From Acidimicrobiales bacterium (lineage in GTDB: Bacteria; Actinomycetota; Acidimicrobiia; Acidimicrobiales; Aldehydirespiratoraceae), in assembly GCA_029263215.1 (NCBI GenBank), contig JAJCXY010000126.1, forward strand, positions 15,114 to 79,113: DNA of 64,000 bases, written 5' to 3'. Position numbers and translations under genes: made by a program. The notes beneath the pieces were generated by a model. The model had not been told where the DNA came from. It was given only the letters and a program-made list of their open reading frames with translations, and made no database searches. Below are positions 1-64,000 of this stretch, in pieces. Positions within the stretch are counted from its first letter, which is position 1; each line of letters begins with the position of its first letter.

Positions 1-381
1 CATGTCGATCGCGCCGCCGACGACCCCGCCCTGCATGGCCACCAGCACCGGCATCCGTGCCTCCTCCAGAGCCGTGAACGAGCGCTGGAGATGCAATACG
101 TTGAGGCGAAGATTCGCCCTTTGCCGACCCACCTCACTGTCGTCGCCGGTGAGGGTGCCGCCGCCGAAGACGCTCAGGTCCATACCCGCGCAAAAGTGGC
201 GGCCGGTGGAGGAGATGACGATCACCCGAGCGCGGCCCTGATCCGACAACTGGTCGATGATCTCGGGGAGTTCCGACCAGAACTCGGGGATCATCGTGTT
301 GAGTTGATCGGGGCGAGAGAGTTGCAGATGGGCAACCCCATCGGCCTCTTCGAGTTCGAAACAGGTGTATCCCGTGTTCAC
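1..381 (-). CDS. Enoyl-CoA hydratase/isomerase (crotonase family), 3' end runs off the window
   Basis: Not in ORF track. Manual translation from GTG 381: MNTGYTCFELEEADGVAHLQLSRPDQLNTM...HFCAGMDL...MPVLVAMQGGVVGGAIDM (crotonase motifs). GTGA overlap with the upstream stop. Confidence 0.9.
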   Translation of the reverse strand, partial: MNTGYTCFELEEADGVAHLQLSRPDQLNTMIPEFWSELPEIIDQLSDQGRARVIVISSTGRHFCAGMDLSVFGGGTLTGDDSEVGRQRANLRLNVLHLQRSFTALEEARMPVLVAMQGGVVGGAIDM

Positions 382-1556
382 TCGTCACCTACTGCTGTGG
401 AGGCCGCGGCAGCATTCATGTCGGCCTGCTTGGCTTCGAAATCTTCCTCGCTCAGGTCGTAGTCGGTGAACTCCGCTCCTGTGTCGGGCATGTGTTCGAA
501 CTCGATCACACCTATCTCGGTGAACTTTTCTCGCAGCCAGCCCTCACCGGCATCGAGGAGGCCGAGCTTGCGACAGTTGGGCACGATCTTGGAGAACAGC
601 ATCCGCTGGAATACCTTCGATTCCTCGGGTGCGTCGAGCAGGCGCTTGCACATCTCGCGGGTATCGACTCCCATGTACTCCCAGACCTCCTGTTGGAGGA
701 AGCGGTCGCGCATGCGCAGTGCGGCCTCAAAGGTGAACTCCTGGCGATGCCTGATCTCCGCCAGGGTCATGTCCTGATAGACCTCCTGGAGGCTCAGAAC
801 CCCGAAGGCCACGTGACGGGCCTCGTCGCTCATCACGTAGCGCAGGAGCTTCTTGAGCAGGGGTTCCTCGGTGAAATCGTGCATGAAGCCGAAGGCGGCC
901 AACGCGAGGCCCTCAACCATGATCTGCATGCCCAGGTAGGTCATGTCCCATTCGGAATCATTGATGATGTCGTCGAGGAGCAGACCGAGATGGGGGTTGA
1001 TGGGATAGCCCCCACCGAGCTTCTCGTCGAGATAGCGAGCGAAGACCTCCACATGGCGGGCTTCGTCGACAACCTGGGTGGCGGCGTAGTATTTGGCGTC
1101 GATCCAGGGCACCGTCTCCACAATCTTGGCGGTGCAGAGCAGGGCACCCTGCTCGCCGTGCATGAACTGGCTGAGGCGCCACTTCGAGGACTGGAGTCCG
1201 AACTCCTCCCACTCCTTGTCGCCCCACTTGTAGAGCGGGGAGGTGGGGTCCTCCTGAAGGGAGGGGTCGCCGATCTGGAGTTCGGCCTGGAGATTGAGCG
1301 CCTGGTACGGGTCGACCTCGATCGACCAGTCGAGATCGGTGGTGGCGTTCCACTGGGAGGTCTTGGCCTTCTCGTAGAGCCTGTCGAGCCTTAGCCTCTC
1401 GCCCTTGTCGTAGTTCCACGTGAAGATGGCGTCGGCGTTGTCCTCGACCATGTGCACGATCTCGTCGGGGTTTGCGTTGGCCTTGGCGATCTCGATGATG
1501 GCGTCGACGTCGTTGGCGTCGTCGCGGCCGATGATCTCGCGGTCGGTGAGTGCCAT
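378..1556 (-). CDS. Ferritin-like diiron protein (AurF-like/diiron oxygenase superfamily)
   Basis: Diiron ligand pattern GEQGAL...DEARH...EGLA...DEARH. ATG 1556 overlaps the TetR stop (TGATG). Confidence 0.8.
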   Translation of the reverse strand: MALTDREIIGRDDANDVDAIIEIAKANANPDEIVHMVEDNADAIFTWNYDKGERLRLDRLYEKAKTSQWNATTDLDWSIEVDPYQALNLQAELQIGDPSLQEDPTSPLYKWGDKEWEEFGLQSSKWRLSQFMHGEQGALLCTAKIVETVPWIDAKYYAATQVVDEARHVEVFARYLDEKLGGGYPINPHLGLLLDDIINDSEWDMTYLGMQIMVEGLALAAFGFMHDFTEEPLLKKLLRYVMSDEARHVAFGVLSLQEVYQDMTLAEIRHRQEFTFEAALRMRDRFLQQEVWEYMGVDTREMCKRLLDAPEESKVFQRMLFSKIVPNCRKLGLLDAGEGWLREKFTEIGVIEFEHMPDTGAEFTDYDLSEEDFEAKQADMNAAAASTAVGDE

Positions 1557-2200
1557 CAGGTGTGGCCTTTCTTGGTGGGCGACCCGGCGACGGCGTCGCT
1601 CTGGGTTGGGGGTAGGGCAGATCGGATGATGCGCTTGATGACGGTGGTCCACTCATCAGCGGCGGGAAGTGGCTTGTCGATGTTGGCGAACACGACAAAA
1701 CCGAGTGAGATCGCGTGGCAGAGGGCGACAACCGCGTCGGTGGGGAGAGCAGGATCGATTACACCGGTTGCCTTGCCCTGATCCACCATTACCGCGAGAC
1801 GCTCTTCTTGTTCGGCAAAACGGATGTTGAGCATGGTCCGAAATTCAGGATCACGATGGGCGGCGCTCACGGCCTCCATCAGGAGAGCATCGGTGGCACC
1901 TTCGCGCACGAGCAGGTCGGCGCCGAGAGACTCGAGGATGTCGGCCACCGAGGCATCGCCATCGGCGGTGAGCAGCTGGGACAACTCCGCTGTCATCACC
2001 AGATCGAGGGCGTCGAGCAGCATCTCCTGCTTGCCGGCCCAGCGTGAGTAGATGGCGCCGGTGGTGACACCGGCGCGGCGGGCGATCGCCGCAACCCCCG
2101 CCTTGTCGAGGCCTCGCTCCGCGAAGATGTCGATGGCGGCGCCGAGCAGGCGTTTGGTGAGGAGATCGTGGTCGGACGTGGTGAGATCGACTAGCGTCAT
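1556..2200 (-). CDS. TetR/AcrR family transcriptional regulator
   Basis: N-terminal HTH: IARRAGVTTGAIYSRWAGKQEML. Confidence 0.92.
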   Translation of the reverse strand: MTLVDLTTSDHDLLTKRLLGAAIDIFAERGLDKAGVAAIARRAGVTTGAIYSRWAGKQEMLLDALDLVMTAELSQLLTADGDASVADILESLGADLLVREGATDALLMEAVSAAHRDPEFRTMLNIRFAEQEERLAVMVDQGKATGVIDPALPTDAVVALCHAISLGFVVFANIDKPLPAADEWTTVIKRIIRSALPPTQSDAVAGSPTKKGHT

Positions 2201-2237
2201 TTCGACTGATGATAACGATTATTATCGAAGGTCGAAA
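2200..2237. promoter_or_regulatory. AT-rich dyad operator overlapping the TetR promoter
   Basis: TTTCGAC-tgat-GATAA-cgatta-TTATC-gaag-GTCGAAA. It overlaps a minus-strand TATCAT -10 located 8 nt before the TetR ATG. Confidence 0.65.
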
Positions 2238-2266
2238 CCTCGCCGGTCGGCCTAGGATCCGAATCC

Positions 2267-2887
2267 ATGCCAGCCGCGGCCACGATGGCCACCTTCGCCG
2301 CCTTCGCCTTCGTGCTGGTGATCGTTCCCGGTCCGAGCGTCCTGTTCATCATCGGTCGCGGTGTGGCATTGGGGCCGAGAGCGGCACTCCAGACCGTCGT
2401 CGGCAACACCATCGGAGCGGTGGTGCTGGTATTGATCGTCTCGGCCGGTCTCGGCCCCCTACTCGACCGATCAGAGCTCCTGTTCGACCTGATTCGCTGG
2501 TTCGGTGCGGGCTACCTGATCTTCCTCGGAGTACAGGCCATCCGAAGAAGAGGCTCCCACCCAGCCGAGGACGACCCGCTCTCGATCCCCTCATCACGCA
2601 CCCACATCCGCGACGGTTTCGTCGTGGGGGTCACCAACCCCAAACTGGCCGTGTTTCTCGCCGCGGTGCTCCCCCAGTTCGTCGAAACTGATAGCGACAC
2701 AGCGCTACAGATCGCGGTGTTCGGCGCCATCTTCGCGATCGTCGCCCTCGTGTCCGACGGAGCGTGGGGCGTGGCTGCCGGATCGGCTCGCCATTGGCTG
2801 GGCCGATCACCGCGCCGACTCGAACGCCTCACCATGGGTGGCGGCCTCCTCATGATCGCGGTCGGCATCGCGGTAGCGGCGCACTAG
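2267..2887 (+). CDS. LysE/RhtB family translocator
   Basis: PGPS motif, GAGYLIFLG, GFVVGVTNPK; several TM helices. Confidence 0.92.
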   Translation: MPAAATMATFAAFAFVLVIVPGPSVLFIIGRGVALGPRAALQTVVGNTIGAVVLVLIVSAGLGPLLDRSELLFDLIRWFGAGYLIFLGVQAIRRRGSHPAEDDPLSIPSSRTHIRDGFVVGVTNPKLAVFLAAVLPQFVETDSDTALQIAVFGAIFAIVALVSDGAWGVAAGSARHWLGRSPRRLERLTMGGGLLMIAVGIAVAAH

Positions 2888-2905
2888 CACCCACCTCGGG
2901 GAGCG

Positions 2906-3880
2906 TCAGACCAGCGAGGAGAGCGAGACGTGAGGCCTTGCTCCGATGTGGGAGATGATCTCACCCGCCGCGATACTCCCCATCTCCGCACAGCGTTGGA
3001 GGCTCGCGCCGGTGGCGATGCCGTGCAGGAAGCCTGATGCGTAGAGGTCGCCGGCGCCAGTGGCATCTACCAGCTGCTCGACGACACTCGCCGGCACAAC
3101 GATCGTGTCGTCGGGGGTGACCACGACCGACCCCTTCGCCGACCGGGTGATAGCGGCCATCGGAACGAGATCGGTGATCTTGCGGGCCGCGGCATCGAAA
3201 TCATCGGTCTCGAAGAGTGATGTGATCTCCGACTCGTTGGCGAAGACCAGATCCACCTTGTCGCTGAACAGGTCGAGCCATTCACGGCGATGACGATCGA
3301 CACAGAACGAATCCGACAGGGTCATCGACACGGTGCGTCCCGCCTCGCTCGCCACATCCATTGCCCGACGAATGGCCGCCTTGGCGACGTCGGTGTCGTA
3401 GAGGTAGCCCTCGCAATAGGTGATCGCCGCCGAGGCGACCAGAGCTTCATCGATATCCTCGGGCGCGAGAACCGCGGAGATCCCCAGGAAGGTGTTCATC
3501 GTGCGCTCGGCATCGGGCGTGACCTGGATCAAGCAGCGAGCCGTGGGGTCGCCGGAAGGGGAAGGGGCAACGTCGAAGCCGACACCGGCGGCCCTGAGGT
3601 CGTGGGCAAACACCTCACCGAGCTGATCGGCTCGGACCTTGCCGATGTAGGCCGCCACACCACCGAGGCTGGCCACGCCCGCCATGGTGTTGGCCGCGGA
3701 ACCACCGGATGCCTCGATGCCGGGAGGCATGGAGTCGTAGAGCGAGGTGGCCCGATCGGAGTCGATCAGGGTCATCGCTCCCTTGGCGAGCGAATGCTCC
3801 GTGATGAACTCCTCATCGACGGTGGCGATTACGTCAACGATCGCATTGCCGACGCCGACTACGTCGAGGGTGGGGTCCAC
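2906..3880 (-). CDS. PfkB family carbohydrate/adenosine kinase
   Basis: GNAIVD, GGSAANT and DATGAGD PfkB signatures. Confidence 0.92.
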   Translation of the reverse strand: MDPTLDVVGVGNAIVDVIATVDEEFITEHSLAKGAMTLIDSDRATSLYDSMPPGIEASGGSAANTMAGVASLGGVAAYIGKVRADQLGEVFAHDLRAAGVGFDVAPSPSGDPTARCLIQVTPDAERTMNTFLGISAVLAPEDIDEALVASAAITYCEGYLYDTDVAKAAIRRAMDVASEAGRTVSMTLSDSFCVDRHRREWLDLFSDKVDLVFANESEITSLFETDDFDAAARKITDLVPMAAITRSAKGSVVVTPDDTIVVPASVVEQLVDATGAGDLYASGFLHGIATGASLQRCAEMGSIAAGEIISHIGARPHVSLSSLV

Positions 3881-3933
3881 AGTTGGCTCCGGGCAGGGAT
3901 CAAGAACCCGCTGACCTTACCCGGCCCGAAGGG

Positions 3934-4071
3934 TCAGGCCGCGACTTCGAGTCCGCGACCTTCGGCGATCGCTCGCGCGAACTCCTCATCGTCGATTTCG
4001 GACTGGGGTTCGGGCCACTCGGCCCAATCCTCAATGTCCCAGGTGATCGGTTCCTGCTGTTCACGCCGCAC
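3934..4071 (-). CDS. Putative 45-aa acidic, Trp-rich small protein
   Basis: Manual translation from GTG 4071: MRREQQEPITWDIEDWAEWPEPQSEIDDEEFARAIAEGRGLEVAA*. Fills an otherwise empty intergenic gap; purine-rich stretch upstream. Confidence 0.5.
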   Translation of the reverse strand: MRREQQEPITWDIEDWAEWPEPQSEIDDEEFARAIAEGRGLEVAA

Positions 4072-4188
4072 GAAAGACCCGCTTTCTCTTGATCCGCACA
4101 ACCAGTGAACCCCAGATCGGTATTACATGGGTGTCGTTCTTCTTACGGTCCCGTGTCGGTTGCAACGGTGGCTAGCCTCACAATCACG

Positions 4189-6756
4189 ATGAATTCGCCC
4201 GACCCGCGCCTCCCGCGCCATGTGGTGCCCCGACACTACGAACTCTTGCTCGAACCCGACCTCGGCTCCGCCAGCTTCGCCGGCGAGGTCGCCATAAGCG
4301 TCGATGTCGAGGTGCCCACGACCTCGATCGTCTGCAACGCCGCCGAACTCGACATCACCGATGTCGTCATCCGCTGCGGCGACAGTGAGTGGATCCCCAC
4401 CATCCAACTCGACCCCGACACCGAGCGCCTCACCCTCCTCACCGACACCGACGTGCCGGCCGGCGAGGCCGAGATCCGCGCCTCCTTCGGCGGCATCCTC
4501 AACGACCAGCTCAGAGGCTTCTACCGCTCGACCTACAGCGACGAAGACGGCGTCGAGCACACCATCGCCACCACCCAGTTCCAGTCCACCGACGCGCGGC
4601 GAGCATTCCCGTGCTGGGACGAACCGGAGTGGAAAGCCACCTTCTCAACCACCCTCGTGGTCGAAGCCGACGACCTCGCGATCACCAACACCGCCGAACT
4701 CGAATCGTCGGCGCTCGACGACGGGCGTCGCCGGGTGCGCTACGCCACGACCATGCCGATGTCCACATATCTGGTGGCCTTCGTAGTGGGCCCACTCGAG
4801 GCCACCGAAGCAGTGGACGGGGGCGGTGTGCCCGTGCGGGTCGTGCATCGGCCGGGCCAGGGGCACCTCACCACTTTCGCCCTCGATGTCGCCGTTCACG
4901 CACTCGAATGGTTTGCCGACTACTACGCGATCCCCTACCCCTCCGACAAGGTCGACCTGATCGCCATCCCCGACTTCGCCTTCGGGGCGATGGAGAACCT
5001 GGGCTGCGTCACCTTTCGAGAGGTCCTCCTCCTGATCGATCCAGAGAGTTCGAGCCAACCCGAACTCCAGCACGTCGCCGACGTGATCAACCACGAGCTT
5101 GCCCACATGTGGTTCGGCGACCTCGTCACGATGCGCTGGTGGGAAGGGATCTGGTTGAACGAGGCCTTCGCCACCTTCATGGAGGTGGCCTGCTCGCATG
5201 CTTACCGCCCTGATTGGCGGGTCTGGGACACTTTCGCGAGATCCCGCTCGGCGGCATTCGCTGTCGATGCTCTCGCGAGTACCCGGCCGATCGAATTCGC
5301 GGTCATCACGCCCGAGGATGCCGAGGGCATGTACGACCTGCTCACCTATGAGAAGGGCGCCGCCGTGGTACGCATGCTCGAGCAACATCTCGGAATCGAG
5401 ACGTTCCGAGAGGGTGTTCGCCAGTACCTCCGTCGCCACGCCTACGCAAACACCGAGACGAGCGATCTCTGGGATGTGCTCGAAGAAGTCAGCCATCAAC
5501 CGGTTCGAGAGATGATGACCGGCTGGATCTTCCAGGGCGGCCATCCCATCGTCACCACCGAGACCACCCCCCACGGCCTGAAAGTGAGCCAACACCACTT
5601 CACCCTCGACCCCGGGGCCGCCGACGATCGCCGGTGGGCAGTTCCCCTGCAGGTGGCGACACGAGGCTCTGAACACAACGTATTGCTGGGCACAGAATCG
5701 CTCACCCTCACCGGGGTCGTCGATCCGGTGATCACCGCCAACAGCAGCGGCTCGGGGTTCTTTCGCTCCCGGATCGACCCACTCCTCATCGATCGCATCA
5801 TCGCAACCGGGCTTTCTGCCCGGAGCCCGGCCGAACGCCACACCATCGCCGATGATGCCTGGGCGATCACCGTCGCCGGGAGGCTCTCCGCCTCCGACTA
5901 TCTCAGGCTCGCGACGGCGTTCACCGACGAGGACGACCTGAATGTCTGGCAGGCTCTCGGCTCCGGCTTGGCCGCGCTTGTGCGCCTCGTCGACGACGCC
6001 AACGCCCCCGTCCTGCGGCAGCGAATCGGCGAGGTCGTCAAACCCGCTCTCAGCCGCCTCGGCACCGATCCCCGACCAGGCGACGACGACCGCTCCGCCG
6101 AGCTCAGAGCCACCCTCATCCGCCTGATGGGCGTGGTGGTGGAGGACCAAGACACGATCCATGAGTCGCGCAACCGTCTCGACCACGACGATCCCACGAT
6201 TGCCTCCGCCTCGCTGAGCGTGGTGGCCCACAACGGCGACGACTCGGATTTCGATCTTGTTCGCGCCGCTTGGAAGGGCGCCGGTGATCCCCAGGCCGAG
6301 GTACGAAACCTCCGGGCCCTCGCCGACTTCCCCGCCATCGATCTGATCGACCGTCTCCTGTCCGACATCAGCAGTAGTGAAGTGCGCACCCAGGACGCCC
6401 CGTATGTGATCAGCCGGGCCCTGGCCAATCGCCATGCGGGAAGCCACGTCTGGCGTTACGTCGTCGCCAACTGGACTGATCTCACCGATCGGTTCCCCAG
6501 CAACTCGATTCCGCGGATGCTGTCTGGCGTGGTTTTCCTCGACGACCCCGACTCGGTGGCGAGCGTGGCCGGCTTCATCGCCGATCATCCCATCCCCCAA
6601 GCAGGCCTACAGGTCGACCAGCACCTCGAACGGCAACGGATCAACACCGCGATGAAGGCCCGCGAGATTCCTCGGTTCGGACCCTCGCTCACCTCGGGCC
6701 AACGGGCCAGCCCACGTGATTCCCTCATGGGCCCGAGTGGCCGGGCCGATAGCTGA
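4189..6756 (+). CDS. pepN: M1 family aminopeptidase (aminopeptidase N, ERAP1-like C-terminus)
   Basis: GAMEN and HELAH-x18-E zinc motifs. ATG 4189 follows a TAGCCT -10. Confidence 0.93.
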   Translation: MNSPDPRLPRHVVPRHYELLLEPDLGSASFAGEVAISVDVEVPTTSIVCNAAELDITDVVIRCGDSEWIPTIQLDPDTERLTLLTDTDVPAGEAEIRASFGGILNDQLRGFYRSTYSDEDGVEHTIATTQFQSTDARRAFPCWDEPEWKATFSTTLVVEADDLAITNTAELESSALDDGRRRVRYATTMPMSTYLVAFVVGPLEATEAVDGGGVPVRVVHRPGQGHLTTFALDVAVHALEWFADYYAIPYPSDKVDLIAIPDFAFGAMENLGCVTFREVLLLIDPESSSQPELQHVADVINHELAHMWFGDLVTMRWWEGIWLNEAFATFMEVACSHAYRPDWRVWDTFARSRSAAFAVDALASTRPIEFAVITPEDAEGMYDLLTYEKGAAVVRMLEQHLGIETFREGVRQYLRRHAYANTETSDLWDVLEEVSHQPVREMMTGWIFQGGHPIVTTETTPHGLKVSQHHFTLDPGAADDRRWAVPLQVATRGSEHNVLLGTESLTLTGVVDPVITANSSGSGFFRSRIDPLLIDRIIATGLSARSPAERHTIADDAWAITVAGRLSASDYLRLATAFTDEDDLNVWQALGSGLAALVRLVDDANAPVLRQRIGEVVKPALSRLGTDPRPGDDDRSAELRATLIRLMGVVVEDQDTIHESRNRLDHDDPTIASASLSVVAHNGDDSDFDLVRAAWKGAGDPQAEVRNLRALADFPAIDLIDRLLSDISSSEVRTQDAPYVISRALANRHAGSHVWRYVVANWTDLTDRFPSNSIPRMLSGVVFLDDPDSVASVAGFIADHPIPQAGLQVDQHLERQRINTAMKAREIPRFGPSLTSGQRASPRDSLMGPSGRADS

Positions 6757-6758
6757 TC

Positions 6759-7931
6759 GTGGCTCCGATTCTCCCCTTCACCAAGCGACCGACCGTGGAG
6801 ATTTTTGCGGTCGAGGACACGCGTGCCCAGATCACCTGGCGGCGCCTGCCCGCCGGCGAGTTGACCATCCGGGCCGACGACACCGAGCAGGTCCTCGGAG
6901 AGGGGGGTCGAGCCGGCGCGGCCGAAATCTCCTCGCTAGATCCGTCCACCACCAACTCGATTCCCCTACTGATCGACGGCCGCGAAATCAGCCGGCACAC
7001 CATCTCGACCCACGACTCACTCGGCGCCGAACCTCTCACCCGCATCGCGACGCTCAGCGATCTACATCTGGGTGAGGAGGGTTTCGGGCTGGTGAAGGAG
7101 ATGCGATACGGCGGCCCGGACCCCTACCCACTGCGCTGCGCCCAGGCTGCAGCTCGTGAGGCGGTGGCTTGGGGGGCGGAACTCCTGGTGATCAAGGGCG
7201 ACATCACCAATGAGGGTCACGACCGCGAGTGGGAGATGTTCGACGAACTACTCGCCGGCGTTCCCGTTCCCGTTCTGGCCATTCCCGGCAACCACGATGT
7301 GGTCGGCACTCCCCTATCCGCCGATGCCACCAGCGCGCTTCAAGCCCGGGGTCTCTTTCCCGAGCCCGTGCACAGCTTCGACATGGCCGGTGTTCGAATC
7401 GTGGCTGTCGACTCGACGATCCCGGGTCACAACTGGGGTCGGATCGGATGCTGGATCGACGAACTCTCCGCCGCTGTCGATGTCGACCGGCCGGTCCTCA
7501 TCTTCACCCACCATCACATCGAAGACCGAGTGCTGCCCCGCTTCTGGCCTCCCGGCATCCGTCGCCATGACGGCGCTCCCGTGCTCGACCAGCTCCTGGC
7601 CATCAACCCCGACATCGTGTTGTCCTCGGGCCACACCCACCGCAACCGGATACGTAGGCACGGCACCGCACTGATCACCGAAGTGTCGTCCACCAAGGAC
7701 TTCCCAGGGGTGTGGGCGGGCTACGCCATCCACGACACGGGCATCCGCCAGTCGGTGCGCCGTATCACCGAGCCCGAGTGCATCGGCTGGACCGATCACA
7801 CCCACGCCGCGGTGGCGGGCATTTGGGGTCTGTGGTCGCCGGGTCGACTCGACCAGCGCAGCCGCACCCACCACTGGAACGTGAAGCGAGATGCCCCTGC
7901 TGTCGGAGGATCGGGCCTACTGCACGCCTGA
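6759..7931 (+). CDS. Calcineurin-like metallophosphoesterase with N-terminal extension
   Basis: DLH, GDIT, GNHD, HH and GHTH motifs. Confidence 0.88.
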   Translation: MAPILPFTKRPTVEIFAVEDTRAQITWRRLPAGELTIRADDTEQVLGEGGRAGAAEISSLDPSTTNSIPLLIDGREISRHTISTHDSLGAEPLTRIATLSDLHLGEEGFGLVKEMRYGGPDPYPLRCAQAAAREAVAWGAELLVIKGDITNEGHDREWEMFDELLAGVPVPVLAIPGNHDVVGTPLSADATSALQARGLFPEPVHSFDMAGVRIVAVDSTIPGHNWGRIGCWIDELSAAVDVDRPVLIFTHHHIEDRVLPRFWPPGIRRHDGAPVLDQLLAINPDIVLSSGHTHRNRIRRHGTALITEVSSTKDFPGVWAGYAIHDTGIRQSVRRITEPECIGWTDHTHAAVAGIWGLWSPGRLDQRSRTHHWNVKRDAPAVGGSGLLHA

Positions 7932-7942
7932 TCGGCTGCGGT

Positions 7943-8893
7943 TCAGTCCTGCTCGCCCAACAGGCTGCGGGCATCGTCGATATCGGCCTTCAGCTGGTTG
8001 ACGAGCTGGTCGATGCCTTCGAACTTCCGCTCGCTACGCAGGAACGCAGCGAAACAGACGCGCACTTCCTGGCCGTAGAGATCGCCATCGAAATCGATGA
8101 GATGGGCCTCGAGCAGGGACTGCTCAGCATGCTCGTAGAAGGTGGGACGGCGTCCGATGTTGATGGCGCAAGGATGCCGCTCGCCGTCGGGCAGGGTGCA
8201 CCAGCCGGCGTAGACCGCGTCGGCCGGCCACGACATCACCTTCGAGACCGGGATGTTGGCGGTTGGGAAGCCGATTTCACGGCCTCTCCGATCGCCGTAC
8301 TGCACGACACCGCTCACCTCGTAGTACCGGCCGAGCATCTCCGCGGCCCTCGCCACATCGCCGCCGGCGAGGGCCCTACGGATCTTCGTGGACGAGACCG
8401 GCTCTCTCGCCTCGTCGTTGTGACGGATCAGCTCGAGTGCATGGACCTCGAAGCCGTAGTTCTCGCCCAGACGCGACAACCCCTCGACGTTGCCCGACCG
8501 GCCTGCACCGAAGTGGAAGTCTTCGCCGACGACGATGGCCTTGGCGTTGAGTGCTCCGACGAAAACCTCCTCGACAAAGGTCTCGGCCGGCGTGGTCGCC
8601 CTTTCCTCATCGAAATGAATCACGTAGGCGTAGTCGATTCCCGCCGCCTCGATGAGTTCGAGTTTCTGGTCGAGGGTGGTGAGCAGGCGGGGAGCGCTCT
8701 CGGGCCGAACCACATGGGCGGGGTGGCCGTCGAAGGTGACTACCGCCGATGCCACACCGAGCCGTTCGGCCACCGATCTGACGGTGCGGAAGACTTCCTG
8801 GTGACCAACGTGCACGCCATCGAATACGCCGATGGTGCACGCCACAGAGATGGTGGGCGCAAGACGGTCGCGCTGGTCGTGAAGGATTTCCAT
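7943..8893 (-). CDS. ribF: Bifunctional riboflavin kinase/FAD synthetase
   Basis: GVFDGVHVGH, SSTKIR, GREIGFPTAN; GGAG Shine-Dalgarno before ATG 8893. Confidence 0.96.
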   Translation of the reverse strand: MEILHDQRDRLAPTISVACTIGVFDGVHVGHQEVFRTVRSVAERLGVASAVVTFDGHPAHVVRPESAPRLLTTLDQKLELIEAAGIDYAYVIHFDEERATTPAETFVEEVFVGALNAKAIVVGEDFHFGAGRSGNVEGLSRLGENYGFEVHALELIRHNDEAREPVSSTKIRRALAGGDVARAAEMLGRYYEVSGVVQYGDRRGREIGFPTANIPVSKVMSWPADAVYAGWCTLPDGERHPCAINIGRRPTFYEHAEQSLLEAHLIDFDGDLYGQEVRVCFAAFLRSERKFEGIDQLVNQLKADIDDARSLLGEQD

Positions 8894-8982
8894 GGCAGCC
8901 AACTCCGAGAACGGTCAACGAGACGCTATCGGCGCCACAACACACCCCCGCAGCCCGCTTGATCTGACCGGACCAGGCCGGA

Positions 8983-9867
8983 TCAGGCCGAGATGACCAT
9001 AATGGGCTTGGCCCCGCCCTTGTGCGCCGCATACACGGCGAGGAGGCGATGATCGGCATCCACGACTGCCCATGGGCCGTCGCCGACTACCCCGAGAACC
9101 TCCGTGGGCAGTACCTTGCCATGGCCAACCGCCACCGCCACCTCGGTGTTCACCACCACGTTAGGCAGGTGTTGCACGGCCGCTCTCATCGGTAGCAACA
9201 CAGGGTCTTCGATCGTGCCGGCATCGTCGAGCGTGAATCCGCCCACAGCGGTGCGCCGCAAGGAGCGCAGATGAGCACCTCCGCCCAACGCGGCGCCGAC
9301 ATCAGCAGCCAGGGTGCGGACGTAGGTGCCCGACGAACAGTCGACCTCACAGCGCCAAACTCCCGGATCACCTGCCACCGGCTCGACGTCGAAACGGTGG
9401 ACGGTGACGGGGCGGGGCGGGCGATCGACCTCCTTGCCCTCGCGTGCCAGCTCATGGAGTCGCCTGCCGTTGATCTTCACTGCTGACACCATCGGAGGAA
9501 TCTGCATGATGGAGCCGGTGAGAGCCGCCGCTGCGGCACGCACATCGCCGTCGACCACAGCTTCCATGTCGTGGGTGGCGGTGATGTCGCCCGCCGCATC
9601 GAGGGTGGACGTCTCGACGCCGAGCACGATCTCCCCCACGTACGACTTGGGGAGTTCGGTGACAAACCGCAGCAAGCGAGTGGCCCGGCCGACGCCGAGT
9701 ACGAGCACGCCTGTGGCGTCGGGGTCGAGGGTTCCGGAGTGGCCGACCTTGCGCGTGCCGAGGATCCCCCGAGACTTGGCGACCACGTCATGACTCGTCC
9801 ACCCGGCCGGCTTGTCGATCACGACAACGCCATCGGGTCCGGAGTCAGGCTTCGGGCTCGTCGTCAT
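8983..9867 (-). CDS. truB: tRNA pseudouridine(55) synthase
   Basis: DKPAGWTSHDVV, GHSGTLDPDATGVL, CSSGTYVRTL. Confidence 0.96.
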   Translation of the reverse strand: MTTSPKPDSGPDGVVVIDKPAGWTSHDVVAKSRGILGTRKVGHSGTLDPDATGVLVLGVGRATRLLRFVTELPKSYVGEIVLGVETSTLDAAGDITATHDMEAVVDGDVRAAAAALTGSIMQIPPMVSAVKINGRRLHELAREGKEVDRPPRPVTVHRFDVEPVAGDPGVWRCEVDCSSGTYVRTLAADVGAALGGGAHLRSLRRTAVGGFTLDDAGTIEDPVLLPMRAAVQHLPNVVVNTEVAVAVGHGKVLPTEVLGVVGDGPWAVVDADHRLLAVYAAHKGGAKPIMVISA

Positions 9868-10207
9868 CTCGATTCCGGGGCTTGAGGAGATCTTCGATCC
9901 GCTGTGCAGATCGCAGCGTGGTGTCGGCCCGGAAGTGAAGGAGAGGTGCACGCCGTAGACGCGTCTGGGTTCCCACTGCGTGGCGCAGCCGGCCTGCGTG
10001 TTGGGCGAAAGCCACTTCGACCTCGGGATCGTCGTCGTCGTCGAGCGTCGTGAACCACACGATCGCCCGGCTGAGCTCACGATCGACCTCAACCGAGGTG
10101 ATCGACACCATGTCGAGCCGTTCGTCGTCGAGCTCCTCGAGCCCTTCGGCCACCACCCGGCGTATCAGCTCTCCCACCCGGGCACTCCTGTGGGTCTTGT
10201 TGGCCAT
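9845..10207 (-). CDS. rbfA: Ribosome-binding factor A
   Basis: RVGELIRR...ITSVEV...RRAPLLHF; conserved position after infB. Confidence 0.93.
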   Translation of the reverse strand: MANKTHRSARVGELIRRVVAEGLEELDDERLDMVSITSVEVDRELSRAIVWFTTLDDDDDPEVEVAFAQHAGRLRHAVGTQTRLRRAPLLHFRADTTLRSAQRIEDLLKPRNRDDDEPEA

Positions 10208-10497
10208 CAGTCCTCCTCCAGCCATAGACGGGTCGCGCCGATCACCTCGAGCTCGGGGAACGACCACACGAACCGCTCGGCTTCGTCGATGATCTCAGCT
10301 GCATGCCCCACAGCACCGGAAACGGCCGCGACCCCGATCCCGGCCCTCTGCCATGTGTCTTGATGATCGACTTCCGCGACCGCCACAGGGTGACGGTTGC
10401 GCAGACCCTCGAGAACCGGCCGCAGCATCGAACGCTTCTCTTTCAACGACTGGCAGCCCGGGAACCGAACGTCCAACTCGAGGGCCAGGACATGCAC
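10207..10497 (-). CDS. DUF503 (YlxP) family protein
   Basis: SLKEKRS...AVAEVDHQDTWQRA; lies between infB and rbfA. Confidence 0.88.
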   Translation of the reverse strand: MHVLALELDVRFPGCQSLKEKRSMLRPVLEGLRNRHPVAVAEVDHQDTWQRAGIGVAAVSGAVGHAAEIIDEAERFVWSFPELEVIGATRLWLEED

Positions 10498-10526
10498 GAT
10501 GATGGTCCTGGCGCCCCGGGGTCGGA

Positions 10527-13340
10527 TCAGCCGTCGAGGGTGCGCTCGAGTTCGCGCTCCTCGTAGGTCTCGATCATGTCGCCTTCCTTGAGGTCCTGGA
10601 AGTCGGACAGGCCGATACCGCATTCGTAGCCGGCAGCCACCTCGCGGGCGTCTTCCTTGAACCGCCTCAGCGAGCTGACCTCACCCTTCCAGATGATCGT
10701 GCCCTCACGCAGAAAGCGCACCTTCGAACCTCGCTTGATGGCGCCGTTCTGCACCAGGCAACCTGCGATTGCACCGATCCTCGGCACGCGGAAGATCTCG
10801 CGGACCTCGGCATCGCCGGTGACCACTTCCTCGAACTTCGGAGCGAGCATGCCGACCATCGCGGCCTCGATGTCCTCGAGCAGCTTGTAGATGATCTCGT
10901 AGGTGCGGATCTCGACGTCTTCCTCGTCGGCGAGTTCGCGCGCCTTGCGATCGGGGCGAACATTGAATCCGATCAAGGTGGCGTTGGAAGCTCCGGCCAG
11001 TTGGATGTCATTTTCGGTGATGCCACCGACTCCACGATGGACGAAACCGATCTTGACCTCGTCGCGTTCGAGCTTGCGCAGACTCTCGGTGACGGCTTCG
11101 AGCGAACCGTTGACGTCGGCCTTGACCACCATGTTGAGGGTGGCAGCCTCCCCGCGCTGGATCTGCTCGAAGATGTCTTCGAGCTTGGCGCCACCAGACA
11201 AGGCATGAGCCTCGCGGCCGAGGCTCGACTGACGCTGCCAATGCTCACGCGTATCAGCCACACGACTGGCGACCTTCTCAGTGGGGGCGACCACGAACTC
11301 GTCGCCGGCCCTCGCAACATCGGAAAGGCCGAGCACCTGAACCGGCGTGGACGGACCTGCTTCCTTGACGTTTTCACCCTGGTCGTTGATGAGGGCGCGA
11401 ACGCGGCCCCATGCCGCGCCGGCAACCATCGGATCGCCCACCTTGAGGGTTCCGCTCTGGACCAGCACCGTGGCCACCGGACCACGACCGATGTCGAGGT
11501 TGGCTTCGAGCACCACGCCGGCCGCCCGGCCTTCAGCGCTGCCGCGGAGGTCCTCGACTTCGGCGACGAGCAGGAGCTGATCGAGCAGGTCGTCGATGCC
11601 CACATTTTGCAGGGCGGAGATCTCCGCGAAGATCGTTTCGCCTCCCCACGCCTCGGGAACGAGGCCGTGCTCGGCCACACCGGCGATCGCCTTTTGCACA
11701 TCGGCGTTTTCGCGGTCGATTTTGTTGACCGCCACCACGATGGGCACTTCAGCCGCTTTCGCGTGGTTGATGGCCTCGATGGTCTGGGGCATCACGCCAT
11801 CGTCGGCGGCCACCATCAACACGACGATGTCGGTGGAGGTGGCGCCGCGTGAACGCATAGCGGTGAACGCCTCATGGCCCGGAGTGTCGATGAAGGTGAT
11901 GCTGTTTCCGTCGCGCTCGACCTGGTAGGCGCCGATGTGCTGGGTGATGCCACCGGCTTCGCCCTCCACGACGTTGGCGTCGCGGATTCGGTCGAGAAGT
12001 AGGGTCTTGCCGTGGTCGACGTGGCCCATCACGGTGATCACCGGTGGACGATGGGGCGCCTCGGCGCCTGACTCGGCATCGACATTGAGGAGCTTCTGGA
12101 GCTCTACTTCCTGCTCTTCACCCGGGTCGACGAGGCGGATCTCTGCCCCGACTTCAGCGGCGAACAACTCGAGCATGTCGTCGGAGAGAGACTGGGTGGC
12201 GGTGACCATCTCGCCCGCTTGCATGAGGAAGCGCACGACATCGGCAGCGGTGCGGTTGAGCTTGGGGCCGAGATCGAGGGCGGTGGAGGCCCGTTCGACC
12301 ACCACTTCTCCCTCGGGGACCGGAGCATCCTCTGGCGTGTATGAGGGCGCGTCCATCGGCTGGAGCTCTTCGCGGCTACGACGACGACGACCCTTTCGGC
12401 GCGGCGGGCGTCCGCCGGGGCCACCCCGGCCTCCGCCGGGACCACCACGACCGGGAGGCCCACCACGACCGGCAGGCGGTGCACCTGCGCCGGGCACGGA
12501 CTCACGGGGGCCACCGGGGCGGCGACCACCGGGCATGGGTCCACGAGATGGAGTGCTCGGACCACCGGAACGGCCGGGGGCCGAAGGGCGCGCGCCTCTT
12601 CCGCCCGGAGGGGGCGGGATGGCACGACCGCTGGTGGAGCGGGGAGGAGGAGGAATCGGCTTGCCCGACCCTGACGTGGGGCTGGCTCCGGCACGCTTCG
12701 CCGGATCGACCGCAACCTTCTTGACAACCTTCTTGACGACCTTCTTGACGACCTTCTTGACAGCCGGGGCAGCTGCCACAGGGGGCGGGGTCTCCTCGGC
12801 GATGGGGGCGCGCTTCGGTGGAGCCGCACTTCCACTCGAACTGATGACGCGCTTCGGCGCGCTGGAAGACTCCGCCGGCGCTTCTTCCTCTACCGGAGCC
12901 TCTACAACCGGGGGCTCTTCCACAGCAGGGGGAGCCTCGACCACTTCAGGAGCCGGCGTCTCGACCTCGGAGATGATTTCGGGCTGGGGCGGGGTGGCTT
13001 GCTCGCCAGAGGTGTCGTAGTCGGCGTCGGACTTGGTGGATTTCTTCGCCACCTTCTTGGCCGACTTCTTCGCCACCTTCTTGGCCGACTTCTTCGCCAC
13101 CTTCTTCGTCGACTTCTTGGCCGCCTTCTTGGCGGTCTTCTTGGCCGGCTCGGGCGGCTGCTCGTCGCGGGTCAGGCCCTCGCGCTCGGCCTTACGACGG
13201 ACACGATCGGCCTGGGCATCGACAATGCTCGACGAATGGCTCTTGACACCGATCCCGAGCGCGTCGGCGAGGTCGAGGGTCTCCTTGTTGGTGAGTCCCA
13301 ACTCGCGAGCGAGTTCGTAGACGCGAATATTGGATGGCAC
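10527..13340 (-). CDS. infB: Translation initiation factor IF-2
   Basis: [11 protein letters not shown]-domain, [20 protein letters not shown]. Confidence 0.98.
12712..12761 (-). repeat. 12-bp tandem repeat in infB (KKVV repeats)
   Basis: Repeated ACCTTCTTGACR unit on the + strand. Confidence 0.85.
13032..13146 (-). repeat. 12/24-bp tandem repeat in infB (KKxA histone-like lysine repeats)
   Basis: Repeated TTCTTCGCCACCTTCTTGGCCGAC unit; protein [18 protein letters not shown]. Confidence 0.88.
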
Positions 13341-13433
13341 GTTGAGGCGTTAGCCCTTCTGGTTGAGCGACGCCGGGGCGTCAGACAACCGCTCACTACT
13401 GTCCGACGGGCGAAGATCGCACCGTCAGCGGCT

Positions 13434-13700
13434 TCAGCAGCCCCCGTGTGGACACGCGGGAGGCTCCATCGGCCACGAACAAAGAAGCCTAGCGACCGCA
13501 GAAGCGATCACCTCGACTCGAAGAGCCCGCCCGAACGCTCGGCGATCCCCCGCCAACCGCACACAAGCGATCGAGGGACCCACCCACGCCCCCCGTCCGG
13601 CTCCGGGACCGACGACGAGGTCTCCATCATCGGACCGGACCCGAACCAAATCGTTCTGCTCAAGGCCCTGTCGACATGCGATACACGTACGGATGGGCAC
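13434..13700 (-). CDS. ylxR: YlxR/RnpM (DUF448) RNA-binding protein
   Basis: PIRTCIACR...GRGAWV...C; lies between nusA and infB. Confidence 0.85.
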   Translation of the reverse strand: MPIRTCIACRQGLEQNDLVRVRSDDGDLVVGPGAGRGAWVGPSIACVRLAGDRRAFGRALRVEVIASAVARLLCSWPMEPPACPHGGC

Positions 13701-13708
13701 CTGCTCAG

Positions 13709-15007
13709 CTACTCCTCTTCGTTGCCATCTTCGCTGGTTTCGGCCTCATCGTCACTGGCTTCAGCCTCGGCATCGCCGGTCTCGGCGTCGTCCTCGGATT
13801 CATCGTCGCCGGATGGGGTGTCGGCACCTGCTTCAGGCTCGTCGGAAGCCTCGACGGCAGGCTTGGCCTCACCCTCGTGCTCGGTGGCATCCGACTCGCC
13901 GGGCTCGCCTCCCTGTTCCCATTCATCAGCGGAGATCGGATCGCTCCCGTCGGCCGGTTGCCACATCTGGGCACCCGTGTCGGGATCGACGATCCACTCA
14001 CCGTCGGCCCACTCCACATCGCCATAGGCCTGCTCCTCGGCGAATTGGGTCTCGGACTTGATGTTGATACCCCAACCCGTGAGTCGGGAGGCGAGGCGGG
14101 CATTCTGGCCCTCCTTGCCAATCGCCAGCGAGAGCTGGTAGTCGGGCACGATCACATCGCAGTCGCCGGTGAGTTCGTCGGGGCGAACCTGGGTGACCTT
14201 TGCCGGAGACAGAGCCTTGGTGACGAACTCCTCGAGATCTTCGTTGAATGGAACGATGTCGATCTTCTCACCACGAAGCTCGGTGACCACCTGACGCACA
14301 CGCGCTCCACGAGCACCGACACAGGCACCCACGGGATCGACGTTGTTGTCGTTGGACCAAACCGCGATCTTGGTGCGATGGCCTGGTTCGCGAGCACACG
14401 CCTTGATTTCGACAACACCGTCGGCGATCTCCGGTACCTCGAGCTCGAAAAGGCGCTTCACCAGACCCGGATGGGTGCGACTCACCACGATCTGGGGGCC
14501 CTTGGCGGTCTTGCGAACCTCCACGATGTAGGCCTTGATGCGGGCGTTGGAATCGGGGCGCTCAAAGGGCACCTGCTCGGCTTGGGGAAGCAGGGCCTCC
14601 ACTCGACCGAGGTCGAGCAGGGTGTAGCGGGCATCGGTCTGCTGGATCATTCCGGTGACGATGTCGCCCTCGCGACCGGCGTACTCCTCGTACTTGAGCT
14701 CGCGCTCGGCCTCACGGATGCGTTGGGTCATCACCTGGCGTGCGGTCTGGGCCGCGATTCGCCCGAAGTTGTCGGGCGTGACCTCGAAGTCGTCGCCCAC
14801 AGGCTCGCCGTCTTCATCCAGGTCCTGGGCGAATACGCGGAACTCCATCGTGTCGGGATCGATGGTGACCCACGCGTACTCGTGAGCGTCGGGCATCCGC
14901 TTGTAGGCGGACTCGAGGGCATCGGCGAGGGCCGCGAACAGGGCATCGACCGAGATGCCTCGCTCAGCAGCGAGCGCCTGCAGTGCTTCCAGCATTTCCT
15001 GGTTCAT
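13709..15007 (-). CDS. nusA: Transcription termination/antitermination factor NusA, acidic C-tail
   Basis: FGRIAAQTARQV, S1 and KH domains, AIGKEGQNARLA. Confidence 0.97.
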   Translation of the reverse strand: MNQEMLEALQALAAERGISVDALFAALADALESAYKRMPDAHEYAWVTIDPDTMEFRVFAQDLDEDGEPVGDDFEVTPDNFGRIAAQTARQVMTQRIREAERELKYEEYAGREGDIVTGMIQQTDARYTLLDLGRVEALLPQAEQVPFERPDSNARIKAYIVEVRKTAKGPQIVVSRTHPGLVKRLFELEVPEIADGVVEIKACAREPGHRTKIAVWSNDNNVDPVGACVGARGARVRQVVTELRGEKIDIVPFNEDLEEFVTKALSPAKVTQVRPDELTGDCDVIVPDYQLSLAIGKEGQNARLASRLTGWGINIKSETQFAEEQAYGDVEWADGEWIVDPDTGAQMWQPADGSDPISADEWEQGGEPGESDATEHEGEAKPAVEASDEPEAGADTPSGDDESEDDAETGDAEAEASDDEAETSEDGNEEE

Positions 15008-15513
15008 GACGGTGTGGCCTCCTTCTTGGGGCGATTCTTCGATGAGTTCTTGCCGCCCGGCTTGGGCGTGGGGCCCCACTCGAACACAGTGGTGGCTTTG
15101 GAGATCTGGTCGTAGCTGAAGCGTCGGGTGGATCCGTCGGTAGTCAGCTCGAAACCGTCGGAGTCGACCGAACCGACCGTGCCTCTGAACCGTCTGTTGC
15201 CGTCGACCTCTTCGAGGGTCTTGAGCTTCACCAACTCGCCGTCGGCGCGCTGATAGTGATCGACGGTGCGTAGCGGCCTCTCGAGGCCCGGGCTCGAGAC
15301 TTCGAGGGTGTAGCGGCCGGGAATGGGGTCCGCCTCGTCGAGGATGCGACCTGCGGCTCGACTGATTGTCCTGATGGTGGTGATGTCGACGCCACCTTCG
15401 ACGTCGATGAGGATCCGCAACAGTCCGCCGTTGAACTCGATGTCGTAGATTTCCGCGCCGGAGTCGGTCACCACAGAGCCGACGAGCTCGCGTACACGAT
15501 CGATGATCGCCAT
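15004..15513 (-). CDS. rimP: Ribosome maturation factor RimP
   Basis: YTLEVSSPGLERPL. Confidence 0.96.
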   Translation of the reverse strand: MAIIDRVRELVGSVVTDSGAEIYDIEFNGGLLRILIDVEGGVDITTIRTISRAAGRILDEADPIPGRYTLEVSSPGLERPLRTVDHYQRADGELVKLKTLEEVDGNRRFRGTVGSVDSDGFELTTDGSTRRFSYDQISKATTVFEWGPTPKPGGKNSSKNRPKKEATPS

Positions 15514-15570
15514 CTCGTCACCTCCTCATGGTGAGCTGCTGCTGTCAAGGGAACCATCCGACCCCCGAAT

Positions 15571-15600
15571 CTAGAAAGGCGTGGCCTAGGGCCACGCCTC
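15571..15600 (-). terminator. rimP-leader terminator/attenuator hairpin
   Basis: Perfect 10-bp stem AGGCGTGGCC-N3-GGCCACGCCT followed by TTCT on the minus strand, upstream of rimP-nusA-infB where such a leader hairpin is commonly found. Confidence 0.7.
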
Positions 15601-15636
15601 ATCCGTCACCGGGTTCGAACGTCAGGCGCCAGCCTA

Positions 15637-16053
15637 TCAGCTGGCCGCCTCGGTAACGGCGGCGACAAAGCGCTTGTGGACTCGAGTGAGTTCCACCTTT
15701 CTGCGTTCCTCGTCGATGTCGATTCCGGGCAGATAGGCGTTGAGCCCAACTGTGGCCACCACCCACAGCGCACCCGAGAGGAGGGCGATCACGATCCCCA
15801 GCGGAAGCAGCACCGGGAAGCGAGCGAGTGCGAGCCCGATCACCACACAGGCGATCCCTCCCCGCATCGCGGAACGCTGGTAGCGGCGGAAGTACTGCAC
15901 TCGATCGAACTCGGCCTGGGTGAGCGGCACCAGAATCGCACGCGCTTTGGGTCCGGCTTTGGTGTAGCCGTCGGCCCGATGCCCGCTCTTCGCCGACACC
16001 GGCGGGAACGATCGGCTGCGAGCCATGTCGAGGTCGGCGACGATACGGGCCAC
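15637..16053 (-). CDS. Hypothetical membrane protein (2 TM)
   Basis: Hydrophobic hairpin GIACVVIGLALA...ALWVVATVGL; co-oriented downstream of ispG. Confidence 0.7.
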   Translation of the reverse strand: MARIVADLDMARSRSFPPVSAKSGHRADGYTKAGPKARAILVPLTQAEFDRVQYFRRYQRSAMRGGIACVVIGLALARFPVLLPLGIVIALLSGALWVVATVGLNAYLPGIDIDEERRKVELTRVHKRFVAAVTEAAS

Positions 16054-16067
16054 GCAGATCTCGACCG

Positions 16068-17300
16068 TCAGTTGGCCGAGCGGCGGATCTCGGCGATGAC
16101 GGCCTCGCTGGCATTGGCGTCGTCGCCCCTCACGTCGAGGTTGCGATCGCGGTCTTCGTCGGCGGCTCGCTTGGCTGCGTCCTTGGTGGCCACCGCTCGA
16201 TCGAGGGCCGCCTCCGCGCCATGCTCGTGGATGAACTCAGCCCATTCGATCAGGGTGTCGACCATCTCGTCTTCGGGCACCACCATGACGTTTTGGCCCT
16301 TCACGAACAGGTGGCCCCGCTTGTTGCCGGCCGCGATGCCGAGGTCGGCGTCGCGCGCTTCGCCCGGACCGTTGACCACGCAACCCATCACCGCCACCTG
16401 GAGCGGGATCTTTCGTTCGCCGAAAGCCGTCATCGCATCCTGGGCGATGGTGAACACATCGACCTCGGCACGACCACAGCTGGGGCAGGCGATGAGGTCG
16501 ACGTTCTTGCGTTCTCTCAGTCCGAGAGTCTCCAGCAGCTGGCGCCCTGCCCTCGCCTCTTCCACCGGATCGGCGGTGAGCGAGTAGCGGATCGTGTCGC
16601 CGATGCCCTCGGCGAGAAGGGTGGCCATGCCGGCGGTGGCCTTGAGCGTGCCGATGGGGGGCGGGCCCGCCTCGGTGACACCGAGATGGAGGGGGTGATC
16701 GGTGACCTCGGCCAGCTGGCGATAGGCCTCAATCATCAAGGGAACACTCGATGCCTTCACCGAGATCTTGATCAGGTCGAACCCTACGTCGTCGAAGTAG
16801 GCGATCTCCTGAAGCGCCGACTCCACCATTGCCTCGGGGGTGACCTTGTCGCCGTACTTCTTGTAGAGGTCGGGGTGGAGAGATCCGCCGTTGACGCCAA
16901 TGCGGATGGGCACGTTGCGATCCTTGGCCTCGCGAGCCACCAGCTTGATGTGTTCGGGATTGCGGATGTTGCCGGGATTGAGGCGGAGGCAGTGCACTCC
17001 TGCCTCGAGCGCTTCGAGGGCTCGGCGATACTGGTGGTGGATGTCGGCCACGATCGGCACCGGAGACCGGGGCACGATCCGAGCGAGTCCCTCGGCTGCC
17101 TCCGGTTCGTTGCACGTGCAACGGACTATGTCGGCACCCGCCGCGGCGAGGGCATAGATCTGCTGGAGGGTGGCCTCGTGGTCGGCGGTCTTGGTGACGG
17201 TCATCGACTGGACCGTGATGGGCGCTCCCCCACCCACGGCCACGTCGCCCACCATCACCTGACGTGTCTCGCGACGAGGAAAACTCTGGGTGAACTCCAC
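16068..17300 (-). CDS. ispG: HMBPP synthase (4Fe-4S)
   Basis: VQSMT, LRLNPGNI, IRIGVNGGSL, CPSCGR, MGCVVNGPGE. Confidence 0.97.
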   Translation of the reverse strand: MEFTQSFPRRETRQVMVGDVAVGGGAPITVQSMTVTKTADHEATLQQIYALAAAGADIVRCTCNEPEAAEGLARIVPRSPVPIVADIHHQYRRALEALEAGVHCLRLNPGNIRNPEHIKLVAREAKDRNVPIRIGVNGGSLHPDLYKKYGDKVTPEAMVESALQEIAYFDDVGFDLIKISVKASSVPLMIEAYRQLAEVTDHPLHLGVTEAGPPPIGTLKATAGMATLLAEGIGDTIRYSLTADPVEEARAGRQLLETLGLRERKNVDLIACPSCGRAEVDVFTIAQDAMTAFGERKIPLQVAVMGCVVNGPGEARDADLGIAAGNKRGHLFVKGQNVMVVPEDEMVDTLIEWAEFIHEHGAEAALDRAVATKDAAKRAADEDRDRNLDVRGDDANASEAVIAEIRRSAN

Positions 17301-17344
17301 GAAGCGAATCTACCGGCCCGGCCCAACCGAACTGGTGCAAACGG

Positions 17345-18793
17345 TCAGCCCAGATCGATGGGATCGACGATGTCGCGGAACAGGGCAAACATGCCGATCA
17401 CCATCAGCGCCGCGAACACGGTGTAGGTGAGGGGCAACAATTTGGCATAGTCGACCTCGTGGCGGCGGCCACCGATGGAACGGACACGTTCATAGATCGC
17501 CACTGCCACATGGCCGCCATCGAGGGGCGGAAGCGGCACCAGGTTGAACACACCGACAAATATGTTGAGGGCCGCCAGGAAGAACAAGAGCCCTTCCGCA
17601 TCGAAACTCGCTCCGGCCCGCGCCGCTCCATAGATCGACAGGATTCGGTCCTCGTCGGGGTTGCGGATATCGAGCGCTCGGCTGGCCAGCTCCCGATCCT
17701 CGGCCACTCCCGTCTGCTCGGTGATATCGGGCGACACGTCGACGGTGTCGGTGAAGAAGTTCGAGAGGGTGCCGGGGGTGAAGAAACGAACCAGACCCGT
17801 GGTGGCCTGCTGGGTGAGGTCGCCGAACTCGGTGACGGCCCGTCGCGCGCCGTCGAACACGCCGAGGGTCTCACGGGCGGGCTCCTGGCTCACACCGAAG
17901 AAACCGGTGGTAGCCACCTCGCTGCCGGCGAGTGTGTTGACCACCACCCCATCGATCACACGCGGGGTCAACTCGCGAGCGGGGTCGACGATTACCGAAA
18001 GTTCCTCCCCGAGTCGATGCTCGGCGACCGCCACGAAGTCGTCCCACGAGAAAACCTCGATGCCCTCGACCGCAAGGATCCGATCGCGGGGAATGAGGCC
18101 CTCGATGCCGTCGGCCCCTTCAGGGGTGAGCCGGGCGCCGAGGATGACAGACTCGGTGAATAGGTCACCGTCACGCTCCCACACCACCTCTACGAGTTGG
18201 CCTCCACGCTCCACCACGATGTCGCCGAACTGGATGAAGTCGACTACCTCGACACCATCGAGAGAGACGATTTCGTCGCCCACTTCTAGGTCGAGAGCAG
18301 CGGCCGCGCTCGCGTCGGAGACAGACCCGATGGCCCAACTGCCATCGTCGCGACCAACTCCATAGGCGGTGACCAGGATGAATATCAAGATGATGGCCAT
18401 CATGAAGTGCATCGCCGAACCGGCAGACACGACGAGTAGGCGGCGGGGGAACGACTTCACGCGATAGGCGCGGTCCTCGTCGCCCTCCTCTACATCGTCG
18501 AGATTGTTCATCCCGATGATCCGCACATAGGCACCGGCAGGAATGCCCTTCACCCCGTATTCGGTTTCGCCCTTCCGAAACGACCAGAGCCTCGGCCCGA
18601 ATCCGATGAAGAATTCGGTGACCTTCATGCCGGTCCATTTGGCGGTGAGATAGTGGCCGAGTTCGTGCATGAAGATCATGAAGATGATCGCCACCACCAC
18701 GATCGCCCAGCTCCAACCGGCCAGCGCACCGAGAGCCACGATCGCACCGATCAGCAGGGCCAACCCGGTGAAATCGTTCTTGGTCTCGTTCAT
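17345..18793 (-). CDS. rseP: Site-2 protease (M50, RseP/Rip1 type) with two PDZ domains
   Basis: HELGH, NLVPLPPLDGGH; lies between dxr and ispG. Confidence 0.92.
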   Translation of the reverse strand: MNETKNDFTGLALLIGAIVALGALAGWSWAIVVVAIIFMIFMHELGHYLTAKWTGMKVTEFFIGFGPRLWSFRKGETEYGVKGIPAGAYVRIIGMNNLDDVEEGDEDRAYRVKSFPRRLLVVSAGSAMHFMMAIILIFILVTAYGVGRDDGSWAIGSVSDASAAAALDLEVGDEIVSLDGVEVVDFIQFGDIVVERGGQLVEVVWERDGDLFTESVILGARLTPEGADGIEGLIPRDRILAVEGIEVFSWDDFVAVAEHRLGEELSVIVDPARELTPRVIDGVVVNTLAGSEVATTGFFGVSQEPARETLGVFDGARRAVTEFGDLTQQATTGLVRFFTPGTLSNFFTDTVDVSPDITEQTGVAEDRELASRALDIRNPDEDRILSIYGAARAGASFDAEGLLFFLAALNIFVGVFNLVPLPPLDGGHVAVAIYERVRSIGGRRHEVDYAKLLPLTYTVFAALMVIGMFALFRDIVDPIDLG

Positions 18794-19968
18794 GCGTGAA
18801 CCTTCCTGGTGATCATGTCTGAAGCCACGGCGCGAGCCCGTCGATCGATGTCCAAAACCGCTTCCACATCGCTTGCCGCGGTGCCCGGCCAATCCTGCAG
18901 CACGGCCTCGAGCACAACGGAGATGTCGACCCAGCGGATCTCGCCCTTGAGAAATGCCTCGACGGCAACCTCGTTGGCAGCACTGAGCCAGGCCGGCGCA
19001 GTCTCACCGGCCCGCCCGGCCTCATAGGCAAGACCCAGGCACGGGAAGGCCTCGAGATCCGGGCGTTGGAAGTCGAGTCGGGTGAGTTCTGACCAGTCGA
19101 TCGCGCCATAGGGCACTTCCAATCGGTCGGGAAAGGCCAATGCGTAGCCGATACACAAACGCATGTCGGGCATCGACAGCTGGGCCACGGTGGCGCCGTC
19201 GGTGAACGTGACCATGGAGTGGACCACCGACTGGGGGTGAACCGCCACGTCGATATCGTCGAATCCGATCCCGAACAACTCATGAGCTTCGATCACCTCG
19301 AGGCCCTTGTTCATGAGGGTGGACGAATCGATGGTGATCTTCGGTCCCATCGACCAGGTTGGGTGGGCGAGAGCATCGTCGATACCGACGGATTCGAGAT
19401 CGTTACGGGTGCGGCCTCTGAAGGGGCCGCCGCTGGCAGTGAGCACGACCTTTTCAACCCGATCGGCCGGACCGATCTTCCCGCCGATCTCATTGGACCT
19501 CAGGCATTGGTGGATCGCGCAGTGCTCGCTGTCGACCGGGATGAGTTCGGCCCCCGGGGTCGTCCAGGCCCGTTGCACCACAGGCCCCGCCGCGATCAGC
19601 GACTCCTTGTTGGCCAGGCCGAGCCGTTTGCCGGCCTCGAGGGTGGCGAGGGTGACGGAGAGTCCGGCGAAGCCCACTACTCCGTTGATGACGGTGTCGG
19701 CGGTGAGCGCAGCGTCGGCCAGGCCGCTGGTGCCGGTGAGCACCTCGACCCCTTCGGGCACCCTCGCGGCGACTTCAGCAGCGACCGACTCATCACCCAC
19801 GGCCACCACATCGGGGCGAAACTCCTTGGCTTGGGCGACGACGGCGTCGACCGAGGAACCGACTCCCAGAGCCGACACGCGATAGCGGTCGGCCGCGCCG
19901 CGGAGAATGTCGAGGGTTTGGGTTCCGATCGAACCCGACGAGCCGAGGACGGCTACAGCGGTGGTCAC
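18790..19968 (-). CDS. dxr: 1-deoxy-D-xylulose 5-phosphate reductoisomerase
   Basis: LGSSGSIG, LANKESL, PVDSEH, TASGGPF, HPTWSMG. Confidence 0.97.
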   Translation of the reverse strand: MTTAVAVLGSSGSIGTQTLDILRGAADRYRVSALGVGSSVDAVVAQAKEFRPDVVAVGDESVAAEVAARVPEGVEVLTGTSGLADAALTADTVINGVVGFAGLSVTLATLEAGKRLGLANKESLIAAGPVVQRAWTTPGAELIPVDSEHCAIHQCLRSNEIGGKIGPADRVEKVVLTASGGPFRGRTRNDLESVGIDDALAHPTWSMGPKITIDSSTLMNKGLEVIEAHELFGIGFDDIDVAVHPQSVVHSMVTFTDGATVAQLSMPDMRLCIGYALAFPDRLEVPYGAIDWSELTRLDFQRPDLEAFPCLGLAYEAGRAGETAPAWLSAANEVAVEAFLKGEIRWVDISVVLEAVLQDWPGTAASDVEAVLDIDRRARAVASDMITRKVHA

Positions 19969-20010
19969 GACAACGACGCTAGGCGGTGAGGGGGCGACCG
20001 CCCACGCGGC

Positions 20011-21312
20011 TCAGGCGAACAAGACAGCGTTGGCGACGTACCAGGTGGTGGGCAGCACGAACAGCAGGCCGTCGAATCGATCGAGCAGACCGCCATGGCC
20101 GGGGAGAATCGACCCCATGTCCTTGACCCCGAGATCACGTTTCATGAGCGACTCGGCGAGATCACCGATCGGGGCCGCTACCGCCACTGCGATCCCGAGG
20201 AGCAGCATGTCGCCGAACCCACCACCGGAATCCGACAGCGCAAAAGGAGCCGGCTGCTCGAGAACGGCCATGAGGACAGCGGCGCCCACGGCGGCTCCCA
20301 TGCCACCGAGCAGGCCCTCGACGGTCTTGTTGGGGCTTGCAGTCGACAACGGCGTGCGGCCGATCGTGCGGCCGACGGCGAGACCACCGACGTCGTAGGC
20401 AACGGTGAGAAGGATCGCGGCGGTGAGCAACCCGGTGCCGTGGGTGTCGATGGAGAGCATCAGGGCCGCGAACGAGCCCAGTAGGCCGATGTGGACGATG
20501 CCCAACATCGTGGAGCCGAGACCCCGCATCACACCGTCGGTGCTCACGCCCATCAGGTACCAGAGCGCGCCGAACACGACCGACAGCACGATCACAAGGG
20601 TCATGGCGGCCTCGCCCCGCCAGTAGACGGCGAGCGGCATCGTGACGACTGCGGTGAGCCCGAGGAGCACAGCCGGCTGATGACCGGCGACTCGAACCGC
20701 GTTGTAGAACTCGACCGCGGCAAGGCCGAGAGCGATCGTGACCACTATCAGCGCGGCCACAGGACCCACCGACATGGCTGCGAGGATCAGGGCTGCGAGG
20801 CCCACCCCGACGACCACTGCCATGGGTAGATCACGGCCGGAACCAGAGCCTGCGGTTGCGCCGAGTTGGGCTGCGATCGATGGCTCGTCGGATGCCTCGA
20901 CCGGGGCACCGAGCCGAGACGGTTTGGCCTGATCATCGAAGGCGAAGAAGTCGTCGGCGATCTCGCTCTCCTCGCCGATCGTCGCTGGTGCGATCGGTGC
21001 CTGCTCGTCGTCGGCCCAACGAGGCGACGACGGAGCGTCGGACCACGCCGCGAGCTCATCGGGAGCAGCCTCGGCCAGGCTGGGTTCGGGAGTGGGGTCG
21101 AAGGTGACGGCGTCGGCGGTACCCCCGACCTTCGGAACGGTGCCGGTGGCCGGCTCACTCCAATGAGGTACGGCGTCGTCGTCGTCGTCGAACGACACAT
21201 CGTCGTCGCCGAAGACCGATCGGCCCGGCGCGGCGAAGTCGTCGTCGGGTACATCGCCGTCGACGACCTGGAAAGCCTCGAACTCGTTGTGGTCGTTTGA
21301 ATCGTCGGTCAC
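20011..21312 (-). CDS. cdsA: Phosphatidate cytidylyltransferase with long acidic N-terminal extension
   Basis: SPNKTVEG, GDLAESLMKRDLGVKD, PGHGGLLDRFD. Confidence 0.93.
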   Translation of the reverse strand: MTDDSNDHNEFEAFQVVDGDVPDDDFAAPGRSVFGDDDVSFDDDDDAVPHWSEPATGTVPKVGGTADAVTFDPTPEPSLAEAAPDELAAWSDAPSSPRWADDEQAPIAPATIGEESEIADDFFAFDDQAKPSRLGAPVEASDEPSIAAQLGATAGSGSGRDLPMAVVVGVGLAALILAAMSVGPVAALIVVTIALGLAAVEFYNAVRVAGHQPAVLLGLTAVVTMPLAVYWRGEAAMTLVIVLSVVFGALWYLMGVSTDGVMRGLGSTMLGIVHIGLLGSFAALMLSIDTHGTGLLTAAILLTVAYDVGGLAVGRTIGRTPLSTASPNKTVEGLLGGMGAAVGAAVLMAVLEQPAPFALSDSGGGFGDMLLLGIAVAVAAPIGDLAESLMKRDLGVKDMGSILPGHGGLLDRFDGLLFVLPTTWYVANAVLFA

Positions 21313-21341
21313 CGAAATGCCCCTTCTGTCGTTGCTCGAGG

Positions 21342-21911
21342 TCAGACCTCGAGCAACTCCTCTTCCTTTTGGGCCTGCGCAGCGTCAATCATGCCAATGA
21401 ACTCGTCCTTCAGGGTGTCGAGCTGATCCTCAGCTCTCTGAATGTCGTCCGACGAGACTCCCCCGTCGTCGGTCAGATCGTCAAGCTCCTTGCGAGCGGA
21501 GCGTCGAACGCCGTTGACCCGCTGCTTGGCTTCCTCGGCCATACCGCCGACCACTTTCACGAGATCGCGGCGCCTCTCCTCGGTGAGTGCGGGGAAACTG
21601 AGCCGGATGATGCGGCCGTCGTTGCTGGGTGTGAGCCCCATGTTGGCGTTGATTATCGAGCGCTCGATGGCTTCGAGATTAGCCATGTCGTGAGGAGTGA
21701 CGATCAGTTGGCGCGCCTCGGGCACCGCGAAGCTCGCCACCTCCTGGAGCCGCATCTCGACCCCGTAGGCCTCGATGGTGAGCTTCTCGAAAAGTGCAGA
21801 CGAGGCCCGACCGGTGCGGACGGTTGAAAAGTCGCGACGGGCGTGGCCCACCGCCCCATCCATCTTCTCGCTGGCCTCTTCGAGGACCAACTCGAGCAGT
21901 TCTTCGCTCAC
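21342..21911 (-). CDS. frr: Ribosome recycling factor
   Basis: VRTGRAS...[11 protein letters not shown]. Confidence 0.97.
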
Positions 21912-22675
21912 CCGGTAACCCCTTGGTCATCGACGAGCGTACCGACCGATTGGCCTCCGAGCAGGGATTGCAGGTTTCCCTCCCCCATCAGGTCGAAAAC
22001 CACGATGGGAAGGGAGTTGTCCATGCACAGTGAGATCGCGGTGGAGTCCATCACCTTGAGGCCCCGGTTGAGCACATCGAGATAGGAGACCCTTTCGAGC
22101 TTGGTGGCATCGGGGTCGAGTCGGGGGTCGGCGGTGTAGATGCCGTCGGTGCCGCCGTGGGTGCCCTTGAGCACCGCGTCGGCTTCGATCTCCACCGCCC
22201 TCAGCGAGGCTGCGGTGTCGGTGGTGAAGAAGGGATTGCCCGTGCCGCCGGCAAAGATGACTATGCGCCCCTTTTCCAGATGGCGGGTGGCGCGCCTGCG
22301 GATGTAGGGCTCGGCGATCTGAGCCATGTGGATAGCCGACTGGACCCGGGTCGGGGCACCCATCTGCTCGAGAGTGTCCTGAAGGGCCAGCCCGTTCATG
22401 ACCGTGGCCAGCATTCCCATGTAGTCGGCTTGGGCGGGGTCCATTCCCTCGCCCGCGCCCTCGATACCGCGCCAGATGTTGCCACCACCGACCACCACTG
22501 CGATGTCGATGTCGAACTGGGCCTTGGCCGCGACGATGTCTTCCGCGATGGAGCGGACCGTAGTGCCGTCGATGCCGAATTCGAGCGGCCCGGCGAACGC
22601 CTCGCCGGAGAGTTTCAACAAGACTCGATTCCATCGAGCAGGTGCGGTTCCCCGGGTGGCGTTGTCGTCGCTCAT
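21908..22675 (-). CDS. pyrH: Uridylate kinase
   Basis: [27 protein letters not shown]. Confidence 0.97.
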
Positions 22676-22679
22676 GAGA

Positions 22680-23468
22680 TCAGGACCCGATCACAACCTG
22701 GAGGAACCGGACGATCGACCCGCCGCCGAGGCTGTCTCGCACCGCGGTCTTGTCGCCGTGGAGGCCCTGCTCGAGGAGGACCCGTTCACCGAACCAGCCT
22801 CGCATCCGGCCCTCGACGATCTTGTCCCAGGCCTGCTCGGGCTTGCCCTCGGCCTTGGTGATCTCCAGAAGCGACTCGCGCTCCTTGGCAATCTCGGCGT
22901 CGGGAATCTCGTCTGCCGACAAGTAGGTCGGCTTAGCGAACGCTATGTGCAGCGCCACCTGATGTAGATCGTCCTGGCCGACGCCGCTGCCTTCCACGAC
23001 CACCGCGATGACACCGCGGCCGTCCTGGACGTGCAGGTAGGTGTCGAGGAGGTTGCCCTCCGCCGCCTCGACCCGCTCGACCGCGCCGAGCGCGATGTTT
23101 TCCTTGATCTTGACCTGAAGGTCTTCAATCGAAGAGGTGTGAGCAGCCAGGGCATCGACACCATCAGCCAGCACTACGCGAGCGAGGGTGTCGGCCAAGG
23201 AGGTGACGGCTTCGTTCTTGGCGGAGAAGTCGGTCTCGGTCTTCACCTGCACGAAAGCCGCGACGTTTCCTTCTATCGCGAGGGCAATGGTGCCCTCGTC
23301 GTTGTCGCGGTCGCTGCGGGCCGCGGCCTTGGCCAGGCCCTTTTCTCTCAGCGACTGGGTGGCGGCTTCCATATCGCCGTCGCTGTCGGTGAGGGCTCGC
23401 TTGGCATCCATCATTCCGGCGCCGGTGGCGTCGCGTAACGCCTTGACGTCCTTCGCGGAAATAGACAT
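22680..23468 (-). CDS. tsf: Elongation factor Ts
   Basis: [20 protein letters not shown]. Confidence 0.97.
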
Positions 23469-23523
23469 TCGGTTCGTTCCTTGTTGAGTCTGGGAGAGAA
23501 TAGGTGTTTGTGAAGGTGTGGAC

Positions 23524-24522
23524 TCAGGCCTGCGGCGTGCCGGCATCGCCAGCGGCCGGCAGTGCATCGTCGTCGCTCTCTACGGCCTCAGCAGGAGCCT
23601 CCACCTCAGCGGCGGGAGCCTTCACGTCAGCGGCGGGAGCCTCAGCAGGAGCCTCGACCTCAGCAGCAGGAGTTTCGACCTCAGCGGGCGGGTCGTCCTT
23701 GGCTGCGGCGACGCGAGCCTCACGCTCGGCGGCTTCGGCTGCAGCCGCGGCACGGGCCTGGGCCTGTTGCTCGGCCACTTCGGCTTCTTGAAGGGCGTTG
23801 CGCTGGGCGCCGTCGCCTGACTTCTCGGCCTTCTTGGAACGGATGAAGCGGCCCTCGAGCACGGCGTCGCTGATCACGCGGCTCATGAGCTCGCCGGCGC
23901 GGATCGCGTCGTCGTTGCCCGGGATCGCGTAGTCGACGAGGTCGGGATCACAGTTGGTGTCGACCACGGCCACGATCGGGATACCGATCTTGCGGGCTTC
24001 GGTGACCGCGATGTGCTCCTTCTTGGTGTCGAGCACGAAGATCGCTTCGGGAAGCTTCTGCATGTCACGGATGCCACCCAGGTTGCGCTCGAGCTTCACG
24101 AGCTCACGTCCGATGAGGAGGGCTTCCTTCTTCGGCATGGCCTCGAACTCGCCCGAGTCGCGCATGCGGCGGTAGTCCTGCATCTTGCTCACGCGCTTGG
24201 AGATGGTCTGGAAGTTGGTGAGCATGCCACCGAGCCAGCGCTCGTTGATATAGGGCATGTTGCAACGTTCGGCATAGGACTGGATGGAGTCCTGGGCCTG
24301 CTTCTTGGTGCCGATGAACAGCACCGTGCCGCCGTTGGCGACGAGATCTCGCACGAAGACGTAGGACGCTTCGAGATGGTTGAGCGTCTGGTGGAGATCC
24401 ACGATGTGGATGCCCGAGCGCTCGCCGTGGATGAACCGCTTCATCTTGGGGTTCCAGCGACGAGTCTGATGGCCGAAATGGACGCCGGCCTCCAGCAGCT
24501 GCTTCATGGAAATTACTGCCAT
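23524..24522 (-). CDS. rpsB: 30S ribosomal protein S2 with Ala/Glu-rich repetitive C-tail
   Basis: [27 protein letters not shown]. Confidence 0.98.
23587..23688 (-). repeat. Imperfect tandem repeats encoding PAAEVEA units in the S2 tail
   Basis: Repeated CCTCAGCRGSRGGAGCC units on the + strand. Confidence 0.75.
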
Positions 24523-24640
24523 GGTGTTCTCCCGGTTGTGACAGCTCGCACGGGACGCATGAGCGACCGGGTGTGGCGCGAGCCGAATTCGATCCGCCGC
24601 CACCCGATTGGTGGCGAGAGGGGCCCGATTTCGGACCGTT
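24523..24640 (-). promoter_or_regulatory. Structured rpsB 5' leader (candidate S2 autoregulatory RNA)
   Basis: TACACT -10 near 24645-24650; hairpins CGCCACC/GGTGGCG and a CCCGGT...ACCGGG-closed domain next to the Shine-Dalgarno. Confidence 0.5.
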
Positions 24641-24693
24641 GAGGAGTGTATCGGGGCCCGCAGCGGCGTCCTCGCGCCGACGGGTCGGTCTGG

Positions 24694-26346
24694 TCAACTC
24701 ACCGCATCCACAGCGGCCACCATCCCCGACGCGACGTGCTCGCTGTATTCGATCGAACGAGGCACCACCACGTCGAGCATCCGTCCGACTGCACCTTCAC
24801 AAGCCGGCGGTAGCCCGGCGAGAGCAAGTTCAACTTCACGATTCGTCTCGGCCCAACCCACGATGTCGCCATGGGCGCCGACCGGGTTGGACCCTCCGAC
24901 CACCACATGGTTGGCCCCGGGCGCCCATGCATCGGTGGCCGGCACGATGACATCGGCGCGAGCTCCGATGGTTACGGCGTGGACCTCTGGCGGGAACCCG
25001 ACCCCAGCGGTATCGCCGGCGAACCCTGTCTTCGATACGTCCTCGCCCACCGGAGCCACCAAGATGTGATCCGGCCAGGTGGTCTCGAGCATCCCTCCCA
25101 CGAATTGGCCGGGGGTGGTGAGTTCGATCACCTCTATCAGTTCCGCCGATGCGGCCCCCTGGTGAGGGGCAGAGAACGTGACCGCGGTGTCGACAGGCAC
25201 TTCTGATAGATCGATCTCTGCGATCGAATGGCGAACGAGGAGCCCACCCAGGCTGTGGCCGAATACATCGATGATGACCCCGGGGTTTGCTCCAGCCACC
25301 TGCTCGAGGGTCGCCACCAGCTCGAGGATCGCCGCTTCCACATCGCCGCGAGTGGCGCCGGGACGGTAGTGCGAGGCTGGGATCGATGCCGCCCACCCGT
25401 CGCCCGCGGGAGGAACGATCCCACCCGAATAGCTGAATCGAACGACATCACCCGCTTCGTAGCCGTGGGCGCTCAGATCGAGCTGAGCCATGGCGCCGGC
25501 GTCGGCCGACGAGGAATCGAGCCCGTCCACCACCACCGCAATACGACGCTCGGGCGGGCTGGCGACCCGTACCCCGCCGGGGGTACAGGGAGGCGGATGA
25601 AGGGCTACCCACAGACCTACGGTGAGATCGGCGAGAAGGGCTCGCCGATCCACTTCGGCGGCAAGGGTCGCAAGGGTCTCGGCCAGGTGGACCAACTCGG
25701 TGAGCCGGGCCTGAGGGTCGAGCATCGCCCATGGGCCGTATGGGAAACCGGCGACGATCTTGACCGCGGCGGTGATGTTGCCCCACAGGCCAACTCCGGA
25801 ATAACCCTGCCACAGCTCGAGAAGGCGGAGGCGTTCAGACCTCTCGGCGAGGTCGAGGAATCTCCCGAACGACTCGGGATCGTCGTGGGGCACGAGGGCC
25901 ACCGTCAGCACAGGGCTCCCGAAGAGGTCTGCAGGATCGACATAGCGGCCGTGGAGCCGAGTTCCGAAGTGGAGCGGCCCTCCGGTGGTTGCGATCCTTG
26001 CGCCGGCATCGACACGGTCGCCCCTCGCCACCAGGATCTGGTCGACGAACGAGTAGCTGCTCCGCAGGCCGCCGCCGTGGTCGACGGTGATGTGGAGATT
26101 GCCGGCCACCGGTCCCGCGAAGATCACTACGCCCGGAGCGGCTGCCGACACCGGGGCGCCCGCAGGTGTGTCGTACTCGATGCCGCGATTGCCGGCCCCG
26201 TAGGGGCCGTCGGGCAGGCGAAAGGGATCGAGGATCGGTGCATCGCTGGGAGGTCTCAGTACGAGCTCGGCGGCGAGGGAGGGTGCAGGAACACAGATCG
26301 CCCCGAACGCGGTGAAGACGATCAGAAGGCTTACAAAGCGGCTCAT
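24694..26346 (-). CDS. Secreted fusion: degenerate M23/LytM domain plus alpha/beta-hydrolase (lipase-like)
   Basis: Signal peptide; M23-like region NRGIEY...VDHGGGLRSSY...PLHFG...VDP; C-terminal GHSLGG, SAPHQG, DVIVP, GAHG. Confidence 0.8.
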   Translation of the reverse strand: MSRFVSLLIVFTAFGAICVPAPSLAAELVLRPPSDAPILDPFRLPDGPYGAGNRGIEYDTPAGAPVSAAAPGVVIFAGPVAGNLHITVDHGGGLRSSYSFVDQILVARGDRVDAGARIATTGGPLHFGTRLHGRYVDPADLFGSPVLTVALVPHDDPESFGRFLDLAERSERLRLLELWQGYSGVGLWGNITAAVKIVAGFPYGPWAMLDPQARLTELVHLAETLATLAAEVDRRALLADLTVGLWVALHPPPCTPGGVRVASPPERRIAVVVDGLDSSSADAGAMAQLDLSAHGYEAGDVVRFSYSGGIVPPAGDGWAASIPASHYRPGATRGDVEAAILELVATLEQVAGANPGVIIDVFGHSLGGLLVRHSIAEIDLSEVPVDTAVTFSAPHQGAASAELIEVIELTTPGQFVGGMLETTWPDHILVAPVGEDVSKTGFAGDTAGVGFPPEVHAVTIGARADVIVPATDAWAPGANHVVVGGSNPVGAHGDIVGWAETNREVELALAGLPPACEGAVGRMLDVVVPRSIEYSEHVASGMVAAVDAVS

Positions 26347-26423
26347 GGGTACCCCGGTTCACGATGTGATTACGCGGGGAAGACGATGTGCTGGCGGGGG
26401 GGGCGACCACTGATCGCCCGGAG

Positions 26424-27200
26424 CTAGGCGGGTTCGCGTTCGGCCGCGCTTATGCGCGAGCGCAACTGAAGGACTGCCTTGGTGTGGATCTGACAGACCC
26501 GACTCTCGGTGACGCCGAGAACCCGTCCGATCTCAGCGAGGGTGAGCCCCTCGTAGTAGTAGAGGGTGAGCACGATCTTCTCGCGCTCGGGCATCCGATT
26601 GATCGACTCGGCGAGGATCTGGCGCATCTCTTCGACTTCGTAGACGCCCATGGGACCGTCGTGGCTGTCGGCGACGGTATCGCCGAGTGTGACCGACTCT
26701 CCGCGCTCTCCGCCCGACAGCATCTCGTCGAGGGCGGCGACCCCCACGAAGGAGATCTGGCTCAGGGTGGTGTGGAGCTGCTTCTCCGTCACCCCCATCT
26801 CCTCGGCGACCTCACGATCAGTGGGTGATCGATGGTTTTCCGACTCGAGCTTGAGCATCGCCCGTTCCAGTGTTCGTGCCTTGGAACGAACCGATCTCGG
26901 TACCCAATCGATCGACCTGAGTTCGTCGAGGATCGCCCCCTTGATGCGGGCAATGGCGTAGGTCTCGAACTTGTAGCCCCGTTCCGGATCGAACTTCTCG
27001 ATCGCGTCGATCAAGCCGAACACCCCGAAGCTGACGAGATCGGACTGCTCGACGTTGCGAGGTAGGCCGACGCCGACTCGACCGGCCACATACTTGACCA
27101 GGGGCGAGTACTGGATGATCAGCTTGTCGCGAAGCTCCCGGGCGCGCGTCTTCTTGTAATCGTCCCAGAGTTCTCGGGTCTCGTCGGCTTGGTCCGTCAC
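26424..27200 (-). CDS. whiG: RNA polymerase sigma-28 factor (FliA/WhiG family)
   Basis: [28 protein letters not shown]; [17 protein letters not shown]. Confidence 0.93.
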
Positions 27201-27212
27201 GTTGAGCGGTTC

Positions 27213-28091
27213 CTAACCGCGGGGGTGGGTAGTTCGGTGGACATCGCGCATTCGTTCACGACTGACGCGTGTATAGATCTGGGTGGTGGAGAGATCGGCG
27301 TGGCCCAACATCTCCTGTACAGCACGCAAATCGGCACCTCCGTCCAAAAGATGAGTGGCAAATGTATGTCGAAGTGCGTGTGGGTGGGTGGGACTGGGCG
27401 AACGACGGTCGATCAGGCGCCTCACATCGCGTGGTGAAAGCGCTCGCCCTCTGCGGTTGAGGAACACTACTTCCGACGGGGACTCGTCGGTGGCGAGCCG
27501 GCTGCGCCCGCCGGCGAGCCACTTGGTGACCGCTTCTGCGGCCGGTTCGGAGAGGGGCACGCGGCGCTGCTTGGAACCCTTCCCCCACACGGTGATCGTG
27601 GTGCCGTCGTGGGCGATGTCGGATGTTCGCAGCCCACACAGCTCGCTGACCCTCAACCCGCTGCCGTAAAGCAATTCCACCACAGCTCGGTCGCGCTGGT
27701 CGATCACAGGATTCGATTCGACTCGTGCCGCGCCCTCGATCAGGGCGTCGAGTTCGTCGGCGGTGAGGACCTTCGGCAGGGTTGCGGCACCGCGCGGAGC
27801 GGTGAGGGCTGCGCTCGGATCGGTGACGACCCGCTCGGTTCGTCGAGCCCAGTCGAAGTAGCGACGCAGCACCGAAGCCTTGCGGGCCGTGGTGCGGCGC
27901 GCGTAGCCGGCTTGATCGAGATGGGCGAGATAGCGGCGGAGATGTCGCCGGGATACCTCGTCGGGCGAACCAACGCCCTCCTCGGCCAGCCATTCGACCG
28001 CGGCACCGAGGTCTCGGGCATAGACCGCACGAGTCGAGTCGGCAACCCGCGTGAGCGAGTCGAGCCACAACGGCAAGTCCCAAGCAGCCAC
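27213..28091 (-). CDS. xerC: Tyrosine recombinase XerC-like
   Basis: LYGSGLRVSE, GKGSKQR, HALRHTFATHLLDGGADLRAVQEMLGH, IYT. TAGGGT -10 lies 6 nt before the GTG. Confidence 0.92.
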   Translation of the reverse strand: MAAWDLPLWLDSLTRVADSTRAVYARDLGAAVEWLAEEGVGSPDEVSRRHLRRYLAHLDQAGYARRTTARKASVLRRYFDWARRTERVVTDPSAALTAPRGAATLPKVLTADELDALIEGAARVESNPVIDQRDRAVVELLYGSGLRVSELCGLRTSDIAHDGTTITVWGKGSKQRRVPLSEPAAEAVTKWLAGGRSRLATDESPSEVVFLNRRGRALSPRDVRRLIDRRSPSPTHPHALRHTFATHLLDGGADLRAVQEMLGHADLSTTQIYTRVSRERMRDVHRTTHPRG

Positions 28092-28169
28092 AAGACAACC
28101 CTATCCACTCACTCGCGGTGTTGTGACCACCACCCTTCGTGCACCACGGGGGGTGGTTTCGCCCCCGAT

Positions 28170-29267
28170 TCATGCTCGCCTCACCCGTGCACCGTCGGCC
28201 ACGATGTGCCCCCGGCCGAGGAGGATCTCGACTTGGGCGAACACCGCCCCCGCACTGAGTCCGCACCGAGCCGCGATCTCGTCGATCGCGGTGGGTCCAT
28301 CGTCTATCGCGGCCAGCACCGTTGCCGCCTCGCCAACGGGAAGTGGAGCGCCACCGGTGCGACGAGCTGCCCGGTCGATGGTGGAGAGGCCCAGCGCCAT
28401 GAGAACGTCGTCGGCCGATCGTGCCGGCGCGCAGCCGTCGACCAGGAGTTGATTGGCGCCGTCGGCCGCGGGGTTGCGAACCGAACCCGGCACCGCCATC
28501 ACATCGACTCCGCGGCGGATCGCCTGTTCGACGGTGAGCAGCGAGCCCCCTGCGACCCGCGATTCCACCACGACGACAAGGTCGGCAAGGGCTGCGATGA
28601 GACGATTGCGGGCCGGAAATCGCCAAGCTGCGGGCTTCGCTCCGAGCGGGGCCTCGGTGCACAGGCAACCGGCCTCACCGACCCGTTGCCACAAGCCCCG
28701 ATGACGGCGCGGGTAGACGATGTCGGGGCCGCTGCCGACCACCGCCATCGGTGGTGCGGCGGCAGCCTCGAGTGCCCCCTCGTGGGCGGCGCCATCGACA
28801 CCGATCGCCAGTCCGCTGACCACCACAACCCCAGCCGCAGCGAGCTCTCGGCCGAGCTGGCGAGCCGTCTCCAGGCCTGCTCCGCTGCACCGCCGGGTGC
28901 CGACGATCGCCACCCGAGGCAGGTGGAGCGGGGGTGGGTCGCCTATCCGGAACAGAACGGGCGCGGGATCGATGTCGGTGGTGAGAGCCGACGGATGACC
29001 TTCGTCGTGCCAGCACGTGACTTTCACCCCCAGCTCCTCGAGGTCGATGCCGATAGCGGACAGATCGACCTGGCGTGCCGCTGCCGCCCAGTTTCGCCTG
29101 ATCGACTCATCGGCAACCTCGGCCCCCACCCTTCCAGCGATCACCCGATCGAAGGCCTCACCTACATCGTGGTGACGCAGCAGGCGACCCAGTCGACGGA
29201 TACTCATCGATTCGAGCTGCGCCAGGGCCGTGAGCCGGGCGCCGTCGAGGGCAGGCGGTTCAGCCAC
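28170..29267 (-). CDS. dprA: DNA-processing protein DprA/Smf
   Basis: VAIVGTR, VVSGLAIGVDGAAH, FPARNRLIA. Confidence 0.95.
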   Translation of the reverse strand: MAEPPALDGARLTALAQLESMSIRRLGRLLRHHDVGEAFDRVIAGRVGAEVADESIRRNWAAAARQVDLSAIGIDLEELGVKVTCWHDEGHPSALTTDIDPAPVLFRIGDPPPLHLPRVAIVGTRRCSGAGLETARQLGRELAAAGVVVVSGLAIGVDGAAHEGALEAAAAPPMAVVGSGPDIVYPRRHRGLWQRVGEAGCLCTEAPLGAKPAAWRFPARNRLIAALADLVVVVESRVAGGSLLTVEQAIRRGVDVMAVPGSVRNPAADGANQLLVDGCAPARSADDVLMALGLSTIDRAARRTGGAPLPVGEAATVLAAIDDGPTAIDEIAARCGLSAGAVFAQVEILLGRGHIVADGARVRRA

Positions 29268-30768
29268 GGTCGCCTCCCATCGGGGGACGGGCCCTCATGC
29301 CCAAGGCAGTGGCGATGTCGGCAAGGCGAAGACCGGGCTCACCGTCGTCGAGATCGCGAATCGTTCGAGCCACGCACCTCACCCGCCTCAGCCCCCGGGC
29401 GCTCAAGCGTCCCGCGGCCAGGGCCCCCGCCACCAGTTCGCGAGCTTCGTCGTCAAGCGATGCGTACTCATCGAGCCGGGCGCCCTCGAGGTCGGCGTTG
29501 CATCTAACCCCTCGCTGCTGAGACCTCATCCGTACGGCCATCACCCGCTCGGCCACCGCCGCCGAGCACTCTCCGGGCGCAATGTCGAGCAGGGCGGTAG
29601 GTGAAGGTCGGTCGACGTGGACCATCAGATCCAGCCGGTCGAGCAAGGGACCAGAGACGCGCCGTGAGTAGCGCACGCGGGCGGAAGGCGGACACCGACA
29701 ACCAATGTCGCCACCGGCACCACACGGACATGGGTTCATCGCCGCCACGAGGATGACGCGAGCGGGCTGCTGGTGGGTTCCGCCACTTCGGGCAACACGC
29801 ACGACCCCTTCTTCGAGGGGTTGGCGCAGGGCATCCAGAACACTAGGCGCGAACTCCCCCAGCTCATCGAGAAAAAGCACGCCGCCCGACGCGGCGCTGA
29901 TCTCTCCGGGGCGGGCCCGGCCGGTGCCGCCGCCCACCAGGGCGGCCATCGACGCGCTGTGGTGGGGGGCTCTGAACGGAGGCCTGGTGACGAGACCCGA
30001 AGGCGGGAGCGGGAGTCCCGCTGCACTGTGCACACGAGTGACCTCGAGCGCCTCGACTCGGTCGAGATCCGGTAACAGGCCACCGAGTCGGCGTGCCAGC
30101 ATGGTCTTGCCGGCGCCGGGAGGACCCACCAGCAAGATGTGGTGGCCACCGGCCGCCGCTATCTCGAGTGCGCTGCGCGCCGTTGCCTGGCCCTTCACAT
30201 CGCAGAGGTCGGGCACAGCCACGACCGGATCGGGTGTGGGATCAACGTCGACATCGGGCCACGGCCATCCCTCGCCGAGCACCGACGTGACGTCGCGGAG
30301 GTGGCGCACAGGCCTGACCCTGGACCCGGCGATGAGGCTCGCAACGCGGGCATCGGCGGCCGGCACCACAATCCGAAGAGCCTTGACCGCATCGACCATC
30401 GGAAGGGCTCCCGGGACGCTGCGCACCGTGCCATCGAGACCGAGTTCGCCGAAGGCCCCGAGATCATCGAGGCACGATTCGGGCAGCTGGCCCGATGCAC
30501 ACAACAGCCCGAGCGCGATCGGGAGATCGAGACCCGCACCGATCTTCGGCACGTCGCCAGGAGCGAGGTTCACCGTGATCCGGCGCAGAGGCCAGTCGAG
30601 ATCGGTGGAGACGATCGCAGCCCGCACTCGATCGCGCGCTTCGCGACATGAGGTGTCGGGCAAGCCGACGATGGTGAAGCTCGGCAACCCATCGGCTACG
30701 TGAACCTCGACCGAGACCGAGCGGCCCTCGATGCCGGTGAGAGTGGACGATGGAACGGTTGCAAGCAT
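29260..30768 (-). CDS. comM: ComM/YifB Mg-chelatase-like AAA ATPase
   Basis: IVGLPD...EARDRVRAA, GPPGAGKT, FRAPHHS, FLDE, AMNPCPCG. Confidence 0.94.
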   Translation of the reverse strand: MLATVPSSTLTGIEGRSVSVEVHVADGLPSFTIVGLPDTSCREARDRVRAAIVSTDLDWPLRRITVNLAPGDVPKIGAGLDLPIALGLLCASGQLPESCLDDLGAFGELGLDGTVRSVPGALPMVDAVKALRIVVPAADARVASLIAGSRVRPVRHLRDVTSVLGEGWPWPDVDVDPTPDPVVAVPDLCDVKGQATARSALEIAAAGGHHILLVGPPGAGKTMLARRLGGLLPDLDRVEALEVTRVHSAAGLPLPPSGLVTRPPFRAPHHSASMAALVGGGTGRARPGEISAASGGVLFLDELGEFAPSVLDALRQPLEEGVVRVARSGGTHQQPARVILVAAMNPCPCGAGGDIGCRCPPSARVRYSRRVSGPLLDRLDLMVHVDRPSPTALLDIAPGECSAAVAERVMAVRMRSQQRGVRCNADLEGARLDEYASLDDEARELVAGALAAGRLSARGLRRVRCVARTIRDLDDGEPGLRLADIATALGMRARPPMGGDRG

Positions 30769-30833
30769 GGCGACCTCCGACAACTGAAGTGTGGAGGCCG
30801 CCGTTTGATGCGCCGACGACGAGCGCTGAGAGC

Positions 30834-30855
30834 ACCCTAGGTCAGGGTTGTGACA
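30834..30855 (-). promoter_or_regulatory. PafBC/RecA-NDp-type promoter for comM-dprA
   Basis: Minus strand TGTCAC-aaccctgacc-TAGGGT (spacer exactly 10). Confidence 0.75.
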
Positions 30856-31201
30856 ACACCTCGCGGGTGTAGCGGACGACGGCCGTTATCTCGTCGTCGC
30901 TCAGCCTCACGCCGAAGGCAGGCATACCGCGGCTGCCGTTGGTGACCACCTCGATCTGATCTTCCACCACGGGATAGCTCACCGTGGCCTCCCCATTGCT
31001 CAACTTGGGGCCGGTACCCCCATCGCCGTCGGCACCGTGACAGCTGGCGCACCGCGAGCCGTAGACACTGCGCCCGAGGACCAGGACCTCATCGGCCTGC
31101 CCATCGGCACCGAGCGGCACCTCGGGCGGATCGCCCGCGCACGCGCTGACGGCGAGCCCGAGGGCGAGAAGAACAGCTGGAAAAATCCGGTTTGGCAACA
31201 C
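30842..31201 (-). CDS. Lipoprotein c-type cytochrome (monoheme)
   Basis: Lipobox AVSAC, CASCH heme motif, GMPAF distal Met. Confidence 0.88.
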   Translation of the reverse strand: MLPNRIFPAVLLALGLAVSACAGDPPEVPLGADGQADEVLVLGRSVYGSRCASCHGADGDGGTGPKLSNGEATVSYPVVEDQIEVVTNGSRGMPAFGVRLSDDEITAVVRYTREVLSQP

Positions 31202-31250
31202 AGTTGGTTCCGACGGTGGCGGATGGTTTCGCAGAGACGATACTGACACC

Positions 31251-31361
31251 ATGGGCATGGACCCCACCCGCCCCCACCGGCGCCGACCATCCGACATCGT
31301 TTATGTGGTCTCCGCCTGCCTCGTGATGCTGCTGCTGCTTCTGTGGGCTCTACTCGCGTGA
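31251..31361 (+). CDS. Putative 36-aa single-TM small protein
   Basis: Manual translation: MGMDPTRPHRRRPSDIVYVVSACLVMLLLLLWALLA*. GATACT lies 6 nt before the ATG; the stop is 4 nt before the next gene. Confidence 0.6.
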   Translation: MGMDPTRPHRRRPSDIVYVVSACLVMLLLLLWALLA

Positions 31362-31365
31362 GGCG

Positions 31366-31578
31366 ATGATGGACGACCCCGAAGCCTTTGGCGACGTCGA
31401 TGTGAGGTTCCTCCAGCCTTACCAGGTGACCAAGACCTACCTCTGTCCCAACTGCAACCGGGAGATTCTTCCCGGAACCGGGCACTACGCAGTGGTACCG
31501 GTTGATGCTCCCGATCTGCGGCGCCACTGGCACCGTGGATGCTGGGACGGCCGCAAGACCCGCGGTGCCCGCCGCTAG
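31366..31578 (+). CDS. Small putative zinc-binding protein (actinobacterial CxxC...RRHWH..CW family)
   Basis: YLCPNC...RRHWHRGCW. Confidence 0.8.
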   Translation: MMDDPEAFGDVDVRFLQPYQVTKTYLCPNCNREILPGTGHYAVVPVDAPDLRRHWHRGCWDGRKTRGARR

Positions 31579-31916
31579 AAGGCGCCCTCGATCACCTCGA
31601 TGGTCGGCCCGGTGACAGTGGCGACGTCGAACCTGAGGCGACCGCGCCGATCGTTGACATCGAGCCAGGTCATGGCGGTGCGCCGGAGGAACCGCTGCTT
31701 GCGTGCATCGATCGACTCGACCCCATGGCCGAACCGATTCGACGTTCGGGTCTTCACCTCACAGAACACGATCTCATCAGCCCGACTCAGCACAAGATCG
31801 AGTTCTCCGCCTCGGACCTGCCAGTTCTGGTCGAGCACCAGGTAACCGGCCGCCTCATAGTGACGCGCCACGCGCCTCTCGCCCCATCGGCCCAGTGCCA
31901 CTCGTGATCGGTCCAT
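31575..31916 (-). CDS. yraN: YraN family nuclease (UPF0102)
   Basis: LGRWGE, GELDLV, FCEVKTR, RFDV. Confidence 0.93.
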   Translation of the reverse strand: MDRSRVALGRWGERRVARHYEAAGYLVLDQNWQVRGGELDLVLSRADEIVFCEVKTRTSNRFGHGVESIDARKQRFLRRTAMTWLDVNDRRGRLRFDVATVTGPTIEVIEGAF

Positions 31917-31922
31917 GAGCCG

Positions 31923-31944
31923 AACCTACGGACCGGGTATGACA
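31923..31944 (-). promoter_or_regulatory. PafBC/RecA-NDp-type promoter, leaderless yraN
   Basis: Minus strand TGTCAT-acccggtccg-TAGGTT, then 6 nt, then ATG. Confidence 0.75.
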
Positions 31945-32000
31945 CTCCGAGCACAATGCGGGGGCTGACCCCGCGATCTCATCTGCGCGACACTGGGCCA

Positions 32001-32972
32001 ATGGAAATCAACTTCGGTGTGTTCATTCCCCAAGGCTGGAAGATGGAGCTCGCTTCGATCGACGACCCGGTCGACAAGTGGGCAAAGGCGGTCGAGATCG
32101 CAAAGTACGCCGAAGATTCGGGCCTCGACTCACTGTGGGTCTACGACCACTTCCACAACGTGCCCCGGCCCGCCCACGAAACCATGTTCGAGTGCTGGAC
32201 CACCCTCGCCGCGATCAGTCAGATCACCAGCCGCATCAAGCTCGGCCAGATGGTGACCTGCACTCCATACCGCGACCCGAGCCTCACCGCGAAGATCACC
32301 TCCAACATCGATGTGATCTCGGGTGGCCGCCTCATCTGGGGCGTTGGTGCCGGCTGGTACGAACACGAGTTCAAAGGCTACGGCTACGAGTTCCCCCGGC
32401 CGGCGGCGCGCATCAAGATGATGGAGGAGGCGGTGGAGATCGTCACCGCAATGTGGTCACAAGACGACGTCTCCTATGAAGGCACCCACTACACGATGGA
32501 CGGCGCCCAGTGCGACCCCAAGCCGATCCAGAAGCCCCGGCCCCAGGTGCTGATCGGTGGTGGAGGCGAGCAGCTCACCCTGAGAGTGGTGTCCCGCCTC
32601 GCCGACGCGTCGAATTTCGGCGGAACACCCGATGAATTCGCCCACAAGTGTGAGGTCCTCAAGGGTCACTGCGCCGCTGTGGGGCGCGACTACGACGAGA
32701 TCCAAAAGACGATCTCAGGTGAGATCTTCATCCGAGAGGACGAGGCCGACATCGAAGAGGCCGGGAGCCTTTCCCTGATCGGCCTGCCGATGGACGAGTG
32801 GCGCAAGGGGGCCTATGTGGGCACGCCCGAACAGGTGGCCGAAGCAATGCAGTCCCGGATCGATCTGGGTGCCAGCGCGTTCTATCCGTGGTGTTCTGAC
32901 TACCCCGACATGGAAACGGTGCGCCTGCTCGCCGAAGTGGTGATGCCTGAGGTGCGCAGGGCCAATGCCTGA
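32001..32972 (+). CDS. LLM class (probably F420-dependent) oxidoreductase
   Basis: SLWVYDHFH, ECWTTLAAI, LGQMVTC, IGGGGE. Confidence 0.9.
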   Translation: MEINFGVFIPQGWKMELASIDDPVDKWAKAVEIAKYAEDSGLDSLWVYDHFHNVPRPAHETMFECWTTLAAISQITSRIKLGQMVTCTPYRDPSLTAKITSNIDVISGGRLIWGVGAGWYEHEFKGYGYEFPRPAARIKMMEEAVEIVTAMWSQDDVSYEGTHYTMDGAQCDPKPIQKPRPQVLIGGGGEQLTLRVVSRLADASNFGGTPDEFAHKCEVLKGHCAAVGRDYDEIQKTISGEIFIREDEADIEEAGSLSLIGLPMDEWRKGAYVGTPEQVAEAMQSRIDLGASAFYPWCSDYPDMETVRLLAEVVMPEVRRANA

Positions 32973-32983
32973 GCGCCGGAGGG

Positions 32984-33331
32984 TCAGGTGAAGCGCTTTT
33001 CCTTGACCTTGGCGGCCTTGCCAATGCGATCGCGCAGGTAATAGAGCTTCGCCCGACGCACATCGCCCTTCGCTCCGACCTCGATCGTCTCGATGATCGG
33101 GGTGTGCAGGGGGAAGGTGCGTTCGACGCCGACACCGAAGCTCAGCTTGCGGACCGTGAAGGTCTCACGGATCCCTGCGCCCTGGCGGCGGATGACGACA
33201 CCTTCGAACACCTGGGTGCGGTGGCGGTTGCCCTCGATGACCTTGACATGCACCTTGAGGGCGTCGCCCGGCGCGAAATCGGGAATGTCGTCACGCAGGC
33301 TGAGATTGTCGACGAGATCGGTGGGCTGCAT
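32984..33331 (-). CDS. rplS: 50S ribosomal protein L19
   Basis: [26 protein letters not shown]. Confidence 0.98.
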
Positions 33332-33471
33332 TGCTGCGCTCCGTGCGAATCGGGAGGTGAAACTCGGTGGATGTGGGCGCGGTCTGAGGACCGGGGCCGA
33401 CGATCGAGTCTAGGGCGCGTCGCCGCCGACACCACCCCTTGAGGGGCTCACTTCTCCTCGGGTCGGGGGCT

Positions 33472-34224
33472 TCAGCTCGAGCCGAGACCGAACTCGTCGA
33501 TCAAGGAGCTTTCCTCATCGCTGATGCCGCCGCGCTCCTCGATGAGATCGGGCCGCAGAACGAGGGTGCGGTGAAGTGCCTGGGCCCGCCGCCAGCGATC
33601 GACCTTGCCGTGATCACCGGACCTCAACACCTCGGGAACCTCCCAGCCCCGGAAATCGGCGGGTCGGGTGTAGTGGGGGTATTCGAGCAGTCCATGGGAG
33701 AAGGATTCATCGTCGGTGGACGCGGTGTTGCCCAGGACCCCAGGAACGAGTCGACCCACGGCCTCGAGAACCAGCAGGGCCGCAACCTCTCCGCCGGCCA
33801 GCACCACGTCGCCCACCGAGATCTCACCATCGACGAGGTGCTCACGCACCCTTTCATCGACACCTTCGTAGCGGCCGCACAGCAAGGAGAATCCGCCAGA
33901 CCCGGCCAGCTCGTCGGCCATCTCCTGATCGAAGCGACGCCCGGCCGGAGACAGGTAGTAGAGAGGCCGGGGCGGATCGACGGCCTCAACCGCGCCGAAC
34001 AGGGGCTCGGGCATCATCACCATTCCCGCGCCGCCACCGAAGGGGGCGTCATCGACGGTGTGGTGCACATCGGTGGTGGTGGCTCTGAGATCGTGGACCC
34101 TTACGTCGAGATGTCCCTCGCGTCGACCCCGCCCGATAACCGATTGGCCGGCCATCTGATCGACCATCTCCGCGAAGATCGTGAAGATGTCGACGCGTAG
34201 GGCCGGGCTGGCGTCCACCCTCAT
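33472..34224 (-). CDS. trmD: tRNA (guanine-N1)-methyltransferase
   Basis: VDDAPFGGGAGMVM, CGRYEGVDER, LEYPHYTRP. Confidence 0.97.
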   Translation of the reverse strand: MRVDASPALRVDIFTIFAEMVDQMAGQSVIGRGRREGHLDVRVHDLRATTTDVHHTVDDAPFGGGAGMVMMPEPLFGAVEAVDPPRPLYYLSPAGRRFDQEMADELAGSGGFSLLCGRYEGVDERVREHLVDGEISVGDVVLAGGEVAALLVLEAVGRLVPGVLGNTASTDDESFSHGLLEYPHYTRPADFRGWEVPEVLRSGDHGKVDRWRRAQALHRTLVLRPDLIEERGGISDEESSLIDEFGLGSS

Positions 34225-34691
34225 ACCTCGTCGAGGTCGAATAGTCCGTCGGGAACCTCGACTCGGATGATCTCGGTGGCGACATGCTCCACGATGAAGC
34301 GGACGGGTACCAGAGCACCGGAGTCGAGTTCGAGGAGATCCGATGCCGGATTCTCGAGCAACCGGACGACGCGACCTCGCGTGACACCATCCTGATCGAC
34401 GACATCAGCGCCAATGAGGTCGTGCACCCAGAGCTCGTCGGGGTCGTCGATCGGCTCGGCAGAAACGACGGTGTTTCGGAGTTTCTCGGCGCTTTCACGA
34501 TCGTTCACACCCGCGAATCGGACGATGAAGCCGTTCTTGTGGGGGCGCGACGCCTGGACCTCGAGGGCCAGCCCCGAGGGCGTGGTGAGCACAGCACCCG
34601 GCGCGACGCGTTCGTGCCGGTTGGAGGTGAGAACCACATTCACCTCACCACGCACCCCGTGGGGGCGAGTGAGCCTGCCGACTTCGAGCAT
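34221..34691 (-). CDS. rimM: Ribosome maturation factor RimM
   Basis: VGRLTRPHGVRGEV; conserved gene context. Confidence 0.95.
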   Translation of the reverse strand: MLEVGRLTRPHGVRGEVNVVLTSNRHERVAPGAVLTTPSGLALEVQASRPHKNGFIVRFAGVNDRESAEKLRNTVVSAEPIDDPDELWVHDLIGADVVDQDGVTRGRVVRLLENPASDLLELDSGALVPVRFIVEHVATEIIRVEVPDGLFDLDEV

Positions 34692-34717
34692 CGACGGAGT
34701 CGACCGACGGCTTACCG

Positions 34718-34966
34718 TCAGTCGACGAACTCGACCTCGATGGAGCCGATCTCGTCGTCGACACCGGCGGCGCGCACGACGGTGCGGATCGCTCCGGCGA
34801 CACGCCCACGCTTGCCGATCACGCGACCCATGTCGCCGTCGCCGACGGTGACATCGAGTCGGATACCGCCATCGGTGTCGCTCTGGGCGACCGCGACCGC
34901 ATCGGGATCGTCGACGATCTGGCGGACCACGTACTCACATACGGATGCGGCAGCAGCAGCGCTCAT
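34718..34966 (-). CDS. khpA: KH-domain RNA-binding protein KhpA
   Basis: [17 protein letters not shown]; follows rpsP. Confidence 0.92.
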
Positions 34967-35349
34967 TCTGAGTCCTCGGTGTTGGTGGAATCGTCATCGT
35001 CGGAGGCGGCAGCGTCGGCGGCCTCGCGTTCCTTCTCGAGCTGCTTGGCCGACTTCTTGGTGGCCCGCTCGGGAACGGTAGTCTCGACGGTTTCGCCGGT
35101 GTGTTCGGTCCACGCACCCGAGATCTTCAACAACTTCTCGACCCGTTCGGTGGGCTGGGCGCCGTGCTGGAGCCAATGAACGGCCCGCTCGTTGTCGATC
35201 TTGATGACGGATGGATCCTGGCGTGGTTCGTAGGTGCCGATGATCTCGATGAAACGTCCATTGCGGGGCGAACGCGAGTCGGCGGCGACTACACGGTAGG
35301 TGGGCTGCTTCTTCTTGCCCATCCGCATGAGGCGGAGTTTGACGGCCAT
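34963..35349 (-). CDS. rpsP: 30S ribosomal protein S16
   Basis: [26 protein letters not shown]. Confidence 0.98.
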
Positions 35350-35418
35350 TGGTGCTCTGTTTCTCTCTGAAGGCGATCTTGACGAGTAGGTGCGCGGCGA
35401 ATGGGGCCGGGCAACCGG

Positions 35419-36864
35419 TTAATTCAATCCGGGGAAGTCCCCTGTTTCCAACCCCGGAAGCGACAATGGCGACTTAGGTACCTTGGCCGGACCCTTCTCG
35501 GTGACCCTTCCGCCCTTGTGGCGGCCCCCCTTTTTGCCCTTCCTGCCCTTGTTTCGGTTCTTCGGATTCATCTTCTTGGTGCCGAACCCGGCGAACTGCT
35601 TCATCATCTTGCGCATCTGGGAGAATTGGTCGAGGAGTTGCTTCACGTCGCTCGACGACTGGCCACAGCCCGCGGCGATGCGTTGGCGACGAGACCCGTC
35701 GATGATCTCGGGATTGACGCGCTCGTCGGGGGTCATCGAGCGGATGATTCCTTCGATGCGGTCGACCTGCTTGTCGTCGATCTCGACGTCGCGGGCCTCC
35801 TTCGGGATTCCCGGCATCATGCCCATCAGGCTTCCGATGGATCCCATCTTCTTGATCTGTTGCATCTGCTCGAGGAAGTCCTCGAGGGTGAAGGTGCCTT
35901 CGAGGAGGCGTGCCGCGGTCTCCTCGGCTTCTTCCTTTTCGAAGGCCTCCTCGGCTTTTTCGATGAGGGTTTCGACATCGCCCATGCCGAGGATGCGGCT
36001 GGCGAGTCGGTCGGGATGGAAGGTTTCGAACTCGTCGAGCTTCTCGCCGGTGGACGCGAACGCGATCGGCTTGCCGACGACCTCCTTGACCGAAAGGGCG
36101 GCACCGCCTCGGGCATCGCCGTCGAGCTTGGTGAGGATGACACCGTCGAGTTCGAGGGTTTCGTTGAACGCGTGAGCGGTGGTGACCGCGTCTTGGCCGG
36201 TCATCGCGTCGATCACCAGGAAGGTGTAGTGGGGTTCGACCGCATCGGAGATGTGGCGCACCTCGGCCATCATCGCCTCGTCGATGGCGAGTCGACCGGC
36301 GGTGTCGACGATCACGACATCACGTCCCGTGCGGTTGGCCTCCGCTATGGCGGCTCCCGCCACTGCGACGGGGCCGATGGGCTCGGAATACACCGGAACG
36401 CCCACCTGGGCGCCGAGGGTGCGGAGCTGCTCGACCGCGGCCGGCCGTTGGAGATCGGCTCCCACCAGCAGGGGGTTGCGGCCCTGCTTTTTGAACCACT
36501 GGGCGAGTTTGCCCGCGTTGGTGGTTTTGCCTGCGCCCTGCAGGCCGGCCATGAGTACCACGGTGGGCGGCTTGCCCGCGTAGTTGATCTTCATCGACTC
36601 GCCACCGAGGCTGGTGGTGAGCTCGCCGAGCACGATCTTTGTCACCTGCTGGGCAGGATTGAGTGCTCCGGAAAGCTCCTCGCCCTCGGCCCGGACCCGG
36701 ATGCGACCGACCATCGTCTTGACGACATCGAGGTTGACGTCGGCCTCCAGCAGGGCGAGTCGGATCTCGCGGAGGGTCTCGTCGATGTCTTCCTGGCTCA
36801 GCTTGCCGCGGCCGCGGATCCGGCTGAATATGCCGTCGAATCGGTCTGAGAGGTTCTCGAACAT
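35419..36864 (-). CDS. ffh: Signal recognition particle protein
   Basis: GLQGAGKTT, DTAGR, TKLDGDARGG, RILGMGD; Met-rich M domain. Confidence 0.98.
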   Translation of the reverse strand: MFENLSDRFDGIFSRIRGRGKLSQEDIDETLREIRLALLEADVNLDVVKTMVGRIRVRAEGEELSGALNPAQQVTKIVLGELTTSLGGESMKINYAGKPPTVVLMAGLQGAGKTTNAGKLAQWFKKQGRNPLLVGADLQRPAAVEQLRTLGAQVGVPVYSEPIGPVAVAGAAIAEANRTGRDVVIVDTAGRLAIDEAMMAEVRHISDAVEPHYTFLVIDAMTGQDAVTTAHAFNETLELDGVILTKLDGDARGGAALSVKEVVGKPIAFASTGEKLDEFETFHPDRLASRILGMGDVETLIEKAEEAFEKEEAEETAARLLEGTFTLEDFLEQMQQIKKMGSIGSLMGMMPGIPKEARDVEIDDKQVDRIEGIIRSMTPDERVNPEIIDGSRRQRIAAGCGQSSSDVKQLLDQFSQMRKMMKQFAGFGTKKMNPKNRNKGRKGKKGGRHKGGRVTEKGPAKVPKSPLSLPGLETGDFPGLN

Positions 36865-36943
36865 GATCGGGTCAGGCTAGCGGCGCCATGTGTCGCCCCG
36901 AACCGCTCTCTCACCAGCCGGTGCGGCCGTTAGCGTCGCAGCC

Positions 36944-37393
36944 ATGAACTTCTCGGTCCGCCAGTGGACGATCATCTCGGTGCTCGCGGCGGTCTTCGTC
37001 GTGGCCGCTCTACTCGTCTCACGCGGCAACGAAACCCCAGTGACCGACGCCGTGGCCGAGTTCGATCAGGTTGCCTGGTGTCAAGCCACGAACGCGATCG
37101 GCGCATGGGGCGCGATCCTCGACGGTTCGGCTGCGGGCGATGATCCCGGCGACATCACGAACTTGCGGCGAGCCCTCGCCGACGCCCGAGCCGTGGCTCC
37201 CCTCGACCTGAGCATCGACATCGCTCGCCTGATGGATCTCAGCCTCCTGGTCGACAGCGCCCTGGCCGACGGACTCGACCTCGAGGCGGCGCTGGCCAAG
37301 GCCCAGGACCAGACCGACACCGATCGCGTAGCCACCGCCACGAGGAGGGTGAGCGACGCCCTGTTGGCGTGTGGCCACGCTCCTTTGGGCTGA
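36944..37393 (+). CDS. Hypothetical membrane-anchored protein with two Cys
   Basis: N-terminal TM helix; WC...AC pair; TAGCGT -10 lies 7 nt before the ATG. Confidence 0.7.
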   Translation: MNFSVRQWTIISVLAAVFVVAALLVSRGNETPVTDAVAEFDQVAWCQATNAIGAWGAILDGSAAGDDPGDITNLRRALADARAVAPLDLSIDIARLMDLSLLVDSALADGLDLEAALAKAQDQTDTDRVATATRRVSDALLACGHAPLG

Positions 37394-37415
37394 GCCAGCG
37401 ACCCGAAACGGTCGG

Positions 37416-38504
37416 CTACTCGAAAAGGGCGTCGACGAACTCGTTCTCGTCGAACTCCACCAGATCGTTGATTCCTTCGCCGAGTCCGACGAGCTTCACC
37501 GGTAGCCCCAGCTCGGAGTGGATGGCCACCACGATGCCGCCCTTGGCGGAGCCGTCGAGCTTGGTGAGCACCACCCCGGTGACATCCACCGCCTCGGCGA
37601 ACTGCTTGGCCTGGCTCATGCCGTTCTGTCCGGTGGTGGCATCGATCACCAGCAGGGTTTCGGTGACGGTTCCCGACCCCTTCTCGGCCACCCTGCGCAC
37701 CTTCCGCAGCTCCTCCATGAGGTTGGTCTTGGTCTGGAGGCGACCTGCGGTGTCGGCCATCACCAGGTCGGCGTTGCGGGCGTGGGCCCGTTCGACGGCG
37801 TCGAACACGACCGACGATGGATCGGCGCCCTCGGCCCCGCGCACGATGTCGACCTCACTGCGCTCGGCCCACATGGTGAGCTGTTCGGCCGCCGCGGCAC
37901 GGAAGGTGTCGCCAGCGGCGAGCACCAGGGTGCGGCCATCGGCGGATTCCCGCGAAGCGAGCTTGCCGATGGTGGTGGTCTTGCCTACGCCGTTGACCCC
38001 CACGAAGAGCCACACCGCGGGACCGGGCTCTCCGCCCGCGGCCTCGACATCGGCCGACAGGGAGCGATCGAATCCGCTGAGGCGATCGACCAGTTGACCC
38101 TTCACGATGTCGATCAGCTCCGCGGAATCTTCGGTGCCGGCTTCGACTGCGGCGGCCTTCACCGCTTCCATGATCTCGTTGGAGGTGGACACGCCGACAT
38201 CCGCGCGGATCAACGCCTCCTCGAGCTCTTCCCAGGTCTCGGCTCGAATCCCGCCGGAGAACACACCTCCGAGAAATCCCGACAGCGACGATCGGGCGGT
38301 GGAGAGGCGCTCACGAAAGGTGGGCTTCGGTGCGTCTTCGACCGGGGCCGCCACAGGATCCGGTTGGGCCTCGCCCAAATCGACCGGATCGGTGGGATCT
38401 ATCACCAGACCCGAATCGGCGCGTGACCGGTCGCGGCGGAGAATGACGAACGATGCCCCGATGATTACCAGGGCAGCGATGGCGATGATTATGGCGAAGA
38501 ACAT
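37416..38504 (-). CDS. ftsY: SRP receptor FtsY with N-terminal TM anchor
   Basis: GVNGVGKTTTIGKLA, DTFRAAA, DTAGRL, TKLDGSAKGG. Confidence 0.97.
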   Translation of the reverse strand: MFFAIIIAIAALVIIGASFVILRRDRSRADSGLVIDPTDPVDLGEAQPDPVAAPVEDAPKPTFRERLSTARSSLSGFLGGVFSGGIRAETWEELEEALIRADVGVSTSNEIMEAVKAAAVEAGTEDSAELIDIVKGQLVDRLSGFDRSLSADVEAAGGEPGPAVWLFVGVNGVGKTTTIGKLASRESADGRTLVLAAGDTFRAAAAEQLTMWAERSEVDIVRGAEGADPSSVVFDAVERAHARNADLVMADTAGRLQTKTNLMEELRKVRRVAEKGSGTVTETLLVIDATTGQNGMSQAKQFAEAVDVTGVVLTKLDGSAKGGIVVAIHSELGLPVKLVGLGEGINDLVEFDENEFVDALFE

Positions 38505-38568
38505 GGGAGCCGCATCCTACCGGGGCAAGGCCGGGCCCTCGGCGGCCTCGGCACCGAGGCGGGCTCGT

Positions 38569-40059
38569 CTAGTTGCTTCCGACCACGATCTGCATGACCA
38601 CCCGCTCACCGTCGCGTACAACCTCGACCTCGACTGCCTCTCCGGGACGGAAGAACTTGAAGTCGGCGGCGAGCTCGTCCATGGTGGCCACGATCCCGCT
38701 GTTGACCGAGATGATCAGGTCGCCCACGAGGATCCCACCGACATCGGCGGGTGATTCGTCGACCACTTCGGTGACGATGGCTCCGAGGGTGCCATCGGTG
38801 AGGGTGTCGCCACCGATCCCGAGGAAGCCGAGCTCGAGCGACTCGCCGTTGACGATTCGTTCGGCGATGAGAACGATGGTGTCGGAAGGCACTGCGAAGC
38901 CAACGCCGGCGTTGTCGCTCGACACTCCGTCGGTGCGAATCGAAGTGTTCATGCCGATCACCCGACCCTGACGATCGGCGAGGGCGCCACCAGAGTTGCC
39001 GGGGTTGATCGGGGCGTCGGTCTGCAGCATCGCCACCGGCACCGGATTGGCGGGATCGGATCCGCCGAAGCGGTTGATCCGGTTGACGGCGCTGACGATT
39101 CCGGCGGTGACCGACTGGTCGAGCCCGAAGGGGCTGCCGATGGCAACCGCGAGCTGGCCCACCTCGACCGTCTCGCTCGGAGCGAAGACGGCGGCGTCGA
39201 GGCCGAGGCCCTCAGGATCGACCTGGATCACGGCGATGTCTCGGGCTGAGTCGCCTCCCACCACCGTGCCGGTGGTCTCGATCCCGTTGTGGAGACGGAC
39301 AGCGACCGTGGAGGCGTCGCCCACGACATGGTTGTTGGTGACGATGTAGCCGTTGGCTGCGTCCCAGACGATGCCCGAACCCTGACCGATGCTGGTGTTG
39401 ATCAACACCACCGAAGGGGCAACCGCATCGGCCACAGCAGAGGCCGGCTCATCTGCATCGACCCCCGAAAGAGGGCCGGGCTGGACCGCGATCGAGCCCG
39501 CAGAGGTGGCGCCGGCATCCGGCTCGGCGATAGCGGGGCGCGACGTGCCGGCCGGAGAGGCCGAGTCGGTCGCGGCGGGTGGGTCTTCGTCGTCGACAAT
39601 CTGGCCGAGAGCGAAGCCGCCCCCGACCAGCGCGGCGCTGAACGCCATACCGCCGAGGGCACCTGCCGCCACCCGCCAGCGATCCCGGCGCTTGCCGAGA
39701 GGCTGGGGCTCTGCCAGAAACACTGGGGGTGACGTCGTGGGGGGCCCGGCCGGAGCGGTGGAGGGAGCCGCAATTGGAGTGAATCCGGCCGGACTCGGAG
39801 GAGCGTTCGACACGGGAGGGCGGTCCCATGGAACGGTGGGAGGAGTTTCTGCCGCCCGGGGCGGAGGGGGCGGGGGCGGCAGAAGGGTTGGGCCCGCCGA
39901 AGGGTCGGTCACATCATCCGGTGGGGGAACCGGGTCCGGCAGTGCTGGGGGAGAGTCAAAGCCGGTGCTATCTGGTGTGACGGACCACTCGTCGGCGGGC
40001 CGGTCCGACAACGGGGGGGAGTCGTCGTCGGACGAATTGTCGATCGGGTATCGATCCAT
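38569..40059 (-). CDS. HtrA/PepD-like trypsin serine protease with PDZ domain
   Basis: Pro-rich N-terminus, TM helix, TNNHVV, DIAV, QTDAPINPGNSGG. TACTGT -10 lies 6 nt before the ATG. Confidence 0.93.
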   Translation of the reverse strand: MDRYPIDNSSDDDSPPLSDRPADEWSVTPDSTGFDSPPALPDPVPPPDDVTDPSAGPTLLPPPPPPPRAAETPPTVPWDRPPVSNAPPSPAGFTPIAAPSTAPAGPPTTSPPVFLAEPQPLGKRRDRWRVAAGALGGMAFSAALVGGGFALGQIVDDEDPPAATDSASPAGTSRPAIAEPDAGATSAGSIAVQPGPLSGVDADEPASAVADAVAPSVVLINTSIGQGSGIVWDAANGYIVTNNHVVGDASTVAVRLHNGIETTGTVVGGDSARDIAVIQVDPEGLGLDAAVFAPSETVEVGQLAVAIGSPFGLDQSVTAGIVSAVNRINRFGGSDPANPVPVAMLQTDAPINPGNSGGALADRQGRVIGMNTSIRTDGVSSDNAGVGFAVPSDTIVLIAERIVNGESLELGFLGIGGDTLTDGTLGAIVTEVVDESPADVGGILVGDLIISVNSGIVATMDELAADFKFFRPGEAVEVEVVRDGERVVMQIVVGSN

Positions 40060-40101
40060 GTTCAGACAGTAGAAGGAGTAGGCGAAAGGAATGGTAAGGA
40101 C

Positions 40102-40134
40102 GAAAGAAAATCGGCTGAAAGAAGAACCAGCCGA
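40102..40134 (-). terminator. Intrinsic terminator after the sensor kinase
   Basis: Minus strand TCGGCTG-N10-CAGCCGA followed by TTTTCTTTC. Confidence 0.6.
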
Positions 40135-40167
40135 GATCGGCCTCTATTCCTTCGGCAGAAATGCCCG

Positions 40168-41403
40168 TCAGTCGCGGGCATGGACGCTTCGAGGGAACCA
40201 CAACACGAATGTGGAGCCCGTCCCGGCGTCTGAAGAGAGGTCGACTCGCCCTCCGTGGGCCTCCACGATCTGGCGCACGATCGTGAGACCGAGTCCGGAT
40301 CGGCCCTCCTGGCGGGCCAGGGATCGATCGCCTCTCCAGAATCGTTGGAACACACGCAGATGGTCTTCCGGAGCGATCCCGGGGCCCTCATCGGTGACTG
40401 AGATCGAGTGCCAGCCGTCGAGTCGGGAGGCCGACACGGTGACCTTGGTATTGGGCGGAGCGAGGCGCACGGCGTTGGCGAGCAGGTTGGCCACAGCTCG
40501 GCGGACCGCGGGACCGTCGCCACAAACCGGCAACTGCTCCGGCGATACATCCACGACCAAGTCGAGCTCGCAGGCTTCGGCGGGGGCTGCAAACTCCTCG
40601 GTGAGATGGTGCGCAAGTTCGGCCAGGTCGAAATCTTCCTCCCGGGTGGCACGCGTGCCGTGGCGGGCGTAGACCAAGAGGTCGTCGACCAGGGTGCTCA
40701 TCCGCTCCGCCGACCGGCCCACCACCTCGCTGGCCGAACGAAGGTCGTCGACGGAGGAATCGGGGTCGGCCAAAGCGACATCGACATTGGTGCGGATCAC
40801 CGCCAACGGATTGCGTAGCTCATGGCTGGCCTCGTGGATGAATTCGCGCTGGGATTCGAATGCGTCGTCGAGCCGGCCCAGCATTTCGTCGAAGGTGTCG
40901 GCGAGGTTCTTGAGTTCATCGTCGGGACCGTCGAGTTGGATGCGGCGCGACAGGTCGGTGTGTTGGATGTCGCGGGCCACTGATGTGATTCGACCCACCG
41001 GCCTCAAGACGAGGCCGGCCACGAACCAGCCGACCCCGAGACTTCCCACGAACAAGAGTCCGAGGGCGCCGAATGCGTAGGTACGGAGCTGATCGAGTGC
41101 CTGCTCGTTCACCTCACGCTCGAACAGAGCCAGGGGGTCGGTGACCTCGAACTCGATCGTGCCGATCATGTCGCGGCCCTCGCGGTCCATGAACAAGATG
41201 TTGGCTTCCTCGGTCCGCGATACGTCCTGGTCCTCCAGGCTGCGGGCCAGGCCCGCGTAGATACCGCCCACCACGACGGTGGCGAGCCCGAACAGCAGGA
41301 CCGAATAGAGCACCATCAACCGGAATCGGATCGATCCCGCCCACCCTGGAAGCCGCGCGGCCACTGCCACCGTCGAGCCCAGGGGCTGATCGGGGCTAGT
41401 CAT
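40168..41403 (-). CDS. HAMP-domain sensor histidine kinase
   Basis: 2 TM helices, HAMP, ASHELRNPL, NLLANA, DEGPGI, GSGLGL. Confidence 0.94.
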   Translation of the reverse strand: MTSPDQPLGSTVAVAARLPGWAGSIRFRLMVLYSVLLFGLATVVVGGIYAGLARSLEDQDVSRTEEANILFMDREGRDMIGTIEFEVTDPLALFEREVNEQALDQLRTYAFGALGLLFVGSLGVGWFVAGLVLRPVGRITSVARDIQHTDLSRRIQLDGPDDELKNLADTFDEMLGRLDDAFESQREFIHEASHELRNPLAVIRTNVDVALADPDSSVDDLRSASEVVGRSAERMSTLVDDLLVYARHGTRATREEDFDLAELAHHLTEEFAAPAEACELDLVVDVSPEQLPVCGDGPAVRRAVANLLANAVRLAPPNTKVTVSASRLDGWHSISVTDEGPGIAPEDHLRVFQRFWRGDRSLARQEGRSGLGLTIVRQIVEAHGGRVDLSSDAGTGSTFVLWFPRSVHARD

Positions 41404-42112
41404 CGGGCTCGATGTCGGATCCGGAGCCAGCACCGGCACCGACCAGGCGGTAACCGCTGCCGATAACCGTTTCGATGGCCTGGGCCTCGTGGTCCTCGGA
41501 GAGCTTGCGCCTCAGGGTGCCCACCGTCACCCGCACCGTGTTGGTGAAGGGATCGGCGTGTTCGTCCCACACGTGTTCTAGGAGGTGCTCCTGGGAGAGC
41601 ACCTCGTCGGCGTGGGTCATGAAGTACCGCAGGAGGGCGAATTCCTTGGCTGTCAGCTCGAGCTCACGATCGGCTCGCCGGGCCCGGTGCTTGGCGTCGT
41701 CGAGGTGGATGTCGCCCACCTCATAGTTGGAGCTGGTGCGAGCGGTGTCTCGGCGCAACAGGGAACGCACCCGGGCGGTGAGTTCGCCGAACGCGAAGGG
41801 CTTCACGAGATAGTCGTCGGCCCCGTGGTCGAGTCCGGCGATGCGATCGTCGATGCCATCACGGGCGGTGAGCATCAACACCCGCGGCGTCAGGCCCGCC
41901 GGTGGATCGGCGCGAAGTCGGCGACAAGCCTCCAGCCCGTCGATGCCCGGCATGGTGATATCGAGACACACCAGGTCGTAGGGGGTGAGCGCGGCCTTGT
42001 CGAGAGCCGACTCGCCGTCGTGGGCAACATCAACGGCGTAACCCTCGCGGCGCAGACCCCGCGCAATGGCCTCCGCGAGATCCACTTCGTCGTCGACCAC
42101 TAGGATTCGCAT
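41396..42112 (-). CDS. OmpR-family response regulator
   Basis: MRILVVDDE, LDITMPGIDG, GADDYLVKPF, LTAKEF winged helix. Confidence 0.95.
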   Translation of the reverse strand: MRILVVDDEVDLAEAIARGLRREGYAVDVAHDGESALDKAALTPYDLVCLDITMPGIDGLEACRRLRADPPAGLTPRVLMLTARDGIDDRIAGLDHGADDYLVKPFAFGELTARVRSLLRRDTARTSSNYEVGDIHLDDAKHRARRADRELELTAKEFALLRYFMTHADEVLSQEHLLEHVWDEHADPFTNTVRVTVGTLRRKLSEDHEAQAIETVIGSGYRLVGAGAGSGSDIEPDD

Positions 42113-42305
42113 TTCCACGACGCTACCCGTCGGGGCATGATCGGGCGCGGCGATGAGGGCCGCGGCCTTTCGGTTGCGCTTATGGTGCGCCCCGTTGACT
42201 GCCACATTGGCTGTTGAATCATGGGCCATCGACCCCAGCGCACCATTTCGCGCCGAAAGTCGGTGTCAAGTTGGCCCAATCTGAACACGCATCACGGGAG
42301 AACAC

Positions 42306-43319
42306 ATGACCGAGGCACACGATCCACCGATCCTCGAACGAGCGCTGGTGGAGCTCCGACGGGTGATCGTGGGTCAGGAACGGCTGGTCGAACGCCTACT
42401 CGTCGCCCTTGTGGCCGGTGGCCATTGCCTGCTCGAAGGCCCACCCGGGCTGGCCAAGACGCTCGCTGTGCGCACCCTCGCCGACACCACCGGCGGCGAG
42501 TTCGCCCGAGTGCAATTCACCCCTGATCTTCTGCCGGCCGACATCATCGGCACCCGGATCTTCCGGGGCAGCACCGAGCAGTTCGACGTGGAACTCGGGC
42601 CGGTGTTCGCCAACTTCGTTCTCGCCGATGAGATCAACCGGGCACCGGCCAAGGTGCAGTCGGCCCTGCTCGAGGTGATGGCCGAAAATCAGGTCACGAT
42701 CGGCGGCACCTCCCACCCCGTACCGGCTCCCTTCCTGGTTCTCGCCACTCAGAATCCGATCGAGTCCGAAGGTGTCTATGCCCTCCCCGAGGCCCAGCGA
42801 GACCGCTTCCTCATGAAGGTACTGATCGACTATCCGACACCGGCGGAGGAGATGGAGATCGTCAGGCGAATGGGAGTATCTCCTCCCACCGCGGGCCAGG
42901 TGCTCGACCCCGAAGGCATAGTTGCCCTCCAACAACGCGCCGGTGAACTGATCGTGGACCAGGGCGTGCTCGACTACGCGGTCAACCTCGTCACCGCCAC
43001 CCGCGACCCCGCCTCCTTCGACCTCGACGACCTCGTCGGCATGATCGACTACGGGGCCAGTCCTAGGGCATCTCTCGGACTCATCGCTGCAGGCCGGGCG
43101 ATGGCCCTGCTTCGTGGCCGCGACTATGTGGTGCCTCAGGATGTCTTCGACATCGCCCCCGACGTGTTGCGCCACCGTCTCGTGCTCTCCTACGAAGCAC
43201 TGGCCGCAGAGCTCGATGTGGAGCAGGCGCTGATCCGGATCCTCTCGACGGTTCCCGCCCCGATCATCTCCCCCACCACCCAGGACCCGGCCCGCTACGC
43301 ACCGAGCGCCGCCGACTGA
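42306..43319 (+). CDS. MoxR family AAA+ ATPase
   Basis: EGPPGLAKT, RVQFTPDLLPAD, DEINRAPAKVQSALLE. Confidence 0.95.
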   Translation: MTEAHDPPILERALVELRRVIVGQERLVERLLVALVAGGHCLLEGPPGLAKTLAVRTLADTTGGEFARVQFTPDLLPADIIGTRIFRGSTEQFDVELGPVFANFVLADEINRAPAKVQSALLEVMAENQVTIGGTSHPVPAPFLVLATQNPIESEGVYALPEAQRDRFLMKVLIDYPTPAEEMEIVRRMGVSPPTAGQVLDPEGIVALQQRAGELIVDQGVLDYAVNLVTATRDPASFDLDDLVGMIDYGASPRASLGLIAAGRAMALLRGRDYVVPQDVFDIAPDVLRHRLVLSYEALAAELDVEQALIRILSTVPAPIISPTTQDPARYAPSAAD

Positions 43320-44230
43320 TGGCCACCGATGCCCGTACCCGCGAGGTGCTACGCCGCTTGGAACTCGACGTCACCCATCGCCTCGATGGTCTTCTTCAGG
43401 GCGACTACCGAGGGCTTGTCTCGGGGCTCGGCTCCGAACCGGGCGAAACCCGCGCCTATGTGCCCGGCGACGATGTGCGCCGGATGGACTGGAACGTCAC
43501 CGCGCGTATGGGTGAGCCCCACGTGCGCGACACCGTGGCCGACCGCGAACTCGAGACATCAGTCCTGGTCGACCTCTCCCCGAGCCTCGATTTCGGTACC
43601 GCGCTGCGCACCAAGGCCGAACTTGCGCTGGCCGCGGTGGCCGCCGTCGGCCTGCTCACCGAACGCGCCGGCAACCGACTGGGAGCAGTGGTGAGCGATG
43701 GGGTGACGGTCGAGGAGTTCCGCACCGGCACCGGTCGCCGCCACCTGATGGCCCTTCTTCTCCGGCTCCACACGATCACTTCGTCGGAGAAGCCCGCCTC
43801 CATCGACCATGACCGCGCCCAGACTCTCGCCGACGCGATGCTTCGCCTCACCGGCCAACGCCACCGGGGAGGACTCGCGGTCGTGATCTCCGACCTGCTC
43901 GTCGACGACTGGCACGATCCGCTCAAGGCGGTTGCTCGTAAACACGAAACGCTGGTCCTGGAGATCGTCGATCCCAGAGAACTCGAACTTCCCGACGTAG
44001 GCGTCATCGAACTCGTCGATCGCGAGACCGGGGCGGTGAGAGAGGTCGACACCCGCAATCGCAAGCTCCGGGCCCGCTACGAGGAAGCCGGCCGAGCGAG
44101 GCTCGCCGAGCATGCCGGTGCGATACGTTCCGCTCGAGCCGGTCATCTTGTTCTTCGCACCGACCGCGACTGGGTCATCGACCTCGCCCGATTCGTCGAT
44201 CGCCGCCGCCGTGGCCGACGGGTGGCCTGA
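43319..44230 (+). CDS. DUF58 domain protein
   Basis: YVPGDDVRRMDWNVTAR; standard MoxR operon partner. Confidence 0.92.
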   Translation: MATDARTREVLRRLELDVTHRLDGLLQGDYRGLVSGLGSEPGETRAYVPGDDVRRMDWNVTARMGEPHVRDTVADRELETSVLVDLSPSLDFGTALRTKAELALAAVAAVGLLTERAGNRLGAVVSDGVTVEEFRTGTGRRHLMALLLRLHTITSSEKPASIDHDRAQTLADAMLRLTGQRHRGGLAVVISDLLVDDWHDPLKAVARKHETLVLEIVDPRELELPDVGVIELVDRETGAVREVDTRNRKLRARYEEAGRARLAEHAGAIRSARAGHLVLRTDRDWVIDLARFVDRRRRGRRVA

Positions 44231-45228
44231 TGCCCGACCTCTCCCCCGGCCTCTCGTTCACCGATCTGTGGCGTCTCTGGCTACTGCTCGGCGTTGGGCT
44301 CGCTGCTCTCGGCTACGTCGTCGCCCAGAGACGACGCGGCACCTACGCCCTGAGGTTCTCCGACACCTCCCTCATCGATGCTGTGGCCCCCAAGCGACCG
44401 GGTTGGCGCCGTCATGTCGTCGCCCTCACCTTCCTCGGCGTGGGCAGCCTGATGATCGTTGCGCTTGCTGGTCCGGTCACCGAGGTGGAAGTACCGCGTG
44501 AGCGCGCCGTGGTGATCCTCACCATCGACACCTCTCTGTCGATGGGTGCCGAGGATGTCGATCCTTCGCGTATCGAGGGGGCCAAACGGGCTGCCCTGGA
44601 GTTTCTCGAAGCGGCGCCGCCAGGAGTCGATATCGGGTTGATCTCGTTCAACGAGACACCGGTGGTGAGGGTGCCTCCCACTTCCGACCGCGCGTCGGTT
44701 GCCACAGCAGTCGAGCAACTCGAGCTCGGCCAGTTCACCAACACCGGCGATGCGATCTCGGTGTCGGTTTCGAGTCTCGCCAGCGCCACCGAGGGTCTCG
44801 AGCTCGCGGAAGACGAGTCGCCACCGGCTGTGATCGTGCTGCTGAGCGACGGTGAACCCACCATCGGCCGTCCCATCGAGACAGCCACGGCCGAGGCGAT
44901 CAGGGCACGGATCCCGGTGTCCACCGTCGCCTTCGGTACCGCCGACGGCGAGGTCACGATCGAAGACCCCGAGTCTCCCGGAACCTTCCTCACCGTTCCG
45001 GTTCCCGTCGACGAAGACACCCTCCGCGGCATTGCCGAAGACACCGGCGGGAGCTTCTTCGTGACGTCGTCGTCCGACGAGCTGGCGGAGGTCTACCGAG
45101 ACATCGGCACGTCGATCGGGTTCGAAACCGTGGATCGCGATGTCGGCGACTGGTTCCTCGCCGCCGCGCTCATCTTGTCGGCCACCACCGCCGTATTGAG
45201 CCTCGCCTGGTTTCAACGCCTCCCGTAG
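44230..45228 (+). CDS. VWA domain membrane protein (BatA-like)
   Basis: MIDAS motif DTSLSM, TNTGDAI, LLSDGE; TM helices at both ends. Confidence 0.92.
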   Translation: MPDLSPGLSFTDLWRLWLLLGVGLAALGYVVAQRRRGTYALRFSDTSLIDAVAPKRPGWRRHVVALTFLGVGSLMIVALAGPVTEVEVPRERAVVILTIDTSLSMGAEDVDPSRIEGAKRAALEFLEAAPPGVDIGLISFNETPVVRVPPTSDRASVATAVEQLELGQFTNTGDAISVSVSSLASATEGLELAEDESPPAVIVLLSDGEPTIGRPIETATAEAIRARIPVSTVAFGTADGEVTIEDPESPGTFLTVPVPVDEDTLRGIAEDTGGSFFVTSSSDELAEVYRDIGTSIGFETVDRDVGDWFLAAALILSATTAVLSLAWFQRLP

Positions 45229-45238
45229 AGCGCCAACA

Positions 45239-45739
45239 TCACTCGGAGCGGCGCATTCGGATCTCGTCCCTGCACGGATCCGACTCCAGCGCCTGCACGT
45301 CTCTAGTCACGCTGAATCCGCAGCGTTCATAGAGCGCTTCGGCCGCGCCGTTGCCGCGCATCACCCAGAGTTCGATGGTGTCGCCATCGGCCCACTCGAC
45401 CACCGCGGATACCAAGGCCGCACCCACACCGTGGCCCCGCACCGACGGCGACACCCACATCGAAACGAGCTCGACGCCGGTGGCGGGTCCGAGGCGGTGT
45501 GCTCCCACCAGGCCGACGACCTCGCCGTGAATCGAAGCGAAGAAGGTGGCCTCCTCACGACCGTCGGCCCACGCCTTCGCCTTGAATCGCCACTCCCCCG
45601 CCTCGAGAATCGACTCCTCATCGTGGGTGCGTGCGAACGCTTGGGGGTCGTTGGCGAGCGCGGCGAGGCGTATCGAACGAAGCAGCTCGGCGTCGTCGGA
45701 ACAGATCCGTCTGACCGCGACGGATCCAGACACACTCAC
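45239..45739 (-). CDS. GNAT family N-acetyltransferase
   Basis: SMWVSPSVRGHGVG, NGAAEALYERCGF. Confidence 0.9.
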   Translation of the reverse strand: MSVSGSVAVRRICSDDAELLRSIRLAALANDPQAFARTHDEESILEAGEWRFKAKAWADGREEATFFASIHGEVVGLVGAHRLGPATGVELVSMWVSPSVRGHGVGAALVSAVVEWADGDTIELWVMRGNGAAEALYERCGFSVTRDVQALESDPCRDEIRMRRSE

Positions 45740-45748
45740 CGCGCTCTA

Positions 45749-45889
45749 TCAGTGGGTGGATGAGACCGACGCACCTGGCGATGCTAGTTCGGACGTAACG
45801 CGCTCCAAGGCCGCGACTCGATCACCGTATTCCGTCATCCGTCGCAGATCCCGCCTCGTTGTTTCGGCTGCACGAGAGATCCACCGCAT
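45749..45889 (-). CDS. Putative 46-aa leaderless small protein behind a sigma28-type promoter
   Basis: Manual translation: MRWISRAAETTRRDLRRMTEYGDRVAALERVTSELASPGASVSSTH*, ending in a double stop TGA TAG. Confidence 0.45.
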   Translation of the reverse strand: MRWISRAAETTRRDLRRMTEYGDRVAALERVTSELASPGASVSSTH

Positions 45890-45896
45890 GGATACC

Positions 45897-45924
45897 TGAT
45901 CGGCAGCTGAAGCCAACTGATTAG
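45897..45924 (-). promoter_or_regulatory. Sigma28 (WhiG/FliA)-type promoter
   Basis: Minus strand CTAA-N16-GCCGATCA, then 7 nt, then ATG. Confidence 0.65.
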
Positions 45925-45934
45925 GCGGCCGAGA

Positions 45935-46696
45935 TCACAGCGACGACCAGAACGAGATCAGGGCATCGGCCGCCATCTCGGGACACTCCACCATCCACCA
46001 GTGACCTGCCCCTTCCAGGGTGGCGAGGCGGGCATCGAGACGAGCCGCGACATCACCGGCAAGAGCGCTGGACACGTAGGGATCTTCGGTGGGATCGATC
46101 AGGAGACTGGGACGACGAGGTGCGGCCGCCAAACGATCGGCGAGCAGGGTCATGGTGGGCTGCACCGAGGACCGGTAGAGACCGAGGATGCATCGGCCGG
46201 TCTCGGCGTCGAAACCGTCGGCCATCGCTCGAGCAATCGCCGGCGTGAGGCCGAAGCCGACATAGGTGGCGGTCCGCTCGTCGGAGGTCATCGCCACCAT
46301 CATCTCGATCACCGCCTCACCGAGTTCGGGTGTCTGCCATGCGGCCGCGGCCTCGTGCCACTCATAATCGGGATGGAGCATGCCGATGCAGTCGCTGGCC
46401 CAGCTGCGCAGCAGGTCGGGGCGCTCTGCCGCCACGGCGTAGGTATGACCCGCCCCCCAGTCGTGGCCGACCAGATCGATGCCATCGTCGGCGCCGGAGC
46501 TGAGCGATTCGAGTTGCTCGATCAGCCAGTCGCGATACCCGGTGGCCGACGCCTCCCAGCCATGGGTTACCGGCGCACCGAACCCCGGCGGAGACAGGGT
46601 TACCAGATCGTCGATACCTCGGCTGCGCAGGACGTCGTGCAGGGGACCCCAGATCGCATCAACCTCGGGAACACCGTGAACAAATACCTTGGGCAT
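45935..46696 (-). CDS. Alpha/beta hydrolase (epoxide hydrolase/dehalogenase-like, Asp nucleophile)
   Basis: HGVPE, PGFG, VGHDWGA, AGHW. Confidence 0.9.
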   Translation of the reverse strand: MPKVFVHGVPEVDAIWGPLHDVLRSRGIDDLVTLSPPGFGAPVTHGWEASATGYRDWLIEQLESLSSGADDGIDLVGHDWGAGHTYAVAAERPDLLRSWASDCIGMLHPDYEWHEAAAAWQTPELGEAVIEMMVAMTSDERTATYVGFGLTPAIARAMADGFDAETGRCILGLYRSSVQPTMTLLADRLAAAPRRPSLLIDPTEDPYVSSALAGDVAARLDARLATLEGAGHWWMVECPEMAADALISFWSSL

Positions 46697-46706
46697 GGGC
46701 CGCGCC

Positions 46707-47078
46707 TCAGCCGAACAACTCGGCCAGGCGTTCCTTGGCCTTCGAGTCGCCCAATGGCCTGCCGATGATCGCCTTGTCGTCGGTGACGATGATCGGACGC
46801 TGCAGGAGCTTCGGATGCTCGAGCAAGATGGCCACCACTGCATCGGGGTTGGCTACGTAGTCGTCGGCAACGAGGCCGAGCTTGGCGAACTGGGCGTCCT
46901 TGCGGACCAGGCCCTCCACCGGATCCTCGAGTTTGGCGATGATCGCGCGAAGGGTGGCCTCATCGGGCGGGGTCTTCAGATAGCGCACCTCATCGAAATC
47001 GACTCTCATGTCCGTGGCGACCGCCACGGCATTGTTCGAAGACGTTCAATTGGGGTTGTGGTAGATGGTGATGCCCAC
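46707..47078 (-). CDS. arsC: ArsC-family (glutaredoxin-type arsenate reductase) protein, probable selenoprotein with UGA at codon 11
   Basis: AGAGGAG Shine-Dalgarno, GTG 47078, MGITIYHNPN-TGA-TSSNNAV..., in frame with ORF 46707..47027; LLQRPII and IGRP conserved. Confidence 0.85.
47008..47032 (-). promoter_or_regulatory. Bacterial SECIS-like hairpin
   Basis: ATG-CCGTGGC-GGTC-GCCACGG-a-CAT; the loop starts with G after a 23-nt spacer from the UGA (47046-47048). Confidence 0.75.
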
Positions 47079-47172
47079 CGCTGCTCCTCTCCCGGCCCAC
47101 GGCCGAGGTTGTCACGACCCAGGTCTTCTGGATTGGTGGCGAACCGTAGTGGGTCACGCCAGACTCTCCCCC

Positions 47173-47790
47173 ATGGGCATCTACCGCGAACAGATTCTCC
47201 CTCGCCTGATCGACCGCATGCTCGGCACCGAAGCTGTGGGAAAGGACCGCAGCCGCACCACTCCCGGCCTTCGCGGCACCATCGTGGAGATCGGATTCGG
47301 ATCGGGTCTCAACATCGAGCACTACCCCGATGAGGTCAACAAGGTGTACGCGGTCGACCCTGCACTCGTGGGGCGCAAGCTCGCCGCGGATCGGGTGGCG
47401 GCTTCACCAGCGAACGTCGAGTACGTGGGTCTCGACGGTGCGGCCCTCCCTCTCAGCGACGAATCCTGCGACGGCGCCTTGTCGACCTACACCCTCTGCA
47501 CGATCCCCGACGTCGCCGGAGCCATCAGCGAGATCCATCGCGTGCTCACTCCCGGCGCAAGATTCCACGTACTCGAACACGGACTGGCACGAGACCACAG
47601 CGTCGCCACATGGCAGGGCCGTCTCAATCCGATCCAGAACCGTTTGGGCGACGGTTGCAACCTCGACCGTGATCATGCGGCCCTGCTCACCGATGGCGGG
47701 TTCGAGATCGATGAGCACGAGGAGTGGTACGGGAAGGGTCCGAAGTCGCTGACCGCCCTCTACCGGCTGGTGGCTCGCAAGCCGGGCTGA
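47173..47790 (+). CDS. Class I SAM-dependent methyltransferase
   Basis: VEIGFGSGLN, YTLCTIPD, RVLTPGARF...EHG. Confidence 0.9.
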   Translation: MGIYREQILPRLIDRMLGTEAVGKDRSRTTPGLRGTIVEIGFGSGLNIEHYPDEVNKVYAVDPALVGRKLAADRVAASPANVEYVGLDGAALPLSDESCDGALSTYTLCTIPDVAGAISEIHRVLTPGARFHVLEHGLARDHSVATWQGRLNPIQNRLGDGCNLDRDHAALLTDGGFEIDEHEEWYGKGPKSLTALYRLVARKPG

Positions 47791-48617
47791 CCGCCCGCCG
47801 GCCACCGGTCGACGACGAGTTGGGGAACCACGCGGCTCATCTCGTCGGCGAGACGCACCAATCCCGGCAGCAACTCGGGTTCGAGTTGAACGGTGTGCAG
47901 CAGGAGATGGCGGCCGAAGAATTCGAAGGAAATGCGGCCTTCGGTCTGCACCATCAGGTCGATCATGCGTGCGTCCAGGAGGGCACGGGCGAAGCGACGG
48001 TCGTCGCTGATCACGTGGTAGCTGCGGTTGAACAGGCCGGACTCCACATCGAGGTCGAGTCGGGTGGCCGTGGTGAACAGCTTGGAGATCAGGTTTTCCT
48101 TCGCGATCAGGGTTCGAGGCGCGTTGATATCCAACTGTGCGACCGCACCCGAAATGGTGCGCCCGCTGTGACGCCTGACCACCCGCGTGCCAGTGGCATC
48201 ACCGCGACGGCGCCGCACCCGGCGTTGTCCATCGCCGCGTTCGACCACATCGAACTCCGTCCACGATCTGGCATCGAAGCCATGGGCATCGCCCCGAGCA
48301 CCGGCGAACGTCACCACATTCGATGCCGACCAGCCCTGGCCCTCGCCAGACAGGAAATGGCCGAAGCGGACCCGCCCCAGACCAGGGCCGTCCTGGGCCT
48401 GGAAGCGCATGCCTGCTGCTTCGGCCGCCCGCCGGATCTGGCGCGGTCGTCCTCGATGTAGAACCAGCGATCGGATCATCCACAGACCGACGCCGAGCGA
48501 CACCACGAGGATGACCCAGGGGGTCCACCATTGCTCGCTCAGCCAGAGCCAGGCGTCGTCTTCGACGGGAGGCCCGATGGGAGCCGGATCGTGATCGCTG
48601 GAAAGCGGGAAGGCCAC
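47760..48617 (-). CDS. Hypothetical single-TM protein
   Basis: TM helix WVILVVSLGVGLWMI; C-terminal ESGLFNRSYHV..DD.RFARALLD; start supported by promoter geometry. Confidence 0.75.
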   Translation of the reverse strand: MAFPLSSDHDPAPIGPPVEDDAWLWLSEQWWTPWVILVVSLGVGLWMIRSLVLHRGRPRQIRRAAEAAGMRFQAQDGPGLGRVRFGHFLSGEGQGWSASNVVTFAGARGDAHGFDARSWTEFDVVERGDGQRRVRRRRGDATGTRVVRRHSGRTISGAVAQLDINAPRTLIAKENLISKLFTTATRLDLDVESGLFNRSYHVISDDRRFARALLDARMIDLMVQTEGRISFEFFGRHLLLHTVQLEPELLPGLVRLADEMSRVVPQLVVDRWPAGGQPGLRATSR

Positions 48618-48624
48618 CCTTCAG

Positions 48625-48652
48625 TGATCGGCCTGAAGAGGGGACGGTTGAG
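48625..48652 (-). promoter_or_regulatory. Sigma28 (WhiG/FliA)-type promoter
   Basis: Minus strand CTCA-N16-GCCGATCA, then 7 nt, then GTG. Confidence 0.7.
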
Positions 48653-48657
48653 GAAGC

Positions 48658-49074
<417 letters not shown>

Positions 49075-49102
49075 TCAGAGTGCCGAAAGGTGGCCGAAAC
49101 GC

Positions 49103-49136
49103 GATAGGACCCACCGACGCATCGGTGGGTCCTATC
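49103..49136. repeat. Perfect 15-bp inverted repeat upstream of the P-II gene
   Basis: GATAGGACCCACCGA-cgca-TCGGTGGGTCCTATC. Confidence 0.9.
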
Positions 49137-49197
49137 AACACCCCTGGAGGGAGGTCGTTCAGGGGCTTGGACCCGGTCTTGGGTCCGCGGGTTACAT

Positions 49198-50250
49198 CTA
49201 GCGCCGGAGTCGGAGAGCCGCCGCTCCGGCATTGATCTCGTCGGCGGAGAGTTCGGCAACTCCGCCCAGTGCCTCGGCAGGCCACTCGAAGCCTAGGGAC
49301 AGCGAACCCGAAGTCGGTAGCGGCCACGCCCACCACTCGCTGGTCTCGGCTCGGCGGGCCGCGATTCGCCGATCGTTTCTCTCGTCGACGATTGATCTTG
49401 TGCCCAGCCTCACGAGGGCGCCGGGAGTCGGCACATCTGCCCGCCAGCGAGCACTGGGGAGGCGATTCGACACGACGCGTTCGTCGCCGTACCTGAGGTC
49501 GATGGTGACAACGTCGGGGGCAGACCGGTGGACCGCGCCGATTCCGGGGACGAGGTCTTCCTCGGGCTCCCACCGAGGCGGAAGAACCCAGTGGTCACAC
49601 GACGTGATCGTGATGGTGAGGCCGAATCCGTCTGGACCGGTGACCAGACCGTCGAGGGTGGCCACCGCTGTCTCGCTGCGCCCGAGCACCATCGGACGCG
49701 AGTTTGGGAGGGCGACGCGGGCCACGGGACCATCGACCGACGGCCCCCACCACGCGTTGGAGTTGTCGCCTCGTCGATCGAGGGCCGCTATCAGGTCTTC
49801 CACCTCGTGTCTTTCGAGGCGGGCCGCGCCCAATTCTGCGAGGCGCCGAATCTCGCCGATGCGAACACCAAGATTTCGCAACACGGTGGCAGCCCCGGAA
49901 CGAGGATCGGCGAGGACCGCTACGAGGAGATCAAAAGCCGAGAGTCGTTCTGCCCCCGAGAGCGCGTGGCTGTAGAGCGCAATCTCGGCCCGAGTGGAGA
50001 GCGGCGGGTCATCAGAGCCGTCTCGATCCTCGGAACACCGGTGCGATCGGAGCAGCTTCACGCCCCGCTCCACCCGGAGGGTGTTGAGCGCGAAGAGTTC
50101 AGCCAGTTCGGCCATCTCGTCGCGCGCGGTGGCGACGATTCCGAAGAGGAGATATTCAGTTCCAGTTTGTTCGTCGCCCATCGCACCGGCGGTCCCCGAC
50201 GCCACATCGAGGGCCAACCGCGCTTCAGCGTCCAGCAGGAAGCCGTTCAT
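49198..50250 (-). CDS. Clp N-terminal (Clp repeat) domain protein fused to an unknown C-terminal domain, no ATPase
   Basis: ARLALDVA...GTEYLLFGI...PPLSTRA...FDLLVAVLADPRSGAATVLRNLGV; C-terminal WWAWPLP...FEWP. Confidence 0.72.
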   Translation of the reverse strand: MNGFLLDAEARLALDVASGTAGAMGDEQTGTEYLLFGIVATARDEMAELAELFALNTLRVERGVKLLRSHRCSEDRDGSDDPPLSTRAEIALYSHALSGAERLSAFDLLVAVLADPRSGAATVLRNLGVRIGEIRRLAELGAARLERHEVEDLIAALDRRGDNSNAWWGPSVDGPVARVALPNSRPMVLGRSETAVATLDGLVTGPDGFGLTITITSCDHWVLPPRWEPEEDLVPGIGAVHRSAPDVVTIDLRYGDERVVSNRLPSARWRADVPTPGALVRLGTRSIVDERNDRRIAARRAETSEWWAWPLPTSGSLSLGFEWPAEALGGVAELSADEINAGAAALRLRR

Positions 50251-50284
50251 TACATGAAAGGTACGCGCCGACCCTTCGACTTGA

Positions 50285-50304
50285 CCTGAGTCGTTCGACT
50301 CAAA
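50285..50304. promoter_or_regulatory. Palindromic operator, HAIR-like
   Basis: CCTGAGT-cgttcg-ACTCAAA, about 35 nt upstream of the Clp-N gene. Confidence 0.45.
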
Positions 50305-50306
50305 GC

Positions 50307-50780
50307 TCAGGTGCTGGTGAAAGCCTCGGCGGTTGCCCCAGTGACCACCAGCAGTTGATCGGGGGTGATCGGGAAGCACGAGTCGGGAGTGCCCGCGGCG
50401 CCGTAAACGGTGGTGTGGGCGAGCAGGTCGGGGTCGATGAAGGTGGGAATCGCCTCGACGTGCCCGAACGGTGGGGTTCCACCGATCGAGTAGCCGGTTG
50501 CGTCGCGGGCTTCTTCGGCGGTGGCCATCCGCACCTTGCCGCCCACCACGTCGCTGAGGCGCTGGAGGTCGATTCGGTTGTGGCCCGCGGTGAGCGCCAA
50601 CACAGGCCCGGTGGGACCCGTGCACACCAACGACTTCACGATCTGGGCCACTTCACAGCCGATGGCAACCGCGGCATCCACCGCAGTGCGGGTGCCCGCC
50701 GGGTAGCGCACGGGCCGAACATCGACACCCGCCGCTTCGGCGGACCGGATGAATCGGGTGAGGGCATCTTCGCTGGCCAT
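50307..50780 (-). CDS. YbaK/EbsC (aminoacyl-tRNA deacylase family) protein
   Basis: TRTAVDAA, QIVKSLV, TGYSIGGTPPFGH, GAAG. Confidence 0.92.
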   Translation of the reverse strand: MASEDALTRFIRSAEAAGVDVRPVRYPAGTRTAVDAAVAIGCEVAQIVKSLVCTGPTGPVLALTAGHNRIDLQRLSDVVGGKVRMATAEEARDATGYSIGGTPPFGHVEAIPTFIDPDLLAHTTVYGAAGTPDSCFPITPDQLLVVTGATAEAFTST

Positions 50781-50801
50781 GAGACCCGAGACTAACGAGC
50801 G

Positions 50802-51752
50802 CTAGCGATCCGGCAATACGTCGACACCGTCGACCGAGGTGTCGAACGTGGCGCTGCATCCAGCCGCGTTGCCCGTGTCCATCCCCAGGGTCAGCCAGGC
50901 CCGGCGCTGCTCGGCCGATCCGTGATTCCACTTGTGGGGATCGATCTGAGCGCCGGCGGTCGCCTGGATCCGGTCGTCGCCGACGGCTTGGGCCGCGGCC
51001 AGCCCCTCGGCGAGATCACCGCGTTCGAGATAGAGGATGTTGTCGTTTCCGTCGAAGGTGTCCGGCCGGTTGGTGGCCTCGAAGGCCCAGACACCGGCGA
51101 GGCAGTCGGCCTGCAACTCGAGCCGAATCGAGAGGTCGTTGACCTCGAGTTGACCGGCCCCCTGCTGCTGTTGTCGAACCTCGCTTGAGACCCCGGTGAG
51201 GTTCTGCACGTGATGGGCGAGTTCGTGGGCGACGACGTAGGCCACCGCGAAGTCGCCGGGGGCACCGAAGCGGGGCCCGGCGAGTTCGGCAAAGAAGTCG
51301 GGATCGAAGTAGGCGGTGTGGTCGGCCGGACAGTAGAAGGGGCCAGAGGCTTCGGACGCGTTGCCACAACCTCCCGTGACAACGGTGTCCTCGAATACCA
51401 CCAGCTTCGCCTCGCGATAGTTCTCGCCGGCTCCCGCAAACAGCTGAATCCAGGTGTTCTGCACGTCGTCGAACACAGCCTCGTAGAAGGAGTCCTGGTC
51501 GGGCGCCGCCCCGGTCACGCCACCTACCGAAGTGTCGACGTCGAGACCCAGTTCCCCGAGATCGATCCCACCCTCGCCGCCGAGTAGGCCCACCAACACC
51601 ACCAGCACGAGGCCGATCACACCCGCGCCACCTGCCCCCGCGCCGATCTTGCCACCCCGACTCCGGGGTATCGACACGCCGCGGCCCCCGCTTCGAGCGG
51701 CGCCCCGATATTCGACGTTGGAACTTCGATAGCCGCGCCTGATCTTCACCAT
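50802..51752 (-). CDS. Neutral zinc metallopeptidase (YpfJ family)
   Basis: GPFYCPAD, AHELAHHVQ, ELQADCLAGVW, HGSAEQR. Confidence 0.92.
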   Translation of the reverse strand: MVKIRRGYRSSNVEYRGAARSGGRGVSIPRSRGGKIGAGAGGAGVIGLVLVVLVGLLGGEGGIDLGELGLDVDTSVGGVTGAAPDQDSFYEAVFDDVQNTWIQLFAGAGENYREAKLVVFEDTVVTGGCGNASEASGPFYCPADHTAYFDPDFFAELAGPRFGAPGDFAVAYVVAHELAHHVQNLTGVSSEVRQQQQGAGQLEVNDLSIRLELQADCLAGVWAFEATNRPDTFDGNDNILYLERGDLAEGLAAAQAVGDDRIQATAGAQIDPHKWNHGSAEQRRAWLTLGMDTGNAAGCSATFDTSVDGVDVLPDR

Positions 51753-51991
51753 GTCGACCCTCTCCGCGGCCCTGTGACCACCGTCAACGTGCGCGTGACG
51801 GTAGACCGATCATGGCCAGATTAGCGAGACCGGGTCGGGGCCTCACCGGCTGCCAATTCGCCGCGGGGCGACCTCGATGGGTCGTGAACGGCGTAATGGG
51901 TATTCCTGCGGCAGACTGAGGCTGTGGCGACCCTCCGCTGGCAACAGCGACCCTCGAGAACCATCGCGCCTGCGATCAAACGAGCCCCCTG

Positions 51992-52570
51992 ATGCGACTG
52001 GCGCAGCTGAGGGGGGTTGTGGCGTTCATCGCGGTGGCCGGCGCGATCGCTTTCGCCTGGACCACCATCGAGAATCGCACCACCGACGAGGCCACCATGG
52101 CCACCACCACTACGTCGACCACCACCACGACCCTGGTGGTCACCACCACCACAAGCCCGGAACAATCCTTGTTCGCGATCTGTGATCGTTCCGAACTGTT
52201 CGTGGCCCAGTCCCAGCTGATTCCTGCAGACACGGGACCGGGCCCGTTGGCCAATCTCTCCTTGATCTTCTGGCGCGATATCCGGGAGGTCGCCACGCCC
52301 GACCTTGCCACCGAAGTGGTGGCCATCATCGCCTACTACGAGGACTACCTCGCCACCGCCGCTCCCTTCAACTTCGACACCGTCAAGATAATCCTCGAGG
52401 GTGACAAGGAGAAGTTCGAGCAGCTCGTCACCCGACCGGCTCCCGGTATGGAGCCGATGCGCGGATTGATCGAAACCCTCTGTGAACTCGAGATACCGGA
52501 TCAGCCGTCGATCAGCGCTCGGGGCTTCGACGATCTCGAGGACCGCCTGCTCGATCCGCCCGACACGTGA
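51992..52570 (+). CDS. Hypothetical exported protein with Thr-rich linker
   Basis: N-terminal TM helix, poly-Thr linker, two Cys. Confidence 0.75.
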   Translation: MRLAQLRGVVAFIAVAGAIAFAWTTIENRTTDEATMATTTTSTTTTTLVVTTTTSPEQSLFAICDRSELFVAQSQLIPADTGPGPLANLSLIFWRDIREVATPDLATEVVAIIAYYEDYLATAAPFNFDTVKIILEGDKEKFEQLVTRPAPGMEPMRGLIETLCELEIPDQPSISARGFDDLEDRLLDPPDT

Positions 52571-52582
52571 CCGAGCTTACGA

Positions 52583-54181
52583 TCAGCGAGGTAGGGCAAT
52601 CGTGGCCGGAATGTCGAGAGCAGGACCGCCACGGTCGAACACCTCTGCCGGTGAAGGGGCCTGGAACAAGAATCCCTGCATCAGGTCGATCCCCAGATCG
52701 GTGACCATCTGACGTTGGATCTCGGTTTCCACACCCTCCGCAATGACGGTCACGTCGAGCACGCTGGCCATCGACATGGTCGCCTCGACCACAGCGCGAG
52801 ACACATCATCGAGGCCGAGGCGGCCGATGACAGAGCGGTCGATCTTGATCACGCTCACAATGTCGAGCTCACGGATCTTGGAGAAGGCGCCGTGGGAGTT
52901 GCCGAAGTCGTCGATCACGATCCGGCAACCCAGTGCGGCGAGGCGCTGGAGCACACGGCTGCTGTCGTGGGCCCGGCGCAAGAGGAGCGCCTCGGGCACC
53001 TCGAGGTCGAGCTGGGTCGGTGAGATCCCACCCCAGTGGACGATCTCCGCGATTCGATCTGGGAACGACGGATCCACGAGCTGGCGCTCGGCCAGATTCA
53101 CCGACACGTTGAAGCTCTTGGCGTCACCGAACAGATGGTTCCAGACCGATGTCTGCGCGGCCACCTCACGCAACACGACCTCTCCGAGGCGGGCCACCAG
53201 CCCTGATTCCTCGGCAACCGCGAGGAAGCGATCGGGCCCGATCACACCGTGGATCGGATGCCGCCATCGGATCAGTCCTTCGAGACCGACGGTGCGGGCT
53301 TCACGTTCGGAGACAATCGGCTGGTAGTACACTTGGAACTGACCATCGGCGAGGGCCGGAACGATCGCTCGCTCCACCTCCAAGCGGTCAAGCTGCTCAC
53401 GACGCTGCTCATCATCGAAGAACTGGATGCCGAGGCGGGCGCGCTTGGCCCGATACATGGCCTGGTCGGCCCGCACGATCAACTCCACCGCGGTGGCCGG
53501 CTTGGAGCGAGAGGCGGTGGCGATGCCGATGCTGGGCGTCATCAATACCGCCCCGTCGGAGATCTGGATCGAAGCCGAGAAGGCAGCACGGATGTTGTCG
53601 GCAACCTCGCGCAAGGCCGACTCGCGCTCGAGTCCGGTACACACCACAACGAATTCATCACCACCGAAACGACCCACGATGTCTTCGGCGCGAACCGACT
53701 GGCGCAGGCGATCGGCGAACGCGATCAGAAGCTTGTCTCCGGCCTCGTGTCCCATGCTGTCGTTGATCGCCTTGAACCCGTCGAGGTCGAGGAACAGCAC
53801 CCCGATGATGCCGTCGTGACGGAAGGTGCCTTTCAGCGCTCCGTCGAGTCGGTCACGAATCTCGTCGCGTCCGGGGAGTCCGGTGAGCGCGTCGTGGCGG
53901 GCCCGGCGTTCCATGTCGCGCAGATGCGCATGGGTCGAACCACCGACCCTCTTCTGGATGTCGACCACCACCGTGACCGCCACGGTGACCGTCAGCCCCG
54001 TAGCGAGCACATATGCCGACGGGTCGAGGATGGGCACGACCATTTGCTCGATCGCCCAAACGAGTATTGCGGTGATCGCGGCGCCCACCGAGATCGGAAC
54101 GACGAGGGACAGCACCATCCCGTCGCGCATTCGTCGAAGTGGCCGTGTCAGTTGCTCGGATCTCGCCTGGTCCGTGTCCAT
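52583..54181 (-). CDS. Membrane GGDEF-EAL diguanylate cyclase/phosphodiesterase
   Basis: 2 TM helices; DLDGFK, RFGGDEF, YQPIV, EGLIRW, IDDFG, IKID, AEGVE, QGF. Start could instead be GTG 54199. Confidence 0.93.
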   Translation of the reverse strand: MDTDQARSEQLTRPLRRMRDGMVLSLVVPISVGAAITAILVWAIEQMVVPILDPSAYVLATGLTVTVAVTVVVDIQKRVGGSTHAHLRDMERRARHDALTGLPGRDEIRDRLDGALKGTFRHDGIIGVLFLDLDGFKAINDSMGHEAGDKLLIAFADRLRQSVRAEDIVGRFGGDEFVVVCTGLERESALREVADNIRAAFSASIQISDGAVLMTPSIGIATASRSKPATAVELIVRADQAMYRAKRARLGIQFFDDEQRREQLDRLEVERAIVPALADGQFQVYYQPIVSEREARTVGLEGLIRWRHPIHGVIGPDRFLAVAEESGLVARLGEVVLREVAAQTSVWNHLFGDAKSFNVSVNLAERQLVDPSFPDRIAEIVHWGGISPTQLDLEVPEALLLRRAHDSSRVLQRLAALGCRIVIDDFGNSHGAFSKIRELDIVSVIKIDRSVIGRLGLDDVSRAVVEATMSMASVLDVTVIAEGVETEIQRQMVTDLGIDLMQGFLFQAPSPAEVFDRGGPALDIPATIALPR

Positions 54182-54343
54182 TGCAGTGTCTTCGGTCACG
54201 TGCAGCCCCGGGGTGTAGTCCCTCGGCAACTTCAATCCGTACGACCCACCCACAGGGCCCTCAAATCGGGCCTTGTGGCCTACCTTGCGACATTTGCGGG
54301 CGGTTCCAGTGTCGTTCTGCTGACACCAGCACCCCGCCAGTGC

Positions 54344-54646
54344 TCAGACCCTGAGTCGACCGATACGGTCGGCGAGCACCGTCAGGCCGAGGGGAACGCC
54401 CGGCGAAACGAAGATCCCGGCGACACCCATCAGGGGGTGGATCGTGAACGCGTAGACGATGCCAGTGACCGCCGCGGCAACGCCGAGTAGCGCCACGGCA
54501 CGAAGCCAGGCAAGCCCATGTCGGCGTTCGGGGCGTTCGGATCGTTGCGCCACATGAAACCTGTCGGCGCGCGGGCGTCGAATTTCAAGCGACCGCGTGA
54601 CAGAAGCGAACTCTCGATCCAGATCGCGACGTTCCAGGCTGTTCAT
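54344..54646 (-). CDS. Hypothetical small membrane protein (2 TM)
   Basis: Basic N-terminus followed by a hydrophobic hairpin. Confidence 0.6.
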   Translation of the reverse strand: MNSLERRDLDREFASVTRSLEIRRPRADRFHVAQRSERPERRHGLAWLRAVALLGVAAAVTGIVYAFTIHPLMGVAGIFVSPGVPLGLTVLADRIGRLRV

Positions 54647-54750
54647 CGGCAACCCCAAACCCTTGTGATGCCGACACCAAAACTAGCTCGACTCGCCACC
54701 CTGAGCCGGACCGCCACCGAGACGACCACGGTCAGTGTCAACATGAGGGG

Positions 54751-55680
54751 ATGCCCATCGCCCACCCACAGCTGCTTGCTGCGATCTTCGTAGTCGCACT
54801 GGGGGCAAGCGCCTGCGGCGAGGGCCCCGACAACGGCGCCCCGATCGACTCAGAAGGGGCCGTCGTCACCACAACGGCCGCCGCGGTGATCACAGACGAC
54901 CCACCCGCACCGGTCGAGACGGAACCTCCGGTTGCGGTGGTATCACTCTGGCCCAGCGACCCAACACTGTTGAGCGGCGACGACCCCGCGGGTTGGACCG
55001 TCGAGGTCGTTAGGGCCGTCCCCCACGACCCTGGGGCGTTCACCCAAGGCCTAGAGCTGATCGACGGCACTCTTTTCGAGAGCACTGGCGTCTACGGCGA
55101 ATCGAGCCTGCGGCGCGTCGATCTCGCTTCCGGGGACGTACTGTCATCCATCCAACTCGACGAACACTTCTTCGCAGAGGGCATCACGCGGGTGGGCGAC
55201 ACCCTGGTCCAGCTCACCTGGAGAGAGGAGACGGCACTGCGTTGGCAGCTCCCCGACCTGACCCCCCTCGAACCGTTCGCCTACCGAGGCGAAGGGTGGG
55301 GAATCTGCACCCTCGACGATGTGGTGCTGACCAGCGATGGCTCGGCCGACCTGGGTCATCGAGACCCCGACGACTTCACCCTGATCAAATCGGTTCAGGT
55401 GACTTTCTGGGGCCAGGAAGTCGACAACCTCAACGAACTCGAATGCGTCGACGGGCTCGTGTTCGCCAACATCATCGGTAGCGACTTCCTGGTCGTGATC
55501 GACCCCGCCACGGGGACGATCGTCGCCACGATCGATGCCAGCCCCGTGAATGCGGCGGTCGAGCGCCCGGACAGCAACCGGGCGGTACTGAACGGCATCG
55601 CCGACCTGGGCGACGGCACCCTCCTGCTCGGCGGGAAACTGTGGCCCTCGCATCTGGTGGTGAGGCTCGTGGCGCGCTGA
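54751..55680 (+). CDS. Glutaminyl-peptide cyclotransferase (plant/bacterial type), lipoprotein
   Basis: Lipobox GASAC; AFTQGL, ESTG, FAEG, QLTW, EGWG, LNELE, VLNGIA, GKLW. Confidence 0.92.
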   Translation: MPIAHPQLLAAIFVVALGASACGEGPDNGAPIDSEGAVVTTTAAAVITDDPPAPVETEPPVAVVSLWPSDPTLLSGDDPAGWTVEVVRAVPHDPGAFTQGLELIDGTLFESTGVYGESSLRRVDLASGDVLSSIQLDEHFFAEGITRVGDTLVQLTWREETALRWQLPDLTPLEPFAYRGEGWGICTLDDVVLTSDGSADLGHRDPDDFTLIKSVQVTFWGQEVDNLNELECVDGLVFANIIGSDFLVVIDPATGTIVATIDASPVNAAVERPDSNRAVLNGIADLGDGTLLLGGKLWPSHLVVRLVAR

Positions 55681-55730
55681 GCGCTGAAGCAATGCGAGCG
55701 GGGGACCGACCGGTCACTATGGTCGCGTCC

Positions 55731-56513
55731 ATGGATGAGTTGCAGGTCACCGAAGCAGACGGAGTTGCCACCGTCACGATCAATCGCCCTCATGTGCGAA
55801 ATGCCATCCCCCCAGCTGGGTGGGACACCCTGCGGTCGATATTTGTAGATCTCGGGTCTCGCGACGATGTCCGCTGCGTCGTGCTCACGGGGGCGGGTGA
55901 AGACTTCTGCTCAGGAGCCGATGTGGGCCGAACCGACGATGTCACCCGCGACCGTGACACCCACCCCATGCAGAGGATGCGCATCATCACGGCCTGCTGT
56001 GAGGCCCTGTACGAGATGCCCAAGGTCACCATCGCCCGCGTCGATGGAGTGGCCGCGGGAGCGGGGCTCAACATGGCGTTGGCGTGCGACCTCGTGCTTG
56101 CTTCTGACCGGTCCCGGTTCAGCGAGATCTTCGCCCGCCGCGGCCTCAGCGTCGACTTCGGCGGCTCCTTCCTGCTCCCTCGCATCGTCGGCATGCAGAA
56201 GGCCAAGGAACTCATCTTGCTGGCCGACGTGATCGACGCCACCGCGGCTGGCGAGATGGGTCTCGTCAACCGTGTGGTGCCGGTCGATCAACTCGACGAC
56301 GTGGTGGCGGAGTGGGCGGCGAAGGCGGCCGCTGGTCCACCGCGGGCCATCGCGGTGAGCAAGGCTCTCTTGAACCGGTCGTTCACTTCGACCCTGCACG
56401 ACGCTCTAGACGCGGAGGGCCTGGGCCAGACCTTCCAGTTCACCACCGCCGACACCCGTGAGGCGATGCTCGCGTTCATCGAGAAACGAGACCCCGAGTT
56501 CACCGGGCGGTGA
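55731..56513 (+). CDS. Enoyl-CoA hydratase/isomerase
   Basis: FCSGAD, GVAAGAGLNMALACD, GLVNRVV, AFIEKRDPEFTG. Confidence 0.93.
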   Translation: MDELQVTEADGVATVTINRPHVRNAIPPAGWDTLRSIFVDLGSRDDVRCVVLTGAGEDFCSGADVGRTDDVTRDRDTHPMQRMRIITACCEALYEMPKVTIARVDGVAAGAGLNMALACDLVLASDRSRFSEIFARRGLSVDFGGSFLLPRIVGMQKAKELILLADVIDATAAGEMGLVNRVVPVDQLDDVVAEWAAKAAAGPPRAIAVSKALLNRSFTSTLHDALDAEGLGQTFQFTTADTREAMLAFIEKRDPEFTGR

Positions 56514-57166
56514 ACCGGGCTGTGTCACACGACCCCAATAGGGTCGACCCCATCGGCACCTCATCACCACCGCTCTACGGACTCGACATCGAGACCGACA
56601 CCACGATCAACGGTCTCGACCCCGAAGTGGCCGCGGTGGTGGCGGTGGCGATCACCGGTGAAGATTTCGAACTGGTATTCGATGGTGCAGAGGCCGACAT
56701 TCTCGCCCACACCGACGCCGCCCTCGCCCGCTTACCCGCCGGCGTGATCGTCACCTGGAACGGAGCATCGTTCGACTTGCCGTTCCTGGCCCAGCGGGCC
56801 GCAAAGCTCGGCTGCGAGCTGGGTCTACGACTCCAGCTCGATCCCACGATCTCGGGTCGTCACGAACCTCTCAAAGGCCATGCTGGCTGGTATCGCGGGG
56901 CCTGGTTCGAGCATCGCCATCTCGACGGCTACCAGCTCTTCAGAGCCGACGTCGGGGTCACGTTGGGGCTGTCGTGCGGCCTCAAACCTCTGGCCCGATT
57001 CGTGGGACTCCCCGTGGTGGAGGTCGACCGCGAACGCGTCCACGAGCTCTCCGATGCCGCCCGCCGCGAATACGTGGCGAGCGACGCCCATCTGGCCCGC
57101 CTGCTGGTGGCCCGCCGTCGCGCCGCGCTCAGGGCGGTGGATCGACTCGATCAGCTGATGGGCTGA
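56510..57166 (+). CDS. Stand-alone 3'-5' exonuclease, DEDDy/RNase H-like (PolB proofreading type)
   Basis: ExoI LDIETD, ExoII WNGASFDLPFL, ExoIII YVASDA. Start uncertain. Confidence 0.85.
   Translation: MNRAVSHDPNRVDPIGTSSPPLYGLDIETDTTINGLDPEVAAVVAVAITGEDFELVFDGAEADILAHTDAALARLPAGVIVTWNGASFDLPFLAQRAAKLGCELGLRLQLDPTISGRHEPLKGHAGWYRGAWFEHRHLDGYQLFRADVGVTLGLSCGLKPLARFVGLPVVEVDRERVHELSDAARREYVASDAHLARLLVARRRAALRAVDRLDQLMG
56523..56544 (+). promoter_or_regulatory. PafBC/RecA-NDp-type promoter for the exonuclease
   Basis: TGTCAC-acgaccccaa-TAGGGT (spacer exactly 10). Confidence 0.72.
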
Positions 57167-58155
57167 TACCCGGCCACCTCGTGGTGAGGGGTGTCGAGAT
57201 AGACCTTGGCCTCGGGAGCACCACCGAATTTTCCGTGGCTCCAGCGCACCTCCACATGGCCTTCCACGATGCGGGGTTCGTTGGTTTCCCGGTCGGTGAC
57301 ATCGGCTCGCCACCGAACGGTGGGCTGGCCGGCGTGTTCGCCCCAGGTGTCGAACGAGCGCAGGCGATATCGGGTGCGGAAATCCCACGGCGTGGTGACG
57401 CGATAGCGAAGAGGCTCGTCGCGGAGATCGGCGCCGAGCACGTAGTAGGGCGCAGCCTGGAGGCGCAGCAAGCGCCACAGGAATTCTTCTCGGTCGGCCC
57501 GGGTCTTGGCTCGCTCGAGCAGGCGAGCAGAGCTCTCTCGGGCGATCTCGAACGCCACCAATTCCCAGTCGGATCTGAGCTCGGATGGCCACCGCCCCCT
57601 GAGCTCTGATCGGAGCTGCTTACGGTTGTCGGTGGTGAGTTCGGTGACAAGCTCGGGAAGGCTCGACAGGCCGACATGGGAGCGAACCTCTGTGTAGAGC
57701 TCCTGATAGGACTGGGGCGCGACTTCGGCATACCAGTCGGCGGTGTTCTTGGCCCGCTCGGCGAGGGTGCGGTCGAACATGTGCCACGGCGACGCGTTGT
57801 GCAAGATGTTGGATCCGTACTTGCAGCTGATGAGGTATACGTGATCGACGCGAAGATCGGCCGGTATCTGTTCGTAGGCCGGCGGACGATGCGGACCCTT
57901 CCACTCCACGAGCCAGGGAGCCCGGCCCCTCAGGCCGTCGTCGGCACGACTGAAGACGCAGCCGTTCTCCCACGCGGTGCCGAACACGTCGTGATGTCGA
58001 CCCTCGGCGAAGGCGTCGTCGAGTCGGTCGTAGACGGAGTCGTCGACATTGATGATGAAGCGGGGCCGAGCCGCCAGGGCGCGTTCGAGATCGCGAAATC
58101 CGAACAGGCCGAGGCCGGTGACGATCTCACTTATCTCGGTGCGAATGTCGGCCAC
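57151..58155 (-). CDS. Putative PD-(D/E)XK-fold endonuclease (PD...SxK variant, restriction-enzyme-like)
   Basis: P98-A-D100-LRVDHVYLI-S110-C-K112; last gene of the methyltransferase operon; TAGTG coupling to the upstream gene. Confidence 0.6.
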   Translation of the reverse strand: MADIRTEISEIVTGLGLFGFRDLERALAARPRFIINVDDSVYDRLDDAFAEGRHHDVFGTAWENGCVFSRADDGLRGRAPWLVEWKGPHRPPAYEQIPADLRVDHVYLISCKYGSNILHNASPWHMFDRTLAERAKNTADWYAEVAPQSYQELYTEVRSHVGLSSLPELVTELTTDNRKQLRSELRGRWPSELRSDWELVAFEIARESSARLLERAKTRADREEFLWRLLRLQAAPYYVLGADLRDEPLRYRVTTPWDFRTRYRLRSFDTWGEHAGQPTVRWRADVTDRETNEPRIVEGHVEVRWSHGKFGGAPEAKVYLDTPHHEVAGYQPIS

Positions 58156-58496
58156 TAGGACGTTTCTAAGCGATGGGCCACCGCTCCCGCAAAGAGCCAG
58201 GTGAATTGGAGTTGGGCACCGATGAGTTCCGCGGGTAGATCATCGTGGCTGTAGACCGACTTGCCGTCGTGTACGTCGATGCCGGTGCCGGTGGCACGGA
58301 TCCACGCAACCGTGGCATCGCCCCAGCGCTCCTCGAGCAGGGCTTCGCGAATGGTTTCGGCCTGAGAGCCAAGGAGCGTGGGGTCAGACCGGGCGACCAC
58401 CTCGAGGGCGAGTACCCGGTGCAGGAGTTCGATGTCGTCGGCCAGCAGGACCGACGCCGGTTCGGTATGGACAACGGCGTAGGCGACCGTGGCCAT
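58155..58496 (-). CDS. Hypothetical 113-aa protein in the methyltransferase-nuclease operon
   Basis: One-base start/stop overlaps on both sides; no recognisable HTH. Confidence 0.75.
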   Translation of the reverse strand: MATVAYAVVHTEPASVLLADDIELLHRVLALEVVARSDPTLLGSQAETIREALLEERWGDATVAWIRATGTGIDVHDGKSVYSHDDLPAELIGAQLQFTWLFAGAVAHRLETS

Positions 58497-60025
58497 CAGC
58501 TCGGTCGGTGAGCGAGATCTTCGAACCGCTCGATATCGGCATCAGTCCAGAAGCCGGCCATCGGGACCGACTGACCTCCGGCGTATTCGCGGAGTCGGGC
58601 CACACCGGCGGCGTCGAACATCTCGATCGCGTCGAAGACCTGGTCTGGTTGTACGGCACGCAGGGCCTTGTCGCCCTCGCTGTTGGCCTTGGGCAGGTTG
58701 GACGTGAGCACCAGGACACGGCTCGGGTTCTGGGGTTCGTCGGTGGCCCTCAGCACATGGATACGACCGAGCGTCTTCCACAAGGTGTCGGTGCGCATCA
58801 GGCCCGGGCGTACGGTGGTGAACGCGCCGGAGACGTCGACATACCACTGGCCGCCGTCGGTGTCTTCGACGAGGAAGTTGAATTGGACGCCGACCTTGGG
58901 GATCTTTACCGGAGACTTCAGGATCTGGAATCCTGCATCCTCGATCACCTTGGCTGCTATGTCGTGGGCCTTCTTGCCCTCGCTGGTGGCGCGGGCCTGG
59001 AAGAACTCCTGGCGATCAGCATCATCGGCCAGCGTCTCGAAGAGGGGCTCGGTGCCGAGCACCTCCACGGCCCGGAGCCGGGGCCGGGCCCGCTCTGCGT
59101 CGACGCGAGCCTGGGCTATCTCGCAATACGACTCATCGAGATCGAAGCCGAACCCACGCCGGCCGGTTCGTTCGGCCGCAACGAGGGTTGACCCCGATCC
59201 GAGGAAGGGGTCGAGAACCGCATCGCCTTTGTAGGTGTAGAGGTCGATCAGGCGCCTGGGGAGCTCCACCGGGAAGGGAGCGGGGTGCTGAACCCGCCGC
59301 GCCGACTCGGGGCTGATCTTCCAGACATCGAGAGTTGCTTCCATGAAGTCGTCGGCCGACAAGGAACTCTCGTGGGGCAGGTCTCTTTCGACTCGACCCT
59401 TCGCCAGTGCCCGGTCGAAGCGGCCCTTACTCGCCACGATCACCCGCTCGGTGAGATCGCGCAGCACGGGATTGGTGGCCTTGCGATACGAGCCCCATGC
59501 GACCGAGCCGGTGGCGCCCTCCGCCTTCTGCCAGATGATCTCCCCCCGTAGCAGGAGACCTAGATCGTCCTGGAGGATCGAGATCACGTCGGCCGAGAGG
59601 CTCCGATACGGCTTGCGGCCGAGGTTGGCGACATTGATGGCAATTCGACCACCCGGCTCGAGCACTTCCACACATGACTTGAAGACGTCGTGGAGCATCT
59701 GGAGGTAGTCGAGATAGGAGGTGGGCACGCTGGGCACCGACCCACGCGTGCCGGGGTCGCCCGTCACCGCCAACTCGTATTCCTTACCGACGAAGTAGGG
59801 CGGCGAGGTGACCACCAGCGCCACACTGTTGGAAGGGAAGACCTCGGCGATCTCGCGACTGTCTCGCCGGTGGATCGATCCGACGTCGGCGGGGATCACA
59901 TTGATGGTGTCGTCCGCGGAGATGTCTGGCGCGATGAACCGCTCGTAGAACCCTGACGAATCATGGCTCTCACGCCGGCCCACACCGAAGGCCGTGGTGG
60001 CGGTTGACTTCCTACGTTCAGTCAC
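58496..60025 (-). CDS. Beta-class amino DNA methyltransferase (probably N4-cytosine) with an extra C-terminal PD-(D/E)XK-like domain
   Basis: Motif IV TSPPY precedes motif [12 protein letters not shown]; HPAPFP; about 170 extra C-terminal residues. Confidence 0.88.
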
Positions 60026-60090
60026 TCAGTTGCTCCGTGGTCGAAAAGTGATCCTAGGCGGGCACAGGTCCCCCATCGGACTTCTCGAGC

Positions 60091-60112
60091 ATCCTGCCGA
60101 CAAGGTGTGACA
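60091..60112 (-). promoter_or_regulatory. PafBC/RecA-NDp-like promoter for the methyltransferase operon
   Basis: Minus strand gTGTCAC-accttgtcgg-CAGGAT. A second -10 (TAGGAT) lies at 60051-60056. Confidence 0.55.
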
Positions 60113-60113
60113 C

Positions 60114-60851
60114 TCATTCGCGCCAGTTGGGCCCGGCTCGGTAGTGATAGACGTGGCTATCAACGAACCCGACCGACCGATAGAGCGCCCGAGCGGCACC
60201 GTTGGTGGGCATCACCTGGAGCCACGAGGTCGTGGCCCCCTCATGTCGGCCGTGTTTGATCAGGTCCCTCAGAACCCGTCGCGCCACCCCTCGGCGACGG
60301 GCCTCGGGCCGCGTGTTCATCGCAAACACTCCGAGCCACCTACCGTCGATCACGCCAAGACCTCCCCCGAGCAGGCCGCCGTCGTCGTCGAACACGGTCA
60401 CGAAGCATTTGTCGAGGGGCGTCATCACGGTCTCCGCCAGCCGGTCGTCGTCTCCCACCAACGAAACAAACGACCGGTCCGGCGACTCCGACGATGCCGA
60501 CCGGCCCGCGGTCGGCCCGGCCGAATCCAGGCTCTCGAGGTCGGCGGTCATCACCACCGCGCCGGTGACCGTGCGATAGCCGCGGGAGTCGAGCTCGTGA
60601 CCGATCTCGGGATCGTTGCCGTCGAAGATCTGGAAGATGGGCGTCATGTCACGTCGGCCGTACCAGTGCTCCGCCTGATCGATCGCGGTGCTCACCGCGC
60701 AGCCGGGGTCGCCCCGAACCCACACGCTGTTGGCTCGCCCGGACGACGCGAGCGCCTCTCGCAGCAGCCAATCGCCGATCTGCTCTCGGCGTAGCCCGGG
60801 CATCGACCTGTCGCTCAGCGACTCGAGTTCGACATGGTGCTGTTCCTTCAT
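60114..60851 (-). CDS. GNAT family N-acetyltransferase
   Basis: WLLR...RANSV, TRPEARRRGVA, WLQV..N..ARALYRSVGF. Confidence 0.88.
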   Translation of the reverse strand: MKEQHHVELESLSDRSMPGLRREQIGDWLLREALASSGRANSVWVRGDPGCAVSTAIDQAEHWYGRRDMTPIFQIFDGNDPEIGHELDSRGYRTVTGAVVMTADLESLDSAGPTAGRSASSESPDRSFVSLVGDDDRLAETVMTPLDKCFVTVFDDDGGLLGGGLGVIDGRWLGVFAMNTRPEARRRGVARRVLRDLIKHGRHEGATTSWLQVMPTNGAARALYRSVGFVDSHVYHYRAGPNWRE

Positions 60852-60854
60852 CTG

Positions 60855-60889
60855 CTGAGTTTCGCGCTGTCACAGCCGATGTTCACGCT
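60855..60889 (+). promoter_or_regulatory. Overlapping candidate promoters (sigma28-type and PafBC-type)
   Basis: CTGA-N16-GCCGATGT (60855-60882) and TGTCAC-N10-CACGCT (60868-60889). Confidence 0.5.
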
Positions 60890-60947
60890 GGTATTCCCTT
60901 GCGATCCGGGCGGATCGTCGTCACCCCTGCTCTCCGGGAGTCCTCCG

Positions 60948-61688
60948 ATGACCCGCCCCGTCCCTCACCATCTCCAACACCTCGCCGCCGATGCGATCCG
61001 ACGCAACCGCGCAGTCGGCCTCATCGATGAATCCGTGGTGGCCCTCACCACCCTCGTCGACCAGCCCGACTGGACCCCGGTCCACGGCTTGAGGTGCGGC
61101 CCCACAGTCGGGGCCATCGCGTTTCCGTTCGGATGGCAGCCCCAGCACCAACTGCCGTTGGCTTTGGCCATCGATCGCCACGACACCGCCGTGGTGGTCG
61201 AACCCGGGCGCGCCGGTGCCCTCTTCGTCGATGAGGAGGAGTCCCTGTTGATCGATGCCGGGCGGCGGGCGCTCGGGCTTCCCACTGCACCTCCCGCGGC
61301 CACTCCCCTCGAGCTCAACGACGCGGTCTGGCTGCACCGAATACTCGAGCTCACTCTCGATTCACCGCTAGGCGAACCGCCTCCGTGGCCCATACTCTCC
61401 AGCCTTCATCCACTGGGTGGGGGCGGTCTCACGCCGGAGGGATTGCGGCACCGTCGCCGCACCCTCCAAACCGGATGGCACACCGTGCATCAGGAGGCCC
61501 AGCGCGCCGGTGTCGACTGGGTTCCTCTCACCCCTGCTCTGTCGGCGTGGTTCGACCACGGCTCCCTCGCCCGCTGGCTGCTCGCCTCGCTGCCCGAAGC
61601 CACAACCATCGTGGCCGAGCTGGGTGAGTTACTGCGGCCATCGGACTTCGCCCGGGTGGCCGATGCGCTTGCCCTCAGCGGTCGCTGA
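60948..61688 (+). CDS. Hypothetical protein
   Basis: GGGAG before ATG 60948; protein-like composition, C-terminal AWFDHGSLARW. Confidence 0.7.
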   Translation: MTRPVPHHLQHLAADAIRRNRAVGLIDESVVALTTLVDQPDWTPVHGLRCGPTVGAIAFPFGWQPQHQLPLALAIDRHDTAVVVEPGRAGALFVDEEESLLIDAGRRALGLPTAPPAATPLELNDAVWLHRILELTLDSPLGEPPPWPILSSLHPLGGGGLTPEGLRHRRRTLQTGWHTVHQEAQRAGVDWVPLTPALSAWFDHGSLARWLLASLPEATTIVAELGELLRPSDFARVADALALSGR

Positions 61689-62715
61689 GCAGTTCGGCCA
61701 GCCGTTCCCTCACCGCCGGCTCCAGGGTGTTCCAGTCGTACATCGAGCCACCGATCGATCCCGTATCGGCCAGGGCGTCCACGAACCGCTCGATCTCGTC
61801 GATGGAGGTGAGCGGTTCGGGCGGGTCCGGGTTGTCGTCGATGCCGTCGGCTCCGCCGATTCCACCGATTCCGTGCACCAGGGCCGTCGGATCACCAAGG
61901 TTGGTGCGAAGGCGGCGCACCGACTCTTCGTGGTAGGCGTAGCCGTCGCCGTACCCCGACGACTCCGACCTGAAAGACCAGTAACTCATCGGGAGCCAAA
62001 CGTCGTACTGAGCGGCGATTCCAGTCCAGGGGAAGTCGGGCCAGAAGTCGGGATTCACCACCTCGATCTGCACCGGCGGCAACACGATCGCCCCCAGAGG
62101 CTCGCCATCGAGCTTCTCTCGTGCGGCCCCGCTCAACTCGACCAGCCGTCGGGAGCGGGTCTCGTGATCGATGCCGTCGCCGGTCCATTCGATGTCCACC
62201 GCCACACCGTCGAAGCGATGCCCGAGCACTTCGAAGTCGGCCATCGCCACGATGCGGTCGAGGTCGTCGCTGTCGTCGCCGAACCGGGGCAGATACCACC
62301 CCACCACATCCATGCCGAGTTCGTGGGCTTCGATGAGCACCTCGGCGAGCAGCCAACGATCCTCCAACCCATCGGGGGTGCGGTCGTCGAGGCGGGCCGC
62401 CTGGAGGTACACGGTGCCCACTCCGAGTCGGGCCATCTCCGCGAGCGTCGCCGGCGTCACCGAAGGGTCACTGCCGGCGTAGGCAGGGGCATAGTCGAAC
62501 ACGTCAACCCAGGTGCCGTAGCCCGAATAGGGGTCGATCGTGCGCTCGGTGGCCTCGGCCACGAGAAGGGTTCCGGTGGCCATTGGTGCGTCCACCGAAG
62601 TGATCTGCACCACCACTGGCACGGGCGGCTCCACGCGCGATTGGGCCACGTAGGCCCCTCCGCCACCGAGAAAGCCCACCGTCACCACCACCGCGAGCAC
62701 CCAATCCCTGCGCAC
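61675..62715 (-). CDS. Exported glycoside hydrolase-like TIM-barrel protein
   Basis: N-terminal TM helix; VYLQ, VVGWYLP, DGVAVDIE, WLPMSYW. TAGCAT -10 lies 7 nt before GTG 62715. Confidence 0.68.
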   Translation of the reverse strand: MRRDWVLAVVVTVGFLGGGGAYVAQSRVEPPVPVVVQITSVDAPMATGTLLVAEATERTIDPYSGYGTWVDVFDYAPAYAGSDPSVTPATLAEMARLGVGTVYLQAARLDDRTPDGLEDRWLLAEVLIEAHELGMDVVGWYLPRFGDDSDDLDRIVAMADFEVLGHRFDGVAVDIEWTGDGIDHETRSRRLVELSGAAREKLDGEPLGAIVLPPVQIEVVNPDFWPDFPWTGIAAQYDVWLPMSYWSFRSESSGYGDGYAYHEESVRRLRTNLGDPTALVHGIGGIGGADGIDDNPDPPEPLTSIDEIERFVDALADTGSIGGSMYDWNTLEPAVRERLAELLSDR

Positions 62716-62833
62716 CGCGGAGATGCTACGCCCAGCCAAGATGGTCCCGCCGTCGCCCGCGCGTTTGCGAACCGAGGCTCAGCTGGCATCCTTGAGGAGC
62801 GGTTAGTGCGATTTCTTCGAGGACGGTTCTCAC

Positions 62834-63313
62834 GTGAGTTACAAGCCAGGCGACCGAGTCGTCTATCCCCACCATGGCGCGGCCGTGATCGAAAAGAAGG
62901 AGAAGCGAACGGCATTCGGCGAAGAGACCGAATACCTGGTTCTCCGTATGGCCCACGGCGAGATGACTCTCGCGGTGCCGGTCGACAAGGCCGATGAGGT
63001 GGGGATGCGCTGGCCGATCTCTCACGAAGATGTCGAGGATCTCTTCGAGGTACTCGGTAAGCGCGACGTCCGCGAACCCGCCAACTGGTCGCGCCGGTTC
63101 AAGAACCATCAGGAAAAGCTGAAGTCGGGCGACGTCTACCAGGTGGCCGAAGTGGTGCGTAATCTCGCCCTTCGCGATCAGGCCAAGGGCCTGTCGGCGG
63201 GCGAGAAGTCGCTCTACACCAAGGCCCGCAACGTGCTGGTGTCCGAGCTTGCGTTCGCGCTCGACGTCGAGGAAGACGACGCGATGGCCAAGGTCGACGG
63301 AGCCCTGGTCTGA
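62834..63313 (+). CDS. carD: CarD family RNA polymerase-binding regulator
   Basis: GDRVVYPHHGAAVI, NWSRRFK, LSAGEK. Confidence 0.96.
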   Translation: MSYKPGDRVVYPHHGAAVIEKKEKRTAFGEETEYLVLRMAHGEMTLAVPVDKADEVGMRWPISHEDVEDLFEVLGKRDVREPANWSRRFKNHQEKLKSGDVYQVAEVVRNLALRDQAKGLSAGEKSLYTKARNVLVSELAFALDVEEDDAMAKVDGALV

Positions 63314-63314
63314 G

Positions 63315-63749
63315 TCAGCGCGCCGAGCGCAACTGCTTGGCGATGCCCCTCTCGACATTCTCACCGATCCCGTCGTAGGCCACCTGCAGGCCGCGGTCCA
63401 ACCAGCGCGCGATGCCACGCATCTGGATGGTGGAGTCGTAGACGATCACGGTGTCGTCGCCTCGTTGTTGCACCTCGATCTCGGTGCTGCCGGTGGCCTT
63501 GCCGTCGATGGTGTAGCTGACCGAAGTCGGCGAGTCGTGGCCGGTCACCTCGTAGGTGGCATCGAGGGCCTTGCCGTAGAAGCCGACCGTTACGTCGTAG
63601 CGGGCGCCGATGCCGGGGCCCGTACCGTCGAGCAGGGTCGCGTCGCGAACACTCGAATCCCACTCGGGAAGGTTCCCCAGATCGGCGAGATAGGCGAAGG
63701 CTGTCTGCGGAGATGCCTTGACGGTGATTTCTGCGTGGTACTGAGCCAT
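63315..63749 (-). CDS. SRPBCC (polyketide cyclase-like) family protein
   Basis: AFAYLADLGNLPEWD, GIGARY. Confidence 0.85.
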   Translation of the reverse strand: MAQYHAEITVKASPQTAFAYLADLGNLPEWDSSVRDATLLDGTGPGIGARYDVTVGFYGKALDATYEVTGHDSPTSVSYTIDGKATGSTEIEVQQRGDDTVIVYDSTIQMRGIARWLDRGLQVAYDGIGENVERGIAKQLRSAR

Positions 63750-63756
63750 GGCGGAC

Positions 63757-63999
63757 CTATCTGTTGCGACGGCGGCGGCCGCCGAGTGCGGCGAGGAACC
63801 AGATGGTGCTGAGCACGAGGACGGGACCCCAGAATTCCCACGCCCAGGAGTCGTCGAGTTCGTGGGCGAACCCGCTTCCGAGGGCGGGGGCCAAGAGCAT
63901 GGTGACCGCAACCTGGCGGCGCGCCGAGTAGCGCACGACGCCCAACTGTTCGAGCACGAACTCAACGGTGGCCGGCACCGACAAAAGCCAGATGAACCA
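63757..63999 (-). CDS. Membrane protein, C-terminal part (5' end outside the window)
   Basis: Open frame to the window edge with hydrophobic helices: WFIWLLSVPATVEFVLEQLG... Confidence 0.6.
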   Translation of the reverse strand, partial: WFIWLLSVPATVEFVLEQLGVVRYSARRQVAVTMLLAPALGSGFAHELDDSWAWEFWGPVLVLSTIWFLAALGGRRRRNR

Positions 64000-64000
64000 G

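Follow-up and report, generated by a model that had tools for sequence, protein, structure and literature searches.

The window, a 64,000-nucleotide stretch of DNA from an Acidimicrobiales bacterium, carries on its minus strand a gene of the ArsC family with a TGA in frame at codon 11 (Table 1). Read through this codon, the frame runs V/M-G-I-T-I-Y-H-N-P-N-[TGA 47048-47046]-T-S-S-N-N-A-V-A-V-A-T and continues in frame into the open reading frame called at 46707..47027. The full-length coding sequence comprises 123 codons followed by a TGA stop (46709-46707), and its read-through product would have 123 aa. An earlier note on this DNA had described a Shine-Dalgarno sequence, a GTG start at 47078 and an HNPN-[TGA]-TSS frame, and all of these features are found on the minus strand. 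The orthologues start with ATG or GTG, 8-12 codons ahead of the TGA. The internal GTG of the called frame (47027-47025) falls within the 5' arm of the stem of a putative SECIS hairpin.

Table 1. Features of the ArsC-family locus, in positions of the window
Feature	Position	Strand	Basis and remarks
Shine-Dalgarno-like AGAGGAG	47084..47090	-	Read from the sequence; 5-nt spacer before the start codon
GTG start codon of the full-length gene	47076..47078	-	Sequence and translation; orthologue starts
Full-length ArsC-family (PF03960) coding sequence, Sec as residue 11	46707..47078	-	Translation; profile and PDB matches
In-frame TGA (UGA), predicted Sec codon, residue 11, motif HNPN-U-TSS (UxxS)	47046..47048	-	Alignment; conservation
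Putative SECIS hairpin	47008..47032	-	Folds; synonymous-site conservation; covariation
Arg59 codon (= R773 ArsC Arg60)	46902..46904	-	Alignment; invariant in the forms compared
Arg94 codon (= R773 ArsC Arg94)	46797..46799	-	Alignment; invariant in the forms compared
Arg107 codon (= R773 ArsC Arg107)	46758..46760	-	IGRP aligned to IGRP of 3rdw; invariant
Truncated 106-aa open reading frame of table-11 calling	46707..47027	-	Annotation artefact, not the real start

The full-length product scores 57 bits against PF03960 (cut-off 24) and matches the solved structures 3rdw and 1i9d with E-values of 1e-14 to 1e-13. We take the ArsC fold as settled because the sequence matches solved ArsC structures at this level (E 1e-14). 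U11 aligns with the catalytic Cys12 of R773 ArsC (1i9d), in agreement with the earlier placement of the UGA at the catalytic cysteine. Among the 93 distinct forms compared, Arg59, Arg94 and Arg107 are invariant in both the Sec forms (63/63) and the Cys forms (30/30). The protein is of the same fold family as the glutaredoxin-coupled R773/E. coli ArsC (PDB 1i9d, 1jzw), with a nearly identical N-terminal ITIYHNP-x-C/U and with the nucleophile and the Arg60/94/107 triad at equivalent positions. It differs in that Sec would replace Cys12, which is a chalcogen substitution and not a loss, in its length (123 aa, compared with 141 aa in R773 ArsC), and in that its gene lies outside any ars operon and scores below the TIGR00014 cut-off. 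The Spx and YffB branches of PF03960 have the same thioredoxin-like fold, but their models match the product more weakly, far below cut-offs. Unlike Spx, the protein has UxxS in place of CxxC, and it holds the full Arg triad, of which YffB is described as keeping only one (PMC3169414).

Just 3' of the UGA, RNAfold predicts a hairpin with a core stem of 7 bp, CCGUGGC (47029-47023) paired with GCCACGG (47018-47012), capped by the apical loop GGUC (47022-47019) and extended below by AUG/CAU with one bulged A at 47011. The first G of the loop follows the UGA at a spacing of exactly 23 nt. The stem, the GGTC loop, the ATG/CAT extension and the 23-nt spacer had each been claimed from inspection of the sequence, and each is present. 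The fold of 71 nt has a z-score of -1.78, with equal stability in 7/200 dinucleotide shuffles; when synonymous codons were randomised for the same peptide, the z-score was -2.15 and 3/200 sequences were equally stable. A stem of at least 6 bp in the permitted window appears in 32% of the synonymous randomisations of this peptide, and a loose genome-wide filter for a TGA with a hairpin returned 1040 candidates in this GC-rich genome. In the single sequence, then, the hairpin is only moderately above chance and is weak evidence alone. A scan of 46900-47150 against Rfam, at E up to 10, returned 0 families; the SECIS models of Rfam may not cover this lineage.

The apical loop of the E. coli fdhF SECIS also reads GGUC, and its loop G and U contact SelB. 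Both hairpins lie inside the open reading frame just 3' of the UGA, at a loop distance within 16-37 nt, but the stem sequence differs here and no bulged U was identified. The range of 16-37 nt is the one quoted for the distance between UGA and apical loop in bacterial SECIS elements (PMC10778597), and the 23 nt found here fall within it.

The in-frame TGA is not peculiar to this genome. It occupies the Cys column in 25/25 genomes of the organism's family, which represent 11 genera and identities down to 63%, and the same genomes all keep the hairpin; the close relatives do not have the TGC or TGT that would have refuted the reading of the earlier note. With 2 other families included, TGA stands in this column at 27/27 loci (L021-L047; 41 genomes searched). 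The upstream 10 codons stay in frame in the relatives, with the IYHNP catalytic motif retained. In a class-wide sample of 401 genomes, assigned to Acidimicrobiia by record titles, 145 have a homologue, and 42 of these 145 carry TGA at the Cys position. The alternation between Cys and UGA, which the earlier note had proposed to look for, is present among the homologues at greater distance, and the sequences fall into 63 distinct Sec forms and 30 distinct Cys forms.

At the level of gene content, the alternation between Sec and Cys forms follows whether selA is present. Every one of the 42 U-form genomes in the class sample has a selA gene, as does each of the 27 in the first sample; overall, 275/401 class-sample genomes have it. 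No selA match was obtained in the genomes with the nearest two Cys forms of the first sample (G037 and G032). The same pattern is seen inside a single genus, g36, in which three genomes have the U-form together with selA; in the fourth (G094, 99% complete) the gene is a Cys form, and no selA match was obtained.

Comparison also changes the weight of the hairpin. Over its six four-fold codons, the majority codon makes up a fraction of 0.94, compared with 0.61 in 45 other such columns of the gene. Among 32 sequences of the GGUC type, 98.6% of cells are paired, and compensatory double changes, which had been proposed as a check, occur in 3/7 stem pairs (9 cells). The covariation score of this set is 0.242, compared with 0.126 after shuffling, and was reached by 0/500 shuffles; slid registers all score at most 0.045. 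Within the organism's own family the covariation is weak (1 compensatory pair, score reached by 39/500 shuffles), and the stem hardly varies there; the signal became stronger when the set was widened with seven sequences from other families. Taken with these comparative data, the hairpin is far beyond chance as a putative SECIS.

The wider set of Sec forms appears to contain SECIS elements of two structural types, one with a GGUC loop at 23 nt and one with a CGUG[C/A] loop at 17 nt; the former loop is found in 29 Sec sequences and the latter in 16. A stem of at least 6 bp in the window of 14-28 nt is present in 50/61 distinct Sec sequences and in 9/30 Cys sequences, against an expectation of about 0.2 from synonymous randomisation, and the remaining 11/61 Sec sequences fail the stem/loop/distance criterion. 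In the Cys forms L062 and L073, the NAVRIAEELG peptide is identical to that of Sec forms, but the AAC/AUC codons used for it break the stem. The z-score of the minimum free energy sets Sec apart from Cys sequences only modestly, with medians of -1.21 and -0.31 (Mann-Whitney p = 0.011), and with the caveat that the sequences share ancestry and are not independent. For the A/U-rich stems of type B, these z-scores are no better than those of synonymous randomisations. Because minimum-free-energy z-scores are blunt in a GC-rich setting, the explicit stem/loop/distance criterion was used instead.

The genome also encodes what is needed to decode UGA as selenocysteine. A tRNA-Sec is found in the same assembly at 64 bits (gathering score 47) and is called by ARAGORN as tRNA-SeC with anticodon tca, and selA (378.8 bits), selB (273.4) and selD (359.8) each score above their curated cut-offs. 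The earlier expectation that this organism would encode Sec machinery is therefore borne out. In 11 relatives (including G005, G006, G009 and G015-G018) the U-form gene shares its contig, C1, with selA, which speaks against a binning artefact. The genome has three more apparent selenoprotein genes, encoding SelD, a glutathione peroxidase (GPx) and a thioredoxin-like protein with the motif WAPWUPTC. When 11 of the 1040 TGA and hairpin candidates were translated, two resembled real selenoproteins, namely the GPx, which was confirmed by further search, and the thioredoxin-like protein, which was identified from its motif only. The stems of GPx, the thioredoxin-like protein and SelD are capped by loops beginning GGUC, 21, 26 and 32 nt after their respective UGAs. 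This Acidimicrobiia lineage would use selenocysteine, and ArsC, SelD, GPx and the thioredoxin-like protein would be the minimum set of its selenoproteins.

Several other explanations of the TGA have to be weighed. The gene could be a pseudogene or carry a recent nonsense mutation, in which case a 10-residue peptide would end at the TGA and the only other product, if any, would be the 106-aa protein starting at GTG 47027. Table-11 calling does yield this 106-aa frame, and the forms in databases are mostly of 106 and 100 aa. Such a product, though, would be without the nucleophile and the first strand, and its start codon sits inside the conserved stem. Furthermore, the TGA recurs in the same column throughout the family and in the 42 genomes of the class sample, and the 10 codons upstream have kept both their frame and their motif. 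The comparative data contradict this explanation, which we reject as very improbable. In favour of an error of sequencing or assembly, the genome is a draft in 131 contigs (94.8% complete, 3.67% contamination). As the earlier note had proposed, independent data were consulted, and contigs from 4 public runs of 2 studies are without difference at 47046-47048. A strain from the second study, X5, which is about 96% identical (20/501 positions differ, at a depth of only 2), also keeps the TGA, and its one change in the stem, at 47028, turns a C-G pair into U-G. With the same codon in every relative of the family as well, an error is extremely improbable and is likewise rejected.

It is also conceivable that the codon is decoded as one of the standard amino acids, Trp, Gly or Cys, because the genetic code is altered or a suppressor tRNA is at work. 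One database entry, P0004, has Gly at this position, as a translation table with TGA as Gly would print it. On the other hand, TGA is the gene's own stop codon and that of most orthologues, and the other in-frame TGAs found mark canonical Sec sites, those of SelD, GPx and the thioredoxin-like protein. The codon alternates with Cys in the homologues, and not with Trp or Gly. With tRNA-Sec, selA, selB and selD present besides, there is very little probability left for an alternative code, which we reject on the grounds of the TGA stops, the Sec machinery and the Cys alternation.

We conclude that the product of the locus is very probably a selenoprotein of 123 residues that belongs to the ArsC family of glutaredoxin fold, with Sec inserted at UGA codon 11. 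We infer the incorporation of selenium at this UGA from sequence evidence, and the following course of events may be envisaged. Translation would begin at GTG 47078, and the ribosome would reach the UGA at codon 11. By analogy with the bacterial Sec system, the hairpin with its GGUC loop 23 nt downstream would act as the SECIS and recruit SelB-GTP with Sec-tRNA(Sec) to the A site, so that selenocysteine would be inserted and translation would not terminate. In the finished protein, the selenolate may attack arsenate or else some comparable oxyanion or electrophile, and a low-molecular-weight thiol and a redoxin may then resolve the adduct. Actinomycetota often use mycothiol in place of glutathione/glutaredoxin.

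The gene is systematically mis-annotated. Gene callers drop the first 17 residues, so that the protein called in the window (P0002) has 106 aa. The 120 best database relatives are likewise mostly fragments of 100-106 aa, cut short at the N-terminus and without the catalytic residue. Only six of these 120 cover at least 95% of the query, five of them being Cys forms (P0069, P0109, P0110, P0115 and P0119) and the sixth P0004, in which a spurious Gly stands in the place of Sec. That pipelines would truncate such a protein had been anticipated in the earlier note. Functional inference from the truncated entries would misjudge the protein.

Sec-containing ArsC proteins of the UxxS type have been known since 2008, and this locus adds a member and not a new class of system. 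In the survey of the GOS marine metagenome by Zhang and Gladyshev, 'Arsenate reductase (ArsC) 1' is given as pfam03960 with UxxS, and the table of that survey counts 77 Sec sequences and 784 Cys homologues for it (PMC2398784). A review of 2022 again lists 'Arsenate reductase, COG1393 (ArsC), UxxS' (PMC9312934). The statement, made at the outset, that Sec-containing ArsC-family proteins had been reported can be traced to these two sources. As described there, ArsC 1 of the GOS data and the protein considered here have in common the Pfam family and UxxS with Sec at the catalytic Cys; the likeness is one of family and motif description. The motif is U-x-S-S in the relatives and U-T-S-S here. The GOS entries are presented as unassigned marine reads, whereas the present gene has been located in a genome with Sec machinery. 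It is shown, further, to be one of the core genes throughout a family of Acidimicrobiia, and its SECIS is described in two structural types.

Related selenoproteins have been listed elsewhere. ArsC-like selenoproteins are reported in Deltaproteobacteria, in Desulfotalea and Desulfuromonas (PMC1794560), and the GOS 'Arsenate reductase 2' and the 'Arsenate reductase-like' entry of the review (PMC9312934) are given as UxxC, cd03032 Spx-like. Going by these descriptions, all belong with the present protein to the ArsC/Spx superfamily and have Sec at the first redox position. The UxxC entries differ from it as they are listed, with UxxS and the Arg triad being found here.

What the enzyme reduces is less certain than its identity as a selenoprotein. 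We give arsenate about an even chance of being the substrate, because the gene is never beside ars genes at the loci examined. With C in place of U, the product scores 91.8 bits against the NCBIfam equivalog TIGR00014, below the cut-off of 106.05. The neighbours in the window include an alpha/beta hydrolase, a GNAT protein and a methyltransferase; the hydrolase, GNAT, methyltransferase and DUF3137-like genes of the window recur in no more than 2-5 of 51 related loci, and being so poorly conserved they say nothing on function.

The alternative, to which we assign somewhat less than an even chance, is that the gene does encode a selenoprotein, but one that is an ArsC by fold only, that is, a UxxS housekeeping selenol oxidoreductase with another substrate or partner. 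The gene is near-universal and single-copy in the family (25/25 genomes), unlike an accessory resistance gene, and it is the sole PF03960 gene of its genome, unlinked to the arsR-acr3 pair, which is on another contig (C111). Among the 100 largest of 487 frames in the 1.5-kb flanks of 43 U-form loci there were no ars genes, although flanks of just 1.5 kb and the 100 longest frames make this a narrow search. The genes that recur beside it encode an AMP-binding enzyme, a Pyr_redox_2/Reductase_C flavoprotein, luciferase-like monooxygenases and Rieske oxygenases, and the TIGR00014 score under the equivalog cut-off points in the same direction. In favour of arsenate, the best matches among solved structures are arsenate reductases, and the equivalents of Arg60, Arg94 and Arg107 are invariant. 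This triad is described as essential for ArsC and as distinguishing ArsC from YffB (PMC3169414). The ACR3 arsenite pump of the genome is also without an adjoining reductase, but the three genes of the LMW-phosphatase family in this genome could supply arsenate reduction instead.

If the gene family is considered as a whole, a more far-reaching proposal can be made tentatively, although we regard it as rather unlikely in its entirety. The UxxS Sec-ArsC of Acidimicrobiia would be a housekeeping selenoenzyme that belongs to the core gene set and is passed on vertically, independent of ars operons and with a non-arsenate substrate or partner, and its SECIS would have been rebuilt within the orthologous gene. 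The substrate or partner is perhaps linked to the recurrent neighbours that encode an acyl-CoA synthetase and a flavoprotein reductase. If the proposal were true, SECIS turnover would be traceable, together with the reversion from Sec to Cys upon loss of selA, as in genus g36. With 63 distinct Sec and 30 Cys forms, and with SECIS elements of two architectures, the genes make up a well-sampled natural series for studying the retention of Sec at a catalytic site, and the same series bears on how a SECIS and the peptide encoded by it evolve together. The codons for N-A-V (AAY GCC GUG) would lie in the stem in the GGUC type, and at the end of the stem and in the loop in the CGUG[C/A] type.

The ArsC-family gene on the minus strand of the window very likely encodes a genuine selenoprotein. 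An earlier note had proposed a hidden Sec-containing reductase with a SECIS-like hairpin here, and its sequence details (Shine-Dalgarno, GTG, frame, TGA, hairpin, spacing) all proved correct on direct inspection and with RNAfold. The selenoprotein interpretation is supported by a UGA conserved at the catalytic Cys column, a covarying hairpin and the Sec machinery of the genome. Translation across the in-frame TGA gives a product of 123 residues. Numbered from the U of UGA (position 1), the core stem pairs CCGUGGC (20-26) with GCCACGG (31-37) around an apical GGUC loop (27-30), with 23 nt between UGA and loop. The stem can be extended by AUG (17-19) with CAU (39-41), a bulged A lying between, and RNAfold returns the same hairpin with this extension.

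Table. Features of the Sec-ArsC locus and related genes of the same genome
Feature	Contig	Position	Strand	Remarks
Shine-Dalgarno AGAGGAG	window	47090-47084	minus	5 nt before start codon
Start codon GTG	window	47078	minus	opens full-length frame
In-frame TGA	window	47048-47046	minus	between V/M-GITIYHNPN and TSSNNAVAVAT
Table 11 ORF	window	46707..47027	minus	entered without break by the frame from GTG 47078
Stop codon TGA	window	46709-46707	minus	ends full-length product
alpha/beta hydrolase and GNAT genes	window			downstream of ArsC
SAM methyltransferase (Methyltransf_11)	window	47065-47790	plus	divergent; longest ORF
tRNA-Sec	C78			64 bits (gathering score 47); ARAGORN: tRNA-SeC, anticodon tca
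selA	C78	28194-29300		378.8 bits
selB	C78	27121-28176		273.4 bits; adjoins selA
selD	C18	TGA 50490-50492		359.8 bits; one in-frame TGA; HGAG-U-GCK; stem loop starts GGUC, 32 nt after UGA
Glutathione peroxidase	C127	TGA 12047-12049		NVASA-U-GLT; loop starts GGUC, 21 nt after UGA
Trx-like protein	C30	TGA 36008-36010		WAPW-U-PTC; loop starts GGUC, 26 nt after UGA
arsR-acr3 pair (L196)	C111	9413-13402		flanked by PIN-domain and DUF2180 genes

With C substituted for U in profile searches, the product matched Pfam ArsC PF03960 at 57 bits (cut-off 24), and the top NCBIfam model, TIGR00014 for glutaredoxin-type arsenate reductase, scored 91.8 bits, below the equivalog cut-off of 106.05. The best solved-structure match was arsenate reductase 3rdw (E 1.5e-14); the R773 ArsC structures 1jzw and 1i9d followed (E 1.6e-13), and Spx proteins matched much more weakly than arsenate reductases. 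Given that ITIYHNPN-U-TSS aligns over ITIYHNPA-C-GTS of 1i9d, the UGA codon occupies the position of Cys12, the catalytic cysteine of glutaredoxin-type ArsC. Arg59, Arg94 and Arg107 are the counterparts of the ArsC triad Arg60/Arg94/Arg107 and are invariant in 63 distinct U-form homologues (TGA at the catalytic Cys column) and 30 distinct Cys forms. The triad is described as essential in E. coli ArsC and as what chiefly separates ArsC from YffB, which retains one arginine (PMC3169414).

When 41 genomes (own, genus, family and order) were searched with read-through, 34 had an ArsC homologue. All 25 genomes of the family Aldehydirespiratoraceae (11 genera, identity down to 63%) have one in-frame TGA, not TGC or TGT, as does one genome in each of two other families, and in 27/27 U-form loci inspected it falls at the Cys column of (I/V)(Y/F)HNxx-U-xSS. 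The next-nearest homologues, in G037 (46% identity) and G032 (45%), carry TGC. Each of the 27 U-form genomes has selA; no match to it was found in G037 (95% complete) or G032 (99% complete). Across 401 genomes of the class Acidimicrobiia, 145 have a homologue (E up to 1e-15), 43 of these with an in-frame TGA; inspection of loci, with 19 missing ones added, confirmed TGA at the Cys column in 42 genomes. G324 was dropped: it encodes the Cys form, and its TGA is at another position. selA occurs in 275 of the 401, including all 42 U-form genomes, which is a pattern and not a statistic, the genomes being kin. Both tallies, 145 and 275, include the unpublished genomes G249, G309 and G418 (the 275 also G290), none of them U-form. 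Within genus g36, the U-form occurs together with selA in G170, G229 and G252, and the Cys form of G094 (99% complete) comes with neither the hairpin nor a selA match; the pattern suggests a recent replacement of Sec by Cys accompanying loss of the Sec trait. A further ArsC-family match, weaker than the first, occurs in both G011 (41% identity) and G020 (34%), and each of these two again contains a single in-frame TGA.

Taken by itself, the hairpin exceeds chance only moderately. Folds as stable arose in 7/200 dinucleotide shuffles (z = -1.78) and 3/200 synonymous recodings of the same peptide (z = -2.15), an uninterrupted stem of at least 6 bp at a permitted distance appears in 32% of synonymous recodings of the ArsC peptide, and a loose filter gives 1040 TGA-plus-hairpin candidates genome-wide. 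No Rfam family matched the hairpin. The case is therefore built on comparison rather than on the single sequence.

Among 27 orthologues, the majority codon reaches 94% at six four-fold-degenerate codons over the hairpin (A-V-A-V-A-T) and 61% at the 45 other four-fold columns of the gene. Within the family the stem is nearly invariant (pairing 98.2%), with one compensatory pair, a result equalled by 39/500 shuffles. Once GGUC-type sequences of other families were added (32 sequences, 31 distinct), pairing was 98.6% and three of the seven stem pairs carried substitutions on both sides: 6 cells have U-A for G-C, 2 have A-U for G-C and 1 has G-C for C-G. The alignment scored 0.242 for covariation, against 0.126 shuffled; 0/500 shuffles reached this value, and every slid register scored at most 0.045. 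Two other families of the order have a second SECIS architecture, GCAAUGC-CGUG[C/A]-GCAUUGC. Here 17 nt separate the UGA from the loop, pairing is 90.8%, and a single pair is compensatory, C-G replacing U-A in two cases. Both types share G-U at loop positions 2-3.

A stem of at least 6 bp closing a 3-8 nt loop, 14-28 nt downstream of the codon, was sought at 93 loci (L050 was left out, its motif being mislocated). It was present in 50/61 distinct Sec sequences versus 9/30 Cys sequences, where synonymous recoding predicts fractions of about 0.24 and 0.19. Loops of the Sec forms were GGUC in 29 and CGUG[C/A] in 16; hairpins of the Cys forms have no loop in common. The cleanest control is a natural one: Cys forms L062 and L073 share the peptide NAVRIAEELG with several Sec forms, and their codons AAC and AUC, versus AAU and AUU, abolish the stem. 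The MFE z-score set the Sec and Cys groups apart only modestly. The 11 Sec sequences without such a stem belong mostly to a divergent HNPG-U-G(Q/K)(S/A)R subgroup with interrupted stems. At class level, L084-L094 form a second, more divergent Sec-ArsC subgroup (HNPG-U-G(Q/K/T)(S/A)(R/K)) whose downstream hairpins differ and are interrupted, e.g. GCGUGCUGGAGAUCCUGCGCG, and fit neither loop type.

The earlier note implied that the organism encodes Sec machinery, and its assembly (4.05 Mb, 131 contigs, completeness 94.8%, contamination 3.67%) does contain tRNA-Sec, selA, selB and selD. Mis-binning is unlikely, because the U-form gene and selA share one contig (C1) in 11 relatives. The SelD, glutathione peroxidase (PF00255, 122.4 bits, one in-frame TGA) and Trx-like genes, the last assigned by motif only, are apparent further selenoprotein genes. 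Since their loops also start with GGUC, the ArsC hairpin looks like the organism's own SECIS type. The SECIS loop of E. coli fdhF is likewise GGUC, and its G and U are contacted by SelB. UGA-to-loop distances in all four genes, ArsC included, lie inside the bacterial range of 16-37 nt given in PMC10778597.

A sequencing error was also considered. Contigs of four public runs from two studies span 46650-47150, two of the runs being possible assembly sources and so not independent, and none has a variant at 47046-47048. The second-study contig (depth 2) differs at 20/501 positions and retains the TGA; its sole stem change, at 47028, turns C-G into U-G.

As foreseen, pipelines truncate the gene: the called protein, P0002, is a 106-aa fragment whose GTG start sits within the stem, and among the best 120 database relatives (out of 1154) fragments of 100-106 aa predominate. 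Six of these best 120 cover at least 95% of the query, namely five Cys forms and P0004 (122 aa, 74% identity), whose Gly at the Sec position (HNPN-G-QSS) probably reflects a gene call under a TGA=Gly translation table. Source names are "arsenate reductase" or none. The locus allows a systematic mis-annotation to be corrected. The closest named record, L116 (93% identity), is labelled 'uncultured Gammaproteobacteria bacterium'; it is probably a mislabelled bin, as all other close records are Acidimicrobiia.

Sec-containing ArsC-type proteins are a known kind, given their published entries: a table in the 2022 review PMC9312934 has "Arsenate reductase, COG1393 (ArsC), UxxS", PMC1794560 tabulates ArsC-like selenoproteins of Deltaproteobacteria, and a query example in BSepDB (PMC13326102) is an actinobacterial arsenate-reductase-like Cys protein with Sec homologues. 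Acidimicrobiia are not mentioned in the selenoprotein passages of PMC9312934 and PMC1794560 and occur 0 times in the BSepDB text. The window adds a genome-anchored Sec-ArsC in this class, evidence of its core-gene status throughout one family, and an account of the SECIS variants. The sequences also make a neat natural series for studying how Sec/Cys use and SECIS elements evolve. Close loci are labelled Acidimicrobiales, Acidimicrobiaceae, Candidatus Microthrix, Ca. Aldehydirespiratoraceae and Ilumatobacteraceae.

Sec insertion at the UGA, as predicted from sequence, is well supported, unlike the substrate. We give arsenate about an even chance of being that substrate: the intact Arg triad and an orphan ACR3 favour arsenate reduction. 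The arsR-acr3 pair of this genome has no arsenate reductase within 1.5 kb, and the Sec gene is the sole PF03960 gene; the genome also has three LMW-phosphatase-family genes. The same triad and orphan transporter speak against a broader role. In favour of such a role are the distribution of the gene, which is that of a core gene, and its separation from ars genes (at 43 U-form loci with 1.5-kb flanks, the 100 largest of 487 frames included none); we rate a role on another substrate as slightly less likely than not.

Of 51 related loci, just 2-5 keep the genes that neighbour Sec-ArsC in the window. In about 20 family relatives (L022-L045) Sec-ArsC adjoins an AMP-binding (acyl-CoA synthetase-like) gene, often with a Pyr_redox_2/Reductase_C flavoprotein, luciferase-like monooxygenase or Rieske oxygenase on the other side; the organism's own genus has lost this arrangement, and one family instead has an ABC exporter and carbonic anhydrase. 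The longest ORF of the SAM methyltransferase would overlap the Sec-ArsC 5' end by 14 nt on the opposite strand, and a start at 47173 (MGIYREQ) looks likelier.
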